Below are positions 1 through 64,000 of a DNA stretch of 64,000 nucleotides, piece by piece. Made by a program: the position numbers and the translations under genes. The stretch lies in contig JAPPGC010000016.1 in NCBI GenBank assembly GCA_028875125.1, forward strand, positions 70,167 to 134,166. The letters run 5' to 3'. The number at the start of each line of letters is the position of its first letter. Position 1 is the stretch's first letter. Under the pieces are notes generated by a model that saw only the letters and a program-made list of their open reading frames with translations, did not search any database and had not been told where the DNA came from. Origin of the DNA: Bacteroidota bacterium (lineage in GTDB: Bacteria; Bacteroidota; Rhodothermia; Rhodothermales; Bin80).

Positions 1-182
1 AGTCTATTCAGGTCACAGCCAAGGTTGCGCAGTATCCGAACAGCTACGCCTTCTCCTTCGCGAATCAGCCCGAGAAGTAGATGCTCGGTGCCGATGTAGT
101 CGTGACCAAGACGAATAGCCTCATCACGACTGTATGAGATCACATCACGTACACGATTGGAAAAGTTACTGTGTCGATCCAT
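1..182 (-). CDS. clpC: ATP-dependent Clp protease ATP-binding subunit ClpC, N-terminal fragment (runs off the window)
   Basis: Not in the ORF track. Manual translation from ATG at 182 gives [55 protein letters not shown], a typical Clp_N repeat. Confidence 0.9.
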
Positions 183-193
183 TAGCGTCTGGT

Positions 194-538
194 TCAGGCT
201 GCAAAGCTGGATCCGCAACCACACGTCTGTGTGGCGTTTGGATTATTGAAAACAAAACCACGCGCATCAAGGCCTGCATGATAGTCAATCATGGTTCCTA
301 AGAGGTACAGTCCCTGTCGTTTGTCAATGTACAACACAATTCCATCAAAATTGAATGTAATATCGTGTTCACGAAGCTTGTCAAAGCCCAATATGTAACT
401 CATACCGCTACATCCTCCACCGCGAACGCCAACCCGGAGCCCATAATCTTCGGGTATTGATTTCGTGGTCAGAATTTTCTGTACCTCTTCGGCTGCACGG
501 GGACTCAGCGTTACTGGGGCAGTAGATGAATCAACCAT
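194..538 (-). CDS. HesB/IscA/ErpA-type A-carrier Fe-S assembly protein
   Basis: GGGCSG and C-terminal TCGCGSSF motifs; 114 aa. Confidence 0.95.
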
Positions 539-564
539 GGTGACTTTGGAATGGCCCGTATCGC

Positions 565-1845
565 CTATACATCTTCTGTTGAAGCCTGTTCCGTTTCAAT
601 GGAGGACGCAGACTCAGTATGGTACATCAAGACTTGGGTCATGAGACGTACTGAGTGACTTAGGGCCCGTTCGTCAACATCAAAGAGAGCATCGTGCAGT
701 GGATAGCCTGTAGATGTGTTGCCGCGCGTGCCAACACGGATTAGCATACCCGGAACAACCGTGAGGTAGTTTGCAAAATCTTCCGCTCCCATACTGGGTA
801 CGCATATATCCAGTGCAGCATCTTTGCCGAATAGATTGTGCACGCAGGTTCGAGTAATCTGGCATAGATTGGGATCGTTGATAACAGCCGGGAGTCCGCC
901 ACGATTGATTAATTCGATCTTTACGCCATGCAGTCGCGCAAAATTCTCGGCAGCGCGCTGCATGTAATTAACCAGGAAAACACGGTCGTTATCATTGAGG
1001 CTGCGCAGTGTGCCCTCGAACGACACCTTGGCGGGAATCACGTTGTGCGCCAGCCCAGCCTCGAGTACACACACAGTAAAAACTGCAGGATTTCGGGGAT
1101 CGGTTATACGCCCAATGAGTTGATAGTACTGATTCAGTAACTGTGTGGCAATCCATACAGTATCCTTTACGTTGTGTGGGCGGGCGGAGTGTCCGGTACT
1201 TGGTGCAGTGACCTCAACGCGGACTCGATCAGATGATGCCGTGACCTGTCCCTCGGGTATCCCAAATTGCCCAACATCAAGCGTTGGGTCCACATGGACG
1301 CAATAGAGAGCTTTCAAAGGGTCGCACACCCCCGCTTCAATCATGGGGATAGAACCGCTGGGATTGCCCTCCTCGTTCGGTTGAAACAAGATTCGCACAC
1401 GCCCTCTTAGGCGGTGCCGGAGTTGATGAAGGTTTAGTGCAACACCAATACCAACTGCTGTGTGTACATCATGCCCGCAGGCATGGGCAACGCCAGTGTT
1501 TCGTGAAGCGTACGCCACGTGTTTGGCGTCTTGCAGCAGTAATGCATCTAGGTCGCAACGAAAACCAATGTGTGGTCCAGGACGCTCACCGTCTATATCC
1601 ACGAACAGTCCGGTCTTTGCATGTGGTCCAGAAACCTGTAAGCCATGACTCTCCAAGTGATCACGTACTAAGCGGCTTGTTGCATATTCTTCGAAGCCGA
1701 TTTCTGGGTTACGGTGCAAATGCCGACGCAGAGCGATCAGGTATTCAACGAAATCTTCGGACAGCCGCTCATTGTCGAATGAGGCAGGAAACGAGTATGT
1801 TGCAGGTACGGCGTCAAGTGTTGACATATTTGGAGGAGTGTCCAA
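565..1845 (-). CDS. M20 family amidohydrolase
   Basis: RRHLHRNPEIGFEE, RCDLDAL, HACGHD, FQPNEE and MGAEDF motifs. Confidence 0.92.
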   Translation of the reverse strand: MDTPPNMSTLDAVPATYSFPASFDNERLSEDFVEYLIALRRHLHRNPEIGFEEYATSRLVRDHLESHGLQVSGPHAKTGLFVDIDGERPGPHIGFRCDLDALLLQDAKHVAYASRNTGVAHACGHDVHTAVGIGVALNLHQLRHRLRGRVRILFQPNEEGNPSGSIPMIEAGVCDPLKALYCVHVDPTLDVGQFGIPEGQVTASSDRVRVEVTAPSTGHSARPHNVKDTVWIATQLLNQYYQLIGRITDPRNPAVFTVCVLEAGLAHNVIPAKVSFEGTLRSLNDNDRVFLVNYMQRAAENFARLHGVKIELINRGGLPAVINDPNLCQITRTCVHNLFGKDAALDICVPSMGAEDFANYLTVVPGMLIRVGTRGNTSTGYPLHDALFDVDERALSHSVRLMTQVLMYHTESASSIETEQASTEDV

Positions 1846-2023
1846 AAACTACGTGGTTATACGCTGTCAGGGTTGCCAAGGTACTTGCGAAAATGAATGT
1901 CCATACGAAAAGTTGCTTCCCAAGAAGGATTCCCTAATTTAGCCAGCAGCAGTTTCCATAACTGGATAACAGAATTTCGGGTACAACAAATGCGATGGTG
2001 ATGATTAATTCTGAGAAAGTTAC

Positions 2024-5000
2024 TCAAAAGCTTGGCTTTAGGTACACATCAACCCGCGCCAGATTCCCTGTACGGCCAAAGAGGGCGGCACTCTCCTCGG
2101 AGGAGAGCGCGAGTTCTGGCCGCTCCTGCGCGTACTTCCCTCGAGTCTCAAGCATCTGTTTTTCAGACAGATGAAAAACAAAAGGGACCTGGCAAAAAGT
2201 AAATGCGAGCATCCCCACATTTAGTTGCAGGGACTCAAGATTGCCGTCAAGGTCATACCAGCTGAATTTTTCTCGGCTTCTGCAAAATTCCGCACTGCGG
2301 AGCAAGGCGGGGTTGATACGGAGAATTCCATTAGTGATTCGAATACCCAGCTCACCCCAGCGACAAAGAATATCTTCCTTAACCTGTCCCGTCAGCCCAG
2401 GTTGTTGTGCTCCGCCCCAACTTGGAGTATGCGAATATGGATCTTGCGGAAAAGCGCCGTACTTGATCGGTGACTGAGTTCCGCCCAGACTATCGCGGAT
2501 TTTATAGTAATGCCGGGCAAGCTCCTTTTGCACGGAAGGCGGTGCATCTGCATCCACAGCATCCCAGAAGGCACCCTGTACTGCCAGAAGCAGTTTGGAA
2601 ATAATATGCCAGTATATACAACCCAAGCCCTCGTACTTAAAGAACCGTCCGGACCGGCCCGTGAAGGATGCATGCCTAAACGTTTTTTCGTACAGTGCCA
2701 AAATGTTTGCTTTATCACGTTCAGCGGATTTAAAGCCCTCATCCCGCAGCACATCCAGCAGATTTGTTAACTCAGCAGCATTTACTAGTGATGGGTTAAA
2801 ATAGTGCTGTCCGTTGGCGGTTCGGGCGATCAGTCGATGATCGTTTTTCTTGATTAATTTTCGTACCAGGGTTAGTCGTACGATATCGTTGGGAGCGATA
2901 CGATTACGAGCGCTAAACGTAGGGAGGTTCTTGTCTGCGTAGAGGAGATAGCTGCCCAGTCGCGTACTGTACAGTGGACTTTTTTCCAAAGCGTTCAGCA
3001 GTGCCAAAGCATCCGTAGCACCAAGCATGCCGGAGGTCAAGGCTGCAATCTGCCCCTCTAACATGAGCGGCAGAGTCTCTATCTGGATAGATCCTGCAGA
3101 GGTTACATGGAGAATCGTATAGGAATGTGCAAGATGATCCTCCTGGATCGCTTGATGGAGTGTCGGGAGAATGGCTTTACTTGCAAGGCTGCAGAATTCG
3201 GCCAGAGTTGAAGCTTCAATTAGTGTCGATCCTTTCTGTATCCCGTGCGCATACAGGTTCGCACGATACCTGGAAGCTGCACGTCCCAGCCCATCCATTG
3301 AGCGGAATTGGGCCGTGGGGTCGTTAATTTCGCCACAGCCTGTCAGCTCATTTTCTACACCACTGCACCAGTCAGCCACTTCTTTGGAAACCCGGTATTG
3401 TATGCCCTCCTGTGCTTCATATAAGTGACCAAGGAACTGCAGGTATCTGTACAAATGGAACAGTGTTACTAGAGAGCATCCCCAGCCGGCAAGTGCATTA
3501 TTAGCATCATTCCATTCAGGGCGCTGCGTGTTTAGCCATATTCCCCCACCAGGCACTAGTGCGCAGAGCTTTGCCAGTGCGGGGACAAGTAATTTTTCCG
3601 CAAGCGTCACAAGAACTGGTTGATCTTCCGGGGTCTGCAGTAATCGGCCGTCGGATCCCATTTTCTCTACACGCTCGGAGATCTGTCCATGCAGATCCCA
3701 GTCAAAATGCACCGAGTTTTTCGGATCAGACAGGATCTGTTCATGTTCAGCCAATCGGTAGGGTACTTGCATATAGCTGAAGATGCGCGTATTTAGCAAC
3801 TGGGCAAGCCCGGTCGGGTCATGTGCGTATGCCCATTCCAAAAGGCAAAGCAAGTAATTGATTTGGTGATCGCCCCAGTACCCAATTGAGGCCCATGGAT
3901 CCGACTCGTCAGGCACTTCCCAGTCTACTCCGCTTCTTCCAATCCGGTAGGGATTGTATCCGTCAGCAGTAGAAGCATTGACGAAAGTTGCGATCATTGC
4001 CGGATAGTAATGGGGAAAGGACCTGCCCAGCGCCTCCCAGTTTTGAAACAAGTCACGCCAGTTTCCGGAGTAGTCCAGTGTCACGTTACCCTTCTCATCG
4101 CGTGTACGGATTTCAAATGCATTCCAGGGACGGCTGGGATCGCCGTGTCGTCTGCTGTATCCGAATGGGAGATATTCAGACAGTAGTCGGCGAAGCTGTG
4201 GATCTTCGGGCTGTGATACCTTGGTCAGATCTATGGTACGAGGCAAGTCCTCCAAATATGAGGACTCGGCAAGTGCATGATTGCGCACACGAATGAAATC
4301 AATCAAATCTTTCTTGTCGGCGAGATATCCGCGAAGCGGGGTGCCTCCCCGCATTACGTTGAATAACGTATTTGCGTAGTGTCGGGAATCATTGGATGTC
4401 AACGCGGTCTGTTGGAAGCCGTCTGCGCTCCCGATTAGAAGGCGAAGGTTTGTAGTATCCTGATGCTCTTGACGACGCAGTGCTCGTACATGCGTCGCCG
4501 AATTTTCCAGTGCCGTGTGCAGCGAGATCAAATCCCCAACATGCTGGTCCACATCCGCGATCAAGTCCCAAGAAGTAGGGCGGTCCTTGACGAGGCGAAG
4601 ACTGCGTTCGATGAAGAAAGCTCCCCGGCGCCCACGGATCCGGTGTTCTGTATTCAGTGGTTGTCCAGCCCTGTAAGCGCTCAATTGCAGTGTGGATAGC
4701 AATATGGATACTGGACGTGGGCCGTGTTGCCAGACCAGTGTGGCGGTTAAGGCTTCCTCCGGGACCGGTTGATCAACTACAAGGGTACTGAGGGAGAAAA
4801 TACCAACCTGTTTCTCCAATTCATTGATCTTGTAAGCATCAACGAGTGTGCTGCGAGAACGCTGCAGTTGTGCGCTGACACCGGGAGGCAGGATATTGCA
4901 GATCCCGTCCAGCACACTGACACGTATAGGTAAATTCCAAACGCTTTCCAGCCGAGCACGCCGTACAAACCCGAAGCCGTCAACGCATTGCCAACTGTAA

Positions 5001-5473
5001 GAGAAGCGTAGACTTAGGTCGCGGTTGAACTCCTCGAACAACAGCTTATTGCCTGTGGTGTTCTTGTAAAGGTTACGTTCGATCCGATATAACCCTGACT
5101 GTATAGGCGCGAATGGCTCCCAGAGCATCGTTCGATTGGAGCGTTCGACCCGCACGATTGTGACACTTCCTGTATGTGGGGCAGCGTCGTGAAGTTTGTC
5201 GTCGGTTACGTAGGGGAAGAGTGCGTGATCAGCGTTGCGGCGACCGGCAGTTAGTGCACCGGTGCTTGAAATAAACATCCAGTGATCTCCGACGCTGGCC
5301 AATGTCGTCAGAAAAGGGGGAAGCTGGTCGTAATTCCCAATTCGGTACCAGCGTTCACCGTAGCGCTCCACGAACCGCCCGGTACAGGGCCCACGATTTG
5401 GATATACCTTGCTCTGCCCAACGAATATGTCCTGAGGATCATTCTCCCGTAACGAGGAACGGGATGTTGGCAT
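2024..5473 (-). CDS. GH149-like beta-1,3-glucan phosphorylase
   Basis: About 1150 aa with no signal peptide. Motifs HWMFISSTGALTAGR, SRRHGDPSRPWN, GNWRDLFQNWE, DGYNPYR, QRPEWNDANNAL and FPQDPYSHTP..GAQQPGLTGQVKED match GH149 as recalled. The beta-glucanase neighbour supports the call. Start taken at ATG 5473 (ORF track 5497). Confidence 0.78.
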   Translation of the reverse strand: MPTSRSSLRENDPQDIFVGQSKVYPNRGPCTGRFVERYGERWYRIGNYDQLPPFLTTLASVGDHWMFISSTGALTAGRRNADHALFPYVTDDKLHDAAPHTGSVTIVRVERSNRTMLWEPFAPIQSGLYRIERNLYKNTTGNKLLFEEFNRDLSLRFSYSWQCVDGFGFVRRARLESVWNLPIRVSVLDGICNILPPGVSAQLQRSRSTLVDAYKINELEKQVGIFSLSTLVVDQPVPEEALTATLVWQHGPRPVSILLSTLQLSAYRAGQPLNTEHRIRGRRGAFFIERSLRLVKDRPTSWDLIADVDQHVGDLISLHTALENSATHVRALRRQEHQDTTNLRLLIGSADGFQQTALTSNDSRHYANTLFNVMRGGTPLRGYLADKKDLIDFIRVRNHALAESSYLEDLPRTIDLTKVSQPEDPQLRRLLSEYLPFGYSRRHGDPSRPWNAFEIRTRDEKGNVTLDYSGNWRDLFQNWEALGRSFPHYYPAMIATFVNASTADGYNPYRIGRSGVDWEVPDESDPWASIGYWGDHQINYLLCLLEWAYAHDPTGLAQLLNTRIFSYMQVPYRLAEHEQILSDPKNSVHFDWDLHGQISERVEKMGSDGRLLQTPEDQPVLVTLAEKLLVPALAKLCALVPGGGIWLNTQRPEWNDANNALAGWGCSLVTLFHLYRYLQFLGHLYEAQEGIQYRVSKEVADWCSGVENELTGCGEINDPTAQFRSMDGLGRAASRYRANLYAHGIQKGSTLIEASTLAEFCSLASKAILPTLHQAIQEDHLAHSYTILHVTSAGSIQIETLPLMLEGQIAALTSGMLGATDALALLNALEKSPLYSTRLGSYLLYADKNLPTFSARNRIAPNDIVRLTLVRKLIKKNDHRLIARTANGQHYFNPSLVNAAELTNLLDVLRDEGFKSAERDKANILALYEKTFRHASFTGRSGRFFKYEGLGCIYWHIISKLLLAVQGAFWDAVDADAPPSVQKELARHYYKIRDSLGGTQSPIKYGAFPQDPYSHTPSWGGAQQPGLTGQVKEDILCRWGELGIRITNGILRINPALLRSAEFCRSREKFSWYDLDGNLESLQLNVGMLAFTFCQVPFVFHLSEKQMLETRGKYAQERPELALSSEESAALFGRTGNLARVDVYLKPSF

Positions 5474-6782
5474 GCGCCGCACTTCCTTGGCCATCAATTA
5501 TGTTAACAAATAGTCGGTAGGCACCCGGTTCTGAAGGGGTCTTCAGGTTAACCTGCGCGCCATCTGCATTTGCGAACAGGCCGGGGATCGGTTCTGGCTC
5601 GACTTCGTCATCTCCACCATGGCCAACGGCTGTAGCTTCGGGGCGAACGGTCCAGTAGTAATTTAGCACATCTCCTTCGGGGTCATTCGTGACAACAATA
5701 CTGACGGCATCTGCATCGGGAGACAATTCTATGTTATCGGTGGCTCCCAGGCCATTAAGCGTGAAGGAATCAATTTGGGGGGATCGATTGGCTGGCCAGG
5801 CACCTGTCCATTTGTGGTGCATTACGTCGACCGCAGCCGTTTTGTCTCCATTTGGCATAAACATGCCATACCAAGTAGGTGTGCGTTCCTGCTTTTGTCC
5901 CCACAGAAACACATAGGAGCCAATACACTGAATGGTATCGGATGCAATCACAGCTTCGTATCGCCGATCATACCAGTCTGCTTTTATGGTAGAGTTATTT
6001 TCGATAGGTGCGCCCCAGGAGGTCGTTGCAACCTCCCAGTGTCCGGTGGCGCCCCATTCGGTCACGACATAGGGACCATTCCAATCAGCTTCTTCCAGGT
6101 AACGTGGCAGGTTGATGATATCGGCGTACATCTGAATACCCAGAAGATCTAGGTCCGGGGCACGTGTTTTGATCTGGTCGATCAGTTCAGGGCTGATACC
6201 TGCCAACATCGTTAGCGTAGGATGATTGCCATCAACTTCATGGATCATTTTAGAGATATCATTCACGGCATCCCAGACGAGTGGATTGGTGGCCCCGAGA
6301 TTCAATTCATTCCCGATTCCCCACATGAGCAGGGCGGGGTGATCCTTGTACAGCATAACCTCCTCCCGCACGGCAGTCAGTTGGGCGGCGACAGCTGCCG
6401 AATCACTATAATCAAAATCAAACACTCCCCGTCCGCTTCCTGGGCGCTCCCGTGCGATTTCGATTCCCATGGCCACCATTAGTCCGTTCGCATGCGCACG
6501 ATCCAGGACCTCCATGCCAGTATCCTGCCCATTATCCGTACGCCAGGTACGGAACGAATTACCTCCGTGTTCGGCCAGGGCTTCTACATCCCCAAACTCG
6601 AGGCCGGCCCCATTGATATAGAAAGGAGCATCATCTACATAAAGTTGGTATCGCCCTTCCTCTTGGCGAATCTCCACTTTTTTCGCCTCCTGGTTCTGGT
6701 CTGCTGTTTCTTCCTGCCCGCAACCTATCACCACGAAGAGGAGGATTACAGCGAGGATATAGTGACGTTTTCGATGGTTCAT
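5439..6782 (-). CDS. Lipoprotein glycoside hydrolase, GH-A TIM barrel (GH158/GH2-like endo-beta-1,3-glucanase) with C-terminal Ig-like domain
   Basis: Lipobox VVIGC; GNSFRTW, WGIGNEL (acid/base), TEWG (nucleophile) and QKQERTPTWYG motifs. Confidence 0.75.
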   Translation of the reverse strand: MNHRKRHYILAVILLFVVIGCGQEETADQNQEAKKVEIRQEEGRYQLYVDDAPFYINGAGLEFGDVEALAEHGGNSFRTWRTDNGQDTGMEVLDRAHANGLMVAMGIEIARERPGSGRGVFDFDYSDSAAVAAQLTAVREEVMLYKDHPALLMWGIGNELNLGATNPLVWDAVNDISKMIHEVDGNHPTLTMLAGISPELIDQIKTRAPDLDLLGIQMYADIINLPRYLEEADWNGPYVVTEWGATGHWEVATTSWGAPIENNSTIKADWYDRRYEAVIASDTIQCIGSYVFLWGQKQERTPTWYGMFMPNGDKTAAVDVMHHKWTGAWPANRSPQIDSFTLNGLGATDNIELSPDADAVSIVVTNDPEGDVLNYYWTVRPEATAVGHGGDDEVEPEPIPGLFANADGAQVNLKTPSEPGAYRLFVNIIDGQGSAAHANIPFLVTGE

Positions 6783-6890
6783 GTAGTATTGATCTGAAAA
6801 TTCTGTGTGGCCTGAATACGATCCTGCTCTGGAATTGTGCCGGATGTAGCCCAGACATAAGACGCATACGAAATGAGAGTCAAAGTCATT

Positions 6891-6904
6891 TGCAACGGTT
6901 TACG
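6891..6904. promoter_or_regulatory. Candidate LacI-family operator
   Basis: TGCAACGGTTTACG (minus strand CGTAAACCGTTGCA) lies about 110 bp upstream of the GH start and resembles LacI-type AAnCG-centred palindromes. Confidence 0.4.
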
Positions 6905-6910
6905 CAGACT

Positions 6911-8167
6911 CTACCTCGTAATTGACCTCCTCTTCGAAAGTCCATTTATCTGCGTATGTACCAGATCGTGGGTGGCCATACTCACACCAAAGGCTTTCGC
7001 CAACTCGCTCCACCACCCAAGCAAATCTCTTGTTCGTCCAAGGATTAATTCGATTTTGGCGTCATTTATCCCAGCATGCCGTCCCAGTGCTCGAAGGTGA
7101 TCAATGCTTGGCGATTTGCCCTCACCCATCACCATGGTGCTCTGCTCTCCGCCTGGGCCATATGAGAATGTTAAATCATAGGCTGGCGAGATCTTCCATG
7201 CTCCCGTTTCATCCATGAGAAATGAGAAATTCTTGGAATGATCATCTCGATTATGTGCCATGACGTTGAAGACAGCATATTGAAACATTTTCTCGGACTC
7301 CCGAACGTCGCGAGTTAGATGCAGAGTGAGTTCCAGTAGATCCTGATAATCAAGTGCTGGAATTCTATGATCCGAATGCAATAATCCACAAGGGGTGTGC
7401 ATGTGCAAGCGGTTGGCTTTATTTCGATCAAACCGCTTGATCGCAAAATATCCGGCTCCCCGTTTTGCCGGAAACAGATGCGTAGGCGGGATCATCAGCC
7501 CAGCCCGTCGAGCCATTTCTGAATACGCAAATTCCACGGCTCCCGCATCTGGGCCATCTTGTGAGTTCGCAAACTTGACAATCCATGGCTCATAGCCTTC
7601 CGGTAACACTTGGCTCCCATGAGTGATGTTGCCGGTCTCACGATTAAATCCGATCAGTACTTTTGGCCGCGCACCTGCTGACGATCCGTTTCGAGCCAGA
7701 AGTTCGTCCAAAACATCCTCGGCTCCGCCCTCTAGTACCTCCTGTGACTGCTTGGCAAGCCGGTCCAAGTCTACTCCGGTTCTCTCCGCAGCCTCGGGGT
7801 GATCCGGCTCGTAGATCAACGCCCCCATACCAGATTTACCAACATGTGCCAACCGATCAAGCGGGCTCAGACTTTTCGGCAATATGCCTCTCTTACGCAT
7901 GGCCCTGTCAAACAAAAGTCGTCCCCATCCATCGGGTAAACTATCATTGAATACACCCGGCAGACCTTCAAAAAGTCCTGTATGGAAAGTCTGCACCCCA
8001 GGTTTCAATGGCAAGCGGAAAGGAGACAGGTCGAGACCTCGACTAATAAATTCTGAATCATATTCAAAATATATTTGCCGATCTCGAAGGGCTAGATGTC
8101 CCACGAGCCCAAGGCCACCTCCAAAATCCAGTCCAACTTTTATGTGTTTTACGGGCTTGTGTATCAT
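6911..8167 (-). CDS. hipA: HipA family toxin (Ser/Thr kinase)
   Basis: N-terminal couple domain (DSLPDGWG), SSAGARPK P-loop, RFDR, HNRDDHSKNFSFL and SPAYD motifs. Confidence 0.95.
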   Translation of the reverse strand: MIHKPVKHIKVGLDFGGGLGLVGHLALRDRQIYFEYDSEFISRGLDLSPFRLPLKPGVQTFHTGLFEGLPGVFNDSLPDGWGRLLFDRAMRKRGILPKSLSPLDRLAHVGKSGMGALIYEPDHPEAAERTGVDLDRLAKQSQEVLEGGAEDVLDELLARNGSSAGARPKVLIGFNRETGNITHGSQVLPEGYEPWIVKFANSQDGPDAGAVEFAYSEMARRAGLMIPPTHLFPAKRGAGYFAIKRFDRNKANRLHMHTPCGLLHSDHRIPALDYQDLLELTLHLTRDVRESEKMFQYAVFNVMAHNRDDHSKNFSFLMDETGAWKISPAYDLTFSYGPGGEQSTMVMGEGKSPSIDHLRALGRHAGINDAKIELILGRTRDLLGWWSELAKAFGVSMATHDLVHTQINGLSKRRSITR

Positions 8168-8472
8168 GAGCGTGAACCACGTTTGCGCATGGGACGAGTC
8201 TTATTAGACAGGACATCATCAATGGAGGAGAATCTACTCTGGTTCAGTGCGCTCGCCTCCACGATTTTTCTCAGACCCCCGACAACTAGCATCAGCTTTA
8301 ACAAATTGTCTATTGATATGGCACCACTTTGCTCAAACCTTCTAAGAGTAGATAAGGCGACCCCTGAACGCTCACTAAGACCAGCTTGTGTAAGATTAAG
8401 CGCTAAGCGACGCTGTTTCATGTTCTGAGCGATCACTACCTTCGCTTTTGTAGGTGTAATTAGTGATATCAT
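8164..8472 (-). CDS. hipB: XRE-family HTH antitoxin (HipB-like)
   Basis: LTQAGLSERSGVALSTLRRFE HTH; 4-nt ATGA overlap with hipA. Confidence 0.88.
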   Translation of the reverse strand: MISLITPTKAKVVIAQNMKQRRLALNLTQAGLSERSGVALSTLRRFEQSGAISIDNLLKLMLVVGGLRKIVEASALNQSRFSSIDDVLSNKTRPMRKRGSRS

Positions 8473-8479
8473 AATATCA
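8464..8479. promoter_or_regulatory. Candidate antitoxin operator TGATAT-N4-ATATCA
   Basis: Perfect 6-bp inverted repeat overlapping the hipB start codon. A second imperfect palindrome (AAATACTAA..TTGGTATTT) lies at about 8501-8522. Confidence 0.5.
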
Positions 8480-8902
8480 GTTATACCGATTCATAGCTTA
8501 AAATACTAATATTTTGGTATTTATGAGAATTGATAAATTGATGATGTCTGCGACAGTTAAACAATATAGCTGACGTAGATTTGGGAAAGCAAAGTCTGTG
8601 ATGGTGCGTGTACTAGGTATCCTACGAAGAAGCCTGTACTACGTACTAATACGGATATCCACGATGGCCAGAGACGAATTCTACACGCTGTTACGTCATC
8701 ACTGGAAGGCCGTACTACTGCTCACAAAACCCTCGTAGATCCAGCCAGCAGTAGGCCTCTTATTTCACAAATTCACAATCGCCAACCCCGCAAAATGGGA
8801 ATGGAGATCGCCGTTATGTCGCATCGCGCGTGGCGAATGAAGACGCACAGGGCGAAAGATGACTAGAAATTTCTGTGCGATTATTGCGCAGATTCGCTCA
8901 TG

Positions 8903-10516
8903 CTATCCTGATAAAACTTTGGTCTGCGCGTCTGCTTCATTGCCCCGGGCTAAAAGAGATTCCAGTTCTTCAAGTGATCGCCCTTTCGTCTCGGGAAGAG
9001 CAATAATTACAAAAACCAAGCCCATTGCAGCCATAACACCATACAGCAGGAAGGTCAGGGCACTGCCCAGGTTCGCGAGTTCCCATGGGAAGACCAGTTG
9101 CACGGTGAAACTGACGCCCGAGTTGATCAACCCGACAAACGAAATTGCCAAAGCACGCAGACGATTCGGGAAGAGCTCTGAGAACAAAACCCACATAACC
9201 GGCCCGAGAGACACAGCGAAGGACGCGACAAACCCCAGAATACCAATCAGAATGAGAATGGGATTCATGCTGATGGCGGCCGCGATCAACTCGGATTCAA
9301 ATTGTCGCGCGGTAGCAAGCCCCAGTGCAGACTCGAGTGCCTGCTTAAAGGCAACATCAGAGTTGAAGGTTGTATCCAGGATGGGTTGTAGTGCATCCAG
9401 ACTTACTGCTGCGGGCAGGGCTGCGTCTGACGGCAATGTATACGAAGCCCCATGGAATCCGTAAGCCAAGAGTGCCATGGCAACCGTTATGCCTGTGAGT
9501 CCCACAATAAGCAAGGGCTTTCTTCCCAGTCGATCGACTAATGCAATAGCAACAATCGTAAAAACTAGATTGACCAATCCGACCAGTATGGCCTGAACAA
9601 AGGAGGCATTGGTTCCTATGCCCGATTGCTCGAAGATCATGGGAGCGTAAAAGAACACAGCATTGATTCCTGTGATTTGCTGTACAACGGCGATCACAAT
9701 GCCGATGAGCAATACAAATTTCATCGCAGGCGCGAACAGGGCTCCCAGGCCTACATTGGTCTTGGTAGCATCCGAATCCAAACTTGCCTGCACCGCACGC
9801 AGATCCGCTTCTGCTTCCTCAGCTCCGCTTGCCCGGGTCATGATAGCAAGGCCTTCGGAGATACGTCCCTTCATAACAAGCCAGCGTGGACTCTCGGGTA
9901 CGGCAAAGAGTGCACCAAAATAGAGCACTGCCGGCAGGGTCTCGAGACCAAGCATCCAGCGCCAGTTGTATGGACCAAACTTCAGTGATTCAGCCCACGC
10001 AAGGGAGCTATCGCCCAGTTCCAGAATGAGATAATTGGTGAAGAATGCGACTGAGATGCCAATGACGATATTCAACTGGTTGAAGGAGACCATACGTCCA
10101 CGCAGTGCTGGCGGAGAGATTTCCGCGATGTACATCGGAGCAATAATGAGGGATGCTCCCACGCCCAGTCCACCAACCATACGGGCGACGACTAGCAGCA
10201 TATAGTTTGGCGCCAATGCTGAACCAATAGCCGAAACAGCGTAAAGCACTGCTGCCCAATAGAGTACGGTTCGGCGACCTATACGATTACTGAGGGGGCC
10301 TGCCGCCAACATTGCTAGCGTTGAACTCAGTGTCAATGAGCTCACAGCCCACCCAAGCTGAAGATTGGATAGGTCGAATTCCACTTCAATAAAACCGACT
10401 ACTCCAGAAATAACCGAAGCATCGAAGCCCATAAGGAACCCTCCTAGTGCGACAATAAGGGCAGTCCGTGCCACATAAAGATTTTTTATCATCTCCAGAA
10501 AGTTATTGATGCACAA
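8903..10516 (-). CDS. MFS sugar porter (XylE/GalP-like)
   Basis: GGFLMGFD, IGRR, YIAEISP..LRG, PESPRWL, QQITGIN, DRLGRK and PETKG motifs. Confidence 0.95.
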   Translation of the reverse strand: MCINNFLEMIKNLYVARTALIVALGGFLMGFDASVISGVVGFIEVEFDLSNLQLGWAVSSLTLSSTLAMLAAGPLSNRIGRRTVLYWAAVLYAVSAIGSALAPNYMLLVVARMVGGLGVGASLIIAPMYIAEISPPALRGRMVSFNQLNIVIGISVAFFTNYLILELGDSSLAWAESLKFGPYNWRWMLGLETLPAVLYFGALFAVPESPRWLVMKGRISEGLAIMTRASGAEEAEADLRAVQASLDSDATKTNVGLGALFAPAMKFVLLIGIVIAVVQQITGINAVFFYAPMIFEQSGIGTNASFVQAILVGLVNLVFTIVAIALVDRLGRKPLLIVGLTGITVAMALLAYGFHGASYTLPSDAALPAAVSLDALQPILDTTFNSDVAFKQALESALGLATARQFESELIAAAISMNPILILIGILGFVASFAVSLGPVMWVLFSELFPNRLRALAISFVGLINSGVSFTVQLVFPWELANLGSALTFLLYGVMAAMGLVFVIIALPETKGRSLEELESLLARGNEADAQTKVLSG

Positions 10517-10604
10517 CGACCTCGGAATGCCAAGAACGGATCAGGTTTGGGCAAGGCAGAATAGTCAGTGTGCGATACATGCAACCCACCAAGGTACAAA
10601 AATT

Positions 10605-11744
10605 CTATAGGTTCTTAATTAGGTCTGTCCAGGCTTGTCGAACAGTTTCCGGGCTGTATTCCGCTTTATAATGCTTGCGTGCGGCGCAGGATTTTTTTTG
10701 CCACATTTTTTTGTTGCTTAGTGATACAAGTGCATTTGCGATTGCCTCGGGATCACGAGGTGGCACAAGAGAAGCACCCTGCTCTTCGTTTACGAGGGCT
10801 TCAAGCACTGGAAGCTTGGTGACGATCACTGGTGTTCCGGCACTTAGTGCCTCCATGATAGCCAAGGGTTGCGCCTCATGTGCAAGTAAAGTCGGCAGCG
10901 CAAACACGTCCGCAGTTTGATGCAACTCGGCAACCGCCCTTCGGTCGGAAATCGGTCCGTGGATTACAATGGTGTCTGAAAGCCCCAGGCGTTCAACCTC
11001 GCTGCGAAACCGTCCTTCATCACTTTCAACATTCCAGCGTCCGGCAAAATGTGCTTCGAGGGACAGCCCCTGTTTGGTTGCAATGGCGATGGCCTGTAGG
11101 AGATCATAGCAGCCTTTTTCCTTGATCATATGACTCAGAAACAACACACGGATAGTGCTTGAAGCTGAATGGTTTTCATTTTTGGTTCGAAATTCGTCCT
11201 CAGATGCAATTTGGGGCACATAATTGGGAATAACACAAAGTTTATGTGCTGGTACATAAGCCTCGATTTGGTTTGCTAGTTCACGGCTTAGAACGACTAC
11301 GCGATCCAGTCTTCGGACCAGCTTCCGGGCCGATGCTGCCATGGACCAGTGTGTGAAAATCCTGGAGAAGTTTCCCCAATGCACCACCGCTACGACCGGC
11401 TGATTGGGCTGCAGGCAGGGCACCACAGCCATCAGGTCACGCCAATGACCTGAGGGTTGGCTGGAGATGTTTGCCCATAGCACCGGGTTACCATCTCTAA
11501 GTCTGGATTTTAGTTTTGGTTTGAGTTTGAGATAATGCTGAATGGTCTGCCTCGCTCCTGAGTGCCCGGAAGACAACAACGCCCTGTTAGTAAGAGTCAT
11601 ATTGAACTGCTTGACATCATAGTCCTGCTCGAGTAGACTGGCCAAGCTGAGTGTTGCAAGACTTTGCCCATCTATTGGAGGGGGATATCGCCCAATAACA
11701 TGGACCATTCTCAATCCGTCAGGGCTGGGCAGTGCCTGTGTCAT
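10605..11744 (-). CDS. GT4 family glycosyltransferase
   Basis: GT-B C-terminal motif EAQPLAIMEALSAGTPVI; EKG motif. Confidence 0.9.
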   Translation of the reverse strand: MTQALPSPDGLRMVHVIGRYPPPIDGQSLATLSLASLLEQDYDVKQFNMTLTNRALLSSGHSGARQTIQHYLKLKPKLKSRLRDGNPVLWANISSQPSGHWRDLMAVVPCLQPNQPVVAVVHWGNFSRIFTHWSMAASARKLVRRLDRVVVLSRELANQIEAYVPAHKLCVIPNYVPQIASEDEFRTKNENHSASSTIRVLFLSHMIKEKGCYDLLQAIAIATKQGLSLEAHFAGRWNVESDEGRFRSEVERLGLSDTIVIHGPISDRRAVAELHQTADVFALPTLLAHEAQPLAIMEALSAGTPVIVTKLPVLEALVNEEQGASLVPPRDPEAIANALVSLSNKKMWQKKSCAARKHYKAEYSPETVRQAWTDLIKNL

Positions 11745-12361
11745 GGAGGCTGCGAATCTGTGGCACGAGGATGCCTTTGTAATTTATGGGGAATTATTAT
11801 GTCTGAGTCTCCGTGATCGCAAGTTAACTCTCGAACCCGGTTCATGGATCAACGAGGCGCTTGATATCAGGCATCACCTGCGGACGTTCGACATTTCAAC
11901 GTAACAGCACATCTCATTCAATCCCCACGATCTAACGCTCGGACTAAGATCGATGAATGTGCAAAATCTATTGCAAAACCCTTAACACATTACATGCTCA
12001 GCGCTAATTTGCTGGAAACCGGGTTGTAATGACCACGAAGCTGTGAGCTCAGACAGCCACGCCTACTATGGCAGGGTTGATTACAATCCTGATGGCATTA
12101 GCGGACTCCGCAGAGAACTACACAACGAAGTCGGTGAGCTTCGCGGCGAGGTCCGATAGGAACTCCGTACAACGCCCGCTAACCTTAGAGCCAGATTTGA
12201 TACTGTATTTTATATTTTCGAGCCAATCGGACCCTTTGAGGCACCTCGGCGGTTGGATACTCAGTGATGTCTCCTGTTGCTGGGTCAAATTCACTCTCTC
12301 GTCAGATGCCCCCTGGATCCAAACGCCAAATAACTACAATATTGATTCTCCAACTGTTTAG

Positions 12362-15256
12362 GTGGAGGGCCCAAGTTTAATCGTTCGCTGGCCCATGATT
12401 ATGACAATCAAGTCGTTTCGTCGTTTGACCTCCTTGACATTTCTGTTGCTTGTCGTCCTCGTTCCGGCTGCAAACGCGCAACTTGCTGTTCGTGGTACTG
12501 TAACTGACGGCGAGACAAACCAGCCCTTTCCTGGCGTTACCGTTTCTGTACGTGGAACCACGCTCGGAACTACAACGGCTGAAGATGGCACGTATTCGTT
12601 GCAAGTGCCGGTTGGAGATGTTACGCTGGTATTCAGCTTCGTTGGGTATCGCTCACAGGAATTCAATGTATCTGCAAGTAGTGAGGAGATTAACGTAGTT
12701 CTTCAGTCAGATGTACTTGGTCTGGATGAGTTTGTCGTTGTGGGTTCGCGACGACAACCACGACTATTGAAGGACTCAGCCGTGCCGGTTGATGTACTGG
12801 GGTCCTCCGATTTACATTCGATGGGCAGTACGGATGTGGACGATATGGTGCGAACACAAATCCCGTCCTATAATCTGCAGGCCCTAAATGGTGATGAAGC
12901 TGCAATTGTGCGTCCGGCTACACTGCGCGGACTGCCGACGGACAACGTTATTGTGCTAGTAAACGGAAAACGCAGGCATAGATCCGGCTCCATTGCCTTG
13001 TCGGCAGGTTCACTGAATGAGGGGGCACAGGGACCGGATCTCAACATGATTCCAACAATTGCTCTGCGCCAAATTGAGATATTGCGTGACGGCGCAACAG
13101 CCCAATATGGTGCGGATGCCATAGCCGGTGTCTTTAATTTGCAGCTTCGCGAAGATGCACAGGGAATACGTGCACGGTTACGAACCGGACAATATTTGAA
13201 AGGGGATGGGCGCTATGTGCATGCGGCAGCGAATACAGGGTTTTCGCTGCCGAACAACGGTTTTGTGAATCTGAGCCTGGAGTATAGAGATGTGGAGCCT
13301 ACCGTACGTGCCGCACAGCGTGATGATGCCCTAACCCTGGCCAGTCGCGGTTACCCTGTGGCGGACCCAGCCCAGACTTGGGGGAGTGCAGAAGTGAGTC
13401 ACAGTGTAGTTGGATTTTTGAACAGCGGCTTTGAAGTTACTCCCGGAATTCGAGGCTATGTTTTTGGAGGTGGGGGACGCAGAACCCAGGAATACGGTTT
13501 TTATTTCAGGGCACCAGGTACCGCGACGGCCCGCAGCAGCGTATTTCGTTTCGGTGGTGAGCGGGCCGTAGTAGACCTTAAGCCAGACGCTGGTGTTCAT
13601 TGTCGCGAGGATAAAATTCTACCGGATCTAGATGCGACGAATGCGGAGATTCAGGGTTTTATTGATGAGTTCCAAGGGGAGTGTTTTTTGTTTAATGAAA
13701 TATTTCCGGGAGGATTCACACCGCGATTTGGGGGAGATGTATTTGATATCAGTTTGACGGCAGGCGTGCGCAGTAACAAAATTGACGGTCTGAACTGGGA
13801 TGTCAGTGTGAGCGGGGCCCGAAGCCTTGTAAATTTTTTCCTTTATCGATCAGTCAATGCTTCCTATGGCCCAGACACGCCGACCTCCTTCAAACCACGG
13901 TCCTATTTTCAACAGGAAGCGGAAGTGTCGGCAGCTTTCTCTTTTCCACTTACCGTGCGCCGGCTGGCTTCACCGATCCATTTGGCTTGGGGAGCAACCT
14001 GGCGTACGGAGGTTTTTGAGAGCCGGCCTGGAGATCCCCGGTCCTATGCAGTGGGTCCCTACGCTATTCAAGGATTCAGTGTTGGTTCCAATGGCTATCA
14101 GGGGCTGCATCCGATATTTGCAGGCCGGTGGTCCCGGCCGAATTTCGCCATCTATGTAGATGCCGAAGCGGATCTCACTCGGCGGCTGCTAGGCAACGTT
14201 GCAGTGCGGTATGAAAATTTTACCACTGAATTTGGAAGCACGCTGAACGGGAAGTTGGCAGCACTTTACCGCGTATCGGATCGTATTTCGCTGCGCGCGA
14301 CAACCAGTACAGGATTTCGTGCGCCGACACCGGGGCAGGCAAATCTGAATGTTTTCCGGACGACAGGGTTTTCAAAAGAGCATGGATTGATAGAAATTGG
14401 AGTTTTACCGTCAGTACATCCCATCTCGCAAGCATTAGGAGGCAAGCCGCTGACTCCAGAGCGTGCCTACAATATGTCGTCGGGAATAATTGCAGAGATC
14501 AATGAGGATATTACATTGACGGCTGATTTTTTCCAGATCAATGTACGCGACCGTCTTTCACTCACTGGGAGCATTCCCATCACTGGCCAGATTATACAGT
14601 TCATATGTTCGCAGGACGCCTTGCTGGTGGGGGGCGGGATCTGCAACATTGGGGAAGTTCGTTTTTATTCAAATGATTTCAGTACACGGACCAATGGTTT
14701 GGACCTGCTGTTGGCGTGGCAGCGTGAATGGGAGCCTACACACGCCATTTCCGGGAGCATTGCATGGAACTGGACGGCCACGTCTCTCACTCATTTCACG
14801 CCTCCAAGCGAGATCACCAGTTTTCTTGGCGAAACGTTGCGAGAACCACTGCCACTAGGTTTGCTCACCAAACGCCGTCAAGTTGAAATAGAAGAATTGA
14901 ACCCAAAACATCGAGTGGTTGCAACACAGCGGTATTTGTTGGACAGATGGTCTGCTCTCTTTCGTGTGAGTTGGTTCGACAGTTGGCAGGCCTGCAGGTT
15001 TGCCAGTTCTACCTGCACTGAGGATGGTATCAGTGTTCTAGATTATTTCCCAAGCGTCTGGCTTACGGATGTTGAGATTGGTTATGCATTCAGGGATTTC
15101 TGGCAAGTGACACTTGGTGTAAACAATCTGTTTGATATCGCGCGCAGCGCACATATGGAAGAGACGCATCGGCAAGGCAACCTGTCTCCCCGCAGCCTGC
15201 CATTCGATCACAATGGAACTTCGGTTTATTTACGAATAACTACAGATCTGTACTGA
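12362..15256 (+). CDS. TonB-dependent receptor with N-terminal carboxypeptidase-regulatory-like domain
   Basis: Signal peptide, GTVTD..GVTV domain, plug motifs LRGL..VLVNGKRRH and YGADAIAGV, GVNNLFD, terminal aromatic residue. The true start is probably about 12395. Confidence 0.93.
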   Translation: MEGPSLIVRWPMIMTIKSFRRLTSLTFLLLVVLVPAANAQLAVRGTVTDGETNQPFPGVTVSVRGTTLGTTTAEDGTYSLQVPVGDVTLVFSFVGYRSQEFNVSASSEEINVVLQSDVLGLDEFVVVGSRRQPRLLKDSAVPVDVLGSSDLHSMGSTDVDDMVRTQIPSYNLQALNGDEAAIVRPATLRGLPTDNVIVLVNGKRRHRSGSIALSAGSLNEGAQGPDLNMIPTIALRQIEILRDGATAQYGADAIAGVFNLQLREDAQGIRARLRTGQYLKGDGRYVHAAANTGFSLPNNGFVNLSLEYRDVEPTVRAAQRDDALTLASRGYPVADPAQTWGSAEVSHSVVGFLNSGFEVTPGIRGYVFGGGGRRTQEYGFYFRAPGTATARSSVFRFGGERAVVDLKPDAGVHCREDKILPDLDATNAEIQGFIDEFQGECFLFNEIFPGGFTPRFGGDVFDISLTAGVRSNKIDGLNWDVSVSGARSLVNFFLYRSVNASYGPDTPTSFKPRSYFQQEAEVSAAFSFPLTVRRLASPIHLAWGATWRTEVFESRPGDPRSYAVGPYAIQGFSVGSNGYQGLHPIFAGRWSRPNFAIYVDAEADLTRRLLGNVAVRYENFTTEFGSTLNGKLAALYRVSDRISLRATTSTGFRAPTPGQANLNVFRTTGFSKEHGLIEIGVLPSVHPISQALGGKPLTPERAYNMSSGIIAEINEDITLTADFFQINVRDRLSLTGSIPITGQIIQFICSQDALLVGGGICNIGEVRFYSNDFSTRTNGLDLLLAWQREWEPTHAISGSIAWNWTATSLTHFTPPSEITSFLGETLREPLPLGLLTKRRQVEIEELNPKHRVVATQRYLLDRWSALFRVSWFDSWQACRFASSTCTEDGISVLDYFPSVWLTDVEIGYAFRDFWQVTLGVNNLFDIARSAHMEETHRQGNLSPRSLPFDHNGTSVYLRITTDLY

Positions 15257-15381
15257 TTCATGTTTAGGTGCAACTGTATTTTGAATGGGGCGTCAGTATG
15301 GGAAAATCGCTGATCTTGATTGGCAATCAATCTTTACAATCTCTTGGTTGGCAGATTTGGCCAACAAATTGATAGTTAATC

Positions 15382-16242
15382 ATGCGTTCATCTCGTCGAC
15401 AGTTCTTAAGGCTTTCTCTGGGGGAATTACTCACGTCTATCAGGCAGTGGGACAGTTCGCTGAAGTTTGGTCTTGTAACCTATTTATGGGGGCGAGACTG
15501 GGATATTCCAACGCTCATCCATAACTGCGAGGTTGCCGGTGCAGGGGGGGTGGAACTGAGAACGGAGCACGCTCATGGAGTAGAGGTCCATCTGCGACCG
15601 GCCGAGCGTGCGGCGGTCAGTGCGCAATTCGCAGACAGTGATGTGTTATTGCTCGGATTGGGCACGAACTGGGCCTTTCACCATCGCGATCCTGCGCAAT
15701 TAGCGCACGAAATTACGGCCGCGAAAGCTTCTATAGTACTCTCCCATGATGTCGGGGGTAGTGGTGTAAAGGTTAAGCCGGATGCTTTACCAAGTGAAGT
15801 AGATGAAGCGCAGACCATAGCCCAAATTGGACGTGCGCTGCGAATACTTGGACAGTATGGAGAAGATTACGGTCAGGAGATTCGTCTTGAGGTTCATGGC
15901 CAAGGTACGGATCGGCTGCCGGTTGTTCGACGAATCATGGAAGCCGCCGACCACCGAAACGTTAAGGTCTGTTGGAATTGCAATGAGGCCGACTTAAATG
16001 ATCCGGGGCTGGCTCACAATTTTGGGCTTGTCCGTGAATTTTTTGGACAAACGGTTCACATCCGTGAACTGGATGTCGGCACGTATCCCTACCGACAGCT
16101 ATTTGAGCTGTTACAAGTGTCAGAATATGAGGGTTGGATATTGTTAGAGGCACGTACGGAACCCGACGATCGAGTAGCCGCATTGGGACATCAGCGATTG
16201 CTGTTTGACAGTATGGTTGAACTGACAAAGAAGAGCGGTTAG
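15382..16242 (+). CDS. Sugar phosphate isomerase/epimerase (xylose-isomerase-like TIM barrel)
   Basis: GVELRT, RLEVHG, VHIREL and WILLE metal motifs; N-terminal SRRQFL twin-arginine-like motif. Confidence 0.85.
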   Translation: MRSSRRQFLRLSLGELLTSIRQWDSSLKFGLVTYLWGRDWDIPTLIHNCEVAGAGGVELRTEHAHGVEVHLRPAERAAVSAQFADSDVLLLGLGTNWAFHHRDPAQLAHEITAAKASIVLSHDVGGSGVKVKPDALPSEVDEAQTIAQIGRALRILGQYGEDYGQEIRLEVHGQGTDRLPVVRRIMEAADHRNVKVCWNCNEADLNDPGLAHNFGLVREFFGQTVHIRELDVGTYPYRQLFELLQVSEYEGWILLEARTEPDDRVAALGHQRLLFDSMVELTKKSG

Positions 16243-16326
16243 GCGTAGTCGTTTCGAGTCTTGAAGTTCCGCAGGTGTTCCTGGACACTTTTCTCTTGGG
16301 GTTGAACCCGGAAATCTGTCCGAAGC

Positions 16327-16361
16327 AAAAAAGGCCTCGCACCCTGCGGAGCGAGACCTTT
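16327..16361 (-). terminator. Intrinsic terminator downstream of ssrA
   Basis: Minus strand AAGGTCTCGC-loop-GCGAGGCCTT followed by a T-run. Confidence 0.7.
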
Positions 16362-16365
16362 GTCG

Positions 16366-16730
16366 TGGAGATGCCGGGAATCGAACCCGGGTCCGAAAAG
16401 TCGAACGATCAAGCGTCTACGTGTGTAGGTCGTCCTTAGTGTCTCGTCTGTGCCCTTTGGCGTGCGACCAAAGCCAGGTCAGATAAAGGCTGATCAATAC
16501 TCTATATGGAATGCAGCCGGAATTCAAAATAGAGTCCCCACATTTGTCGATGCCTTAAGGACTACCTGTGGGAGAGCGTGTCCATAAGACAGATCGCGGG
16601 TCTATGCCGCCATCGCGTACGAGTAATCGTTCGCAGTTACAGTTTCCTGACGTAATTCACGAGCTCAAGTCAGGTTAGCTCGACACGCAGCTTATCGCGC
16701 AATGCTATCCGTCGAAGCCAGATCATCCCC
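16366..16730 (-). ncRNA. ssrA: tmRNA
   Basis: 5' end GGGGATGATCTGGCTTCGAC; 3' tRNA-like end CCCGGGTTCGATTCCCGGCATCTCCA (CCA not fully encoded); tag ORF 16634-16602 encodes ANDYSYAMAA-stop. Confidence 0.97.
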
Positions 16731-16835
16731 ATTAAGTCAAATAACACCATAGGTACGCCTGTAGCCAACCAAGGTTGCACCAATGGGTGCCTATACACAG
16801 TATAGATTGTCTAGACGTAACAGTTGTCCACGGAG

Positions 16836-17336
16836 CTACCTTCTTCGGACGCGATCTCGGGACATATCTGTTCCAACTGCCAAGAGGTTGCGAGATTCAA
16901 ATACCCGATCAATATCATGGATCACTCTACGACGAATGCTGCGCTTCAAGAAGGGAATCTTACTGCGCGATCCGGTTGCATATATTCGATAAGGATGCAC
17001 AAACAGGCGAACATGCCTGGAGCCTACTGGAACAGCTTCCACCTGTACTGCGACACGGTAGATTATCCAATCGCGAATCTGTCGATCTGCTGTGGCCACA
17101 ACGTTAGGTGCCGGTGGAGGAATCAGCTCCCAGCCAGCCTCAACTAGAGCTTCCTCAATGCTAGGCAACAGATCAGGGTTCCCGGAATCATGCTCATAGT
17201 CTCGGTAGAGCGGGTACAGCGCGGGTGAACAGCCGGCGATCAACAGTGCTGAAAGCCCCAAGAGTAACACAGCAGGTGCTCTGAAGGACAAGAGTCCTGT
17301 CTCAGATGGGTGTGGAGGGCAAGGCAATCCTGTCAA
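16836..17336 (-). CDS. Hypothetical lipoprotein
   Basis: Lipobox LIAGC followed by a compact domain; start uncertain. Confidence 0.7.
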   Translation of the reverse strand: MTGLPCPPHPSETGLLSFRAPAVLLLGLSALLIAGCSPALYPLYRDYEHDSGNPDLLPSIEEALVEAGWELIPPPAPNVVATADRQIRDWIIYRVAVQVEAVPVGSRHVRLFVHPYRIYATGSRSKIPFLKRSIRRRVIHDIDRVFESRNLLAVGTDMSRDRVRRR

Positions 17337-18219
17337 TTGAATGCTCCAGAAAATTTATCATTATTTCGTTAAATGTATCTGGATGTTCCATCATAGGAGC
17401 ATGGCCACATTTCTCAATGAAATGTAACTGGGTTGATGGCATCAGCCGATCAAAACTATGGGCGACGTCAGGAGGGGTGATTTGATCTTCTGCCCCCCAG
17501 ATGAGCAGTGTGGGGGCTGTGATATCCCCTAGGTCGTCAATTACGAGATCGCTAATTGAGCTACGAGCCATCCAAACGATTCGAAGCGCCCGAAGACGGT
17601 TTGTTGCCAGTTCATAAATCCGGTCAATCAAATCTTCGGTTACCATGGCCGGATCATAGAACGCTTGTTCTGCCTTGTCACGGATGAAGTCACGATCCTG
17701 CCGTCGAAAAGTTGCTGTGCCAACTTCCGTTTCGTAAATTCCCGAGGAGCCAGACAGGACCAGACCGGCGATGTGTTCTGGATAAGCAATTGAGTACTTC
17801 AGGGCGATCTGGCCTCCAAGCGAGTTGCCGACCAACACCATAGAATCCAGATCCAGGAAATCAGTGAGTTCATGCAGGTACTTAACGAGCCCGCCCACGT
17901 TTGCCTGCCCGCGGGGCATCTCATCAATCGGTAGGTGCGGCACGATTGCACGGTATTTACTTGCTGCCAGAGCCGCCGCTGCATCAAACCATCCTTCCGG
18001 GTCTCCCAAAATGCCATGCAACAACAAGACTGGGGGTCTTTCTGAGGCACTGTTCAGGTCAACAAATTTGAAGCCTCCAGTGTTCTGGAATTCTAAAGTC
18101 AACTTACTGTTTTGGTATAGCCAGTAAAAAAGTTGCGCTGCCTTGATAAAATATAAGGTTAACCGAGCAAACAACGGATAAGCAAATTTTATTCCGTTAT
18201 TGGGAAGAAAATGGAACAT
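17302..18219 (-). CDS. Alpha/beta hydrolase
   Basis: LLHG oxyanion motif, GNSLGG nucleophile elbow, WGAED and CGHAP. The true start is probably near 18100. Confidence 0.92.
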   Translation of the reverse strand: MFHFLPNNGIKFAYPLFARLTLYFIKAAQLFYWLYQNSKLTLEFQNTGGFKFVDLNSASERPPVLLLHGILGDPEGWFDAAAALAASKYRAIVPHLPIDEMPRGQANVGGLVKYLHELTDFLDLDSMVLVGNSLGGQIALKYSIAYPEHIAGLVLSGSSGIYETEVGTATFRRQDRDFIRDKAEQAFYDPAMVTEDLIDRIYELATNRLRALRIVWMARSSISDLVIDDLGDITAPTLLIWGAEDQITPPDVAHSFDRLMPSTQLHFIEKCGHAPMMEHPDTFNEIMINFLEHSIDRIALPSTPI

Positions 18220-18285
18220 TTAGCTGGTATCCAAAGTACTATCCCACACTTCAAGTCTTACGAATACCTAACCAAACATAACTAT

Positions 18286-18381
18286 ATGCCCTGCGGCAAA
18301 AAAAGGAAACGTCACAAGATAGCGACGCACAAGCGGAAGAAGCGGCTGCGTAAGAATCGCCACAAGAAGCGGAATCGCTAA
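18286..18381 (+). CDS. 30S ribosomal protein bS22 (AURKAIP1/COX24/mS38-like), 31 aa
   Basis: Below the ORF-track cutoff. Manual translation gives MPCGKKRKRHKIATHKRKKRLRKNRHKKRNR, close to the Bacteroidota bS22 sequence as recalled. Confidence 0.9.
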   Translation: MPCGKKRKRHKIATHKRKKRLRKNRHKKRNR

Positions 18382-18509
18382 ACTGATCGGGTAGCGACGG
18401 TCCGTGGACCAAGAATCCGACAAGGTTTTTACGCGCTCATTATTTGACGGCTGCTGCGTTGCCCAGTAGTTCCCCGGCTAGTCGCGCGTTATAAGTATCA
18501 TTCAAAGCA

Positions 18510-18833
18510 ATGTCAAAAGATCATGGCTTAGGTAATGTGCCCCGAGCGTTGGGCTGGGGCCTGTTGCTTGGTGGCGGAATAGGCTTTACTTTGGGGCTCC
18601 TGCTTGCCCCCGAGGAGGGTAGCCGATTGCGCCGTCGAGTTACCTATCACTTGGAAGGATTGGCAAATCAAATTGGAACCTTGGCGGAGACCATGAAAAC
18701 GCCTAGTAAGGACGCGGATGCTCGGCAGAAGGGAGAAGCCCTTGTTGCAAAGGCGGAGGAACAGGCGCGAGAGATCAACTCACGTATGGATGAAATCCTA
18801 GGGTCTGCGTCAGCATCACGCACGGAGTCGTGA
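18510..18833 (+). CDS. YtxH domain protein
   Basis: GLLLGGGIG..LGLLLAPEEG.RLRR motif followed by coiled coil. Confidence 0.88.
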   Translation: MSKDHGLGNVPRALGWGLLLGGGIGFTLGLLLAPEEGSRLRRRVTYHLEGLANQIGTLAETMKTPSKDADARQKGEALVAKAEEQAREINSRMDEILGSASASRTES

Positions 18834-19642
18834 GAAGGGGCACTATTGACGACCGTTTTGCCGTCCTGGCTGCGCCGGCAGATATTATGGTGGGTGGGGG
18901 TAATCCGTTTGCTCCCGATGTATTTGACTATCGCTCGAAGACTACGTTCAACTACTTTCACCAGTTGATTCCCGAACGTCGACGGGTTCTGGATCAACTA
19001 CTGGGGGCCATTCGACGTGAAGAGACCGATGCATTGGAAGAGATCTTCGGTAAAGAAAGATTAAAGGACGTACTGGAGTTAACAGAAGCCGTGTATACTG
19101 CGCCGCTGATGGCAGCTCGCAAACGATTTGAGCCGGATCCATTCTACAGTGCAGTTGACTTTGAGGGGCTGCCTACAGGGGCACAACGCAGGCTTCTTGA
19201 AAACAGCGCAATCGTAAGCGGGTTGTTCGGTCTCTTGCGCCCCGATGACTTGGTGCCGGAGCACAGCCTCAATCTGTCTGCAGATATTCCCGGCATTGGG
19301 CCCTTGATTTCCTTTTGGAGGCCGCGTATCAGCCCCCTGCTTAACAAGGTGGTCCAAGGCCGCTTCGTCTGGGATTTGTTGCCGGAATCATTCCGGGATG
19401 TATGGGATGATGATGAATCCCACAATGGTCGGGGACGTGTCAGGTTTATGAACGCCAATGGACGCGAGGTGAAGATGGATACAGTTTATCGTGGACAGAT
19501 GATGAACTTTATTGTTCGAGGACCGATTGTTGAGCCGGAACTGCTAGCTGATTGGCGTCATCCAGGAGGTTTTAAGTTCAGCCGGAAAAAGTCAGACCTG
19601 GAAGGCAGGCATAAGACGATTGCAATGATTCGCCGTTATTAG
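18830..19642 (+). CDS. yaaA: Peroxide stress protein YaaA (UPF0246)
   Basis: SGLFGLLRPDD, FW..ISP.L, WDLLP and RGQM motifs. Confidence 0.75.
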   Translation: MRRGTIDDRFAVLAAPADIMVGGGNPFAPDVFDYRSKTTFNYFHQLIPERRRVLDQLLGAIRREETDALEEIFGKERLKDVLELTEAVYTAPLMAARKRFEPDPFYSAVDFEGLPTGAQRRLLENSAIVSGLFGLLRPDDLVPEHSLNLSADIPGIGPLISFWRPRISPLLNKVVQGRFVWDLLPESFRDVWDDDESHNGRGRVRFMNANGREVKMDTVYRGQMMNFIVRGPIVEPELLADWRHPGGFKFSRKKSDLEGRHKTIAMIRRY

Positions 19643-19650
19643 GCGAAAGT

Positions 19651-20394
19651 ATGCCAGAGCTGCATGTCTTACTGATCCTGTTTGGTGTAGGTGCAGCGGC
19701 AGGTATGATCAATGTGATGGCAGGGGGTGGTTCAACCCTCACACTTCCAGTGCTCGTTTTACTCGGCGTTGACGCCAGTGTAGCAAACGGCACCAATAGG
19801 GTTGCAATCGTTGTTCAGAATATATCGGCTACGTTAGCCTTCAAGGCCGAAAAGAAGACCCGCTTGCGTGAGACCATATCCTATGGGCTCTGGGCAATAC
19901 CAGGTGCATTGACAGGTGCTTTCATAGCAATCAGGATTGAAGATGCTTGGTTTGAGCGGATCTTGGGCGTGCTTTTGATTGTGGTTGTATTGACCATGAT
20001 CGTTCCACGGAGTAGTCCAGACTCGGAGTCAGCCGTACGAGAATCTCCATGGTCTGGCCCCGTACTTTTGTTGCTTGGGTTTTATGGAGGGTTTATTCAT
20101 ATGGGGGTAGGATTCCTGTTTATGGCCGTTTTCTTTCATCTCCTGAATATGGACTTGGTCTCCACCACAGTGCATAAAATTGTCATCATTCTCCTCTATT
20201 CCATACCAGCTCTGCTAGTATTTGCGATCGCAGGAGATGTAGATTGGGTTTTGGGATTTTCACTGGCTGCGGGCAATGCAACAGGAGCTTTTGCTGCGGC
20301 TAAAATAGCAGTAAGGCGAGGAGAAAAGGCGATACGTGTGGTGCTGATCGTTGCTGTATTGATCATGGCTCTGAAAATTCTCGGCATACTATAA
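19651..20394 (+). CDS. TSUP / TauE-SafE sulfite exporter family membrane protein
   Basis: AGGGS.LTLP..ANGTNR and GFYGGF..GVG motifs; multiple TM helices. Confidence 0.92.
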   Translation: MPELHVLLILFGVGAAAGMINVMAGGGSTLTLPVLVLLGVDASVANGTNRVAIVVQNISATLAFKAEKKTRLRETISYGLWAIPGALTGAFIAIRIEDAWFERILGVLLIVVVLTMIVPRSSPDSESAVRESPWSGPVLLLLGFYGGFIHMGVGFLFMAVFFHLLNMDLVSTTVHKIVIILLYSIPALLVFAIAGDVDWVLGFSLAAGNATGAFAAAKIAVRRGEKAIRVVLIVAVLIMALKILGIL

Positions 20395-20564
20395 GGGTTG
20401 GTCCAGATACATCAGTATGAATGCTGTGACTAATGCATGCCAAGCACAAGTGAATGACCTTCATAGCTGTACGGTGAGACCCAGGTGTTCACCGCTGAGC
20501 TTGTCTGGGACAGATGCTTTCATAAGACGAATGCCTTATGAAAGCCATCCAATGTTGATAACCA

Positions 20565-21236
20565 ATGGAGAATAGTCTGAGCCTAACCATCCGCGGAGGG
20601 GGGCATAAGTATGGGTACAGGAGGATTTTCAGCAAAGTTGAGCTGACACTGTTGCCGGGGGAGATACTTGCTATCACTGGTGCAAATGGTTCAGGGAAGT
20701 CTACATTGCTTAGAATTCTGGCAGGCGTTCTTCAACCAACCAAGGGGGAGGTGGAACTAATATTGGACGGACAACGCATACCCAGAGAGCTGCATGCGCT
20801 GAATGTAGGTTTTGTAGCCCCTTATGTAAACGTGTACGAGGGCCTTACTCTGCGTGAGAATCTTGACTTTATAATGGGCGTCCGAGCAATGAATGAGCCG
20901 ATGGAGCATCTAGAGTCTATAGTCGCAGAAGTTGGATTGTCAGGTTGGATTGATGCACAGGTGGGTACATACTCGACCGGGATGCAGCAGCGGGTACGCT
21001 TTGCAGCTGCATTATTGCACAGACCCAGGGTATTGCTGCTTGATGAACCGATGACAGGTTTAGATGCAAAGGGTAGGGCCGTGTTTGAGAAAGCCATATT
21101 CCGTGCACAGGAAGCAGGACACCTGGTCGCTATTGCCTCCAACTCCAAAGATGAGATCCGTTTGACGAACCGCTCGCTGTGTATTGAAGATTTTGCACCG
21201 AGATCAACTGCTCCGGTGCAGTCATCAGGAAAATAA
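20565..21236 (+). CDS. ABC transporter ATP-binding protein (CcmA-like)
   Basis: Walker A GANGSGKST, YSTGMQQR signature, LLLDEP Walker B. Confidence 0.9.
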   Translation: MENSLSLTIRGGGHKYGYRRIFSKVELTLLPGEILAITGANGSGKSTLLRILAGVLQPTKGEVELILDGQRIPRELHALNVGFVAPYVNVYEGLTLRENLDFIMGVRAMNEPMEHLESIVAEVGLSGWIDAQVGTYSTGMQQRVRFAAALLHRPRVLLLDEPMTGLDAKGRAVFEKAIFRAQEAGHLVAIASNSKDEIRLTNRSLCIEDFAPRSTAPVQSSGK

Positions 21237-21271
21237 GTCGTATACTTTGGGGGAGCTAACACCATTAAATC

Positions 21272-21529
21272 ATGATACCCCGCAAGCGTAAGGGTATGAT
21301 TATCAAGAACACGGACAAAAAGCCGTTGACCGTTAAGCTGAAGCACCGTGAAATCGGGCTCCCACCCGGTGGAACAGCTCCGATTACTTCGGATGAAGTG
21401 ATGGAGAATGCAATGCGTGATCTGTTACAGGTTCGCCAATTGGCGATCGTTCGGCCGCTCACAGAGCAGGAAAATAAAGAGGTCCAAAACCAGTTTGCCG
21501 TTAGGGAAAAATCCGAGGAACATCAATGA
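21272..21529 (+). CDS. Hypothetical protein
   Basis: 85-aa ORF whose stop overlaps the start of the next gene (ATGA). Confidence 0.7.
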   Translation: MIPRKRKGMIIKNTDKKPLTVKLKHREIGLPPGGTAPITSDEVMENAMRDLLQVRQLAIVRPLTEQENKEVQNQFAVREKSEEHQ

Positions 21530-22656
21530 AGGTACTGGCACTCGAGCCTTGGTATGGAGGTTCGCACCGGAACTTTGTAGATGGACTCATCAAGAATAGT
21601 TGTCACGAGTACGAACTCGTAACGATGGCGGCGAGGTTCTGGAAGTGGAGACTCCAGGGCGGTGCGCAGACTCTCGCACGCAAATGCAGCCAACTGGCGG
21701 AGAGTGGCTTCACGCCAGATGTGATCTTGGCCTCCAGTATGGTCAACATTCCGGCATTTCTTGCTCTCAGCCGAAAATATATTGGGAATGTGCCAGTAGT
21801 CTACTATTTGCACGAGAATCAATTGACATATCCGTTATCCAAGGAAGAGAAACGGGATTTGTCGTACGCCTACATCAACTATCTGTCGTGTTTGGCAGCA
21901 GATCAAGTTGTATTCAATTCGGAGTTTCACTACAACGAGTTTATACGTGCCCTTCCCGGGTTGCTCCGTGTGTTTCCAGACTACACACATCTGCATACAG
22001 TGTCGGAAATCCGCGCAAAGAGCAGGGTCATGCACCTTGGAATGAATCTTCAGGCACACGCACGCTATTCCAACACGCAGGGCTCTGATAGGGACTCTCC
22101 GATTGTACTTTGGAATCAGCGCTGGGAGTACGACAAGAATCCTGAGGCATTCTTCAGGTTAATGAACCGGTTGGATGATGCAGGGTGTCGGTTTCGGTTG
22201 ATTCTTGCGGGTAAACGTTTTGAGGAGCAGCCCTCGGAGTTCGACACGGCCTTTGAGCGATATGCCGACCGAATTTTACACTATGGATATGCGGAGGATT
22301 TTGAGGAATACAGTCGGCTTCTACATCGGGCCGATATTGTGGTATCCACGGCAATCCATGAATTTTTTGGCATAGCAATGCTGGAAGCGATTTATTGTGG
22401 TTGTCATCCGCTGCTGCCAAATCGTTTGAGTTACCCCGAGTTAATTCCAGAAAAGCTGCACAAGCCATTGTTACATGCTCCAATTCTGTACGACGATGAT
22501 GAAAGTCTCTTCACAATCTTGAAGGCGATGTTGATGGGAGAGGAGCGTCCCCTCCCACACGGAACGCTCCGCGGCATCGTAGAGCACCTTGACTGGTCTG
22601 TCCATGTAGAGCAGTACGACGCACTTATGGCGTCACTGCACCAAAATCCGTCATGA
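21526..22656 (+). CDS. DUF3524 / GTDC1 (tRNA-queuosine alpha-mannosyltransferase-like) glycosyltransferase
   Basis: EPWYGGSH, WKWR, YLHENQLTYP, FNSEFH, WNQRWEYDKNP, HEFFGIAMLEA and YPEL motifs. Confidence 0.88.
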   Translation: MKVLALEPWYGGSHRNFVDGLIKNSCHEYELVTMAARFWKWRLQGGAQTLARKCSQLAESGFTPDVILASSMVNIPAFLALSRKYIGNVPVVYYLHENQLTYPLSKEEKRDLSYAYINYLSCLAADQVVFNSEFHYNEFIRALPGLLRVFPDYTHLHTVSEIRAKSRVMHLGMNLQAHARYSNTQGSDRDSPIVLWNQRWEYDKNPEAFFRLMNRLDDAGCRFRLILAGKRFEEQPSEFDTAFERYADRILHYGYAEDFEEYSRLLHRADIVVSTAIHEFFGIAMLEAIYCGCHPLLPNRLSYPELIPEKLHKPLLHAPILYDDDESLFTILKAMLMGEERPLPHGTLRGIVEHLDWSVHVEQYDALMASLHQNPS

Positions 22657-22669
22657 TGGACAGGTCGAA

Positions 22670-23131
22670 TTGATCAACCCAGATTTTGTTATGCCTACAG
22701 TACATTATCAGCGTGTAAGGAGCTTCATGGAGAAAGCGGGCCAGGAAACTCCGTCCGAAGTAGTTGTGCCTGACGAGCATACCCGATTGCTTCGGGCGCG
22801 TCTTATTCTGGAAGAGGCCATCGAGACGGTGAATGCACTTGGCATCGCAGTCAAGGTCCCCGAGGGTGAACTGGAAATTGATACGTGCATGTTCAAACCG
22901 GAGAGGGCAATTGATCTGGAAGGTGTGGCAGACGGCTGTGCAGATATATCTGTTGTAACGGTTGGCACGTTAATTGCCTTTGGGATTGACGATGAACAAC
23001 TGCTGCGTGAAGTAGATGAAGCAAACCTTAGAAAGTTTGGTCCAGGTAGCTACGTTCGCGAAGATGGCAAATGGATGAAGCCGTCGGATTGGACACCACC
23101 GGATATTGCAGGTGTGCTGGGCACACAATAG
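22670..23131 (+). CDS. All-alpha NTP pyrophosphohydrolase (MazG-like / PRA-PH family)
   Basis: LILEEAIE, ADGCAD, EVDEANL.K and REDGK..KP..W.PPD motifs. Confidence 0.85.
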   Translation: MINPDFVMPTVHYQRVRSFMEKAGQETPSEVVVPDEHTRLLRARLILEEAIETVNALGIAVKVPEGELEIDTCMFKPERAIDLEGVADGCADISVVTVGTLIAFGIDDEQLLREVDEANLRKFGPGSYVREDGKWMKPSDWTPPDIAGVLGTQ

Positions 23132-23437
23132 TTGCAGAAAAGGAGTGCTAAGCTTGGGAATGACATCCCAGGCTTGTAGTCTCTCAAAGACCGATCTTTG
23201 GTTCAACTTTACCGGTCACGGTAGTCAGGATATTTCTTGCCGTACAGATGCAGGAGGAACCTTGTGAAGGTTGTCACCTGCAACCTGGAATATGTTTTCG
23301 TTGTACTAAACGAGGGATGGGACCTGCTGAAATTCAAACGTCATCGAGTTTAGAGGTTCAGCAAAGGGTACTATGGGGAATCATTTTACCGTGAGTTGCA
23401 ATCCTGCCTGATGCGGGTACGGTAGGCGGGAACGCAA

Positions 23438-24904
23438 GTGAAGTTGATTCGTGAATATCATTTAGGACAGGACAGAGAGTTGATGACTAAAACATGTTAT
23501 TTGATAGCCCTCCTGGGGTTGCTTCTTTCTGCGGCCAGCAGTACAGCACAGCAGGCTCCCCAGATTGATATTGACTACGTTTCATTCGCTTATGATGAAC
23601 AGGAGTCAATGGTTGAGCTTTATATGGCGGTCGAAGCAGGTTCACTCACCTATGAAGCGGGTGATTCGCTTCACACTGCCACGATTCCCCTTGAATTAAG
23701 CTTGCTCAGTTCCTCTGATACGGATCTGGATGCATCAGCAGAGCGTGTTGTATGGGAGCGGCAGATGGATCTGCAGTTTGCTGTGATGGATCCGTCTGTG
23801 ATTACAGAAGGGCAGGTGTTTTTGCGTCAAGTCCGGCTAACAGTCGTACCCGGTGAGTACGAACTGCAAATCGTCATGCCCGTGTCCGGCCAAGATCCCG
23901 CGCAGGCCAGCCGTGATGTAATCATACCGGACTATAGTCAGCAGGAAAGCTGTACACTTTCAGACATAACACTGGCCTCCAGGATTACTCCTTCGGAGGA
24001 CAGAGAGGATCCGTTCTTTAAGAACAGTCTGCATATACGTCCAAATGCCAGTCAGTTATACGGTGAAGGGGCTGCAAATCTCTTCTACTATGCAGAGGCC
24101 TACAATACTGCATGCGCAGCTTCGGGTACGGACGAGTATACGATGCTGATATACGTTTCTGAAGCGAACAGGCCGGCGCCAATCACAGGTTTACAGAAGC
24201 GCTCGAAACGACCGGTGCGTCTGACGGATGTCCTTGTCGGCAGGTTTAATTTGGCACCTCTTGTTTCTGGCACCTACTTTCTGCACATGGTAGTTCTTGA
24301 CGATGCCAATGAGTCCAAGGTTGAGCAAGCCCGTAAATTCTTTGTCTTCAATCCAAGTGCAGATTCGGCGCTGGCACAGCCTGTCGTTGCCACGGAAACA
24401 TTCGAGACAAGTGGTTATGCCACTATGCCGGAGGACGAAGTAGAGCAGGGGCTTGAGCATATTCAGATTATTGCCACGGAGCAGGAGTTGCGGCGGATCA
24501 GGAATGTGGAGGATCTCAATGAGCGGCGCCGACTGCTGATGGACTTTTGGTTGGTACGTGATCCCACTCCAAGGACGGGGGTCAATGAATACCGGGATGA
24601 ATTCTACAGCCTGCTGATGTATGCTAATGAGCGTTATTCGGTTCAGCGCATAGATGGATGGGAGACAGACAGAGGGCGTATTCTGATAAAATATGGACGC
24701 CCGAGCGCCATTGAACAGCACCAGTACGATAGGGGGTTTAAACCCTACGAAATCTGGAACTACAATAATATTTCTGGTGAGGGTCAGGCCATGTTTGTAT
24801 TTGCAGACCTGGACGGATTTGGCGAGTATGAACTTATTCATTCGACCGTTGCAGGTGAACGTAAGCTACCAGACTGGATCAGAAGAATCAGCGAGTCCTA
24901 TTAG
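23438..24904 (+). CDS. GWxTD domain-containing protein
   Basis: FW..RDPTP...NE, DGWETDRGRILIKYG.P and YEIWNY motifs; signal peptide. Confidence 0.92.
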   Translation: MKLIREYHLGQDRELMTKTCYLIALLGLLLSAASSTAQQAPQIDIDYVSFAYDEQESMVELYMAVEAGSLTYEAGDSLHTATIPLELSLLSSSDTDLDASAERVVWERQMDLQFAVMDPSVITEGQVFLRQVRLTVVPGEYELQIVMPVSGQDPAQASRDVIIPDYSQQESCTLSDITLASRITPSEDREDPFFKNSLHIRPNASQLYGEGAANLFYYAEAYNTACAASGTDEYTMLIYVSEANRPAPITGLQKRSKRPVRLTDVLVGRFNLAPLVSGTYFLHMVVLDDANESKVEQARKFFVFNPSADSALAQPVVATETFETSGYATMPEDEVEQGLEHIQIIATEQELRRIRNVEDLNERRRLLMDFWLVRDPTPRTGVNEYRDEFYSLLMYANERYSVQRIDGWETDRGRILIKYGRPSAIEQHQYDRGFKPYEIWNYNNISGEGQAMFVFADLDGFGEYELIHSTVAGERKLPDWIRRISESY

Positions 24905-24907
24905 GTT

Positions 24908-26407
24908 GTGGCCGCAATAATGATAGAATCCCTGGAAGGGCGGGTTGGCTCAGTGGTTACGTTGCAGGGGTGGTTGCAACAAAAACGTGCTTCCAAGGGG
25001 TTGATCTTTTTGGTTATTCGCGACGGAACGGGATTGGTCCAATGTGTAGTTAATCAGCGCGATGTGGATGAACACTCGTGGGCTAGTGCGTCAACCATGA
25101 CTCAGGAAACCTCGCTCACAGTCAAGGGTGAGGTATGTGTGGATGAGCGTCAGATTGGTGGCGTCGAGGTGCAGGTCTCCGGTCTTGAGATCATTCATTT
25201 GGTCAGCGACTACCCCATTACTCCGAAGGTGCATGGAGTAGAGTTTTTGATGGATCGACGCCATCTGTGGTTGCGCAGTCGTCGGCCGTGGGCCGTTATG
25301 CGTGTGCGTAATTGCGTGATCATGAGTATCCACAACTTTTTCCAGGAGCGTGGTTTCCTGCAAATGGATGCTCCTATCCTCACACAGAATGCAGTGGAGG
25401 GGACTAGTACACTATTCGAGATAGACTATTTTGGTAGTCCTGCATACCTGACACAGAGCGGACAGCTCCATGGAGAGGTCATGGCGATGGCCTTTAGTAA
25501 AATTTACACCTTCGGTCCTGTTTTCAGGGCGGAGAAATCCAAGACCCGGAGGCACTTGACAGAATTCTGGATGATAGAGCCGGAGATGGCCTTTTATGAT
25601 CTGGATATGAATATGACACTTGCTGAAGATTTTCTAGTTCGGGTTGCATCTGATGCTTTACGTAACTGTGAGGATGAACTGGAGTTACTGGGAAGGGATC
25701 TGGACGCACTAAGGCGTGTTCAGGCGCCGTTTCCTCGTATCAGCTATTCGGAAGCCGTGGAGCTATTGCGCAGTGATAAGACCAAGAGACTAGTGGAAGT
25801 AAAGATAGATGCGCTACACAGTGAGAAGTCTGATCTGGAAAAGGAACGGGTCAGTAACAAATCCAATTATGGGCAACTGAAAGAATGGAAGAAACGTCGA
25901 GTCGATGCACGTGAGATTGAGATTAACGCTCGTCTAGCCCAGGTACAGGAAGAATTGCGGAACTTGCCAAGATGGTGGCAATCTGCGGCCGAGTTTGAGT
26001 GGGGAGGAGATTTTGGCGGCAGTGATGAAACGTTGTTAACCTGGCATTTCGATCGCCCCATCATCGTCCACCGTTATCCGGAAGCGGTCAAGGCTTTCTA
26101 CATGAAACGTGATCCAGAAGATGATAGGCTAGCGCTTGGAATGGATGTTCTCGCTCCCGAAGGTTTTGGCGAGATTATCGGTGGAGGGCAGCGTGCCGAC
26201 GATTTGGCTTTTCTGGAGGAACAGGTTGAGCGGCACGACTTGCCGCGCGAGGCTTTTGAATGGTACTTTGATCTTCGCCGCTATGGCAGCGTGCCACACA
26301 GTGGATTTGGACTAGGCCTTGAACGGACCGTATCATGGATCTGTGGGCTGGAACATATTCGGGAAACCATTCCGTTTCCCCGCACACTAGGACGCCTGAC
26401 GCCATAG
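24908..26407 (+). CDS. asnS: Asparagine--tRNA ligase (with lineage-specific insertion)
   Basis: OB-fold FLVIRDGTG, YLTQSGQL, motif 2 FRAEKSKTRRHLTEFWMIEPE, motif 3 HSGFGLGLER. Confidence 0.95.
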   Translation: MAAIMIESLEGRVGSVVTLQGWLQQKRASKGLIFLVIRDGTGLVQCVVNQRDVDEHSWASASTMTQETSLTVKGEVCVDERQIGGVEVQVSGLEIIHLVSDYPITPKVHGVEFLMDRRHLWLRSRRPWAVMRVRNCVIMSIHNFFQERGFLQMDAPILTQNAVEGTSTLFEIDYFGSPAYLTQSGQLHGEVMAMAFSKIYTFGPVFRAEKSKTRRHLTEFWMIEPEMAFYDLDMNMTLAEDFLVRVASDALRNCEDELELLGRDLDALRRVQAPFPRISYSEAVELLRSDKTKRLVEVKIDALHSEKSDLEKERVSNKSNYGQLKEWKKRRVDAREIEINARLAQVQEELRNLPRWWQSAAEFEWGGDFGGSDETLLTWHFDRPIIVHRYPEAVKAFYMKRDPEDDRLALGMDVLAPEGFGEIIGGGQRADDLAFLEEQVERHDLPREAFEWYFDLRRYGSVPHSGFGLGLERTVSWICGLEHIRETIPFPRTLGRLTP

Positions 26408-26411
26408 GAGT

Positions 26412-27086
26412 ATGCAGCTGTATCCCCAAAGGTCATTGCGGTTTATTGGACGCCCATCAGAAGAAATGTTGGTCCGTGCGCAGGATTTTTTCAATCTTAT
26501 GCAGGGGCGACGCTCTGTGCGCACGTTCAGTGACCGCCCCGTTCCGCGAGCGTTGATTGAGCAGGCGATTTTGACTGCCGGTACGGCACCCAGCGGTGCA
26601 CATCGGGAGCCGTGGCATTTTGTTGCTGTGAGTGATCGCGAATTGCAATCAAAAATTCGTCAGGCTGCCGAGAAGGAGGAGCGGGAGAGTTACGAGAGAC
26701 GGATGCCAAAGGCTTGGCGCGAGGCAATTGATCCGCTAGGAACGGACTGGCATAAGCCTTTTCTCGAAACAGCCCCTTGGATTGTCATTTGCTTCGCAAA
26801 AAATGTTGGGGATGATGGAAAGAAGAACTACTATGTGCAGGAAAGCTGTGGCATAGCCTGTGGTCTCTTCATCGCGGCGATTCACAACCTAGGGCTGGTT
26901 ACCCTAACCCATACGCCGAGCCCCATGCGTTTTCTGGGCGAAATCCTTGGTCGTCCCAAAAATGAGCGGGCATTCATTCTATTCCCCGTGGGTTATCCTG
27001 CGGAGAACACTAAGGTGCCGGATCTACAGCGCAAGAACCTCGGGGAACTTTCTACCTGGCACGAAGAGAAGACGGTGCAGAAGTAG
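26412..27086 (+). CDS. Nitroreductase-family flavoprotein, iodotyrosine deiodinase (IYD)-like
   Basis: RRSVR, TAGTAPSGAH.EPW, AAE.EE..Y, LGTDW.KPFLE.AP, YVQES.GIA.G and LTHTPSPM.FL motifs. Confidence 0.85.
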   Translation: MQLYPQRSLRFIGRPSEEMLVRAQDFFNLMQGRRSVRTFSDRPVPRALIEQAILTAGTAPSGAHREPWHFVAVSDRELQSKIRQAAEKEERESYERRMPKAWREAIDPLGTDWHKPFLETAPWIVICFAKNVGDDGKKNYYVQESCGIACGLFIAAIHNLGLVTLTHTPSPMRFLGEILGRPKNERAFILFPVGYPAENTKVPDLQRKNLGELSTWHEEKTVQK

Positions 27087-27091
27087 AAGCT

Positions 27092-27120
27092 AAGGGGCCC
27101 GCCCGAGGGTGAGCCCCTTT
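27092..27120. terminator. Hairpin between convergent genes
   Basis: AAGGGGC...GCCCCTT stem between the IYD-like and glnA stop codons. Confidence 0.6.
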
Positions 27121-27130
27121 GGGGCTTCAA

Positions 27131-29317
27131 TCAGTGTACAAACAGGATCTCGTCGTAGTTTGGTAGCGGCCACATCTTTTCTGGTACTAGGCCTTCCAAT
27201 TTATCCGCCGCCTCTCGCACTTTATCCATAGCCGGTATGATCATGTCTTTTTTGTGCATTGCTTCGGCAGCCAAGCTTTCCTGATGCATATTCAGCAGCT
27301 TGGTTAGCTCATCCACAGCACTCACCAGTTCGGACAGTGTATCGTTGAGCGTCTTGACGACGGGGACCACGGATTCTTTCACATGCAACCCAATGCCTTT
27401 GGTCTGTGCGGCAGTCTGTGTGAGTTCATTCAGGTAACTGAACCCGGCGGGCAGCACTTGTGTTCGCACGAGATTCTCCAATGTTCTGGCCTCAATATCA
27501 ACTGTCATCTCATACTGCTCCAAGGCAACCTCGTAACGGGCGTGTAATTCGGAGGAGCTGAGGATACCAAAGGATTCAAAAAGTTGAGTATTCTTCTCGG
27601 AAGTCAGGTGTCCAAGTGCATCAACTGTCGTGCGCAGATTCAGCAGACCACGTCGCTCAGCTTCCTGGTGCCATTCTTCTGCATAGTTATCTCCCTCAAA
27701 AAGAATATCCTTGCATTCTCTGGCGATCTCAGCCACCATCTCAAGAACGACATCTTTAAGGGAATCCGGGCCTTTATCGTCTTTATCCCGTAGGCGGTTG
27801 CGAAGGCTGTTTGCAAAGTCTCGCAGCGACTCAGCAACTGAAGCATTAAGTACAACATTCGGGAAAGCGAGTGATTGATCAGAGCCTACTGCACGAAACT
27901 CGAACTTATTGCCGGTAAAGGCGAATGGTGAGGTACGGTTACGATCTCCTGCGTGTTTGGGTATGAGCGGAAGCATACTCACTCCCAAAAACAGGTCCGT
28001 ATCTTTTGCAGTACTCAGCACATCGCCGGTTATAAGTTTTTGGTACAGATCGTAGAGCTGCGTTCCGAGGAAGACGCTTAAAATAGCAGGGGGGGCTTCA
28101 TTGGCCCCCAAACGGTGGTCGTTGCTGGCGGAACACACCGATATACGAAGCAGGTCCTGGTGTCTGTATACAGCACGGATCACTGCTGAGCAGAAAACTA
28201 GGAAGGGCAGATTTTCGTGTGGTGCTTCTCCGGGATCAAGCAGGTTTTTTCCTTTATCAGTAGCGATTGACCAGTTAATATGTTTACCTGAGCCGTTCAG
28301 GTCAGCGAATGGTTTTTCATGCAAAAGTGCCACCAGACCGTGCTTGCGTGCGATACGCTTCATGATAATCATCATGAGTTGCTGGTGGTCAGAGGCAATA
28401 CCACTGGTCTCGAAGACCGGTGCAACCTCGTACTGGCTGGGTGCAACCTCGTTATGGCGAGTCTTAACGGGGATTCCCAGACGATAGAGCTCTTTTTCGG
28501 TTGCCAGCATGCACGCAAGGATTCGACTGGGGATCTCTCCGAAGTAATGGTCATCCAGCTGTTGTCCTTTCGGGGGTGCGGCACCGAGAAGTGTACGTCC
28601 CGTATTGACTAGGTCTGCCCGGCGGTAGAAATATTCCTCATCAATCAGGAAATACTCCTGCTCTGCTCCCACGGTTGTCTGTACACGTTCGACATGTTCG
28701 CCAAGCAGGCGCAGGACACGGCGTGCCTGCCTGTCTAGCGCATCAATGGAGCGTAGCAGCGGTGTTTTGTGGTCAAGTGCTTCACCGGTCCATGAGACAA
28801 AACATGTTGGAATAGCGAGGTAACTCCCGTTCTCATTCTCAACCAAAAAAGCAGGTGAAGAGGGATCCCAGATCGTATATCCGCGTGCCTCATGCGTAGC
28901 TCTGAGACCACCGCTCGGGAAGCTGGATGCGTCTGGTTCTCCTTGTATGAGGTCCCTTCCGCGCAGGCTTGCGATTGCCTTGCCGACAACTGTCGGATTA
29001 ATGAAGCTGTCGTGCTTACCGGCGGTTTTACCTGTGAGCGGTTGAAACCAATGGACAAAATGCGTAGCTCCACGCTCCAGGGCCCACTCCTTCATGGTCA
29101 GTGCCACGATCTCAGCGTGATGAGTAGCAATAGGAGAGCTTTTGGTGATACAGTTCACCATCCCCTGGAAAACCTCCTTCGGCAGCCGCTTGCGCATCTC
29201 GTCGATACCAAACGTGTTTTCAGCGAAGTGGACCTCCAGGTCAGGCGGCTCAATCGTATCAATGTGATTGGCGCGATATTTAGTCGCAGCGGTGATGTTG
29301 TGGAGTCTGAGGCTCAT
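27131..29317 (-). CDS. glnA: Glutamine synthetase type III
   Basis: 728 aa; HWFQPLTG..A.KHD, GEPDASSFPSGG, EQEYFL, RHNEVAP, GSGKH, RLGANEAPP and DRNRTSPFAFTGNKFEFRAVG motifs. Confidence 0.96.
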   Translation of the reverse strand: MSLRLHNITAATKYRANHIDTIEPPDLEVHFAENTFGIDEMRKRLPKEVFQGMVNCITKSSPIATHHAEIVALTMKEWALERGATHFVHWFQPLTGKTAGKHDSFINPTVVGKAIASLRGRDLIQGEPDASSFPSGGLRATHEARGYTIWDPSSPAFLVENENGSYLAIPTCFVSWTGEALDHKTPLLRSIDALDRQARRVLRLLGEHVERVQTTVGAEQEYFLIDEEYFYRRADLVNTGRTLLGAAPPKGQQLDDHYFGEIPSRILACMLATEKELYRLGIPVKTRHNEVAPSQYEVAPVFETSGIASDHQQLMMIIMKRIARKHGLVALLHEKPFADLNGSGKHINWSIATDKGKNLLDPGEAPHENLPFLVFCSAVIRAVYRHQDLLRISVCSASNDHRLGANEAPPAILSVFLGTQLYDLYQKLITGDVLSTAKDTDLFLGVSMLPLIPKHAGDRNRTSPFAFTGNKFEFRAVGSDQSLAFPNVVLNASVAESLRDFANSLRNRLRDKDDKGPDSLKDVVLEMVAEIARECKDILFEGDNYAEEWHQEAERRGLLNLRTTVDALGHLTSEKNTQLFESFGILSSSELHARYEVALEQYEMTVDIEARTLENLVRTQVLPAGFSYLNELTQTAAQTKGIGLHVKESVVPVVKTLNDTLSELVSAVDELTKLLNMHQESLAAEAMHKKDMIIPAMDKVREAADKLEGLVPEKMWPLPNYDEILFVH

Positions 29318-29707
29318 GGGTGTAACGTAGTGTGTTTACGGTTAATGAGGGAAAGCTTCGGTACGCTGAAAGGTACGAACTCGTGAACAATAAAAAACAA
29401 TAATTCAGCGAAATTCATTGGATATTAGTGCAAAAAAGCAAAATTGGCAAAAAAAATTGCGTTTTCTGCCTTTTTCACAAAAATAACTAATGGATAGGAT
29501 TGCCGATCGAGCGTCTACTCTAAACAAATAAATTAGTTCTCTGAGTGTGGACTTGATTGCAAAAATAATGGTCCCCGTGAGTGATATAGATTCAGGAGTG
29601 TGCCGGGGCTGGTGTAGTCTTTATTCCAGTGAATACGCGTGTGATGGTGGATACAATTCCCAAAGTTGCCGTATTCAGATCAATATAGGGGTCCTCACAG
29701 GGTTACG

Positions 29708-30523
29708 TTAGGACTTCCCGATTAATTCCATTGCGGCAGATTTCAGTCCTTCTGGTAATGTAGACGGGAGCTTGCGCTCATTTAAATTCGAAATTGGCGC
29801 AGCCAGTCGTGCACTGTTCGTCATGAACGCAGCTTCCACGAACTGCAATTCGTCTTCCTGCGTCGTTCGCTCTACAACTCTGAGATTTATTTCTTGAGCA
29901 ATCTGCATTATCCATTTACGCATAACTCCTGGCAAGACACCGTCTGAGATTGGTGGCGTAGTCCAAGTGTTACCAAATCTCAGGAAAAGATTCCCGATTG
30001 TCGTGCAACAAACTTTGCCAAGAGTATTCAGAAAGAGGGCATCATCATAGCCATCGGCGCGAGCGGCTCTAAGGGCTGCTAGATTATCCGTATAGGCGAG
30101 AGTTTTATGACGGCTCGTAGGTGAAGTGCTATTTCGTCGAATGAGGCTGGTTTGCAGTGAGATCGACTTAAATCGATCGCTCTTGTTCATCGGAGATAAG
30201 CTCAGCAGAATTGTTGGAGGAATCATTTGAGTATTCAAGCTCCATCTTTCTGCGGGGCCTGACGTTACCGTGATACGCAACACACCACTATGGTCTTCGG
30301 TCAGGTTATTGTCGAGTAGATCATTGATCTTTTTCTGATCAACTGCGATGTCGAGTGCGGCGGCATCACACACAAGCCGGTTCACATGAAACGAGCGTAA
30401 AATTACCTTGCCACATACAACTAAGGACGTGTCGAATACACCATGTGCGAGTAACAACCCCCGATCCCGTAGGTCGAATGGGTGAATTGTATCTTGTCTG
30501 CCTGATTGCTCTAAGAGGAACAT
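29708..30523 (-). CDS. pabC: Aminotransferase class IV (4-amino-4-deoxychorismate lyase-like)
   Basis: DRGLLL.HGVFDT, HKT..Y, LPGVMR and TNS motifs; downstream of pabA and pabB. Confidence 0.8.
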   Translation of the reverse strand: MFLLEQSGRQDTIHPFDLRDRGLLLAHGVFDTSLVVCGKVILRSFHVNRLVCDAAALDIAVDQKKINDLLDNNLTEDHSGVLRITVTSGPAERWSLNTQMIPPTILLSLSPMNKSDRFKSISLQTSLIRRNSTSPTSRHKTLAYTDNLAALRAARADGYDDALFLNTLGKVCCTTIGNLFLRFGNTWTTPPISDGVLPGVMRKWIMQIAQEINLRVVERTTQEDELQFVEAAFMTNSARLAAPISNLNERKLPSTLPEGLKSAAMELIGKS

Positions 30524-31095
30524 CGAAACCGCTCTATGATCCCTATGAAGTTTTGTAGAAGCCTGTGTCCAGACTCACTCAGTATAGATTCCGGATGAAA
30601 TTGAACGCCAAAAGTAGGGTTCTGCTTGTGTCTCAGCGCCATGATTTCGCCTTCTGAGGACTTAGCTTGAATGATCAGATCCTCGTTATCAATCTGTGTT
30701 ACGATTAGGGAGTGATACAGGCCTACGGTCAGCAGATTGGGCAACCCCTGAAAAAGGTCACATCCATCGTGTATCACGGGGCTTGCCTGACCATACCTTG
30801 GAAACAGAGAATTCGTCACGACTCCACCATAGGATTGTGCGATCGCCTGATGGCCGAGGCACACGCCCAGAATCGGTATCCGCCCTGAAAAATGCGAGAT
30901 TACACTCAGACTGATCCCGGCTTCATTTGGGGTGCAGGGGCCTGGCGAAATCACCAGTGCTTTAGGCCGCATCGCTTCGATATCCTCCAATGTTGAACAA
31001 GCAGATCCAATCACTTCGGTCGTCTCGCCAAGCTCCCGAAGGTAACGGCTCAGGTTGAAGACAAAGCTGTCGTGATTGTCAAGTAGCAAAATCAT
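30511..31095 (-). CDS. pabA: Aminodeoxychorismate/anthranilate synthase component II
   Basis: DN.DSFV.NL, SPGP, GVCLGHQ, YHSL and QFHPES motifs. Confidence 0.9.
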   Translation of the reverse strand: MILLLDNHDSFVFNLSRYLRELGETTEVIGSACSTLEDIEAMRPKALVISPGPCTPNEAGISLSVISHFSGRIPILGVCLGHQAIAQSYGGVVTNSLFPRYGQASPVIHDGCDLFQGLPNLLTVGLYHSLIVTQIDNEDLIIQAKSSEGEIMALRHKQNPTFGVQFHPESILSESGHRLLQNFIGIIERFRCSS

Positions 31096-32434
31096 TCAAC
31101 GATGCCTCTCTAGTCCCGTCAAGGATCTTTTGTGCTTTCAGCAGGGTCTCCGAATACTCCTCATCTGGTTTAGATAAAGAAGTAATTCCACTCCCAACAT
31201 CAAGCCGTGCACGATCACCCTGAAACTGAATGGTCCGAATCATGATGTTAAAGTCTGCCGCGCCATCAAATCCGAAATATCCAAACGATCCGCAAAAAGC
31301 GCGACGGGGCCGCTGTTCTAACTGGTGAATGATCTCCATGGAACGACGTTTTGGTACTCCTGTAACGGATCCCTCTGGGAACACGGCAGACAAAAGATCA
31401 AAGGCATCGTTCCCGTCTTCTAACTGTCCTTGAACAGAAGATGTGAGTTGATGCAGCCCGGCATATGATTCCAGTACGCATAGGTCCTGCACTTTTACCG
31501 AATGAGGCTTACAAACTCGTGACATGTCATTGCGAAGTAAATCAACAATCATAATATTTTCGGCGCGATCCTTCTCAGAATTAAGAAGCCTGTCTCTGAG
31601 TTGTTGATCTTCGCGGGGATTGTCTGATCGTGCAATTGTGCCTTTAATTGGCCTTGCTTCAGCCAATCCCTGCGCGTTCACAGCGATCAATCGTTCTGGA
31701 GACGTACTGGCAATACTCCTCTTGCCGAAGGCGCCGTACGCAGAAAAGGGGGCAGGATTGCTCCGTCGAATGGAAAGATAGATGTGAAACGGATCTGTGT
31801 GCTGGGGTAAATCCGCCGTGAAAGCTTGTGCAAAGTTCGTTTGGTAAATGTCACCTGCTCGAATGAATTCCTTGATTTCTTGCACCGTCTTCAAATAGTT
31901 TGTTTTCGAAATCTCGCTGCGCCAAGTTAGATTCGTCGCGGGCGTGGAAGATTTTTGCGCGTTTCGGATATCTTGTCTGACTGCATTAATGCGGGCTTGT
32001 GCTGTTCGTTTGCACGGCTCACTCGACTCTTTTGCGAAGCCCGATGAGATGATCCATGTCTGATTAGCGTAGTGATCGACGGCAACAATTGTATCGTACA
32101 GCCTGAAGTGACAATGTGCGCCACATTGACCATAAGGCTGCATTGCGTTTCGTGGGCCAACCTCTGCAAACTCGTAATCGAAGAACCCTACCAACCCTCC
32201 CTGAAATGGGGGACCGTGATCAACTTGCCCGGCTGAATAAGAATTGAGTGCGCGTCGCAATTCAGCAATCTTTGCCACTGCAGGGATTGATTCAACCGGA
32301 TCAATACAGAGATAGGAGTAACGGTCAAACCGCAGAGACCTTGATGAGCTGTCAAGCCAAATCAAACCTCGCCGTTGCGCATACGTCTGTGCCAGAGACT
32401 GAAGATCTATTGCGGCTAATGTTAGTGCCCACAT
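31079..32434 (-). CDS. pabB: Aminodeoxychorismate synthase component I
   Basis: PFQGG.VG, GDIYQ, NPAPFS, SPER, PIKGT (PabB-type) and AENIMIVDLLRND motifs. Confidence 0.88.
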   Translation of the reverse strand: MWALTLAAIDLQSLAQTYAQRRGLIWLDSSSRSLRFDRYSYLCIDPVESIPAVAKIAELRRALNSYSAGQVDHGPPFQGGLVGFFDYEFAEVGPRNAMQPYGQCGAHCHFRLYDTIVAVDHYANQTWIISSGFAKESSEPCKRTAQARINAVRQDIRNAQKSSTPATNLTWRSEISKTNYLKTVQEIKEFIRAGDIYQTNFAQAFTADLPQHTDPFHIYLSIRRSNPAPFSAYGAFGKRSIASTSPERLIAVNAQGLAEARPIKGTIARSDNPREDQQLRDRLLNSEKDRAENIMIVDLLRNDMSRVCKPHSVKVQDLCVLESYAGLHQLTSSVQGQLEDGNDAFDLLSAVFPEGSVTGVPKRRSMEIIHQLEQRPRRAFCGSFGYFGFDGAADFNIMIRTIQFQGDRARLDVGSGITSLSKPDEEYSETLLKAQKILDGTREASLNDFAT

Positions 32435-32931
32435 CCTGTTACATATCCCGACTCAGGTCAGGTCAAAGCTCTCTTCTGACCCTAATTTGCAGGGTTGTAA
32501 AGAATTAGATATTCTGTGTTCCTGAATAGGAATGATCTTCGCGGGACCGTAGAAAATTATTTTGACCCCGCCCTCATTTCTATGAAGAGTCGTGCCGAAA
32601 AACCAATTTGGGCTTAGTGATCTCGTGGTCACTCCAGAGTAGATGTAGCGGCGATCAGGCCCGTCAGATAGAGAGATCATTTCGCTTCCGAGCGGATGGC
32701 CACAATTGCTGGACGGATTCTTCTAGTACTCGATAAGACATGCTGTACCCGAACGCACGGCTAACGGCTTTAAGAAGTATGCTCAGTGTTAATGAAGGTG
32801 AGCAGGCGAAGACCGGCAGCATGATACGCACAAAACGCATGGTCCTTGTTGCATCTTTTAAATTCAGGTCTCGTAGGAGTCGTTCGTCGCATTACAGGCA
32901 AAACCAGACGCTTAACTACTCAGACTAATTC

Positions 32932-33453
32932 ATGAAAAGCCCTAGTATACTTATTATTCTTACGCTCTTGGTTGGCGTATTTGCCGGCTGCGCCGGGGAG
33001 GACGACGGAAGAATGGAGGAACAACAGCAGGAGCGTGAGCAGGAGCTCATATCGCTTCAGGAAGAATTCCAGGAAAAAGCAGCGGAGTTGGAACAGGAGG
33101 AGGGGGGCGAGGAAGGAGAATCTGGCACGCAGTACGCGCTAGCGGACACTGCAGAGGAAATCCGGAGTGGGATAGAGTTGACCATCAGCTACGATAGCAC
33201 CCGCGAGGTGTTCAGTGGTACGATTACGAATACGACGGACGAAATAGTCAGAATGGTTCGGGTTGAAGTTCATCTATCAAACGGAGTTGAGCTTGGCCCC
33301 ACGCCTACCGTGGATCTGGCGGCAGGCGAGAGCGGCGAAGTCGAACTTGATGCCAGTTCACAGACTTTTTCTACATTCGGCGCGCACGTCGAAATCGGAT
33401 CTGGCGAACATGGCAGTGGACATAGTGAGGAGGAAGGGGAGCATCGGCCCTAG
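32932..33453 (+). CDS. Hypothetical lipoprotein (paralogue A)
   Basis: Lipobox FAGC, acidic coiled coil, then a beta-sandwich-like domain with VRVEVHLSNGVELGPTP. Confidence 0.85.
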   Translation: MKSPSILIILTLLVGVFAGCAGEDDGRMEEQQQEREQELISLQEEFQEKAAELEQEEGGEEGESGTQYALADTAEEIRSGIELTISYDSTREVFSGTITNTTDEIVRMVRVEVHLSNGVELGPTPTVDLAAGESGEVELDASSQTFSTFGAHVEIGSGEHGSGHSEEEGEHRP

Positions 33454-34032
33454 CCGTTTGCAGATTTGACCAGTGGGATCCAAACTGCTTTCCACGGAAC
33501 TTGAGGGAAGCAGGGATACCGTGTATGCGCCCTGCGCTTCGCTTTTTCGGAAATGCGTCCGGTCGGAGGGCTTTACTTCGGCAATCCTAGTTGAAACTGG
33601 CTAGTTTGGAGTCTTGCTGTGGGGTAAAGACGGTTTTGAACTTCCCCTCTACGGATTTCGTCTCCACATCAATTGCGTATAACTGGCCCGTGTTGTGTAG
33701 GTATGTCAATCTCTTGAACACAACACAACAATTATAGCAGGATTTTTGCCAAGTGTATGTTCGACAAGGATCAGCGTGGCTGGTATGGCCCGGCGGGCTA
33801 TCAAGCAGTACGTAACGCTAATGATGTTGAAAGTAGCCCGGTGTAGTGACACACTGATGCATATTCGACTCCTGTTGGCCTCATTTAATAGTGTGCGTGA
33901 CTACAGGCAGCACGATGCACACTAAGCGTATGATCCGTCTAAACCATCCCATTTTCCGTTTTTCAAACAATCGCATGCATCGTAGCTACTCTGGTTTCAC
34001 ACACTTCCACCAAAACAAAACAGGACGATACC

Positions 34033-34413
34033 ATGAGAAGCTTCAAAGTACTTGCTGTTCTCACCCTTATGATTGGCATTCTGGCCGGATGCGATTCCAT
34101 GGGGGAACAAGGTGAGTCGGGTAGGCAGTTCGCGTTAACCGACACAGCCAAGGAGATTCGCAGCGGAGTCGAATTAGTCATGAATTATGACGGCTCGCGC
34201 AAGGTGTTCACCGGCACGGTCACCAACACCACGAATGCAACGGTCACAAAGGTCAGAGTTGAGATTCATCTGTCAAACGGAGTGGAGCTTGGCCCCACAC
34301 CAAACTTAGATCTCGCTGCTGGAGAGACCGAGTCGGTCGAACTTGATGCCAGTACACACAGTAATTTCAACGCATACAGCGTCCATGTCGAGATTGGGTC
34401 ATCCCGCTCATAG
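34033..34413 (+). CDS. Hypothetical lipoprotein (paralogue B)
   Basis: Lipobox LAGC; same domain, VRVEIHLSNGVELGPTP. Confidence 0.85.
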   Translation: MRSFKVLAVLTLMIGILAGCDSMGEQGESGRQFALTDTAKEIRSGVELVMNYDGSRKVFTGTVTNTTNATVTKVRVEIHLSNGVELGPTPNLDLAAGETESVELDASTHSNFNAYSVHVEIGSSRS

Positions 34414-34801
34414 GCACTCACGCCCTTGAGTACCTACACCGAGACTTGCTGTAGTGACTGCAGCGGTGGACTCTGGACGAGGGAGGCACGGCATGCCAGA
34501 GCTGGAGTGGTCGGCTGCCGCAAATTATTGGAGTCAGAAAGCGGGGAGCGCTTCTGTATACAGAATGCTCCTCGCTGTCCGCTTAGAGGAGACGCCAGCT
34601 TCGATGCAGCGAGCTACAGCAGTCGGACTTGGAGTCGAAAATCATTTCCTGGCGAATCACGAAAACTACTGTCAATTCGAAGTTCACGTCGTCCAGCCGA
34701 CAGTCGAGTTATAGCGCTATTGAGCCTGACTCTTTCATGACTTCATGGGGTTCAGTCAGGATCGTATTTATCAAGTAGTTACGCGGGTTCGCAATTCCCG
34801 G

Positions 34802-36670
34802 TTATTTCCCTAAATACTGGAGTGTACGCTTTGCCGTCGCATCACCGGTCAGCCTGTAGAAATATGTGCCCGTACTGAGGCCGTCCGCGTACAGGACAGT
34901 CGAATGCTTACCCGCAGGATGGTGATGATCAGCCAGCGTACGTACAAGTTGGCCAAGCGTATTGAAGACCTCAAGAACTATATGGCCGGGCCGCCCTACC
35001 CGATAACTAATGACCGTAGCGTCCGTGAAAGGGTTAGGGTAATTACCGAGAAGATCTGTTTTTTCGTTTTTAGGTGTCTCTTCGCTACCGGTGGGGGACC
35101 TCAGTCGAAATTGGAACCAGTTCACCTTTGTCCCATTGCTGAGAAACTGAATCTTCATGATCTGGGTCCCCTCATCCAGGGCAATACCGTCTTCTGTGAT
35201 TACGCGAACGGTCGTAAAGTCATCAAAATGGCTTGGGTGTGTGAAAACACCGATCTTATCTACACCGTCAAATTCAAGCGAAAAGGAAACTTGGTTTGCC
35301 TGACTGGCCAGTCGTACCTGCAGATCGTAGATACCCGACTGGTCTACATGCACGGTATAGGTCACCCATTCACGTCGGGCGATATTCCCGATATGATAGC
35401 CAATACCGTCAGTTGTCGGGAATACATCTACGCCTTCGTCAAGACGAATACCACCGCCCTCATTCGTAGGCGAAAAAGAGGCTTCAAGGTAGGCTACGCC
35501 TGGTCCTCCTAGATCAAAGTACTCTGCCTCTATCCGATCCTGGATAGGGTGGGGGCTCATCAAGTAGGGGGCATTGTCAGTGCATGAATTACCTACGGTC
35601 AGGGACTGCGCATCTGTAATACTGGTCCACCCGCCATCGTCCGTGGCTTCGGCGCGTAATTTGTAACATCCCGCGGATACGTTACTGGTGGACCAACTCC
35701 ATTCCGATGCTCCCCCCGTAATTGTTTCTAGGAGGCCATCGCCCTGATAGAGGTTAACCCGTAGAATGCGACCGTCGGGGTCTACGGATGTGCCCGTAAT
35801 CACGGCTGTCTCGCCGGCTTCCAACGTAGCAGGTGCAGCGAGTGTTACTTGGGGATAATCAATGTAGCGGTATACACGTACATGGTCAATGAGCATCTGC
35901 TGAGGAAAGATGCTGTCGTCAATACCCTGTATTCCTCCCCATGCACCTCCAATGGCAATATTCATAATCAGATGGAAATCCAGGTCAAACGGCCAGCCCT
36001 GCCAATTACTCAGCCCTTTGGAGTACGTCCAGAAATCAACTCCGTCAATGGAAAACACCATCTTCCTCGGCGACCATTCCACGGCGTAAACATGGAAATT
36101 GTCTGAGACACCTGGCACACGCTTACTTCCGCCTCTTTGCGTGTCAATCATGTGGTTGTACGCATCAGTATGAATGGTCGCATGAATTAGATCCTGATCG
36201 AATCCAACGTGCTCCATGATGTCAATTTCACCCGTATCAGGCCACCCCCCATTGCCGTAATGGCTGTCTGTGGGGAGCATCCAGATCGCTGGCCAAGTAC
36301 CTCTTCCAGATGGAAGTTGCGCACGAACCTCTATGCGTCCATACGTCCAATCCCCCTTGTGTTTAGAGACTAGTCGTGCAGAAGTGTAAGAGCGACCGCG
36401 CCAGTCTTCTTTTCTGGCTTCTATGATTAGATGGTCGCCGTCAGCCCTAGCATTTTCTTCCCGGTTTTCCGTGTAGAACTGGTCTTCCTGATTGCCCCAT
36501 CCGTGCCCACCCACATCGTAAGACCAGCGAGAACTATCGGGCAACCCCGTGTAGTCAAATTCATCGTTCCAGATCAACTCCCATGAGGACTGTGCAAACA
36601 GGTGCGGGACCGGCGTCACTCCGATGAGCAAGCAAACAAAAAACGAGGTGGCAGAATGACCTGAACGCAT
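34802..36670 (-). CDS. Secreted GH16 laminarinase with Ig-like and CBM6-like modules and T9SS C-terminal domain
   Basis: W..IWNDEFD, GWGN.E.QFYT, WPAIWML and EIDIME catalytic motif; IEAEYFD..G CBM-like module; NYPNPF...GTYFYRL CTD. Confidence 0.93.
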   Translation of the reverse strand: MRSGHSATSFFVCLLIGVTPVPHLFAQSSWELIWNDEFDYTGLPDSSRWSYDVGGHGWGNQEDQFYTENREENARADGDHLIIEARKEDWRGRSYTSARLVSKHKGDWTYGRIEVRAQLPSGRGTWPAIWMLPTDSHYGNGGWPDTGEIDIMEHVGFDQDLIHATIHTDAYNHMIDTQRGGSKRVPGVSDNFHVYAVEWSPRKMVFSIDGVDFWTYSKGLSNWQGWPFDLDFHLIMNIAIGGAWGGIQGIDDSIFPQQMLIDHVRVYRYIDYPQVTLAAPATLEAGETAVITGTSVDPDGRILRVNLYQGDGLLETITGGASEWSWSTSNVSAGCYKLRAEATDDGGWTSITDAQSLTVGNSCTDNAPYLMSPHPIQDRIEAEYFDLGGPGVAYLEASFSPTNEGGGIRLDEGVDVFPTTDGIGYHIGNIARREWVTYTVHVDQSGIYDLQVRLASQANQVSFSLEFDGVDKIGVFTHPSHFDDFTTVRVITEDGIALDEGTQIMKIQFLSNGTKVNWFQFRLRSPTGSEETPKNEKTDLLGNYPNPFTDATVISYRVGRPGHIVLEVFNTLGQLVRTLADHHHPAGKHSTVLYADGLSTGTYFYRLTGDATAKRTLQYLGK

Positions 36671-37259
36671 ATGGAGACAAAGGAGATAACGGTACGGTAA
36701 ACGGGGTTAAGAAGAAGGCTCGACAGCCCGAGGAATGAACAGGAATCCCAGAAATATGTTCGCACAATTCCGCTGGTTTCGATGAAGTGGAGGATGTATT
36801 GGAACGGTATAGCAGGGCGCGTGGGCAGTTGTTAAAATGACCAATTGGGAGCCGGTCTCGGGTAACGTAAAGGACGCTGAATATTCAGGATAAGAACAAC
36901 GAAAACACGCGGTAATTCTCACCGGGGGATTGACCTCTAGCGTGCATACAAAAGGAAGGAGTAGGGCATGGGAGACCCTGTCGATGTTGGGAGTGCGCAA
37001 TAGCACCCGACGCACAAGAGGGGCAGTCAGGGAGCGGATGGGTCCGTAGTAATGCAGAAGCGCAGGTAATGCCTGTGGAAAGATGGGAGCCTAAGTTGAG
37101 CACTACATGGTTATGGAAGAAGCAGCATCACAACTGACAAGCATCCAACAGGCTCGAACAAAGTTTGTAGACTACAATCAGATTACATAAAAACGCAAAT
37201 AGGCAGGGAGTGGAAATGGACATAAGATGCAACGATAGACAAGCAGCGGAGGGAATACA

Positions 37260-38912
37260 ATGAGGTTTCCCGGCCCTAAAGGCATCGGATTACTTCCTGA
37301 CGCTATGATTTGCTGTGTACTGGCAGGGATTTGCATACTTGTTTCGGGTTGCTCGAACGAAGTTCAGCATTTTACCAACGTGACTCGTGAAGCGGGACTG
37401 GCCGATTTTGCACACGAGAATGGTGCATCTGGCTCAACGTGGATGCCAGAGATCCTGCCGCCGGGCCTTGCGTTTGTGGATTACAATGGCGACGGTCATC
37501 CAGATATAGCACTCGTACAAGGGGGGACGTGGGACTCGCTTGAAGCACAACCACCGGCCATTCGACTCTATGCCAATGATGGCTCAGGCTACTTCAGCGA
37601 GGTTACCCAAGATGCAGGCCTGGAGGAGGTAGTGACTTACGGAATGGGGATTGCATCGGCTGATTACGACAATGATGGTGATGCAGATTTATTCTTAACC
37701 TCATTGGGACATGATATACTACTTCGTAACAACGATGGGGTCTATACTGTGATGCAATCAGGGGCCGAAGGGCCGTTTGCGTGGAGTACTGCGGCTGTAT
37801 TTTTTGATGCAGATCGCGATGGTTGGCTGGATCTCTATGTAGGTGGGTATGTGCGCTGGAACTCCGAAACTGACCTACGGTGTGAAGGGCCGGGTGAAGA
37901 AAAGATTTACTGTACACCGGCAGCATATGATGGGCAGCCTCACCGTTTTTATCATAACAATGCGGATGGGACCTTTACTGATTGGACGGAAGAGGCTGGT
38001 TTTTTATCGACTCCAGGGAAGACATTGGGGGCGGTCCTCCTGGATGTGAATGGCGATCTGTGGCCTGATCTAGCTGTGGCAAACGACCTCGAAAGGGATC
38101 AGTTATACATCAACCTGGGAGATGGCACATTCATAGAGCGTGGGCTAATGGCAGGGATTGCCTATGATGCACGAGGGATTGCAACGGCTGGAATGGGGGT
38201 AGATGCAGGAATTATGAGCGGGGAATGGTCCATATTAGTCGGAAATTTTTCCAATCAGATGATCGGCGTTTGGCAATATGCAGGAGAAGGAGTGTTTCGT
38301 GATCACTCATCTGCGTCACGCATAGGGGGCGCGAGCCGCCAAACCTTGGCATTCGGACTGTTTCTGTTTGACGCTGACCTGGATGGAGATGATGATGTGT
38401 TTGTGGCCAATGGCCACATTCACGAACATGTAGAACATGGATCCAGTGGGATTAAGTTTTATCAGCGACCTCATCTGTTTATTAACATGGGGGATGGGGG
38501 ATTTACAGACGAAGGAATTTTTGAGCCGTTATTGGGGCGGGGAGCAGCGTATGCGGACATAGATCGGGACGGAGATCTGGATATTCTGATGGGTCAGAAT
38601 GGTGCAGGTGTTCGTCTGTGGCGCAACAATATGCAAGGTCGATACCTGCGTGTGAGGCTTGAGGGCGTGAGCAGTAACCGTGATGGTGTTGGGGCATATG
38701 TGAGTCTGTATACGTCTACCGGCTTGAAGCAACGCCATATACGGTCGGGTGGCAGTTATCTGTCGGAATCAGAACGGGTGCTGACCTTTGGTCTGGGTGC
38801 GTCCGACATAGTTGATTCGCTAAATGTTCTATGGCCCAGTGGACAGCGCTCACGTCTAATCGGGTCGCTCGTGAATACGACTACTATTGTTCGTGAAGGT
38901 ACTGCGGAATAG
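37260..38912 (+). CDS. CRTAC1 family (FG-GAP repeats + ASPIC/UnbV) lipoprotein
   Basis: Repeated DxDxDGxxD motifs; SNRDGVGA and GGSYLS.S....FGLG...V.WPSG C-terminal domain; lipobox-like VSGC. Confidence 0.9.
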   Translation: MRFPGPKGIGLLPDAMICCVLAGICILVSGCSNEVQHFTNVTREAGLADFAHENGASGSTWMPEILPPGLAFVDYNGDGHPDIALVQGGTWDSLEAQPPAIRLYANDGSGYFSEVTQDAGLEEVVTYGMGIASADYDNDGDADLFLTSLGHDILLRNNDGVYTVMQSGAEGPFAWSTAAVFFDADRDGWLDLYVGGYVRWNSETDLRCEGPGEEKIYCTPAAYDGQPHRFYHNNADGTFTDWTEEAGFLSTPGKTLGAVLLDVNGDLWPDLAVANDLERDQLYINLGDGTFIERGLMAGIAYDARGIATAGMGVDAGIMSGEWSILVGNFSNQMIGVWQYAGEGVFRDHSSASRIGGASRQTLAFGLFLFDADLDGDDDVFVANGHIHEHVEHGSSGIKFYQRPHLFINMGDGGFTDEGIFEPLLGRGAAYADIDRDGDLDILMGQNGAGVRLWRNNMQGRYLRVRLEGVSSNRDGVGAYVSLYTSTGLKQRHIRSGGSYLSESERVLTFGLGASDIVDSLNVLWPSGQRSRLIGSLVNTTTIVREGTAE

Positions 38913-39737
38913 ATGCGGAGTCGTTGGTTGCTACTGATTCAATTGGTATGGATACTTGGCTGTAAGTCTGCTCCGGCTCCATTACCGGACTCGGCGGCGA
39001 TTCTACTCCAGGAAGCTACCCTTTCGTTAAATGAGAATGCTCCGGGGCGAGCGATCAGCTTGGCCGAACAAGCCGGACAAATAGCACCAGGGCATCCACA
39101 TCCTCATTTTATTCTGGGGCAGGCGCACTACGTTCGTGGCAATTATACGGAGGCGCGCAGATCCTGGGAGACGGCAAGCGGTCTGGATCCAGACAACTGG
39201 GTCTGGTCCCAAACGCTGGGGGATGTAGCTTTTCAGCAGGCAGATTACCAAGCATCTTTAGACTATTATTTGCGTGCAGTCCGTATGCATCCAGACGCCG
39301 TTTCGTGGCATGGCGCCGCCGGTGCATACTGGGAGATGGGCCTTACAGAATATGCCTGGGATGCTTGTCACCAGGCGTTGATTCTCGATCCTGACTATGC
39401 TCCAGCGTACATCAGTCTTGCAATGATTGCGGAGCATATGGGAGAGCTGGAGGATGCGCTAAGCTATGTCGAACAGGCATTAAGCCTGTCTCCTGAGAAT
39501 CCCGCCAGCCTGTTGGCTGCTGGGCGCCTAGCTAGGCTTACCGGCAACGAAGATTACGCTGTATCTGTGCTAAGTAAAGCACTGGAGCAAGTTCCGGGGC
39601 ACCCTGAAATCCTCTATAATCTGGCTATGGCGCTGCTTCAGGCGGGAAAGGGTGAGCAAGCTGCCACGATGTTGGAGGGGTTAGATACCGAAAAAAGCCC
39701 ACCCAATAGGCTCCGGCCAGGCCATGAGATTCGGTAG
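38913..39737 (+). CDS. TPR-repeat lipoprotein
   Basis: ILGC lipobox; tandem TPR patterns (A..LDP, YNLA); abuts the upstream gene. Confidence 0.88.
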   Translation: MRSRWLLLIQLVWILGCKSAPAPLPDSAAILLQEATLSLNENAPGRAISLAEQAGQIAPGHPHPHFILGQAHYVRGNYTEARRSWETASGLDPDNWVWSQTLGDVAFQQADYQASLDYYLRAVRMHPDAVSWHGAAGAYWEMGLTEYAWDACHQALILDPDYAPAYISLAMIAEHMGELEDALSYVEQALSLSPENPASLLAAGRLARLTGNEDYAVSVLSKALEQVPGHPEILYNLAMALLQAGKGEQAATMLEGLDTEKSPPNRLRPGHEIR

Positions 39738-39763
39738 CGCAGAAAGCCAACCGTGGTTGCCTG

Positions 39764-41080
39764 CTATTGGACCATTATCTGAGCGAAAAGGAGCGAGTCA
39801 ATACGGACGGATGCTGTGCTTTGGAGCGCATCAATGAGCGTGCTGTCAGGATCCAGTTGACGCATGGAGTTGGCCAAGTAGGTCCTAGTATAGTATTCCA
39901 CATCTCTTTGTACAATTGCATCCCCTTCCAGGTTAGCGTCTATCCCGGCTAATGCAAAAGCTTCGTTGCGCACCGCACGCCCTATAGAAGCAGCTGGTCT
40001 CGATCTAGCTTCCCTGAAAGGAAGTTCAGAGAACCAGAAAAAATAATCCTCAGCAGTAAAGGTCTGGGCTGTTTCGTTCATGATGAACGTCGCTAAAGGC
40101 GTCGTAGATGTCAGTGGCGGGGCAGGTGTGTCGTAATCATCGTCTAGTGTTACCTGGCCGCCCGAGACCCGACGTTCAATTCGGGAAAGGGCGGCATCCA
40201 GTGCCCGTAAACCCTGTGGGTCAACGCGTACATGAAGGTTCTCCATAAAGGCGCGTACAAAGTGATCCCCTTTCAGCCGGCGCTTACGGATACGCATCAG
40301 GCTTGCAATCCCGGCCTTTCGATTTTGGAATTCCGATTCCGTCATGATTGGGGTTGCAATACGATCTTCAATTTTGATGATGTGCCACCCCTGTCGGCTG
40401 CGCACTGGCGCAGAAAAACTCCCTGTCTCCAACGAAAAGGCCGCCTCAGCGAAGGCATCGTCCACCTGAAAGTAACGAACCTCGCCAAGCCATCCAGCCG
40501 TAGAGTCAAAACTCACGGTCTGGAAGCAGATCTGTGCTTCATCAACAAAAGATGTCCCTGTCTGGAGTCTCGTGTATGCGTCGTTAGCTTCCGTCTCACT
40601 ACCGTAGAAAAGATGACGGGCTATAACGGGTTGCTTATATCGAGCAAATGCTTGGCGAATGTCGGTCTCTGTTGGCTGTGCCAGCTGTTCAAGAAACTCC
40701 AACTCATAGTAACGACCGCCCAAGGCACGTTTTCTGGCCAGGTCGATGAACAGTGCGAGCGAGGTGTCGGCGTCCAGTTCGCGGCGGAGTGCTTCTTCGT
40801 ACCAAAGCTGATCCTCAATCAAGGTGTTTAGGTGGCTGTAGCGTGCACCTGGGGTATCATTTTGACCGCTGCGGATAAGTACATCCACGTAGGAACGTTC
40901 AAATTCACCGACTGTGACACTGTAGCCGTTTACGTCGGCCAGAGCCCGGTCCTTCTCACTTGAAGGCGGGGAACAGCCGGTAGCCAAGAGAAATACTGCC
41001 CCCCAGAGGCTAGAAGTACATCCGAAAATCAACCACTTGTGTCTGCCCGAGAAGGTCGAATGGGGTGTATGCATAATCAA
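39764..41080 (-). CDS. PpiC/SurA-type peptidyl-prolyl isomerase lipoprotein
   Basis: LATGC lipobox; ARHL, GWLG, F.EAAF.L..G..S.PVRS..GWHIIK parvulin motifs. The true start is probably later than 41080. Confidence 0.88.
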   Translation of the reverse strand: MIMHTPHSTFSGRHKWLIFGCTSSLWGAVFLLATGCSPPSSEKDRALADVNGYSVTVGEFERSYVDVLIRSGQNDTPGARYSHLNTLIEDQLWYEEALRRELDADTSLALFIDLARKRALGGRYYELEFLEQLAQPTETDIRQAFARYKQPVIARHLFYGSETEANDAYTRLQTGTSFVDEAQICFQTVSFDSTAGWLGEVRYFQVDDAFAEAAFSLETGSFSAPVRSRQGWHIIKIEDRIATPIMTESEFQNRKAGIASLMRIRKRRLKGDHFVRAFMENLHVRVDPQGLRALDAALSRIERRVSGGQVTLDDDYDTPAPPLTSTTPLATFIMNETAQTFTAEDYFFWFSELPFREARSRPAASIGRAVRNEAFALAGIDANLEGDAIVQRDVEYYTRTYLANSMRQLDPDSTLIDALQSTASVRIDSLLFAQIMVQ

Positions 41081-42065
41081 ATCCTATTTGCAAGCCAAAT
41101 GCTCGAACATCCACTCCGGCTCCAAAGGTCGCGTGACTGTCGACATTATCTAGAAACAGATCTTTGTAGCCGCCCCGAAGGTCAAAATTGAAGGTACGGT
41201 TATGAACACGGAGTTGTGCTCCGACATCGCTGTTCAGGCTGTTGTCGTTGCTTTGCTGGATATCTGCAAGGGCCATCAACTCCATCATACCGACCTGTAC
41301 TACGGGCATGGCCATGCCAAACTTGAAGGAGAGTGGCAAGTCCCATGCATCCATTTCGATGCGGGCGGGGATATCCGGGTTATTGCCACTGGTAGTTTCG
41401 TCAATATCAACAAACACGACACTATTGATACCGGTCATTTGCATTTTGCCGCCGAAATTCTGGATTGATGCCGCCAGAACCAAGCCACCTAGGTAACCGG
41501 ACTGGAGAACAAATCCAACATCAAAGCCAACGGTGCTAGCGTGCATATCCCTGATTTGCTGGCGCACATACTTGGCGGTGCCACCGAAGTAAAATGATTC
41601 AGTCAGCGGCTGCGCGTAGCTAAGGCCCAAACTGAAATCATTTGCCCGAAAGGTTTCGCCGGTTCCTTCAGGAAAGGCTACCGTACGTACGATCATGGTA
41701 CCGTAGTTCACAGCTGCTACACTGAGTCCCAGCACACGATCACCTGAAACAGGGATCACGGTTGCAGCAGCGTTGTAGGTGATGTCTGCAAACCAGCGCG
41801 AATGGGAGAGGAAGACACTGCCTGAGGAGTGATCACCATAGGTGCGTGCAGCTCCGGCAGGGTTCCAAAACAGCGCATCAGCACCGGTTGCAAGGGCGGT
41901 GTAAGCATGCCCCAATGACTGACCGCGTGCCCCAGTTCCAATCGTCAGAAAGGCTGCGGCAGTCGTACCAGATCGACTTTGCGCGACCACTGTACAGGTC
42001 ATGCACAGGACCAATGTGATCAACAGGATAAGCCGTCCTGTCACTATGCGTAGCGTGTGGTTCAT
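41010..42065 (-). CDS. PorV/PorQ-family outer-membrane beta-barrel
   Basis: AAAFLTIG.GAR...LG.A..A...DA.FWNPAG N-terminal signature; DYAY..F..LG; terminal Phe. Start taken at ATG 42065, overlapping the upstream stop. Confidence 0.88.
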   Translation of the reverse strand: MNHTLRIVTGRLILLITLVLCMTCTVVAQSRSGTTAAAFLTIGTGARGQSLGHAYTALATGADALFWNPAGAARTYGDHSSGSVFLSHSRWFADITYNAAATVIPVSGDRVLGLSVAAVNYGTMIVRTVAFPEGTGETFRANDFSLGLSYAQPLTESFYFGGTAKYVRQQIRDMHASTVGFDVGFVLQSGYLGGLVLAASIQNFGGKMQMTGINSVVFVDIDETTSGNNPDIPARIEMDAWDLPLSFKFGMAMPVVQVGMMELMALADIQQSNDNSLNSDVGAQLRVHNRTFNFDLRGGYKDLFLDNVDSHATFGAGVDVRAFGLQIGFDYAYTPFDLLGQTQVVDFRMYF

Positions 42066-45000
42066 TTGACAAGTGCAAATTTGCCCACATGCTCCCCAAT
42101 ACCCGGGGCTTCTATGTGAAACACGTAAATGCCGAACGCAACATCCTGCTGCTCTTCGGTACGGAGATCCCACCACTCAGCCCCATCACTGACTACACCG
42201 TCATGATGCAGCGTACGGATCAGCTCTCCACGGATGTTAAAGATGCGGATAGTGCACTGCGGAGGCAGGTGAATGAACTGGACCCGTCGCTCTCCGCGGC
42301 CTTCGATTTGGCTCCGTGGTTCAAACGCGGAAGAGCCGACATATGGATTGGGAACTACCGCAATACGATCAAGCTCACTACGTGCAAGATCTGCATCAAT
42401 GGATGACGAGCGAAGCGTAAACTGAAAAAAGTCCCCGGTAGCAAAAGGCTTTCTAGAACTCACATGAAATGAGTTTCCTGCGGAAGGGGCAATGGAGCTG
42501 CCTCCGTCTGCAGCGCTGAACCTGATGCGGTAGCGAAAACGCCAGGGGCCACGTCCGGTGGGTCTTTCAGCGATGATCGCGTGGTCGCCAGCATCAAAGA
42601 CCCTACTGCCATTGGTATCCTGCATGAACAGTTCGGCCGGCGTTCCCTTTGTTTCGTTGATGGTGAAAATGGGCACCTCTTCGCGCAGATACCCAAAGAA
42701 CCGCGGGGGACGATAAAGAGAGTCAGTGGGGGATACCCAGATCAGTTTGTAGTCATCTGGTGAAGCACGGAACGCGGCCGTAGTATCTCGCTCTACAGAG
42801 GCAAGCCAGTTGGTGTCGTATCCGTCCAGTGTGCGTGGATTCAGGTCATACACTTCATTTTGCGAACCTTCGTTAGCTAGGAATCCGGTTTGTAACTCGT
42901 CCAGTTCACAGCCCAGGGGTGCCGGGCATTCGACGTTATTTATTTCGATGATGAAGCCTTCGGCGGGCGGGGTTGCATCAATCATCGGAGAGGGCCCAAG
43001 GAGCACGTCTCCAGAAACGATGTTGGTCACCTGATATGCGGTCGTTTCGTAGAGGTCAGCGACATCTGACACGAGGTCGCTGAAGAATGAGATACGGTAA
43101 ATACCATCAAAGTCAGCTTCGGCCTCCTGGATGATGCTCACAGAAACTGAGCCTGATCCAATGCCTTCTGTCACACGACTCAAATCTTCATTGGCACCGC
43201 CCTGAACATATCCGGCGGGTACGGACCTTGGTGTCACTACAGCTGCGTTGCGTGAAAATCCGGTCAAGCGCCCGGCTTGATTAACACTGACGTTGAAAGA
43301 ATTTTCCTGTGGATCAATCCCTGCTTTTGCGGCATCTTCAGAATCACGCACTCCTCGGTCATAAGCTACGAGGGCGTAGTAGTACGTAATTCCATTGGTT
43401 ACATCTTCGTCGATATAGTGGAATTGAAGCCCAGTATTATCTCCAAGGTAATAGACGGCTTCACCTTCCAGTACGGTCACGGGTCCCTGAATGTCATTGA
43501 TCAGATCCCATTGCGCAATTGGCTTGAAGAAAGTAGCCGCGCCGTCAACATCGGTAATGGTCCGGGCATCAAATAGTAGGGGGTCTGTGCCTTTGTAGAG
43601 TTTAAATCCCTCAAAATCAAACTCTTGGATGAAGCGGTCGAAACTTCGAACCGCGACGGTATCCCAGCTCAGGACCACCTGTCCGTCACCGGGAACTGCC
43701 GTGAGAGCTGGCAGGAATGGGGGCTGGGCAAAACTGTAGTCAGCGTTAAAGATGCTTTGAGCCGTTCGCCGGTTCTTGAAAAAGTCACGTTCATCTTCGC
43801 CAAAAATCCAGGCGGTGGAGAAGAAATCGGTTCCTTTTGTCTCAAGTCCGATTGGGCCGGAAGAGAATAAGATGAAGGGTTCAAGATCTGCTTTGAAAGC
43901 GTCCGGTTTTGTGCCCAAGGGAAACTGTGCATAGTTGATGATCCTGTCCCACATCCATGCATCGTCCCGCAGGTTATCGCCGCTCTCATAGAAAGGACGC
44001 GTCTGAAGATCAAATCCAGTCAAACCGACCTGATCAGATTCATCTACATCCAGCTCGTCAAAATTGGGTTCGCCAAGAGTAGGTATCCCATCGGCCTCAC
44101 CATCGTCTGGGCCGGGGTAACCTAGATCAAATGGGCCCTGCCCGTCACGTCCGACATCATTATTGTGTGCTTCTCCCGGATCAAGAACACCATTGTTGTT
44201 CTCATCTGAAAAACCAACCCAGTCCAGATTTTCGTCTCCGGTCCACCACCGTCCTGCCTGATACGCGGGGCGTGACTCAAGCGGACCATTGTAGGCTTCA
44301 AAATTGGCAAGGTCATACATTGAACTGACAGCACTCTGAATTGCTTGTTGCCCAACTATGAGAACGCCTGGCCCATTAAACCTAGACTCATCTGTGATAC
44401 CGTCCTCATCATTATCCAAGCCATCAGTTGCCCGGGCGGGGCTTTCCAGAAATGCGAAACCGGTATAACCTAGTGGGTATGTGCCACCGGTGGAGCGTGT
44501 ACCAATTCCGTCCTGATCCCAGCCGTAGGCTACGTCCTGTTGTGGATCGAATGCAGCGTTCTCATCACCTTCTTCGTTACCAAGCCCATAATCCATTATT
44601 TGGCCAAGGTAGAGGTCTGTATGGGTCTTTTCGGTTACGTTTGTGATACGATAGAGGATGAACATGATGTCTTCTGCAAGCACATTTGCCCACTGAAAGA
44701 GGCGGACTTGTGCTTGCAACCCCATTCCGCCAATTGTGGAATCTGCAGCGCTTGGGTAGAAAACTCCGTATTCACTATTGGGTCTTCGGGTGTCGGGGTC
44801 AATGGCATACTCCAGGTCTGTGAAGTCATCCATGACGTAAAAACTCTCCAGATCCGCATTGAACACGCCCCTGCCAAAAAACCCATTCCAGTTACCCGGC
44901 CAACCTGGATCATCGGGATTATTCAGCCGGTCGGGCCAGAACTGCGGCCACGAAGTAGGATCGTCACTTAGTGCAGGGGTTGGTGTTCGTTGCCCAGTGA

Positions 45001-45442
45001 TTGGATCCAGGCGGTTTTCGTTCATGAATCCGGGTAGCGGGGTCCACCCCCAAAGTGACCCATCCGGGCTCAGCCTTTTACCAAAATCTCGGTACGTAAG
45101 AATAACGGGGTTTAGGGTTGTATCGCCTCGGGCCCCTGGAAAAAATTCCCGCCATTTAGTTCTTTCCCCTGGAACTTGGCCGGCTACCATAATGCCGACA
45201 CCGTCAATATGCCTTCCACCAATGCCGCGCGGCCATACACCGAACGGTATGTCATTCCAGCGCGCAAGTTCACCGTGGTTACGGAAATTGGTCTCAATAA
45301 GATTACCATCCAGTACACCACGCGCGATAAGTGTCTCATCTCCCCGGAGATCCGAAGAGATGTTTTGCCCATAGCTGGTTGCGGTCAGAGTGCAAGTGAC
45401 AGCCAGACCGAGGAAGAGCCAGCGGATTCTTGCACGTTGCAT
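42062..45442 (-). CDS. Large secreted hypothetical protein with acidic Ca-binding-like motifs, Fn3-like module and atypical T9SS-like CTD
   Basis: Signal peptide; DGLDNDEDG and DENNNG motifs; V.LSWD..FEG.KLY..D..V.NG.TYYY Fn3-like segment; VVPNPY..CTIRIF..GELIRTL..WDL..GIYVFH..KFALVK tail. Confidence 0.85.
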   Translation of the reverse strand: MQRARIRWLFLGLAVTCTLTATSYGQNISSDLRGDETLIARGVLDGNLIETNFRNHGELARWNDIPFGVWPRGIGGRHIDGVGIMVAGQVPGERTKWREFFPGARGDTTLNPVILTYRDFGKRLSPDGSLWGWTPLPGFMNENRLDPITGQRTPTPALSDDPTSWPQFWPDRLNNPDDPGWPGNWNGFFGRGVFNADLESFYVMDDFTDLEYAIDPDTRRPNSEYGVFYPSAADSTIGGMGLQAQVRLFQWANVLAEDIMFILYRITNVTEKTHTDLYLGQIMDYGLGNEEGDENAAFDPQQDVAYGWDQDGIGTRSTGGTYPLGYTGFAFLESPARATDGLDNDEDGITDESRFNGPGVLIVGQQAIQSAVSSMYDLANFEAYNGPLESRPAYQAGRWWTGDENLDWVGFSDENNNGVLDPGEAHNNDVGRDGQGPFDLGYPGPDDGEADGIPTLGEPNFDELDVDESDQVGLTGFDLQTRPFYESGDNLRDDAWMWDRIINYAQFPLGTKPDAFKADLEPFILFSSGPIGLETKGTDFFSTAWIFGEDERDFFKNRRTAQSIFNADYSFAQPPFLPALTAVPGDGQVVLSWDTVAVRSFDRFIQEFDFEGFKLYKGTDPLLFDARTITDVDGAATFFKPIAQWDLINDIQGPVTVLEGEAVYYLGDNTGLQFHYIDEDVTNGITYYYALVAYDRGVRDSEDAAKAGIDPQENSFNVSVNQAGRLTGFSRNAAVVTPRSVPAGYVQGGANEDLSRVTEGIGSGSVSVSIIQEAEADFDGIYRISFFSDLVSDVADLYETTAYQVTNIVSGDVLLGPSPMIDATPPAEGFIIEINNVECPAPLGCELDELQTGFLANEGSQNEVYDLNPRTLDGYDTNWLASVERDTTAAFRASPDDYKLIWVSPTDSLYRPPRFFGYLREEVPIFTINETKGTPAELFMQDTNGSRVFDAGDHAIIAERPTGRGPWRFRYRIRFSAADGGSSIAPSAGNSFHVSSRKPFATGDFFQFTLRSSSIDADLARSELDRIAVVPNPYVGSSAFEPRSQIEGRGERRVQFIHLPPQCTIRIFNIRGELIRTLHHDGVVSDGAEWWDLRTEEQQDVAFGIYVFHIEAPGIGEHVGKFALVK

Positions 45443-48204
45443 TAGAAACGGTAATTGAGTCCGACACTGACCTTGCGGGGTGCTCCAAAGTTTTCCTGGC
45501 GATAATAAAACTCGTCCAAGCTGTTTAGCCCTCCTACCTGTGCACCGGTTCGCCGGAATAATTCTAGTGTAACAGATTCGTCAGCCCTTCCGGTATCCTC
45601 GTAAACACCCACTTCCTGCACGGTATCAAAGAGGTTCTGGGCCTGCAGGAACAGTTGCAGGTTCGCTTTGATGCCGGGTATACGGTAGTAAATGCGTACA
45701 TCCGTACCGAATATAGACGGCTTGGTTGCGTTATTCTTCTTTGAAGATCGAATAAACTCACGTACGGTTGTGTAGGGCGTACCGCTCTGTAGTCGGTTGA
45801 TGAATGTGACGGAGAGTCCGGTTACCGGTTCTACGGTGATAGTATTGTTGAGTACGTGTCTGCGGTCCCAGTCCAGACGTACAAGGGAAAGAATTTCGTC
45901 CAGACCGGCCTGTTGCCGACCAAAGGCTTCACCCGGGCTGGAGGAAGTTCCTTCGGCAAACTGCAGGGTGTAGTCAATAGTCCAGTTCAGGATGCCACCA
46001 GGTCGCTGGAAGAGTGAGAAGGTGAGGCCCCTTATGGTGCCGTAGTCCCGGTTGATCCACCGGATAATGAAGTCTCCCTGCGGGGTTCGCGCAATTTCCT
46101 GGCCGGTGAGATTACGTACATCTTTCGAAAAGATCGTGATCTCCATACCAATCCGGCGTGTGAATCCCTGTTGCAGGCCAACCTCAAAGGAAAGTGTGCG
46201 CTCAGGATTAATTCCTGGGTTACCAAATGAATTCGATAAGGAGGCGGGGTTGACCTCGTACTCCGGGTTCGTGTATAGAAGCCCGAATGAGGGAATCTGG
46301 AAGAACAGCCCAGCCGAAAAACGCATAACTCCGGTTTCCGAAATGGGAAAAGCCACGCCTAGGCGTGGGCTGAGCTGCATGTCTACTTTGGCCGGTTCAC
46401 GATTGGAGATTGAATTCTCGGGATTGTCGGGGTCCGGTATTTCTTCAAGTTCTCCCTGTCCCCAGTCCAATGGTGATAGATAATCAGGATCAAAATAATC
46501 GAAGCGCAGGCCCGCATTAACAATAAGTCCGGTAAACTCCATCTTATCCTGCACATAGGCGGAAAACTCTACGGGATTTGCTTGGAGAGAGTTATCGGCG
46601 AACTGGTCGGGCGAGGGTTGGGGTAGGTTACCGGTCCGGAAGGAGCGTTCAATCCCAAAGTCCCTGTTGTCCAGGGTATGCAAGCGGGCCTGCATTCCAA
46701 TTTTCATCAGGTGCACGCGATTGAGCTGATGAGAGTAGTCGGCAACAACAGTATGAGTTGCTGTAAGCTGATCGCTGGTAGAAAGGTCATTACCACCAAC
46801 GGCAAATGCGTTTGCCCCCTGCAAAAAGGAGAAGTCACTGCTCACGTAACGTTCGTCGAAAGGCGACTCAAACAGGTACACTTCCGTTTTATCATGCAGG
46901 TAGCTATAAGAGAGATTTGCAAACGCGCTACTACCTATGGTGTAATGCAATCCGAGGATGTGAGTCTGATTAAGGAAATGTACGGTATTGATGCCGTCAG
47001 GGATGTACTTGAGGTTATGATTGTAAGGCTGGAACGTACCAGATTGGAAGAAGACGTTGTAGTCTACATTAAACCGTGGTGTTATCGCGTATCCCAGTGT
47101 AGCATTCACGGACAGGCGCTCAGTACTGTTACGGGGCACGAACGCGCCATCTCCTGAGGAATCAATGATCCAGGCCTCACGGGGTAACCCGGTATTCAGG
47201 TTCTGGGAAGAATCCGACGGAGCAAACAGGTTTCGTCCGATAAAGTGTGAGTTATCCTGCAGGTAGCGAACTGTTGCCTGCAGACCGAGGCGGTTACGGA
47301 TCAGTGGTCCTCCCAGCGAAGCCTGCACATCAAGGAGATTCGGCAGGCTTGCAGCGTCCATGTAGGAGACAGTATCGGGTTTGAAGTCCGCGGCAGTGAG
47401 TGATGAACCGGGATCGGTTGTGCGACCGACAAATTCCAGTTCCCGGTTACTCGCGATGGCACCTGCGTAGGCCAGCAAAGAGCTACTCCACCGGTCAGGT
47501 ACGTCCTTGGTTACTATATTCACTACGCCACTCGTCGCCTGGCCATACTCAGCATTAAATACTCCGCTGATCACCTCCAGGCTCTCAACCATATTCTGTT
47601 CAATTTCGAATGCGGCGTCTTTACTGAATGCGTTGGTAATTGGTACACCGTTAACCAGATAGGTCACTTCACCGGTGCGTCCTCCCCGGAAGTGGCCATC
47701 AACGACACCCGCCTGCAGATTGATTGCATCTCGCACATTCGTTACGGGTAGGACTTCAAGTTGCTCCGCATCAATAACAGCAGTGGTCGTAGTGCGATCC
47801 ATCTCCACGATGGGGCGCTCAGCTACGACCACAATCTCTTCGCCGAGAATTGCCTCCTCACGCAGTACAAAATTAACAGTTGTTGTTTGGTCCTGAACTA
47901 CGCGGACGTTCTGGGTAGTGACCGTTGCGAAACCTACGAAGGAGGCCCGGACGCTGTAGGTGCCAGGCGGAATATTGAGGATATAGTAGTACCCGTCAGC
48001 GTCGGTCACACCCCCAATCACGGTGCCCTCAAGAATAACATTGACGCCAGGAAGCCCTTGATTGGTGCCTGCTTCCAAGACCCTTCCAGCAATCTTACCA
48101 GTCGGACCGGAGGGGCGGGCAAATAAGTTACCCGTCCCTCCAGCACCGATCATCAGTAAAAGTATGAGCGACGCAGCAAAGCTGCGACGCAACTGACCAT
48201 GCAT
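45442..48204 (-). CDS. TonB-dependent receptor
   Basis: GKIAGRV..LPGVNV carboxypeptidase-like domain, RGGR..E..Y.VNG and FNAEYGQA.SGVVN plug, GLRFDYF, SPRLG, NLFD, terminal Phe. Confidence 0.95.
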   Translation of the reverse strand: MHGQLRRSFAASLILLLMIGAGGTGNLFARPSGPTGKIAGRVLEAGTNQGLPGVNVILEGTVIGGVTDADGYYYILNIPPGTYSVRASFVGFATVTTQNVRVVQDQTTTVNFVLREEAILGEEIVVVAERPIVEMDRTTTTAVIDAEQLEVLPVTNVRDAINLQAGVVDGHFRGGRTGEVTYLVNGVPITNAFSKDAAFEIEQNMVESLEVISGVFNAEYGQATSGVVNIVTKDVPDRWSSSLLAYAGAIASNRELEFVGRTTDPGSSLTAADFKPDTVSYMDAASLPNLLDVQASLGGPLIRNRLGLQATVRYLQDNSHFIGRNLFAPSDSSQNLNTGLPREAWIIDSSGDGAFVPRNSTERLSVNATLGYAITPRFNVDYNVFFQSGTFQPYNHNLKYIPDGINTVHFLNQTHILGLHYTIGSSAFANLSYSYLHDKTEVYLFESPFDERYVSSDFSFLQGANAFAVGGNDLSTSDQLTATHTVVADYSHQLNRVHLMKIGMQARLHTLDNRDFGIERSFRTGNLPQPSPDQFADNSLQANPVEFSAYVQDKMEFTGLIVNAGLRFDYFDPDYLSPLDWGQGELEEIPDPDNPENSISNREPAKVDMQLSPRLGVAFPISETGVMRFSAGLFFQIPSFGLLYTNPEYEVNPASLSNSFGNPGINPERTLSFEVGLQQGFTRRIGMEITIFSKDVRNLTGQEIARTPQGDFIIRWINRDYGTIRGLTFSLFQRPGGILNWTIDYTLQFAEGTSSSPGEAFGRQQAGLDEILSLVRLDWDRRHVLNNTITVEPVTGLSVTFINRLQSGTPYTTVREFIRSSKKNNATKPSIFGTDVRIYYRIPGIKANLQLFLQAQNLFDTVQEVGVYEDTGRADESVTLELFRRTGAQVGGLNSLDEFYYRQENFGAPRKVSVGLNYRF

Positions 48205-50765
48205 TATTTGATCAATTGCATGTACCGTGTCATTACTACGGACGTCCCAACTTCCAGTCTGTAAATATAGACGCCTGAGGCTAATCCAGCACCGTCAAAA
48301 CTTACGGTATGCGTCCCTGCTGTCTGTGGCTTTTGATTCAGGAGGGTTGCGACTGGTCTTCCGAGTGTGTCAAAGACACGCAGCGTAACGGTTTCGGATT
48401 CAGGCAGTGCGAATTGAATTGATGTGCTTGGATTGAAGGGGTTGGGATAGTTCTGGTCCAAGGCGATCTCTTTTGGAAGCTCATTGGCGTCTTCAAGACT
48501 TGTCTGGGTCACGTCGGTAACCGTCACCTCCAGGTTCATGGTCTTGCCATCGTAGTCCATGTCTGTACTAGACGCAGTGTGCACGAGTGTCACCATGTCA
48601 TCGTCTCCATCTCCATCTATCGCCGCCGTCATCATGACCGCCTGTGCTGTGTCCCAGTTCTGCATCGTAAACGTCAGGCCCGAGAAATCTGTACTCGCAT
48701 CCCCATCATTATCCAGCGTTAGATCCGTCCCGTCTTGTCCCGTAATCGCCACCATCACATCGGCCGTTGGTTCTGAGGTGAGCTTCACGTAATAGGTCTG
48801 ACTCCCGGCCTCATCCACAGATAGGGTGGTGATCGCTGCACCAGCAGCCATCTCGGAAAGCTCAATTTCCGCCCTCATCATACCACCTTGCGCTTCCCGG
48901 CCAGCCAAGGCTACAGCGGGCCATTGCGCCGGTGTATTCCACCACTGTCCGTCGGCATTGCCCTTAAGGGACCACTGGATCTGATTATCGCGATTTCCTC
49001 CGTCTCCATCATTCAGCACGAAGTTGAATGGGAAGTAGGAGACATCCGAGCCTGTGGGGAGAGGAGTAATGGCATCCATTTGATCAGTATTCTGGATCTG
49101 ATCCAGCGGGATCACGGAGAGCAACTTATAGCCCGAGACCTGGCCACTAGCGTCCATTAGCTGATCATAAATTGCTCCCGCACCTTGTGGAACGGCATCT
49201 ATGCTCCAGCCAACAAAGATGGCTCCGGCAGTACCTGCTTTGGTACCGTCGCCTTGACCCATAAGCCGGAATTGATAATCAGCAAAATCGCCACGCATAA
49301 TATCCTGATGCGGGGTACCCGAGAAGATCCCACCGCCATCAACATCTCGCACATCGTAGTTTCCCCATCCAAATTCAATGCTGTCATGTTGCCAGCCGTC
49401 AGCTGGATTTCCACCTGCAGCCTGCAAGGTAATCTCATCGTCGGTCACCTCCACATAGAGGTACAGTTCAGGAGGGTCAGCACCATAACCTGCCCAGAGC
49501 TTGGCGCTCAGGTCCTCGTCTGGGGTTAACTGGCCACCATCTCCGGGCTTGGAGCGTGCCCGATTAAGCTCAAAAGGCATGTACCCATCAGGAAAGCCAT
49601 CCTCCACTACATTGTCAAACATGTCACCGAAGAGCTGGTCAGTAAGGTGATTTATTTCGTCCTCAGTCAGTTCCGCAATATGAGCCTGAATGGGAAGGTT
49701 TTCATTCGCGACCTCCCCCTTGCTCATTGATATGTCAGTGTTTTCAACTCCGAACCCACTTAACGTTGTTACTGCGTAGTGTACCGTAAGTGGAGCCAAT
49801 GATGCGTGTGGAACCTCAATTTTGTGGTGGACGGAGGTCACGCCGCCAGTAGCTCGTGCAGCCAAACTAACTCCACTCGCCTTAATGTCCGTTATGTCAT
49901 TGACGCTGGAATAGACGTTGTATCCGTCCGCACCATCTACGGGCATCCACGATATCATATTACTGTCGGCTGTAGCCGTAACCGAAACCCCCGCGGCTGC
50001 ACTTACGGGATCATTTGCCACAGAGAGATCCAGGTTTTCTGCTCCGATATAGACGTCGTCTACATAAATGGTACCTCCGCCTGTATTGTTGTCAAAGAAG
50101 ACCCCAATGTTCTGGACGTTGGTCCATTCAAACTCTTCCCAAAGCTGAGGGTTGTCTACTGTATTAGGGCCAAGTTCATCACCAACGCCAACCCCAAATC
50201 CTCCACTGGACCAGGCGCCTACATATTTCCATAGGCTGTCCAAGCCGTCCAGAGTGCTGGCCGTCTTGGCGTCTTCGAGTTCGGTATAGGTGGCCGGGGG
50301 CAACGGAATTGAAACTTCATGCCACTGGCCATCCCGCATACTTTCAGGTATGCGCCAAGCTAGACGGAAGGGCAGGTCAGCAGAACCGTCATCAGCCGAG
50401 CTTCCGTCTGTCTTGTCTTCAAACATAAGCTGGACGTTTGGCATTCCGGCGTTTGCCGGATCAACCCAAATCCTGGCATGCAGCACATCACCGTCGGCAC
50501 GGTTTTGTGATATATCGACGCCAACATCTGCGGGGAAGCGAAAGGCTTGGAAAGCCCAGTTCCCATACACATATTCGACGATCGCATTTGTCGGATCAGC
50601 CGGATCTTCTATGATATTGCCATCAAAGGAAGGGACCAATGTGTTGGTTCCATTAACAAAGAAAATGAAGTCATCCCCCAGTGGTGGACCAGCCTGTCCG
50701 TGGGCATCCGAGGCTGCAAAAAGCAGCAGGATGACGGTAAACAAGTAGATAGCAGTGTGCCTCAT
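48204..50765 (-). CDS. Secreted multi-domain protein: CBM-like N-terminus, Fn3-like, CBM9/DOMON-like, Calx-beta/cadherin-like module, T9SS type A CTD
   Basis: Signal peptide from ATG 50765; LYLYVEVTDD..W..DSIE DOMON-like motif; L.QNYPNPFNPST.I.F..LASGVY.YRL CTD. Confidence 0.85.
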   Translation of the reverse strand: MRHTAIYLFTVILLLFAASDAHGQAGPPLGDDFIFFVNGTNTLVPSFDGNIIEDPADPTNAIVEYVYGNWAFQAFRFPADVGVDISQNRADGDVLHARIWVDPANAGMPNVQLMFEDKTDGSSADDGSADLPFRLAWRIPESMRDGQWHEVSIPLPPATYTELEDAKTASTLDGLDSLWKYVGAWSSGGFGVGVGDELGPNTVDNPQLWEEFEWTNVQNIGVFFDNNTGGGTIYVDDVYIGAENLDLSVANDPVSAAAGVSVTATADSNMISWMPVDGADGYNVYSSVNDITDIKASGVSLAARATGGVTSVHHKIEVPHASLAPLTVHYAVTTLSGFGVENTDISMSKGEVANENLPIQAHIAELTEDEINHLTDQLFGDMFDNVVEDGFPDGYMPFELNRARSKPGDGGQLTPDEDLSAKLWAGYGADPPELYLYVEVTDDEITLQAAGGNPADGWQHDSIEFGWGNYDVRDVDGGGIFSGTPHQDIMRGDFADYQFRLMGQGDGTKAGTAGAIFVGWSIDAVPQGAGAIYDQLMDASGQVSGYKLLSVIPLDQIQNTDQMDAITPLPTGSDVSYFPFNFVLNDGDGGNRDNQIQWSLKGNADGQWWNTPAQWPAVALAGREAQGGMMRAEIELSEMAAGAAITTLSVDEAGSQTYYVKLTSEPTADVMVAITGQDGTDLTLDNDGDASTDFSGLTFTMQNWDTAQAVMMTAAIDGDGDDDMVTLVHTASSTDMDYDGKTMNLEVTVTDVTQTSLEDANELPKEIALDQNYPNPFNPSTSIQFALPESETVTLRVFDTLGRPVATLLNQKPQTAGTHTVSFDGAGLASGVYIYRLEVGTSVVMTRYMQLIK

Positions 50766-50817
50766 TGCTGTTGTCAGATTAGTGAATAGATGGTTCCAGC
50801 ACGCCAAAATATACGCT

Positions 50818-50831
50818 AGAAAAGGTTTTCA
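50818..50831. promoter_or_regulatory. Candidate LacI-family operator
   Basis: Minus strand TGAAAACCTTTTCT (GAAAA-NN-TTTTC palindrome) about 55 bp upstream of the operon's first ATG. Confidence 0.45.
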
Positions 50832-51177
50832 GAGAGCAGAACACACAAACCCGCTCCCGATTTTTGGTGGTACGACGGAAAGATAAGGAATTTCTCATTA
50901 AGTGTGTACACTCGTCTCTTATTTTCGGATTTCTTGGAGCGTTATTCAAAATTCTATTTACTCACCTGGTGATCCTGCTAATTTAGACATACAAATTTGG
51001 TTCAACTAAGTCAGATTACGAGAATTCGAGAGTGGGTTCACCGTGATCTGGTGATGCAGGTTCAAGCCACTGCAGAATAATAGGAATGCCTAGCCTCCTG
51101 CCACTCTGGATTTAGCGTTTCCTTGGATTTTAAGGATCCTTTTCGATGTAGAGGCTGAATCTACTTAGGTAAGGCCG

Positions 51178-51552
51178 CTATACACATGTCCTCCGAAACC
51201 GTAGGTTCAAGAGGTGGCCTAGCAGGAGGACAACCGAGCCGAGGGCTGTTAGGCTTGTTTCGGCGGATTCGCCCAGCACGTCCTCGGTGAGGACGGCGGC
51301 GATGAGCAGGGCAAGACCACTCACTAGAAAGGCGGGCACGATGGCATGGCGGTGTTGTTTGTAACTGGGCCAAGCCACGAGTAGAACGACTCCCGCAAGG
51401 ATTATAGTTAAGCCAATGTGAATGGCTTCGGAGGCAACCCATGCCAGCGCACCCGTAGCGATGAACGGTACGGCGACGCAGTGCAGAAAGCACAGTGACG
51501 AAAAGATGATGCCCGTCGCGTCAAGTGGAGGACGGGTGGTACTGGTCGTCAT
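51178..51552 (-). CDS. MerC domain membrane protein
   Basis: LD..GI..S.LC.LHC..P motif, HRH, C-terminal GH..N; start taken at ATG 51552. Confidence 0.85.
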   Translation of the reverse strand: MTTSTTRPPLDATGIIFSSLCFLHCVAVPFIATGALAWVASEAIHIGLTIILAGVVLLVAWPSYKQHRHAIVPAFLVSGLALLIAAVLTEDVLGESAETSLTALGSVVLLLGHLLNLRFRRTCV

Positions 51553-51954
51553 GAAGATACATTGTTGAGGTTTGTGGCAATAGGTCGCGACGAAGGTGCC
51601 AACTTTGTAGGATTTACTCCTGATTCTTTTAGCATGTAGTGAGCAACCCCCGTAACCCAAGCAATTAAAATTGGAGGGGAAGTATACAAAAAAATGTTCA
51701 CACGCGAGTCAACGTAGTTACAGTAGACAATCCTGTCCTTGAGTGTTTGGTGTAATGCTCAGGCTCTTTCTCAATGTTAGAAAGCTGCATACAGAACTCA
51801 TCATTTGCAGCTTTTTTCGCGTCCTGCAAGTTTCGGTTGTGAGAATAGTTCGCTGTGCTTGAAGCTTACAATGAACACTTGGGGGCCGGGGCTCACCGAA
51901 CTGTGCAATTGATTTACAGATGAATCATTAAGTGGACATCGCTGGAGGACAATA

Positions 51955-53130
51955 TCATGGATGGGGTTGCTGCCTAGCCAATCTTTGCACAGCTGGATGA
52001 TCTGGATCAACGAGGACAGCCTTTTGCCAGGCTTCTCTTGCCAGTGCCGTACGGTTGGTCTTTACATAGATCTCTCCCAAGCTCAACCATGCGAGAACGT
52101 AGTTCGAGTCAGTAACCAAAATGTGCAGTAGTTCCTGCTCTGCCTCCTCGAGGCTACCCAGTGCCATTTTAGCATTCGCAATATGAAACTGCAGATTAAT
52201 ATTGTTCGGCCGGAGAGCACGCGCGATCAGGTATACTCTCAAAGCTTCCTCTGTACGGCCGGAGCGGCGAAGCGCGGTCGCATAGTCAACTTGCGCCTGA
52301 AAGTTAGTAGGTTGACGGTTCGCAGTGTTGGCCAGGCGACCTGCTGCTTGCTCAATAGCTCGCAAAGAGTCCGCTTTGGTAAGAATTCTGGAGGATTGAT
52401 CGGACTCCCCCAATTGCTGGAGTGCCTGTCCTAATACGTATTGAGGTTCTGCGGTCCGCGGATTCCTAATAACGATGTCTTGAAGAAGAGGCACAGCCTC
52501 TTCACTGCGACCAAGTCGCAAGAGAAGTCTTCCCTGTCGAACCTGATCTGCAAGGTGATTCGGCCGAATTCTCAGTGCCATTCTGGTATGAGCCAAGGAT
52601 TCGGTGTAGCTTCCCTGTTGCTCCAGCCAATCGGCCAGGCTGGTATGTGCAGGGGCATAAAGGGAGTCCAGAACAATTGCCTGCCTGAATGCAGCAACTG
52701 CACTGTCGGGCTCGCTTAGAACATTATATACCGCCCCCGCAGCATGCCATGACATCGCAGCAGCGCTGTCGTTGATGGCTTGAATAAATTGATCAAGAGC
52801 TTGGCGGTTTTGCCGCTGCCCATAGTAGACGTTGCCAAGATTGTGTCTGACGCCGGGGTAATCTCGTTCTATTTTGATAACAGCCAGGTATGCCGCCTCT
52901 GCGTTATCCCACTGCTGAAGTTCGAAGTAGATGCGTCCACGCATGAAATACGCATCCGCCGATTGGTTATCAAGTGTAAGTGCGCTGTCAGCCAGATTCA
53001 GGGCCTCGTGGTAATCCCGGAGCTCTAATGCTTCCTGCGACGCTTGTATGAGTTTCGCCACCCCCGGATTGCTCTCTCGAGGGCTGCAGGCCGACAGCAT
53101 CAGGATAATTATGAGTACGTGTATTCTCAT
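51955..53130 (-). CDS. TPR-repeat lipoprotein
   Basis: LSAC lipobox; many TPR units; ATGA overlap with the upstream gene. Confidence 0.88.
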   Translation of the reverse strand: MRIHVLIIILMLSACSPRESNPGVAKLIQASQEALELRDYHEALNLADSALTLDNQSADAYFMRGRIYFELQQWDNAEAAYLAVIKIERDYPGVRHNLGNVYYGQRQNRQALDQFIQAINDSAAAMSWHAAGAVYNVLSEPDSAVAAFRQAIVLDSLYAPAHTSLADWLEQQGSYTESLAHTRMALRIRPNHLADQVRQGRLLLRLGRSEEAVPLLQDIVIRNPRTAEPQYVLGQALQQLGESDQSSRILTKADSLRAIEQAAGRLANTANRQPTNFQAQVDYATALRRSGRTEEALRVYLIARALRPNNINLQFHIANAKMALGSLEEAEQELLHILVTDSNYVLAWLSLGEIYVKTNRTALAREAWQKAVLVDPDHPAVQRLARQQPHP

Positions 53131-54794
53131 TGACCCGATTCACGGAGGCGGAGGGTTTGATTTGCTGCAATATCGGTTTGCCGGGTTACCTGACCGCTGG
53201 GCCAACGTACGGTAACAGTGTCTGCATCTTGAAATAATCCCAGCCCAAACGTAGCTGTCTTTTCGGATTGGGAAGCATAGCTGTGTCCGGCACGCACGCG
53301 GCGGGATTGTTTCAGGGTTCCGGTCCAGACTTCGATCACAGCATCAATTGCCTGTCCATCCAGCTGTACACGTAACCAGTTATTTTCCGAGGGCAGATCA
53401 TTGCGGAATAGGTAGAGTGGCCCATTGTTTTCTGTAATGAGGAGGTCAAGGTCACCGTCGAGATCAATGTCCGCCGTAGCAGCTCCCCGTCCCACCATTG
53501 CGAGTGTCAGCCCGAGGTTGGGGGCCTCATCCGTGAATACGCCATAACCGTCATTTACGAAGAGTTGTGCGAGCTGCCTGTAATGCGAAATGTCGCTGAA
53601 TTCGCTGGCTTGCGGGTTAATGTGACCGTTGGCTGCCAATAGATCTAAATCCCCGTCAAGTTCAGCGTCGAACAAGACTAATCCAAATGTCAGCGCCGGT
53701 ATGCTTAGCGGACCAATACCACTCTTCGGGCCACGCTCTTCAAAAAAACCCGATGGTGTATATCTGTATACGCCATTCATTTGGTCCTGAAAATGACCTA
53801 TGAAAATTGTCGGCTCTCCGGTGGAGTCTACAACACCTACATCAATACCCATACCGGCGCGCGCCCGTCCACGCATATCCAGGGCCATTCCCCGGGCAAG
53901 CCCAATGTCTTCAAAGGTACCATCCTGAAGATTCACGAAAAGCTGATCGGGATCAGTGTCATTGGCCAAAACAATATCGGGCCAGCCGTCTCTGTTGATG
54001 TCCATCGTAACCGCTCCCAGAGTTTTCCCTGAGCCTGCGAGACCAGATTCTTCCGTTTGCTCGATGAATGTACCATCGCCCCGATTTAAATAGAAGCGCC
54101 CTGGCGTGCCCGGGTAGAGTTCTGGTGTGCAGTAACGTTTTTGTATACCGTCGCTAGTACAAACCAGATCGATATCAGGAGTCCAGTCGACGTACCCCGT
54201 GACATAAAGATCTAACCAGCCGTCAAGATTGGCATCCAGGAATAAAGCAGCTACATTCCACTCTGATGGAGCACCTAAGCCGTAAGCGTCTGTGACATCC
54301 TTAAACACACGGTTGTCATTAATGAGTAGCACATTGCGCCCAAGCGAAGTAAAGTAGAGGTCGTCATCACCATCCAGGTCAATATCCCCTGCGATGAGTC
54401 CCATACCATAACCCGAAACTGTTGCGAGGTTGGTTTCCGGGGTTACGTCTGTAAAACTTCCATTACCGTCACCCCGGTAAATCCAGATTCCAGTGCTTGA
54501 GTTGTTGGTCCATGATTGTCCTCCCACAACGGCAAGATCAATTAAGTCATCATTGTTGTAGTCGAAAAAGACGGCCCCGGCTCCAAAAGTTTCAGGCATA
54601 TACCAATTTCCCTCTGCACCATTGATGTGCCTGAAATCACCCAGCCCTGCTTCCTCCGTGATTTCGACAAATACCCATTTTTGTTTTGGGGAAGCACAAC
54701 CGGTATACAGAATAATTAGCAGTCCAAGAAGGCACGTCAATACATAGCAATTGGGGAGCCAGGGAGTAACATCCGGGCAAATCCGGCGTGGCAT
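53127..54794 (-). CDS. CRTAC1 family (FG-GAP + ASPIC/UnbV) lipoprotein
   Basis: DYNNDD, DIDLDGDDD, DANLDGWLD and DINRDGWPD repeats; SYASQS....FGLG..V.WPSG; YTGC lipobox. Start probably 54794 (ORF track 54905). Confidence 0.9.
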   Translation of the reverse strand: MPRRICPDVTPWLPNCYVLTCLLGLLIILYTGCASPKQKWVFVEITEEAGLGDFRHINGAEGNWYMPETFGAGAVFFDYNNDDLIDLAVVGGQSWTNNSSTGIWIYRGDGNGSFTDVTPETNLATVSGYGMGLIAGDIDLDGDDDLYFTSLGRNVLLINDNRVFKDVTDAYGLGAPSEWNVAALFLDANLDGWLDLYVTGYVDWTPDIDLVCTSDGIQKRYCTPELYPGTPGRFYLNRGDGTFIEQTEESGLAGSGKTLGAVTMDINRDGWPDIVLANDTDPDQLFVNLQDGTFEDIGLARGMALDMRGRARAGMGIDVGVVDSTGEPTIFIGHFQDQMNGVYRYTPSGFFEERGPKSGIGPLSIPALTFGLVLFDAELDGDLDLLAANGHINPQASEFSDISHYRQLAQLFVNDGYGVFTDEAPNLGLTLAMVGRGAATADIDLDGDLDLLITENNGPLYLFRNDLPSENNWLRVQLDGQAIDAVIEVWTGTLKQSRRVRAGHSYASQSEKTATFGLGLFQDADTVTVRWPSGQVTRQTDIAANQTLRLRESGQ

Positions 54795-54801
54795 CGTCAC
54801 A

Positions 54802-55812
54802 CTACTGCAGGTAAGGAATTCGCATTTCCAGAATCGAAGACTCTCGAGGGATGAGTTCCAACGGCATGACCGGGCAATGAAGCTCATCGGAAGGTACACC
54901 GGCAATCCGACGAATCAATATATCCATCGCTTTTGCAGCAAGCACGTCAATCGGGACGTTTACAGTGGTTAGGGAAGGCGTTGCAAAGTCAGCGCTCTTT
55001 GTTCCATCAAAACCGGTGACAGCTATCTCATGCGGTACATTGATCCCATTCTCAAGTGGGGCGCGCAAGGCGCCAAGGGCCCCCAAGTCGTTTGCTGCGA
55101 CGATGGCAGTCGGTCGTGGTTGCAGGCGCAGGATTTCCTGAGCGCAATCATATCCGCTCTCAAAAGAAAAATCACCTGGATATTCGAGAATTTCCAACTC
55201 GCTCGGAGCAGCTTCACGAAATCCTTCCCGTCTTTGCTGTGCATCGAAAGCGTCATCGGGGCCGCGGATAAAAGCAATGCGTGTATGTCCCAGATTGGCG
55301 ATATGTCGTGCTACGTCGGCCATACCTCCGTAGTTATCGAAATTAACGGTGTTTACTTTCTGGTCTCGTGATTCGGTGTTCAAAAAAACGAAAGGAAAGA
55401 CCGGGTTCACCACTGACAGTACTTGCTCAGCGGACAATTCGGGCACCATTATGACCATTCCGTCCACGCGCCGGTTCATGCTCTCGAAGACTGCGAGAAA
55501 ATCAGTTTCGAGTCGCCGAGAGGAGCTGACCATGAGCAGGTAGTCATGCTCTTTGGCAGTTGTATCCAAACCAGATAGGAGATCTGCAAAAAATTCACCC
55601 GTTATTGAGGGTAATATCACGCCTATCGTGCGGGAGGCCAGCCCTAACAGCCTTCTCGCCGCCGGATTTGGTGAGAACTTGAGTGCCTTGATGGCAGCGA
55701 TAACCCGCTCCCTCCTCTCAGGACCTACAGGAGCAGAATTATTGATTACGCGTGATACCGTGGAAATGGATACCTTGGCGTGATGTGCCACATCGTGAAC
55801 AGTTGGAATCAT
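54802..55812 (-). CDS. LacI family transcriptional regulator
   Basis: TVHDVA..AKVS.STVSRV.N HTH, PN.AAR hinge, AIVAAND..ALG, GFD and PSLTTV motifs. Confidence 0.96.
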   Translation of the reverse strand: MIPTVHDVAHHAKVSISTVSRVINNSAPVGPERRERVIAAIKALKFSPNPAARRLLGLASRTIGVILPSITGEFFADLLSGLDTTAKEHDYLLMVSSSRRLETDFLAVFESMNRRVDGMVIMVPELSAEQVLSVVNPVFPFVFLNTESRDQKVNTVNFDNYGGMADVARHIANLGHTRIAFIRGPDDAFDAQQRREGFREAAPSELEILEYPGDFSFESGYDCAQEILRLQPRPTAIVAANDLGALGALRAPLENGINVPHEIAVTGFDGTKSADFATPSLTTVNVPIDVLAAKAMDILIRRIAGVPSDELHCPVMPLELIPRESSILEMRIPYLQ

Positions 55813-55955
55813 ACGAATGTTTTGGGATCAGTACTGGATAAATTTCAGATGAACGACGGTGAAGTCTGTAATAATAATTGCGATGAGCTTGCGTTTTGAG
55901 ATTGCAATATCGTTTCAGCTGCGCCGAACGTAATTTATCACTTGTATAATAAAAG

Positions 55956-57659
55956 ATGCGAACGGTATTATTTAAAATAGCAGCTATAGCGTTACCTCTG
56001 GTGTTACTTGCAGCAACAGAGGGCATCGTTCGCATCTTCGAACACGAACCCTTTCTTATCCCGGTACCGGGAGAACCCGAATACCAGACGGTGAACCCTG
56101 CGTATGCAGGGCGCTATTTTCGTGGATTTATTCCTCAGCCGGCATATAACCCGTTTCTTCGGCAGAAGCCGGACGAGGTTTTTCGGATAATTGCGCTTGG
56201 CGGATCATCCACAGCGGGGTATCCTTATTCATTCAACTCTGGATTCCCAGAGAGGGTAGCGGCAGGGCTTCGGGCCATCTACCCAACCCGACAGGTAGAG
56301 GTCATCAATCTTGGCATGACTGCGCTGAGCAGCCATGTGGTACGAAACTTTGTGCCGCATGTATTGCGCATTCAACCTGATGCTGTTCTGATTTACGCGG
56401 GGCACAATGAATATTATGGAGCATATGGAGCGGGTGGTATGAACCGAAGCCGGGTGCTTACACGCACGCTTTTTTGGTTTAAGAGGAGCGTATTGTTCAG
56501 GAAGCTGGAGCGTTTGATTGCCCCACCTGTCCAGTCTAATCGCACCATGATGGCACAATCCACAACAGATGTAACCATTGCTTTTGGGGGGCCGGTATAT
56601 CAGGCTGGCGTGGAGAACTTCGAAACAAATATGTCTGCAATTCTTGAACGATTTGAGAAGGCAGGTATCCCAACCTACGTTGGAACACTGGTCTCAAACC
56701 TGCAATCCCAACCCCCGCTCGGAGTCGATTCTGTTGCCAATGTAGCATGGGTCAGCGGCCAAGAGCATTGGACATCGGGAGATACAGCCGCTGCTTTGGC
56801 ATCTTTTGTGTTGGCAAAAGAACATGACCCGATCAGGTTCAGAGCTCCTGAAGCAATGAACCAGATACTCATTCGTCTGTCAGAGCGTCATGCTGCTGTC
56901 CTCGTCGATCTAGAGCCACAATTCGGGCCAGATGTGCGCGATTCACTATTTACGGATCATATTCATCCCACTGCATTGGGATACGATCGAATGGCGCGTG
57001 TTTTTGTCAGTGCTTTGGTGGAGGATTCATCGCATATTTCCCCGGATTTGGGTGCTCCAGAGGCAGCACCACTTGATACCGGACATGCCAGGTTGTTGAT
57101 TGCAAGGCTACGTTTGGGCTTTCCGTTTACGATTGGGTTGTCAGAGGCAGAGGAATTAAGTCGATTCGGGAAAATTCTGCGGGTACATCGCGAATCAGGA
57201 CGATCGGCAGACTCGCTGGCTGCATTGGCAGTTGCGGGACAGCTCCCCATATACGAAGCATTGCTGAAAGCCAAGGACCATGATCTAGCGGCACGAGATA
57301 CAGTGCAGGCTCTGGCACATATGCGATCACTGTTGTACTGGCAACCGTTCAATGAGAGATTGCATATGGAAGCTGCCGAGCTTGCCTCATACCAATCGAG
57401 CAATCTGGCAGGAGAAGTGATGCAGCTGATCGTAGCAAGAGACCCATCCGAGAGCTACCTGAATACGCTAGCAGCTCTACGCATACGTCAGGGCGCTCTC
57501 GAGCGTGCTGGATCGCTCTTGCGATCAATTGAAACTGACAATCCTGAATCAGCCGTGATGCTTTTCAACATGGCGCGTTACCTTGTGCAGGTCGGAGATA
57601 CACTGAATGCGGAGGCTTATTTCCGCCGGTATCAACAAGTTGTAAGAAGAGATCCCTGA
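55956..57659 (+). CDS. SGNH/GDSL hydrolase-fold membrane-anchored protein with C-terminal TPR
   Basis: N-terminal TM helix, LGGSSTAGYPY block I, VINLG, YAGHNEYYG and FTDHIHP motifs. Confidence 0.85.
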   Translation: MRTVLFKIAAIALPLVLLAATEGIVRIFEHEPFLIPVPGEPEYQTVNPAYAGRYFRGFIPQPAYNPFLRQKPDEVFRIIALGGSSTAGYPYSFNSGFPERVAAGLRAIYPTRQVEVINLGMTALSSHVVRNFVPHVLRIQPDAVLIYAGHNEYYGAYGAGGMNRSRVLTRTLFWFKRSVLFRKLERLIAPPVQSNRTMMAQSTTDVTIAFGGPVYQAGVENFETNMSAILERFEKAGIPTYVGTLVSNLQSQPPLGVDSVANVAWVSGQEHWTSGDTAAALASFVLAKEHDPIRFRAPEAMNQILIRLSERHAAVLVDLEPQFGPDVRDSLFTDHIHPTALGYDRMARVFVSALVEDSSHISPDLGAPEAAPLDTGHARLLIARLRLGFPFTIGLSEAEELSRFGKILRVHRESGRSADSLAALAVAGQLPIYEALLKAKDHDLAARDTVQALAHMRSLLYWQPFNERLHMEAAELASYQSSNLAGEVMQLIVARDPSESYLNTLAALRIRQGALERAGSLLRSIETDNPESAVMLFNMARYLVQVGDTLNAEAYFRRYQQVVRRDP

Positions 57660-58434
57660 CGATAACTATCTCAGTCATGCGAACAGTTTTGCTGGTCCCG
57701 GAGTTGTAGCTTACATTTAGAGGGGCTTCTCAAGGAGCGGGCGTTTTGTGACCTGGAGCAGTGATTCAGGCCGTACTCCTCCAGAAAGACATTACGTTGC
57801 CCAGAGTCTGACGATCAAGAAAAGTAGCCTCAGGGCAAGGTTCACGCTCCTTCCCCGCCAAGGAGTGGCTTCGTCGGGAGGGGGAGTTGCGCGGCGTTTC
57901 TACATGAGTAACCAACAGTTACTCCCTTGAACAAAAAGTAACTTCACTTTGCATTCTGCCCACTAGAGACGCTCAGGTTTCGGAATGGTCATCCCTCCGC
58001 AACTGGGGCTTGCTGCCGGCAATACAGCACATCTCCCGGTGGAAAACACTACCTTCAGAGTTGGTAGCACTGATTCAACCCATCAGGTTGGTTACTAGAA
58101 GCATCATTTATGATAAAACCTGATTAATCATATTCAGATTTGTTGCAAAAATGTAAATTGAATTATTTCACATCCCTTATTTGTTTGACAATCTGTAGTA
58201 CCGGACATTGCCAAGCCAACGAGGATTGTCAACAGATTTCGTTGCTATTCCCCAACCTGGGGATACCCCTTTCTTGGGGAGGCTTATATACCAAAAAGTA
58301 AACGCCGGCCCAATTACACTGCCAGTTGCGGACATGCACGGTGTAGTTGGCTGCTCTGTAATGGGCGTTAGTGTTATCACGGCTCCATCTTGGGTCACGC
58401 TCCGTGCTACGACACCCGTGCTCTGCTGACCAGC

Positions 58435-59148
58435 TTACCACGGTTCAGAATAAAAGTCGTGCACCTCCACTTGCCCACTCCAGTGCCCTGGCATCTCCAC
58501 AACCAGCGTCACGTTATTGGACAGATGAACCATATGTTGTCTCAACAAGAGTGCAAGCCCGGAACACGCACCATCCGCATAATCCATTGCGGAATCCATC
58601 CCCTATCGCCCGCGACCCCGCGCATGTAGGTACGCATTGCAGGTGGAGTATAGTTTGGTGAACTCCGCCTGCGTCAGCCATCCGCCTCGTGGCAGCCTAT
58701 CTATTTCATAGTCACATGGCGGAATATGGTCTTCAGGGTCTGGGTCCACATGCGTGACAATTACAGGTATAGGATACCATTCAGGATTTACCCGCTCTAT
58801 TTCTTTAACTATCCGCCCCGCATTCCATTGCTTTCTGACAATCCGCTTCCGTAGGGTACCGAGGAACGCATCGTGAACCATCACCGACGCAAGCACCATC
58901 GATTCACAGATCATTCTCAGCATTAGGTAGCAGAGACTAACGTCCGCTAAGGAATCACCCGTCAAGGATTTGCCCGACTGCCACTCCCGGACGCACTGCC
59001 TCGCCAAAGCACCCATCCGCATCACATCCCGCATATGACGTTCGTAGCGGATTATTGACCACCGTGGATCAGGTTGGGGATCTCCATCCGGGCCGTCGAA
59101 GAAACTATTCACGGGGCTTATCGAAGTACGTCCGCTCAATTCGTGCAC
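58435..59148 (-). pseudogene. Hypothetical protein interrupted by one in-frame TAG (58605-58603)
   Basis: The ORF 59148-58603 continues in the same frame for 55 more sense codons (GMDSAMDYADGACSGLALLLRQHMVHLSNNVTLVVEMPGHWSGQVEVHDFYSEPW) to TAA at 58437-58435. Confidence 0.6.
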
Positions 59149-59169
59149 TAACTCAAACTCTAAAAAAGC

Positions 59170-60024
59170 TCAGGTGCTTTTCATGAATTGGAGCTTCTTG
59201 CGCAGTACCTGCTCAAACTCCCGGCGGCTTACTGGCTTGGCAGCCAGTAACTTCTCACAAGACGCCTCTAATGTGAGCACCTCCCAGTGCCTGCGAATAA
59301 GCTTGCCATCACGCAGTTCTGGAATAAGCCAGATTACGTCACCATCATCAAGGTCGTGACTTGGGTTCGCAGAAGGTCCTCCCATAGAATCAAAGAAAGG
59401 CATGTCTACGGCAACTGCAATCTTGGAATGCCATCGGCGCAGTGTGGGTCCCTTAACTTGTAACTGGGGCATCAGGCGCTTCGCACTTGACGACCTCCAA
59501 TCTGGACGGCGTTTGCCCAAGGGGTACGGCGGGCGATTTCTATCGGACTTTTGCAGAGCTATAAACTCCTTGCTCATCCTATCACCAGAGAAGTAGACCG
59601 CCTGAATTTCAAGACCAAACCATTTCAACTCATGCTGATCAGCAGCAAGTATTAAGTCTATCTTGCCGGCAGGTCTCTGAGTGACTACGCTCTGCATAAA
59701 TGGTACTTCCCGTGCAAGCTGAAGATCCTGCGGGCGAAATCCTACAATTTCCCCCAGCCACTGCACCAGCATAGTGTCCTGCTCAAAACGATTGGGACAG
59801 ACAATCACTGGCGGACCCTCGAAAGTAGAAATCTCTCCATTGTCCTCGATATAAGACCGCAAGGAACATACGCCGCCTCGCTTATTGCAGGTTATGGGTC
59901 GGAATGGGCAATGCGGAACACTGTCCTGTTCACCAAGGGCGATGGAGGCGAGGCGTTGGCGTTCTTTTGGGGTTAGCGTCAGAAAATCTTGGCCGTACCA
60001 CTCCGCAATTCCATAACGACTCAT
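59170..60024 (-). CDS. NotI-family restriction endonuclease-like protein
   Basis: EWYG, CPF..C.K.GGVCS..CPNRF four-Cys metal site, ID...EIQAVYFSG and RPDWRSS.AKRL.PQL..KG motifs. Confidence 0.85.
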   Translation of the reverse strand: MSRYGIAEWYGQDFLTLTPKERQRLASIALGEQDSVPHCPFRPITCNKRGGVCSLRSYIEDNGEISTFEGPPVIVCPNRFEQDTMLVQWLGEIVGFRPQDLQLAREVPFMQSVVTQRPAGKIDLILAADQHELKWFGLEIQAVYFSGDRMSKEFIALQKSDRNRPPYPLGKRRPDWRSSSAKRLMPQLQVKGPTLRRWHSKIAVAVDMPFFDSMGGPSANPSHDLDDGDVIWLIPELRDGKLIRRHWEVLTLEASCEKLLAAKPVSRREFEQVLRKKLQFMKST

Positions 60025-60974
60025 GTGAAGACTTTGCGTCGTGTGATGAGCAGTTCTGGAATCTTGAGATGGTGGCCACTTTTCATTTCAATGCTGGCTC
60101 CATGAAAATTATATTGAGCCACTAAATCCATGATCTCTGAGGAGCAATCATAGGTCATCAGGAAGTCCGACTCGCACCCCGCCAACGCCTCAAAGATACG
60201 TGCGTGATCAACATTGCTGTGGGTATAGAGCCTTGACCCCGCCCTCTTGCCTCCTGATGCAGTGTAAGGTGGATCAATGAAGAATCTCGCACCAGGTTCA
60301 CCACACTTTTCTTCCATGAATAGAACACCGTCTCCCTCAAAAAAGCGTATTCTTCCAGACCATTTAGCGATGTCTTCAATCCTGCGGACGAGAGTCTCAG
60401 GATACCATCTGGACTTCACCCCGGCACCGTTCTCGCCACTCCGAACAAGAGCTGCTCCTGCTGCAAGCACACCGCCCCGCCGCGTACGATTAAGGATCAG
60501 CGTACGGAAACCTCTATCAATAGTTGAATTCGGATCCTGACAGATAATTTGTTCAACGGATTCCCGTGTTGGGGAAAACGCTCGAATGCGCGCTACAAGC
60601 TCCGTTGGATTTTCCATTACCGCGCGCCAAAAAGCCGCCACATCCCGGTCTAACTCTACCATTGCCGCGCATGTTACCAATTCTTCCATCACTGCAGTCA
60701 GCGACACAATCGCTCCACCTGCAAATGGCTCAACCAAGAACCCACCTCGGGCGTCCAACCATCTTCGGATGTGGGGCACGAGCCACGTTTTCCCGCCAGG
60801 GTAACGCAATGGGCTTCGCTGTGGCACGGAAGCTACATTGGCCGCTGGAATGCTTGACTTTTGAAAGCGGGCGGGAGTCGGAAGGAGGCTATGGCTAGGA
60901 ATGACGTGCCTTCCAGAATCAGACGGATTCGCCTGCGGTATTACCCCTGCCACTTCGGTTGTAGCCACACTCAT
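60021..60974 (-). CDS. DNA adenine methyltransferase (Dam / D12-class, alpha group)
   Basis: SPLRYPGGK, EPFAGG SAM-binding motif and catalytic DPPY; stop overlaps the REase start. Start taken at ATG 60974 (ORF track 61187). Confidence 0.92.
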   Translation of the reverse strand: MSVATTEVAGVIPQANPSDSGRHVIPSHSLLPTPARFQKSSIPAANVASVPQRSPLRYPGGKTWLVPHIRRWLDARGGFLVEPFAGGAIVSLTAVMEELVTCAAMVELDRDVAAFWRAVMENPTELVARIRAFSPTRESVEQIICQDPNSTIDRGFRTLILNRTRRGGVLAAGAALVRSGENGAGVKSRWYPETLVRRIEDIAKWSGRIRFFEGDGVLFMEEKCGEPGARFFIDPPYTASGGKRAGSRLYTHSNVDHARIFEALAGCESDFLMTYDCSSEIMDLVAQYNFHGASIEMKSGHHLKIPELLITRRKVFT

Positions 60975-61371
60975 GCTGTCATCCTGAATTATTCTCAGCG
61001 GGTGCAGATGCGTACCCCAAGTTACGCAATTCCGGAGACTTAGTTTGTTCCGTTTATCTGCAAAAACCACTTTAACAGAAATGGCCACGATTTCGTTGAA
61101 ACGAATACGTGTCAGGGCTACGCAGGGTGATGGGCTTCTGCAGGACCATTCTGAGCGCCTACAGCGTACTACGATGCGATCAGACACAATCCATCGAAAA
61201 CTAGAGCATCCAAGAAGGGCCTTAGTGGCGGTTCAGGTATGACAACTCATGCCCCAATAGCAGTTTCTGCGACGCGACGCATCTCTACGTATTGTATGGC
61301 TTCACTACTCACTGGCCATCATAGTATATGGATGTGCTGGACAATCTGAGTTCCACACCTCCGCTATGAGA

Positions 61372-62376
61372 TCAAGCGTGAGATGGCGCATCGCCAAAAT
61401 TCGCTGAGATTCGGGAAGCAAGGCGCGATTTTAGTTCCTCAGGTGTGTTCCAGAAGATACATGGATACTGTTGGATGTCAAAATGCATCTTTCCCGGTGA
61501 ATTCTTACTGCAAGTAAAAATAACTGGTATGTCGAGCCCATGAGCAAAGCCAGCTTCATAGTAAACGCTTCCACGCGTGTCACCCGTTATCGTACCATCC
61601 TCTGCTCTGCCGACCTCTCCTTCGGTTAAGTCCACAACCACGAATTTCGATCTCCGAATTTCGGCGATGATCTGGTCGTCAATTTTGTTCAAACGTTCTG
61701 ACTGTTTAATACGCTTTGCAGAATAACCACATTTCTCTATTCCAGGCTTAATCCCCTGATAGAATGCATCATCAAGCGATGGATCAAACCACATCGCTAC
61801 GAATGCTTGCATTGAATCTACGATTCGGTTTCCCGATTTAGCAAGGTGAACATGTCCGTTTGCTGTCAGAATGCAGCGCTCGGTTACAGACATCACTTTT
61901 GGTGGAGAAGTGATCAGATTCTGATCTTCCAGAAACCTGAGTAGATATTCCACGTCGTTGACTTTAGTCGAACCCGACCAAGCAAGTATTTTTGCATAGT
62001 GTACCCACTTTGGATCATTTTCTTCGAGGTTTTGCGGTTTATAAGGGATCCTGAAGACATCGCCAATGCTGGAAAGCTGTGAGCTGATATACTTAAAGAG
62101 ATTTTCAGCTCGCTGGAAAACAGACGGATGACGAATGGAGTTAATCTCCATAGAATCCGAAATCGTCGGCTGAGCATCTCCCATTGAACGCTGGTTAACG
62201 AGCCAAGAAGTGACTAACATTCTTTGCTCTTCGCTCCAATCTCCTGCCATCGCAGCCCGCGTCTCAGTGATAGTGTATCTCCCGCCTGTGCGAGGAGACT
62301 TAACTCTGAGTGAACCGTTTTGAAGCTTTGTAACTTTGGCGGGGGTTCCCCAAATTGGGCATGTATTCTCCTCCAT
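61372..62376 (-). CDS. Protein with winged-helix-like middle region and C-terminal nucleoside 2-deoxyribosyltransferase/TIR-like domain
   Basis: AFVAMWFD, KIDDQIIAEIRRS.FVVVD.T, RGSVYYEAGFAHGL..PVI and HFDIQQY motifs. Confidence 0.75.
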   Translation of the reverse strand: MEENTCPIWGTPAKVTKLQNGSLRVKSPRTGGRYTITETRAAMAGDWSEEQRMLVTSWLVNQRSMGDAQPTISDSMEINSIRHPSVFQRAENLFKYISSQLSSIGDVFRIPYKPQNLEENDPKWVHYAKILAWSGSTKVNDVEYLLRFLEDQNLITSPPKVMSVTERCILTANGHVHLAKSGNRIVDSMQAFVAMWFDPSLDDAFYQGIKPGIEKCGYSAKRIKQSERLNKIDDQIIAEIRRSKFVVVDLTEGEVGRAEDGTITGDTRGSVYYEAGFAHGLDIPVIFTCSKNSPGKMHFDIQQYPCIFWNTPEELKSRLASRISANFGDAPSHA

Positions 62377-62465
62377 GTGTTATAAACAAGTAAGTTGAAG
62401 TTGACACAAATGGCAATCTTGCTGCCTGTAAAACCTGACAGGCCAGTTGAAAGATCGGGCTTATA

Positions 62466-62499
62466 AAGAGTTCCAATAAATATCATTATAGGAACTCTT
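62466..62499. other. Candidate lox/FRT/dif-type recombination site (13-8-13)
   Basis: AAGAGTTCCAATA-AATATCAT-TATAGGAACTCTT; arms match 12/13 as inverted repeats; 25 bp upstream of the recombinase ATG. Confidence 0.7.
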
Positions 62500-62524
62500 T
62501 TTGTCTTGAATTGTCACACTGAAA

Positions 62525-63496
62525 ATGGACAACACATTAACTCCCGATTCTCTCCGCAGCCGTGGTCTGGGGTCTGTTTCCTCCTCTGCCCAGCGACTCA
62601 TCCAGGCAAGCGTCAGCGAGAACACCAAGGTCACTTATGACCACGTCCTCTCCAAGTTGGAGGAATGGCTGGGAGGGCGGGCACTTGCGGACGCCCTCTT
62701 GTCCGAGTATCTCACGTCTTGCCACGATCAGGGCATGGCTCCCGCGAGCATCGCGCTGATTCCGGCAGCTGTCCGTTTCGCGGCGCGGCTTGTCGGTGAC
62801 AATGCGCCAATCGGTCCTCTCTCGGAGCGAACCCTGGCAGGCATTCGTCGGGAAGGACGACAGCGCGGACGCGGGCAGGCCACGGGTATTACCTTTACCG
62901 AGACTAAATTCCTTGTGGGGCAGATCGCAAAACATGGTGTCCGGGGCATCCGGGATGCTGCGCTGTTCTCACTAATGAGCGACTGTATGCTGCGCATCAG
63001 CGAATTGGTCGCTGTCAGACCCGCCGACATTGAGGCTGTTCCAGATGAGTCTGGCCGCCTCTACATCGCCCAAAGCAAGACGGATCAGGAAGGCTCGGGG
63101 GCAACACTCTATATCGGTCCGCCCACCATGGAGCGAATCCATGAATGGACCCACTTAATTATAGAACAACTTGGGGACGTTGAGAGCGATAAGCCACTTT
63201 TTAGATCTGTGTGGAGGGGCGGCCACATTCAAACGAAAGGCATAAGTGGACGCGGGGTCCGTAAAAACCTGAAAGCCTATGTGGATGAGGCCGGGCTGCG
63301 AGGACAATACAGGGGACATTCATTCCGTGTTGGAACTGCGCAGAGTCTCGCCCAAAGGGGGGCAACCCTCACGCAGATGCAAACTGTCGGGCGCTGGCAG
63401 ACGGCCCGGATGCCGGCCGCATACTGTCGGAATGAGCTTGCGGGGAGGAATGCCGTCGCAACGTTGCTGTATAAGAATGAGATGGAGCCCAATTAG
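62525..63496 (+). CDS. Cre-like tyrosine recombinase
   Basis: N-terminal SAM-like binding domain; catalytic R (LRISE), K (SKTDQ), HxxR (GHSFRVG), W (GRW) and Y (AAY). Confidence 0.93.
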   Translation: MDNTLTPDSLRSRGLGSVSSSAQRLIQASVSENTKVTYDHVLSKLEEWLGGRALADALLSEYLTSCHDQGMAPASIALIPAAVRFAARLVGDNAPIGPLSERTLAGIRREGRQRGRGQATGITFTETKFLVGQIAKHGVRGIRDAALFSLMSDCMLRISELVAVRPADIEAVPDESGRLYIAQSKTDQEGSGATLYIGPPTMERIHEWTHLIIEQLGDVESDKPLFRSVWRGGHIQTKGISGRGVRKNLKAYVDEAGLRGQYRGHSFRVGTAQSLAQRGATLTQMQTVGRWQTARMPAAYCRNELAGRNAVATLLYKNEMEPN

Positions 63497-64000
63497 GACT
63501 GGAATGATGCCCCATTACTTTGACCCGCCTGTCCCTCTCAATCGCTGAGCGGAGCTCGGTAGTGCACTGAACGCACAAGAGCACTAGGTTTAGTCCCGCG
63601 CCCCCGCCATAGTCTCCATGCGATGTGATTGGACGGACACCTTTGTGTCATCAAGAGGCGGAAATCAAGGGGAACGGCTCCAACCAGTCCTTCTGATTCT
63701 TTCCAAATCACAGTTGATCGTGCTTAGACCCGATCTTTCGAAAATTAGAAGGGGCCTAAAGCCGGAATTGCGGCGGTAGGGGCCTGACTGAGCCGGCCCA
63801 ATCCCATTTTATCAGCGTGAATTCTTCAACCGTTACAATCGCCCGCTGTACACCTGATCTGCTCTCGAAAGGGGAAGCTCGTGTCGCATTTTTCCGTGGT
63901 TGTTCAGATGTTCCATCGGGTATCAGATATGCGAGGTGTGCTGGCATGGCGCGTCAACACTCTAACTGTTGACATAATTTTGGCCAGTGTTATTGTTCGA

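Follow-up and report, generated by a model that had tools for sequence, protein, structure and literature searches.

A Cre-like tyrosine recombinase of a sponge symbiont and an adjacent palindrome that is probably its recombination site

In the chromosome of a sponge-symbiont Bacteroidota bacterium, we found an intact Cre-like tyrosine recombinase (R1) preceded by a 36-nt palindrome that, from sequence comparison, is probably the cognate core recombination site of the enzyme. The stretch of DNA analysed (the window) is 64,000 nucleotides long and corresponds to positions C54:70167-134166 of a 3.3-Mb genome assembled in 129 contigs. The original prediction for this DNA had proposed an uncharacterised recombinase/target pair, and comparison lends this proposal support: the arms of the site carry mirrored changes in an orthologue, palindromes are enriched upstream of related genes, and arm sequences track recombinase lineages. 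It had also proposed that the site might excise or resolve the adjacent defence cargo. This proposal finds no support for the neighbouring restriction-modification genes: only one full site exists in the genome, and the locus is arranged in the same way in a second sample. The features of the locus are listed here in order of position.

59170-60024, minus strand: NotI-family restriction endonuclease, neighbouring cargo
60021-61187, minus strand: D12-class adenine methyltransferase, neighbouring cargo (with the endonuclease, 59170..61187)
61372..62376, minus strand: P334, divergent 334-aa TIR / nucleoside 2-deoxyribosyltransferase-like, defence-type protein
62377..62464, minus strand: 5' region of P334; conservation with its homologues extends as far as the site edge
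62465..62500, no strand assigned: 36-nt palindromic site, with arm AAAGAGTTCCAATAA, asymmetric spacer ATATCA and arm TTATAGGAACTCTTT, 14/15 paired
62501..62524, plus strand: 24-nt leader from the site to the R1 start codon, kept in the orthologue (alignment)
62525..63496, plus strand: R1, intact 323-aa Cre-like tyrosine recombinase with R157, K185, H265, R268, W291 and Y300
63990..64000, minus strand: 3' end of R2, a paralogue of R1 (321 aa, convergent, 40% identity)

The recombinase, its upstream palindrome and its neighbours

R1 matched the tyrosine recombinase superfamily profile PF00589 with an E value of 9e-14 (52 bits, cut-off 27.1), and the Cre-type motifs named in the original prediction (SKTDQ and GHSFRVG) were borne out in the translation of the 323-aa ORF, which also contains GRW. 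Alignment with 28 relatives showed that R157, K185, H265, R268 and W291 are invariant and that Y300 is present in at least 90% of the sequences; the catalytic residues of Cre are numbered R173, K201, H289, R292, W315 and Y324 in an excerpt of PMC10250229. In a PDB sequence search, Cre chains and variants were the sole matches below an E value of 1e-5 (best E 2e-7), and the alignment of R1 with Cre spans LRISE, SKT, GHSFRVG, GRW and AAYCRN, so that the catalytic residues of R1 fall on the Cre motifs. An AlphaFold model of R1 (pLDDT 76.4, C-terminus poorly modelled) was used to search for related folds with Foldseek. Cre or Tre occupied ranks 1 to about 33 (E 1e-14 to 1e-9, TM 0.5-0.6), with an identity between R1 and Cre of 19-20%, and XerA, IntI, Tn1549 Int, XerD and XerH were found among the lower matches (E 1e-7 to 1e-5). 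R1 is assigned to the Cre type by its nearest relative in both sequence and fold, by its two-domain clamp and by the lack of an arm-binding domain. Comparison with a 94% identical orthologue gave a dN/dS of 0.19. On these grounds, R1 is a simple tyrosine recombinase of the Cre-like kind, intact and subject to purifying selection. Its scores with the Xer profiles TIGR02224 (51 bits, cut-off 335) and TIGR02225 (44.8 bits, cut-off 329.6) were low, and the host carries better XerD-like genes on contigs C88 and C35.

A repeat search placed the arms of the palindrome at 62465-62479 and 62486-62500, each 15 nt long, 93% complementary and separated by a 6-nt gap. This search confirmed the palindrome that had been described upstream of the Cre-like gene as a 15-6-15 inverted repeat with 14/15 matches; the 13-8-13 reading given at the time covers the identical element, with 62466-62499 as its limits, one mismatch and a distance of 25 nt from the ATG. 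On the other side, 88 nt separate the site from the start codon of the 334-aa divergent ORF. Inverted 15-6-15 repeats with at least 14/15 matches occur three times in the whole 3.3-Mb genome, compared with 0.14 expected, and the remaining two are one GC-rich repeat. Shuffling the upstream 160 nt never attained the score of the palindrome (0/200). A chance origin of the palindrome is excluded.

The site was also the best match in the genome to a half-site matrix built for the genus (37.9 bits); below 18 bits, scans with this matrix did no better than a reversed-sequence control. Additional copies of the arm, which the original prediction had proposed looking for in the genome, were not found beyond chance in either the window or the genome. 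The genome contains this single full site and one orphan hybrid site on contig C52, and scanning the window and its contig revealed no second site flanking the cargo. A scan of 62300-62600 found no sigma-70-type promoter and one small terminator-like hairpin (62412-62426) that is distinct from the palindrome. A run of T (TTTTTG) comes after the right arm. According to the original prediction, this arm shares a 10-nt identity with the yeast FRT site; the identity carries no weight because R1 is not Flp-like.

P334, which is divergent from R1, has matches among plasmid genes that carry a nucleoside 2-deoxyribosyltransferase annotation, and a weak match to a PADLOC TIR effector; no match to it was found on Pseudomonas or Xanthomonas plasmids. 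It is unrelated to the gene at the equivalent position in the nearest genomic relative. In three other genomes, a related site precedes the ATG of a P334 homologue (53-66% identical) by 91-94 nt, and a recombinase lies on the other side of these sites in some cases, not all. On the far side of R1, the remainder of R2 lies beyond the window (C54:134156-135121) and is followed by a 76-aa ribbon-helix-helix gene (C54:135677-135907), and the contig continues for 2.4 kb past the window. A broken third copy of the recombinase is located on contig C32. No comparable palindrome was found upstream of R2 or of the broken C32 copy, and no Tn3-family transposase was found among the neighbours scanned.

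Conservation and co-variation of the site

The nearest genomic relative is a Rhodothermaceae MAG (L002) whose R1 and R2 are 94% and 95% identical to those of the window. Its site, AAAGGGTTCCAATAA-TTGCCA-TTATTGGAACCCTTT, likewise lies 24 nt from the ATG. Relative to the window, the left arm has an A-to-G change and the right arm has the mirrored T-to-C change; the single arm mismatch of the window is absent (repaired) in L002, and the spacer differs at three of its six bases. The L002 palindrome is perfect as 15-6-15 and even as 16-4-16. Only L002 and L007 among the eight closest genomic relatives have a clear palindrome within 150 nt upstream, and that of L007 (62% identical) is a different, 14-6-14 palindrome located 55 nt upstream. 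A degenerate related palindrome is present in L006 (52%), the site of L004 lies 1.6 kb from the gene, and no upstream palindrome was found in L003, L005, L008 and L020. The closest database relatives of R1 (P0002-P0005, ENA) are 95-75% identical, and a scan of metagenomes found no relative closer than 62%.

The family is very large: searching with the R1 protein gave 850 matches at E values up to 1e-5 among 8000 candidates scored, and 420 stretches of species-representative genomes encode confirmed relatives. The 78 loci that we kept come nearly all from MAGs of sponge or coral symbionts, an origin that for many of them was read from sample names. They represent at least seven phyla, often with several copies per genome, and include Rhodothermales, Poribacteria, Acidobacteriota, Latescibacterota, Dadabacteria/Thermodesulfobacteriota, Gammaproteobacteria and Gemmatimonadota. 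A search of 2.9 million viral contigs found only two distant relatives of R1, and the best plasmid recombinases were 33% identical to it.

To measure palindromes across this family, we used 113 genes with distinct upstream regions, drawn from 157 loci of the genome and metagenome searches with the window itself excluded. An inverted repeat with at least 10/12 matches and a 6-nt gap was present within 150 nt of the ATG in 18 of these genes, compared with about 2.3 expected from the background in the rest of the same loci (0.020 per scanned interval). The original prediction had proposed checking whether homologues carry a co-varying upstream palindrome. The orthologue has one with mirrored changes, and the 18 genes have a palindrome of this geometry; the other 95 of the 113 had no such palindrome within 150 nt upstream, which weighs against a core site as a general feature of the family. 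Odd gap lengths were not enriched, and even gaps were raised, which reflects the same palindromes read wider or narrower.

We aligned 26 sites and found that TAA-N6-TTA is nearly invariant among them. In this alignment, 13 of the 15 arm pairs change on both sides, and there are 83 double-change cells compared with 31 in shuffles (0/500 attained the observed number). True sites were paired at 85% and slid controls at 35-45%, although the former value is partly circular because the 26 sites were chosen as palindromes. As these alignments stand, the informative part of the co-variation is the diversity of arms that stay symmetric. With increasing protein identity, the arms gained identity faster than the spacer: at 60-80% protein identity, arm identity was 0.72 versus 0.42 for the spacer, and above 80% the arms reached 0.83. 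In a Mantel test of arm against protein identity, 31 of 2000 permutations reached the observed value, a result that is inflated by kinship. Mismatches within arms showed no wobble bias (17 GT/TG and 17 AC/CA of 79), which speaks against a strand-specific RNA hairpin. The comparison across the family favours the 15-6-15 (dif-like) geometry over the 13-8-13 reading.

We also scanned 24 genomes of the genus with the inner ten bases of each arm, allowing up to two mismatches. The 24 forward matches obtained are overall little above noise (16 in the reversed control); 11 matches had zero or one mismatch. After L119, L122, L127 and L129, which have two mismatches and lie inside long ORFs, were dropped from the matrix and from the outer-arm count, 13 sites were kept, and in nine of them the outer five bases, which are outside the search pattern, were fully paired. 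The site pattern was absent from 11 of the 24 genomes, several of which are complete. A match to the R1 family at an E value of 1e-20 was present in 19 of the 24 and absent from five, and many of these genes carry internal stops. A family recombinase is present in all eight genomes in which a good site was found, in one of them only as a pseudogene, and four of the five genomes without a family recombinase have no site, both counts being taken from few genomes that are kin.

The genus sites lie mostly between divergent genes that read away from them. In relatives the sites are solitary and, in complete genomes, far apart. Genes flanking them encode an AAA_28 ATPase, STAND/AAA_16 NTPases, HepT/DUF4145, AbiU2, AbiJ_NTD4, DDE and IS110 transposases, P334 homologues and family recombinases. 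In one relative, the site is separated from the R1 homologue by an AbiJ-type gene. Targeting of the site by insertion sequences was considered and rejected: two sites have related transposase genes beside them, the homology begins only approximately 390-420 nt away, and no insertion point common to both was found at the site.

A second class of sites has the spacers GGACCG or GGGACG, shorter arms and fixed asymmetric flanks. This class pairs with a second recombinase lineage, represented by two members that share 81% identity and have 36-38% identity with R1. A point against the core-site reading is that recombinase lineages only 36-38% identical have the inner arm GTTCCAATAA in common in this genus. 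A repeat of approximately 110 nt that carries a second-class site occurs three times in one genome; the spacer does not vary among the three copies, and only one copy adjoins the recombinase. Hybrid sites, which combine one good arm with one foreign arm, were found in L116, L108 and L125 and on C52 of the window's own genome. The C52 orphan belongs to the second class, and its spacer differs from that of the full site. When C52 was compared with another genome, the two shared a 44-nt island of homology that consists of just the site.

Breakpoints at the site and competing explanations

The sole homology between the tail of the window's contig and L002 is one 3277-nt block (91%), which extends from the first palindrome base to the stop codon of the ribbon-helix-helix gene. 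In another relative, R2 and the ribbon-helix-helix gene occur without R1 (72%, block positions 1574-3268); the 3277-nt block is therefore a composite of separable units. Homology between two Poribacteria loci, L069 and L075, is confined to 991 nt (87%), a block that comprises the site and the gene and extends from the outer palindrome base to approximately 10 nt past the stop codon. In both pairs homology breaks off at the palindrome's outer edge rather than in the spacer, and the gene is not followed by a second site. Such breaks are not predicted by a textbook central crossover into a target. Secondary events may explain part of them, because an IS-type transposase gene adjoins the site in L002 and the right (3') edge in L069 abuts a dispersed, genome-wide 34-nt repeat. 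Homology of the P334 unit to relatives stops at 62448-62460 by BLAST, just short of the site edge; in an alignment of the unit, the adjoining arm is still related beyond the point at which BLAST stops.

In a search for empty sites, the right flank was mostly unique and ended in a 55-nt repeat, and the left flank was not syntenic in any of 23 relatives. A contig from a second sample (X2) has an arrangement identical to that of the window, and a sponge-metagenome contig from another run (X10) has L002-type junctions. No recombination product and no joint at the palindrome was seen in these assembled contigs, from which rare variants are dropped. Another contig, X7, contains low-depth joints from 6552 to 6636 and from 9911 to 10322 (L080 coordinates).

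We infer binding, reaction outcome and autoregulation by R1 as follows. On the model of Cre/loxP and Xer/dif, each 15-bp arm would be bound by one R1 monomer, and two bound sites would synapse. Tyr300 would cut at the borders of the 6-bp asymmetric spacer, the presumed cleavage positions, and strand exchange would proceed via a Holliday junction across the spacer. Given the single full site in the genome, the likely substrates would be two copies of the same site, present on replicated or dimeric DNA or brought in on incoming circular DNA. With only 24 nt between the site and the ATG, R1 bound there probably also reduces transcription of its own gene. In the genus and more widely in the family, site-plus-gene units and solitary sites adjoin defence and mobile genes and breakpoints coincide with them, which suggests that the family may reshuffle gene modules at its sites.

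The palindrome could instead be an operator only, to which R1 or another dimeric regulator binds to control the divergent R1 and P334 promoters with no strand exchange; we regard this as unlikely. An operator would fit the location of the site, 24 nt before the R1 ATG and 88 nt before the P334 start codon, as well as the tendency of genus sites to lie between divergent genes, the single site in the genome and the lack of a recombination junction in the contigs examined. Symmetric co-variation, too, fits any dimeric binder. However, the minimal conserved unit in Poribacteria is the site and the recombinase gene only, so the binder would still be the recombinase. Hybrid and orphan sites, homology islands of 44-110 nt that contain little beyond the site and breaks at the site point to DNA exchange and not to regulation alone, and a 6-bp spacer with TAA/TTA flanks matches core recombination sites.

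A further reading, which we consider quite improbable, is that the palindrome is the end of a small mobile unit that is joined at its outer edge, perhaps via an attC-like folded single-strand hairpin. This would account for homology that begins at the outermost palindrome base in both window/L002 and L069/L075, for a unit that ends just after the stop codon with no second site, and for P334-unit homology that stops just short of the same edge (62448-62460 by BLAST). However, there are only two such pairs, and each has a local complication: the IS-type transposase gene beside the L002 site may have caused that break, and the right edge of L069 abuts the 34-nt genome-wide repeat. Hybrid sites elsewhere suggest exchange inside the site. 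A 15-bp stem is also too short for the two recombinase-binding boxes of an attC-type hairpin, which counts against a hairpin of this kind.

It is highly improbable that the palindrome is a structural or host element unrelated to R1 (a terminator or RNA-stability hairpin, a REP-like repeat or a dif-like site of the host Xer system): the T run TTTTTG after the right arm, the dif-like ATAA-N6-TTAT core, the better XerD-like host genes on C88 and C35 and the site-bearing repeat of approximately 110 nt that occurs three times in one relative would fit such an element, but the terminator scan did not call the palindrome, wobble mismatches are not enriched, arm sequence is conserved and not pairing alone, and four of the five genomes without a family recombinase are also without sites. 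The palindrome is not the terminator of a neighbour, because no gene ends beside it on either strand, and it is not the chromosomal dif, because the pattern went unmatched in 11 of the 24 genus genomes, including several complete ones.

Relation to known systems and significance

With a core recombination site as the preferred reading of the palindrome, R1 is most readily compared with Cre/loxP, Dre/rox, Vika/vox, Panto/pox, Nigri/nox and the YR series. R1 is similar in size (323 aa) to these recombinases, likewise has no arm-binding domain and shares the R-K-H-R-W-Y catalytic set of Cre-type enzymes, and a palindrome with an asymmetric spacer adjoins its gene, as it does theirs. R1 and Cre are only approximately 19-20% identical. 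Lox-type sites are 13-8-13, and for sites of the R1 family the comparison supports 15-bp arms, a 6-bp spacer and conserved TAA/TTA; whereas Cre belongs to phage P1, R1 is chromosomal in a sponge symbiont and its family is multicopy and often decayed. Published pipelines take palindromes within 1 kb of Cre-type genes, and approximately half of the tested pairs were validated, according to an excerpt of PMC10250229; the approach behind the original prediction is accepted practice, because this search likewise takes nearby palindromes. The site in the window would pass this published search (arms of 13-15, spacer of 8, at most two mismatches; PMC10250229).

The single-recombinase systems XerS/difSL, XerH/difH and archaeal XerA/dif likewise have a gene-linked near-palindrome with a 6-bp spacer and ATAA-N6-TTAT (PMC2731167 and PMC5357621). 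Unlike these recombinases, R1 falls far below the Xer cut-offs, and XerA and XerH are lower matches of its fold. The R1 gene and site are also missing from many genomes of the genus, are multicopy and occur in variable, defence-rich contexts. We rejected an Xer/dif chromosome-dimer system for R1 because of its low Xer scores, the better host Xer genes and the patchy, multicopy occurrence of the sites in defence-rich contexts. The pair is mixed in its resemblances: the geometry of the site is dif-like and the protein is Cre-like.

As in the dif modules (pdif) of Acinetobacter plasmids (PMC6449649 and PMC10132070), short dif-like sites lie here beside accessory, toxin or defence-type genes, there are signs that modules have been reassorted at them, and IS elements are located near some. 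The pdif sites are flanking pairs used by host XerC/XerD, whereas R1 sites are solitary and palindromic and have a dedicated Cre-like recombinase. No second site flanks cargo in the window or the contig, and assignment to the dif modules was rejected. An integron was also rejected: instead of an array, the genome contains a single full site plus an orphan hybrid, sites in relatives are solitary, and IntI ranks below Cre in fold.

In TnpS/TnpT of Tn4651-type transposons, a Cre-like recombinase of approximately 323 aa is divergent from a gene of approximately 330 aa. The R1 locus likewise consists of a divergent gene pair with inverted repeats between the two genes. A TnpS-type resolvase with a TnpT partner had been the fallback of the original prediction, and it does not hold: P334 is TIR / nucleoside-deoxyribosyltransferase-like and is absent at the orthologous locus in L002, the neighbours scanned include no Tn3 transposase, and plasmid recombinases are only 33% identical to R1. 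A narrow search of titles and abstracts on sponge-symbiont tyrosine recombinases, defence and Cre-type tools found no published description of the R1 family.

If R1 recombines the 36-bp site, the two would constitute a new pair, approximately 20% identical to Cre in its recombinase, with different arms and a 6-bp spacer, and would be a candidate orthogonal tool for genome engineering. The family offers many natural variants of arm and spacer. Because its sites lie beside defence genes, the family may be one route by which anti-phage genes are exchanged in symbiont communities. It is possible, although we would not yet call it likely, that symbionts of sponges and corals exchange gene modules through the R1 family and its palindromes, in a system that is neither an integron nor Xer-driven. 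In such a system, solitary lox/dif-type sites before anti-phage, transposase and recombinase genes would serve as docking or swap points, and defence genes would be reshuffled within genomes and passed between phyla that share a host.

A second recombinase unit beyond the window

A paralogue of R1, the Cre-like recombinase of the window, lies outside the window on the same contig (C54; L080 is this stretch in local coordinates), in a unit with a small ribbon-helix-helix gene.

C54:134156-135907 (L080:8156-9907), the whole unit
C54:134156-135121, R2, convergent, 321 aa, 40% identical to R1
C54:135677-135907, ribbon-helix-helix gene, divergent, 76 aa, PF12651
C54:135207-135239 (L080:9207-9239), three tandem 11-nt direct repeats upstream of R2

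The dN/dS of R2 was 0.24, and another genome of the genus carries the unit (72% nucleotide identity) without R1. The direct repeats have the form TGTTNCNNTAT, and in the L002-type organism (L002 carries the 94% R1 orthologue) a fourth copy is present as an 11-nt insertion, as found in another sequencing run, of a sponge metagenome (X10). These iteron-like repeats are a candidate binding site that may be recognized by the ribbon-helix-helix protein or by R2 itself.

Scattered copies and sites of the recombinase family

Further traces of the family were found in the same genome and in other genomes.

C32:35959-36584, decayed recombinase-family copy, interrupted by internal stop codons and a shift of frame
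C52:20973-21008, orphan site, a hybrid belonging to the second class (palindromes of the second recombinase lineage in the genus), spacer CGTCCC
L004:4530-5780 (= L123:1612-2859), AbiJ_NTD4-domain gene in a complete Rhodothermales genome
OY760735.1 (23.1 kb, Vicinamibacterales MAG), three identical family-recombinase copies (L030, L031 and L032)

No recombinase lies near the orphan site, whose homology to a site in another genome is limited to 44 nt; that counterpart is flanked by a recombinase and an AbiU2 gene. The AbiJ_NTD4-domain gene, which carries a HEPN-like RHxxxxH stretch, sits between a palindromic site and an R1 homologue; a 12-10-12 inverted repeat comes after the gene. The three identical copies are spaced 9,605 nt apart on a record named chromosome 2, which has the appearance of a circular element of about 9.6 kb that was assembled head to tail.

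Other repeats

Besides the palindrome upstream of R1, the only 15-6-15 repeats in the genome with at least 14/15 matching arms are two copies of one GC-rich inverted repeat (14/15), at C1:2668-2703 and C83:13768-13803. The final 55 nt of C54 (L080:10519-10573) recur with 100% identity on C33, C112 and C14 and also occur in relatives; this repeat probably stopped the assembly there. A 34-nt sequence directly 3' of a Poribacteria recombinase gene (L069:5027-5060) is a dispersed or tandem repeat, with dozens of copies in two Poribacteria genomes (G038 and G042) and regular spacing in places (for example, 228 nt).

Genes near R1

Window 59170-61187, NotI-family restriction endonuclease and D12-class adenine methyltransferase
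Window 58603-59148, 181-aa open reading frame with no family match
Window 61372-62376 (-), 334-aa TIR / nucleoside 2-deoxyribosyltransferase-like gene

The endonuclease and methyltransferase genes overlap by 4 nt; a further match of the methyltransferase is to PADLOC model PD-Lambda-5_B (E = 2e-44). The 334-aa gene belongs to a small family of its own in the genus (the window, L108, L116, L004 and L111), in which a 5' region of about 90 nt is conserved, with a palindromic site at its end, and the contexts differ, at least four having been found.
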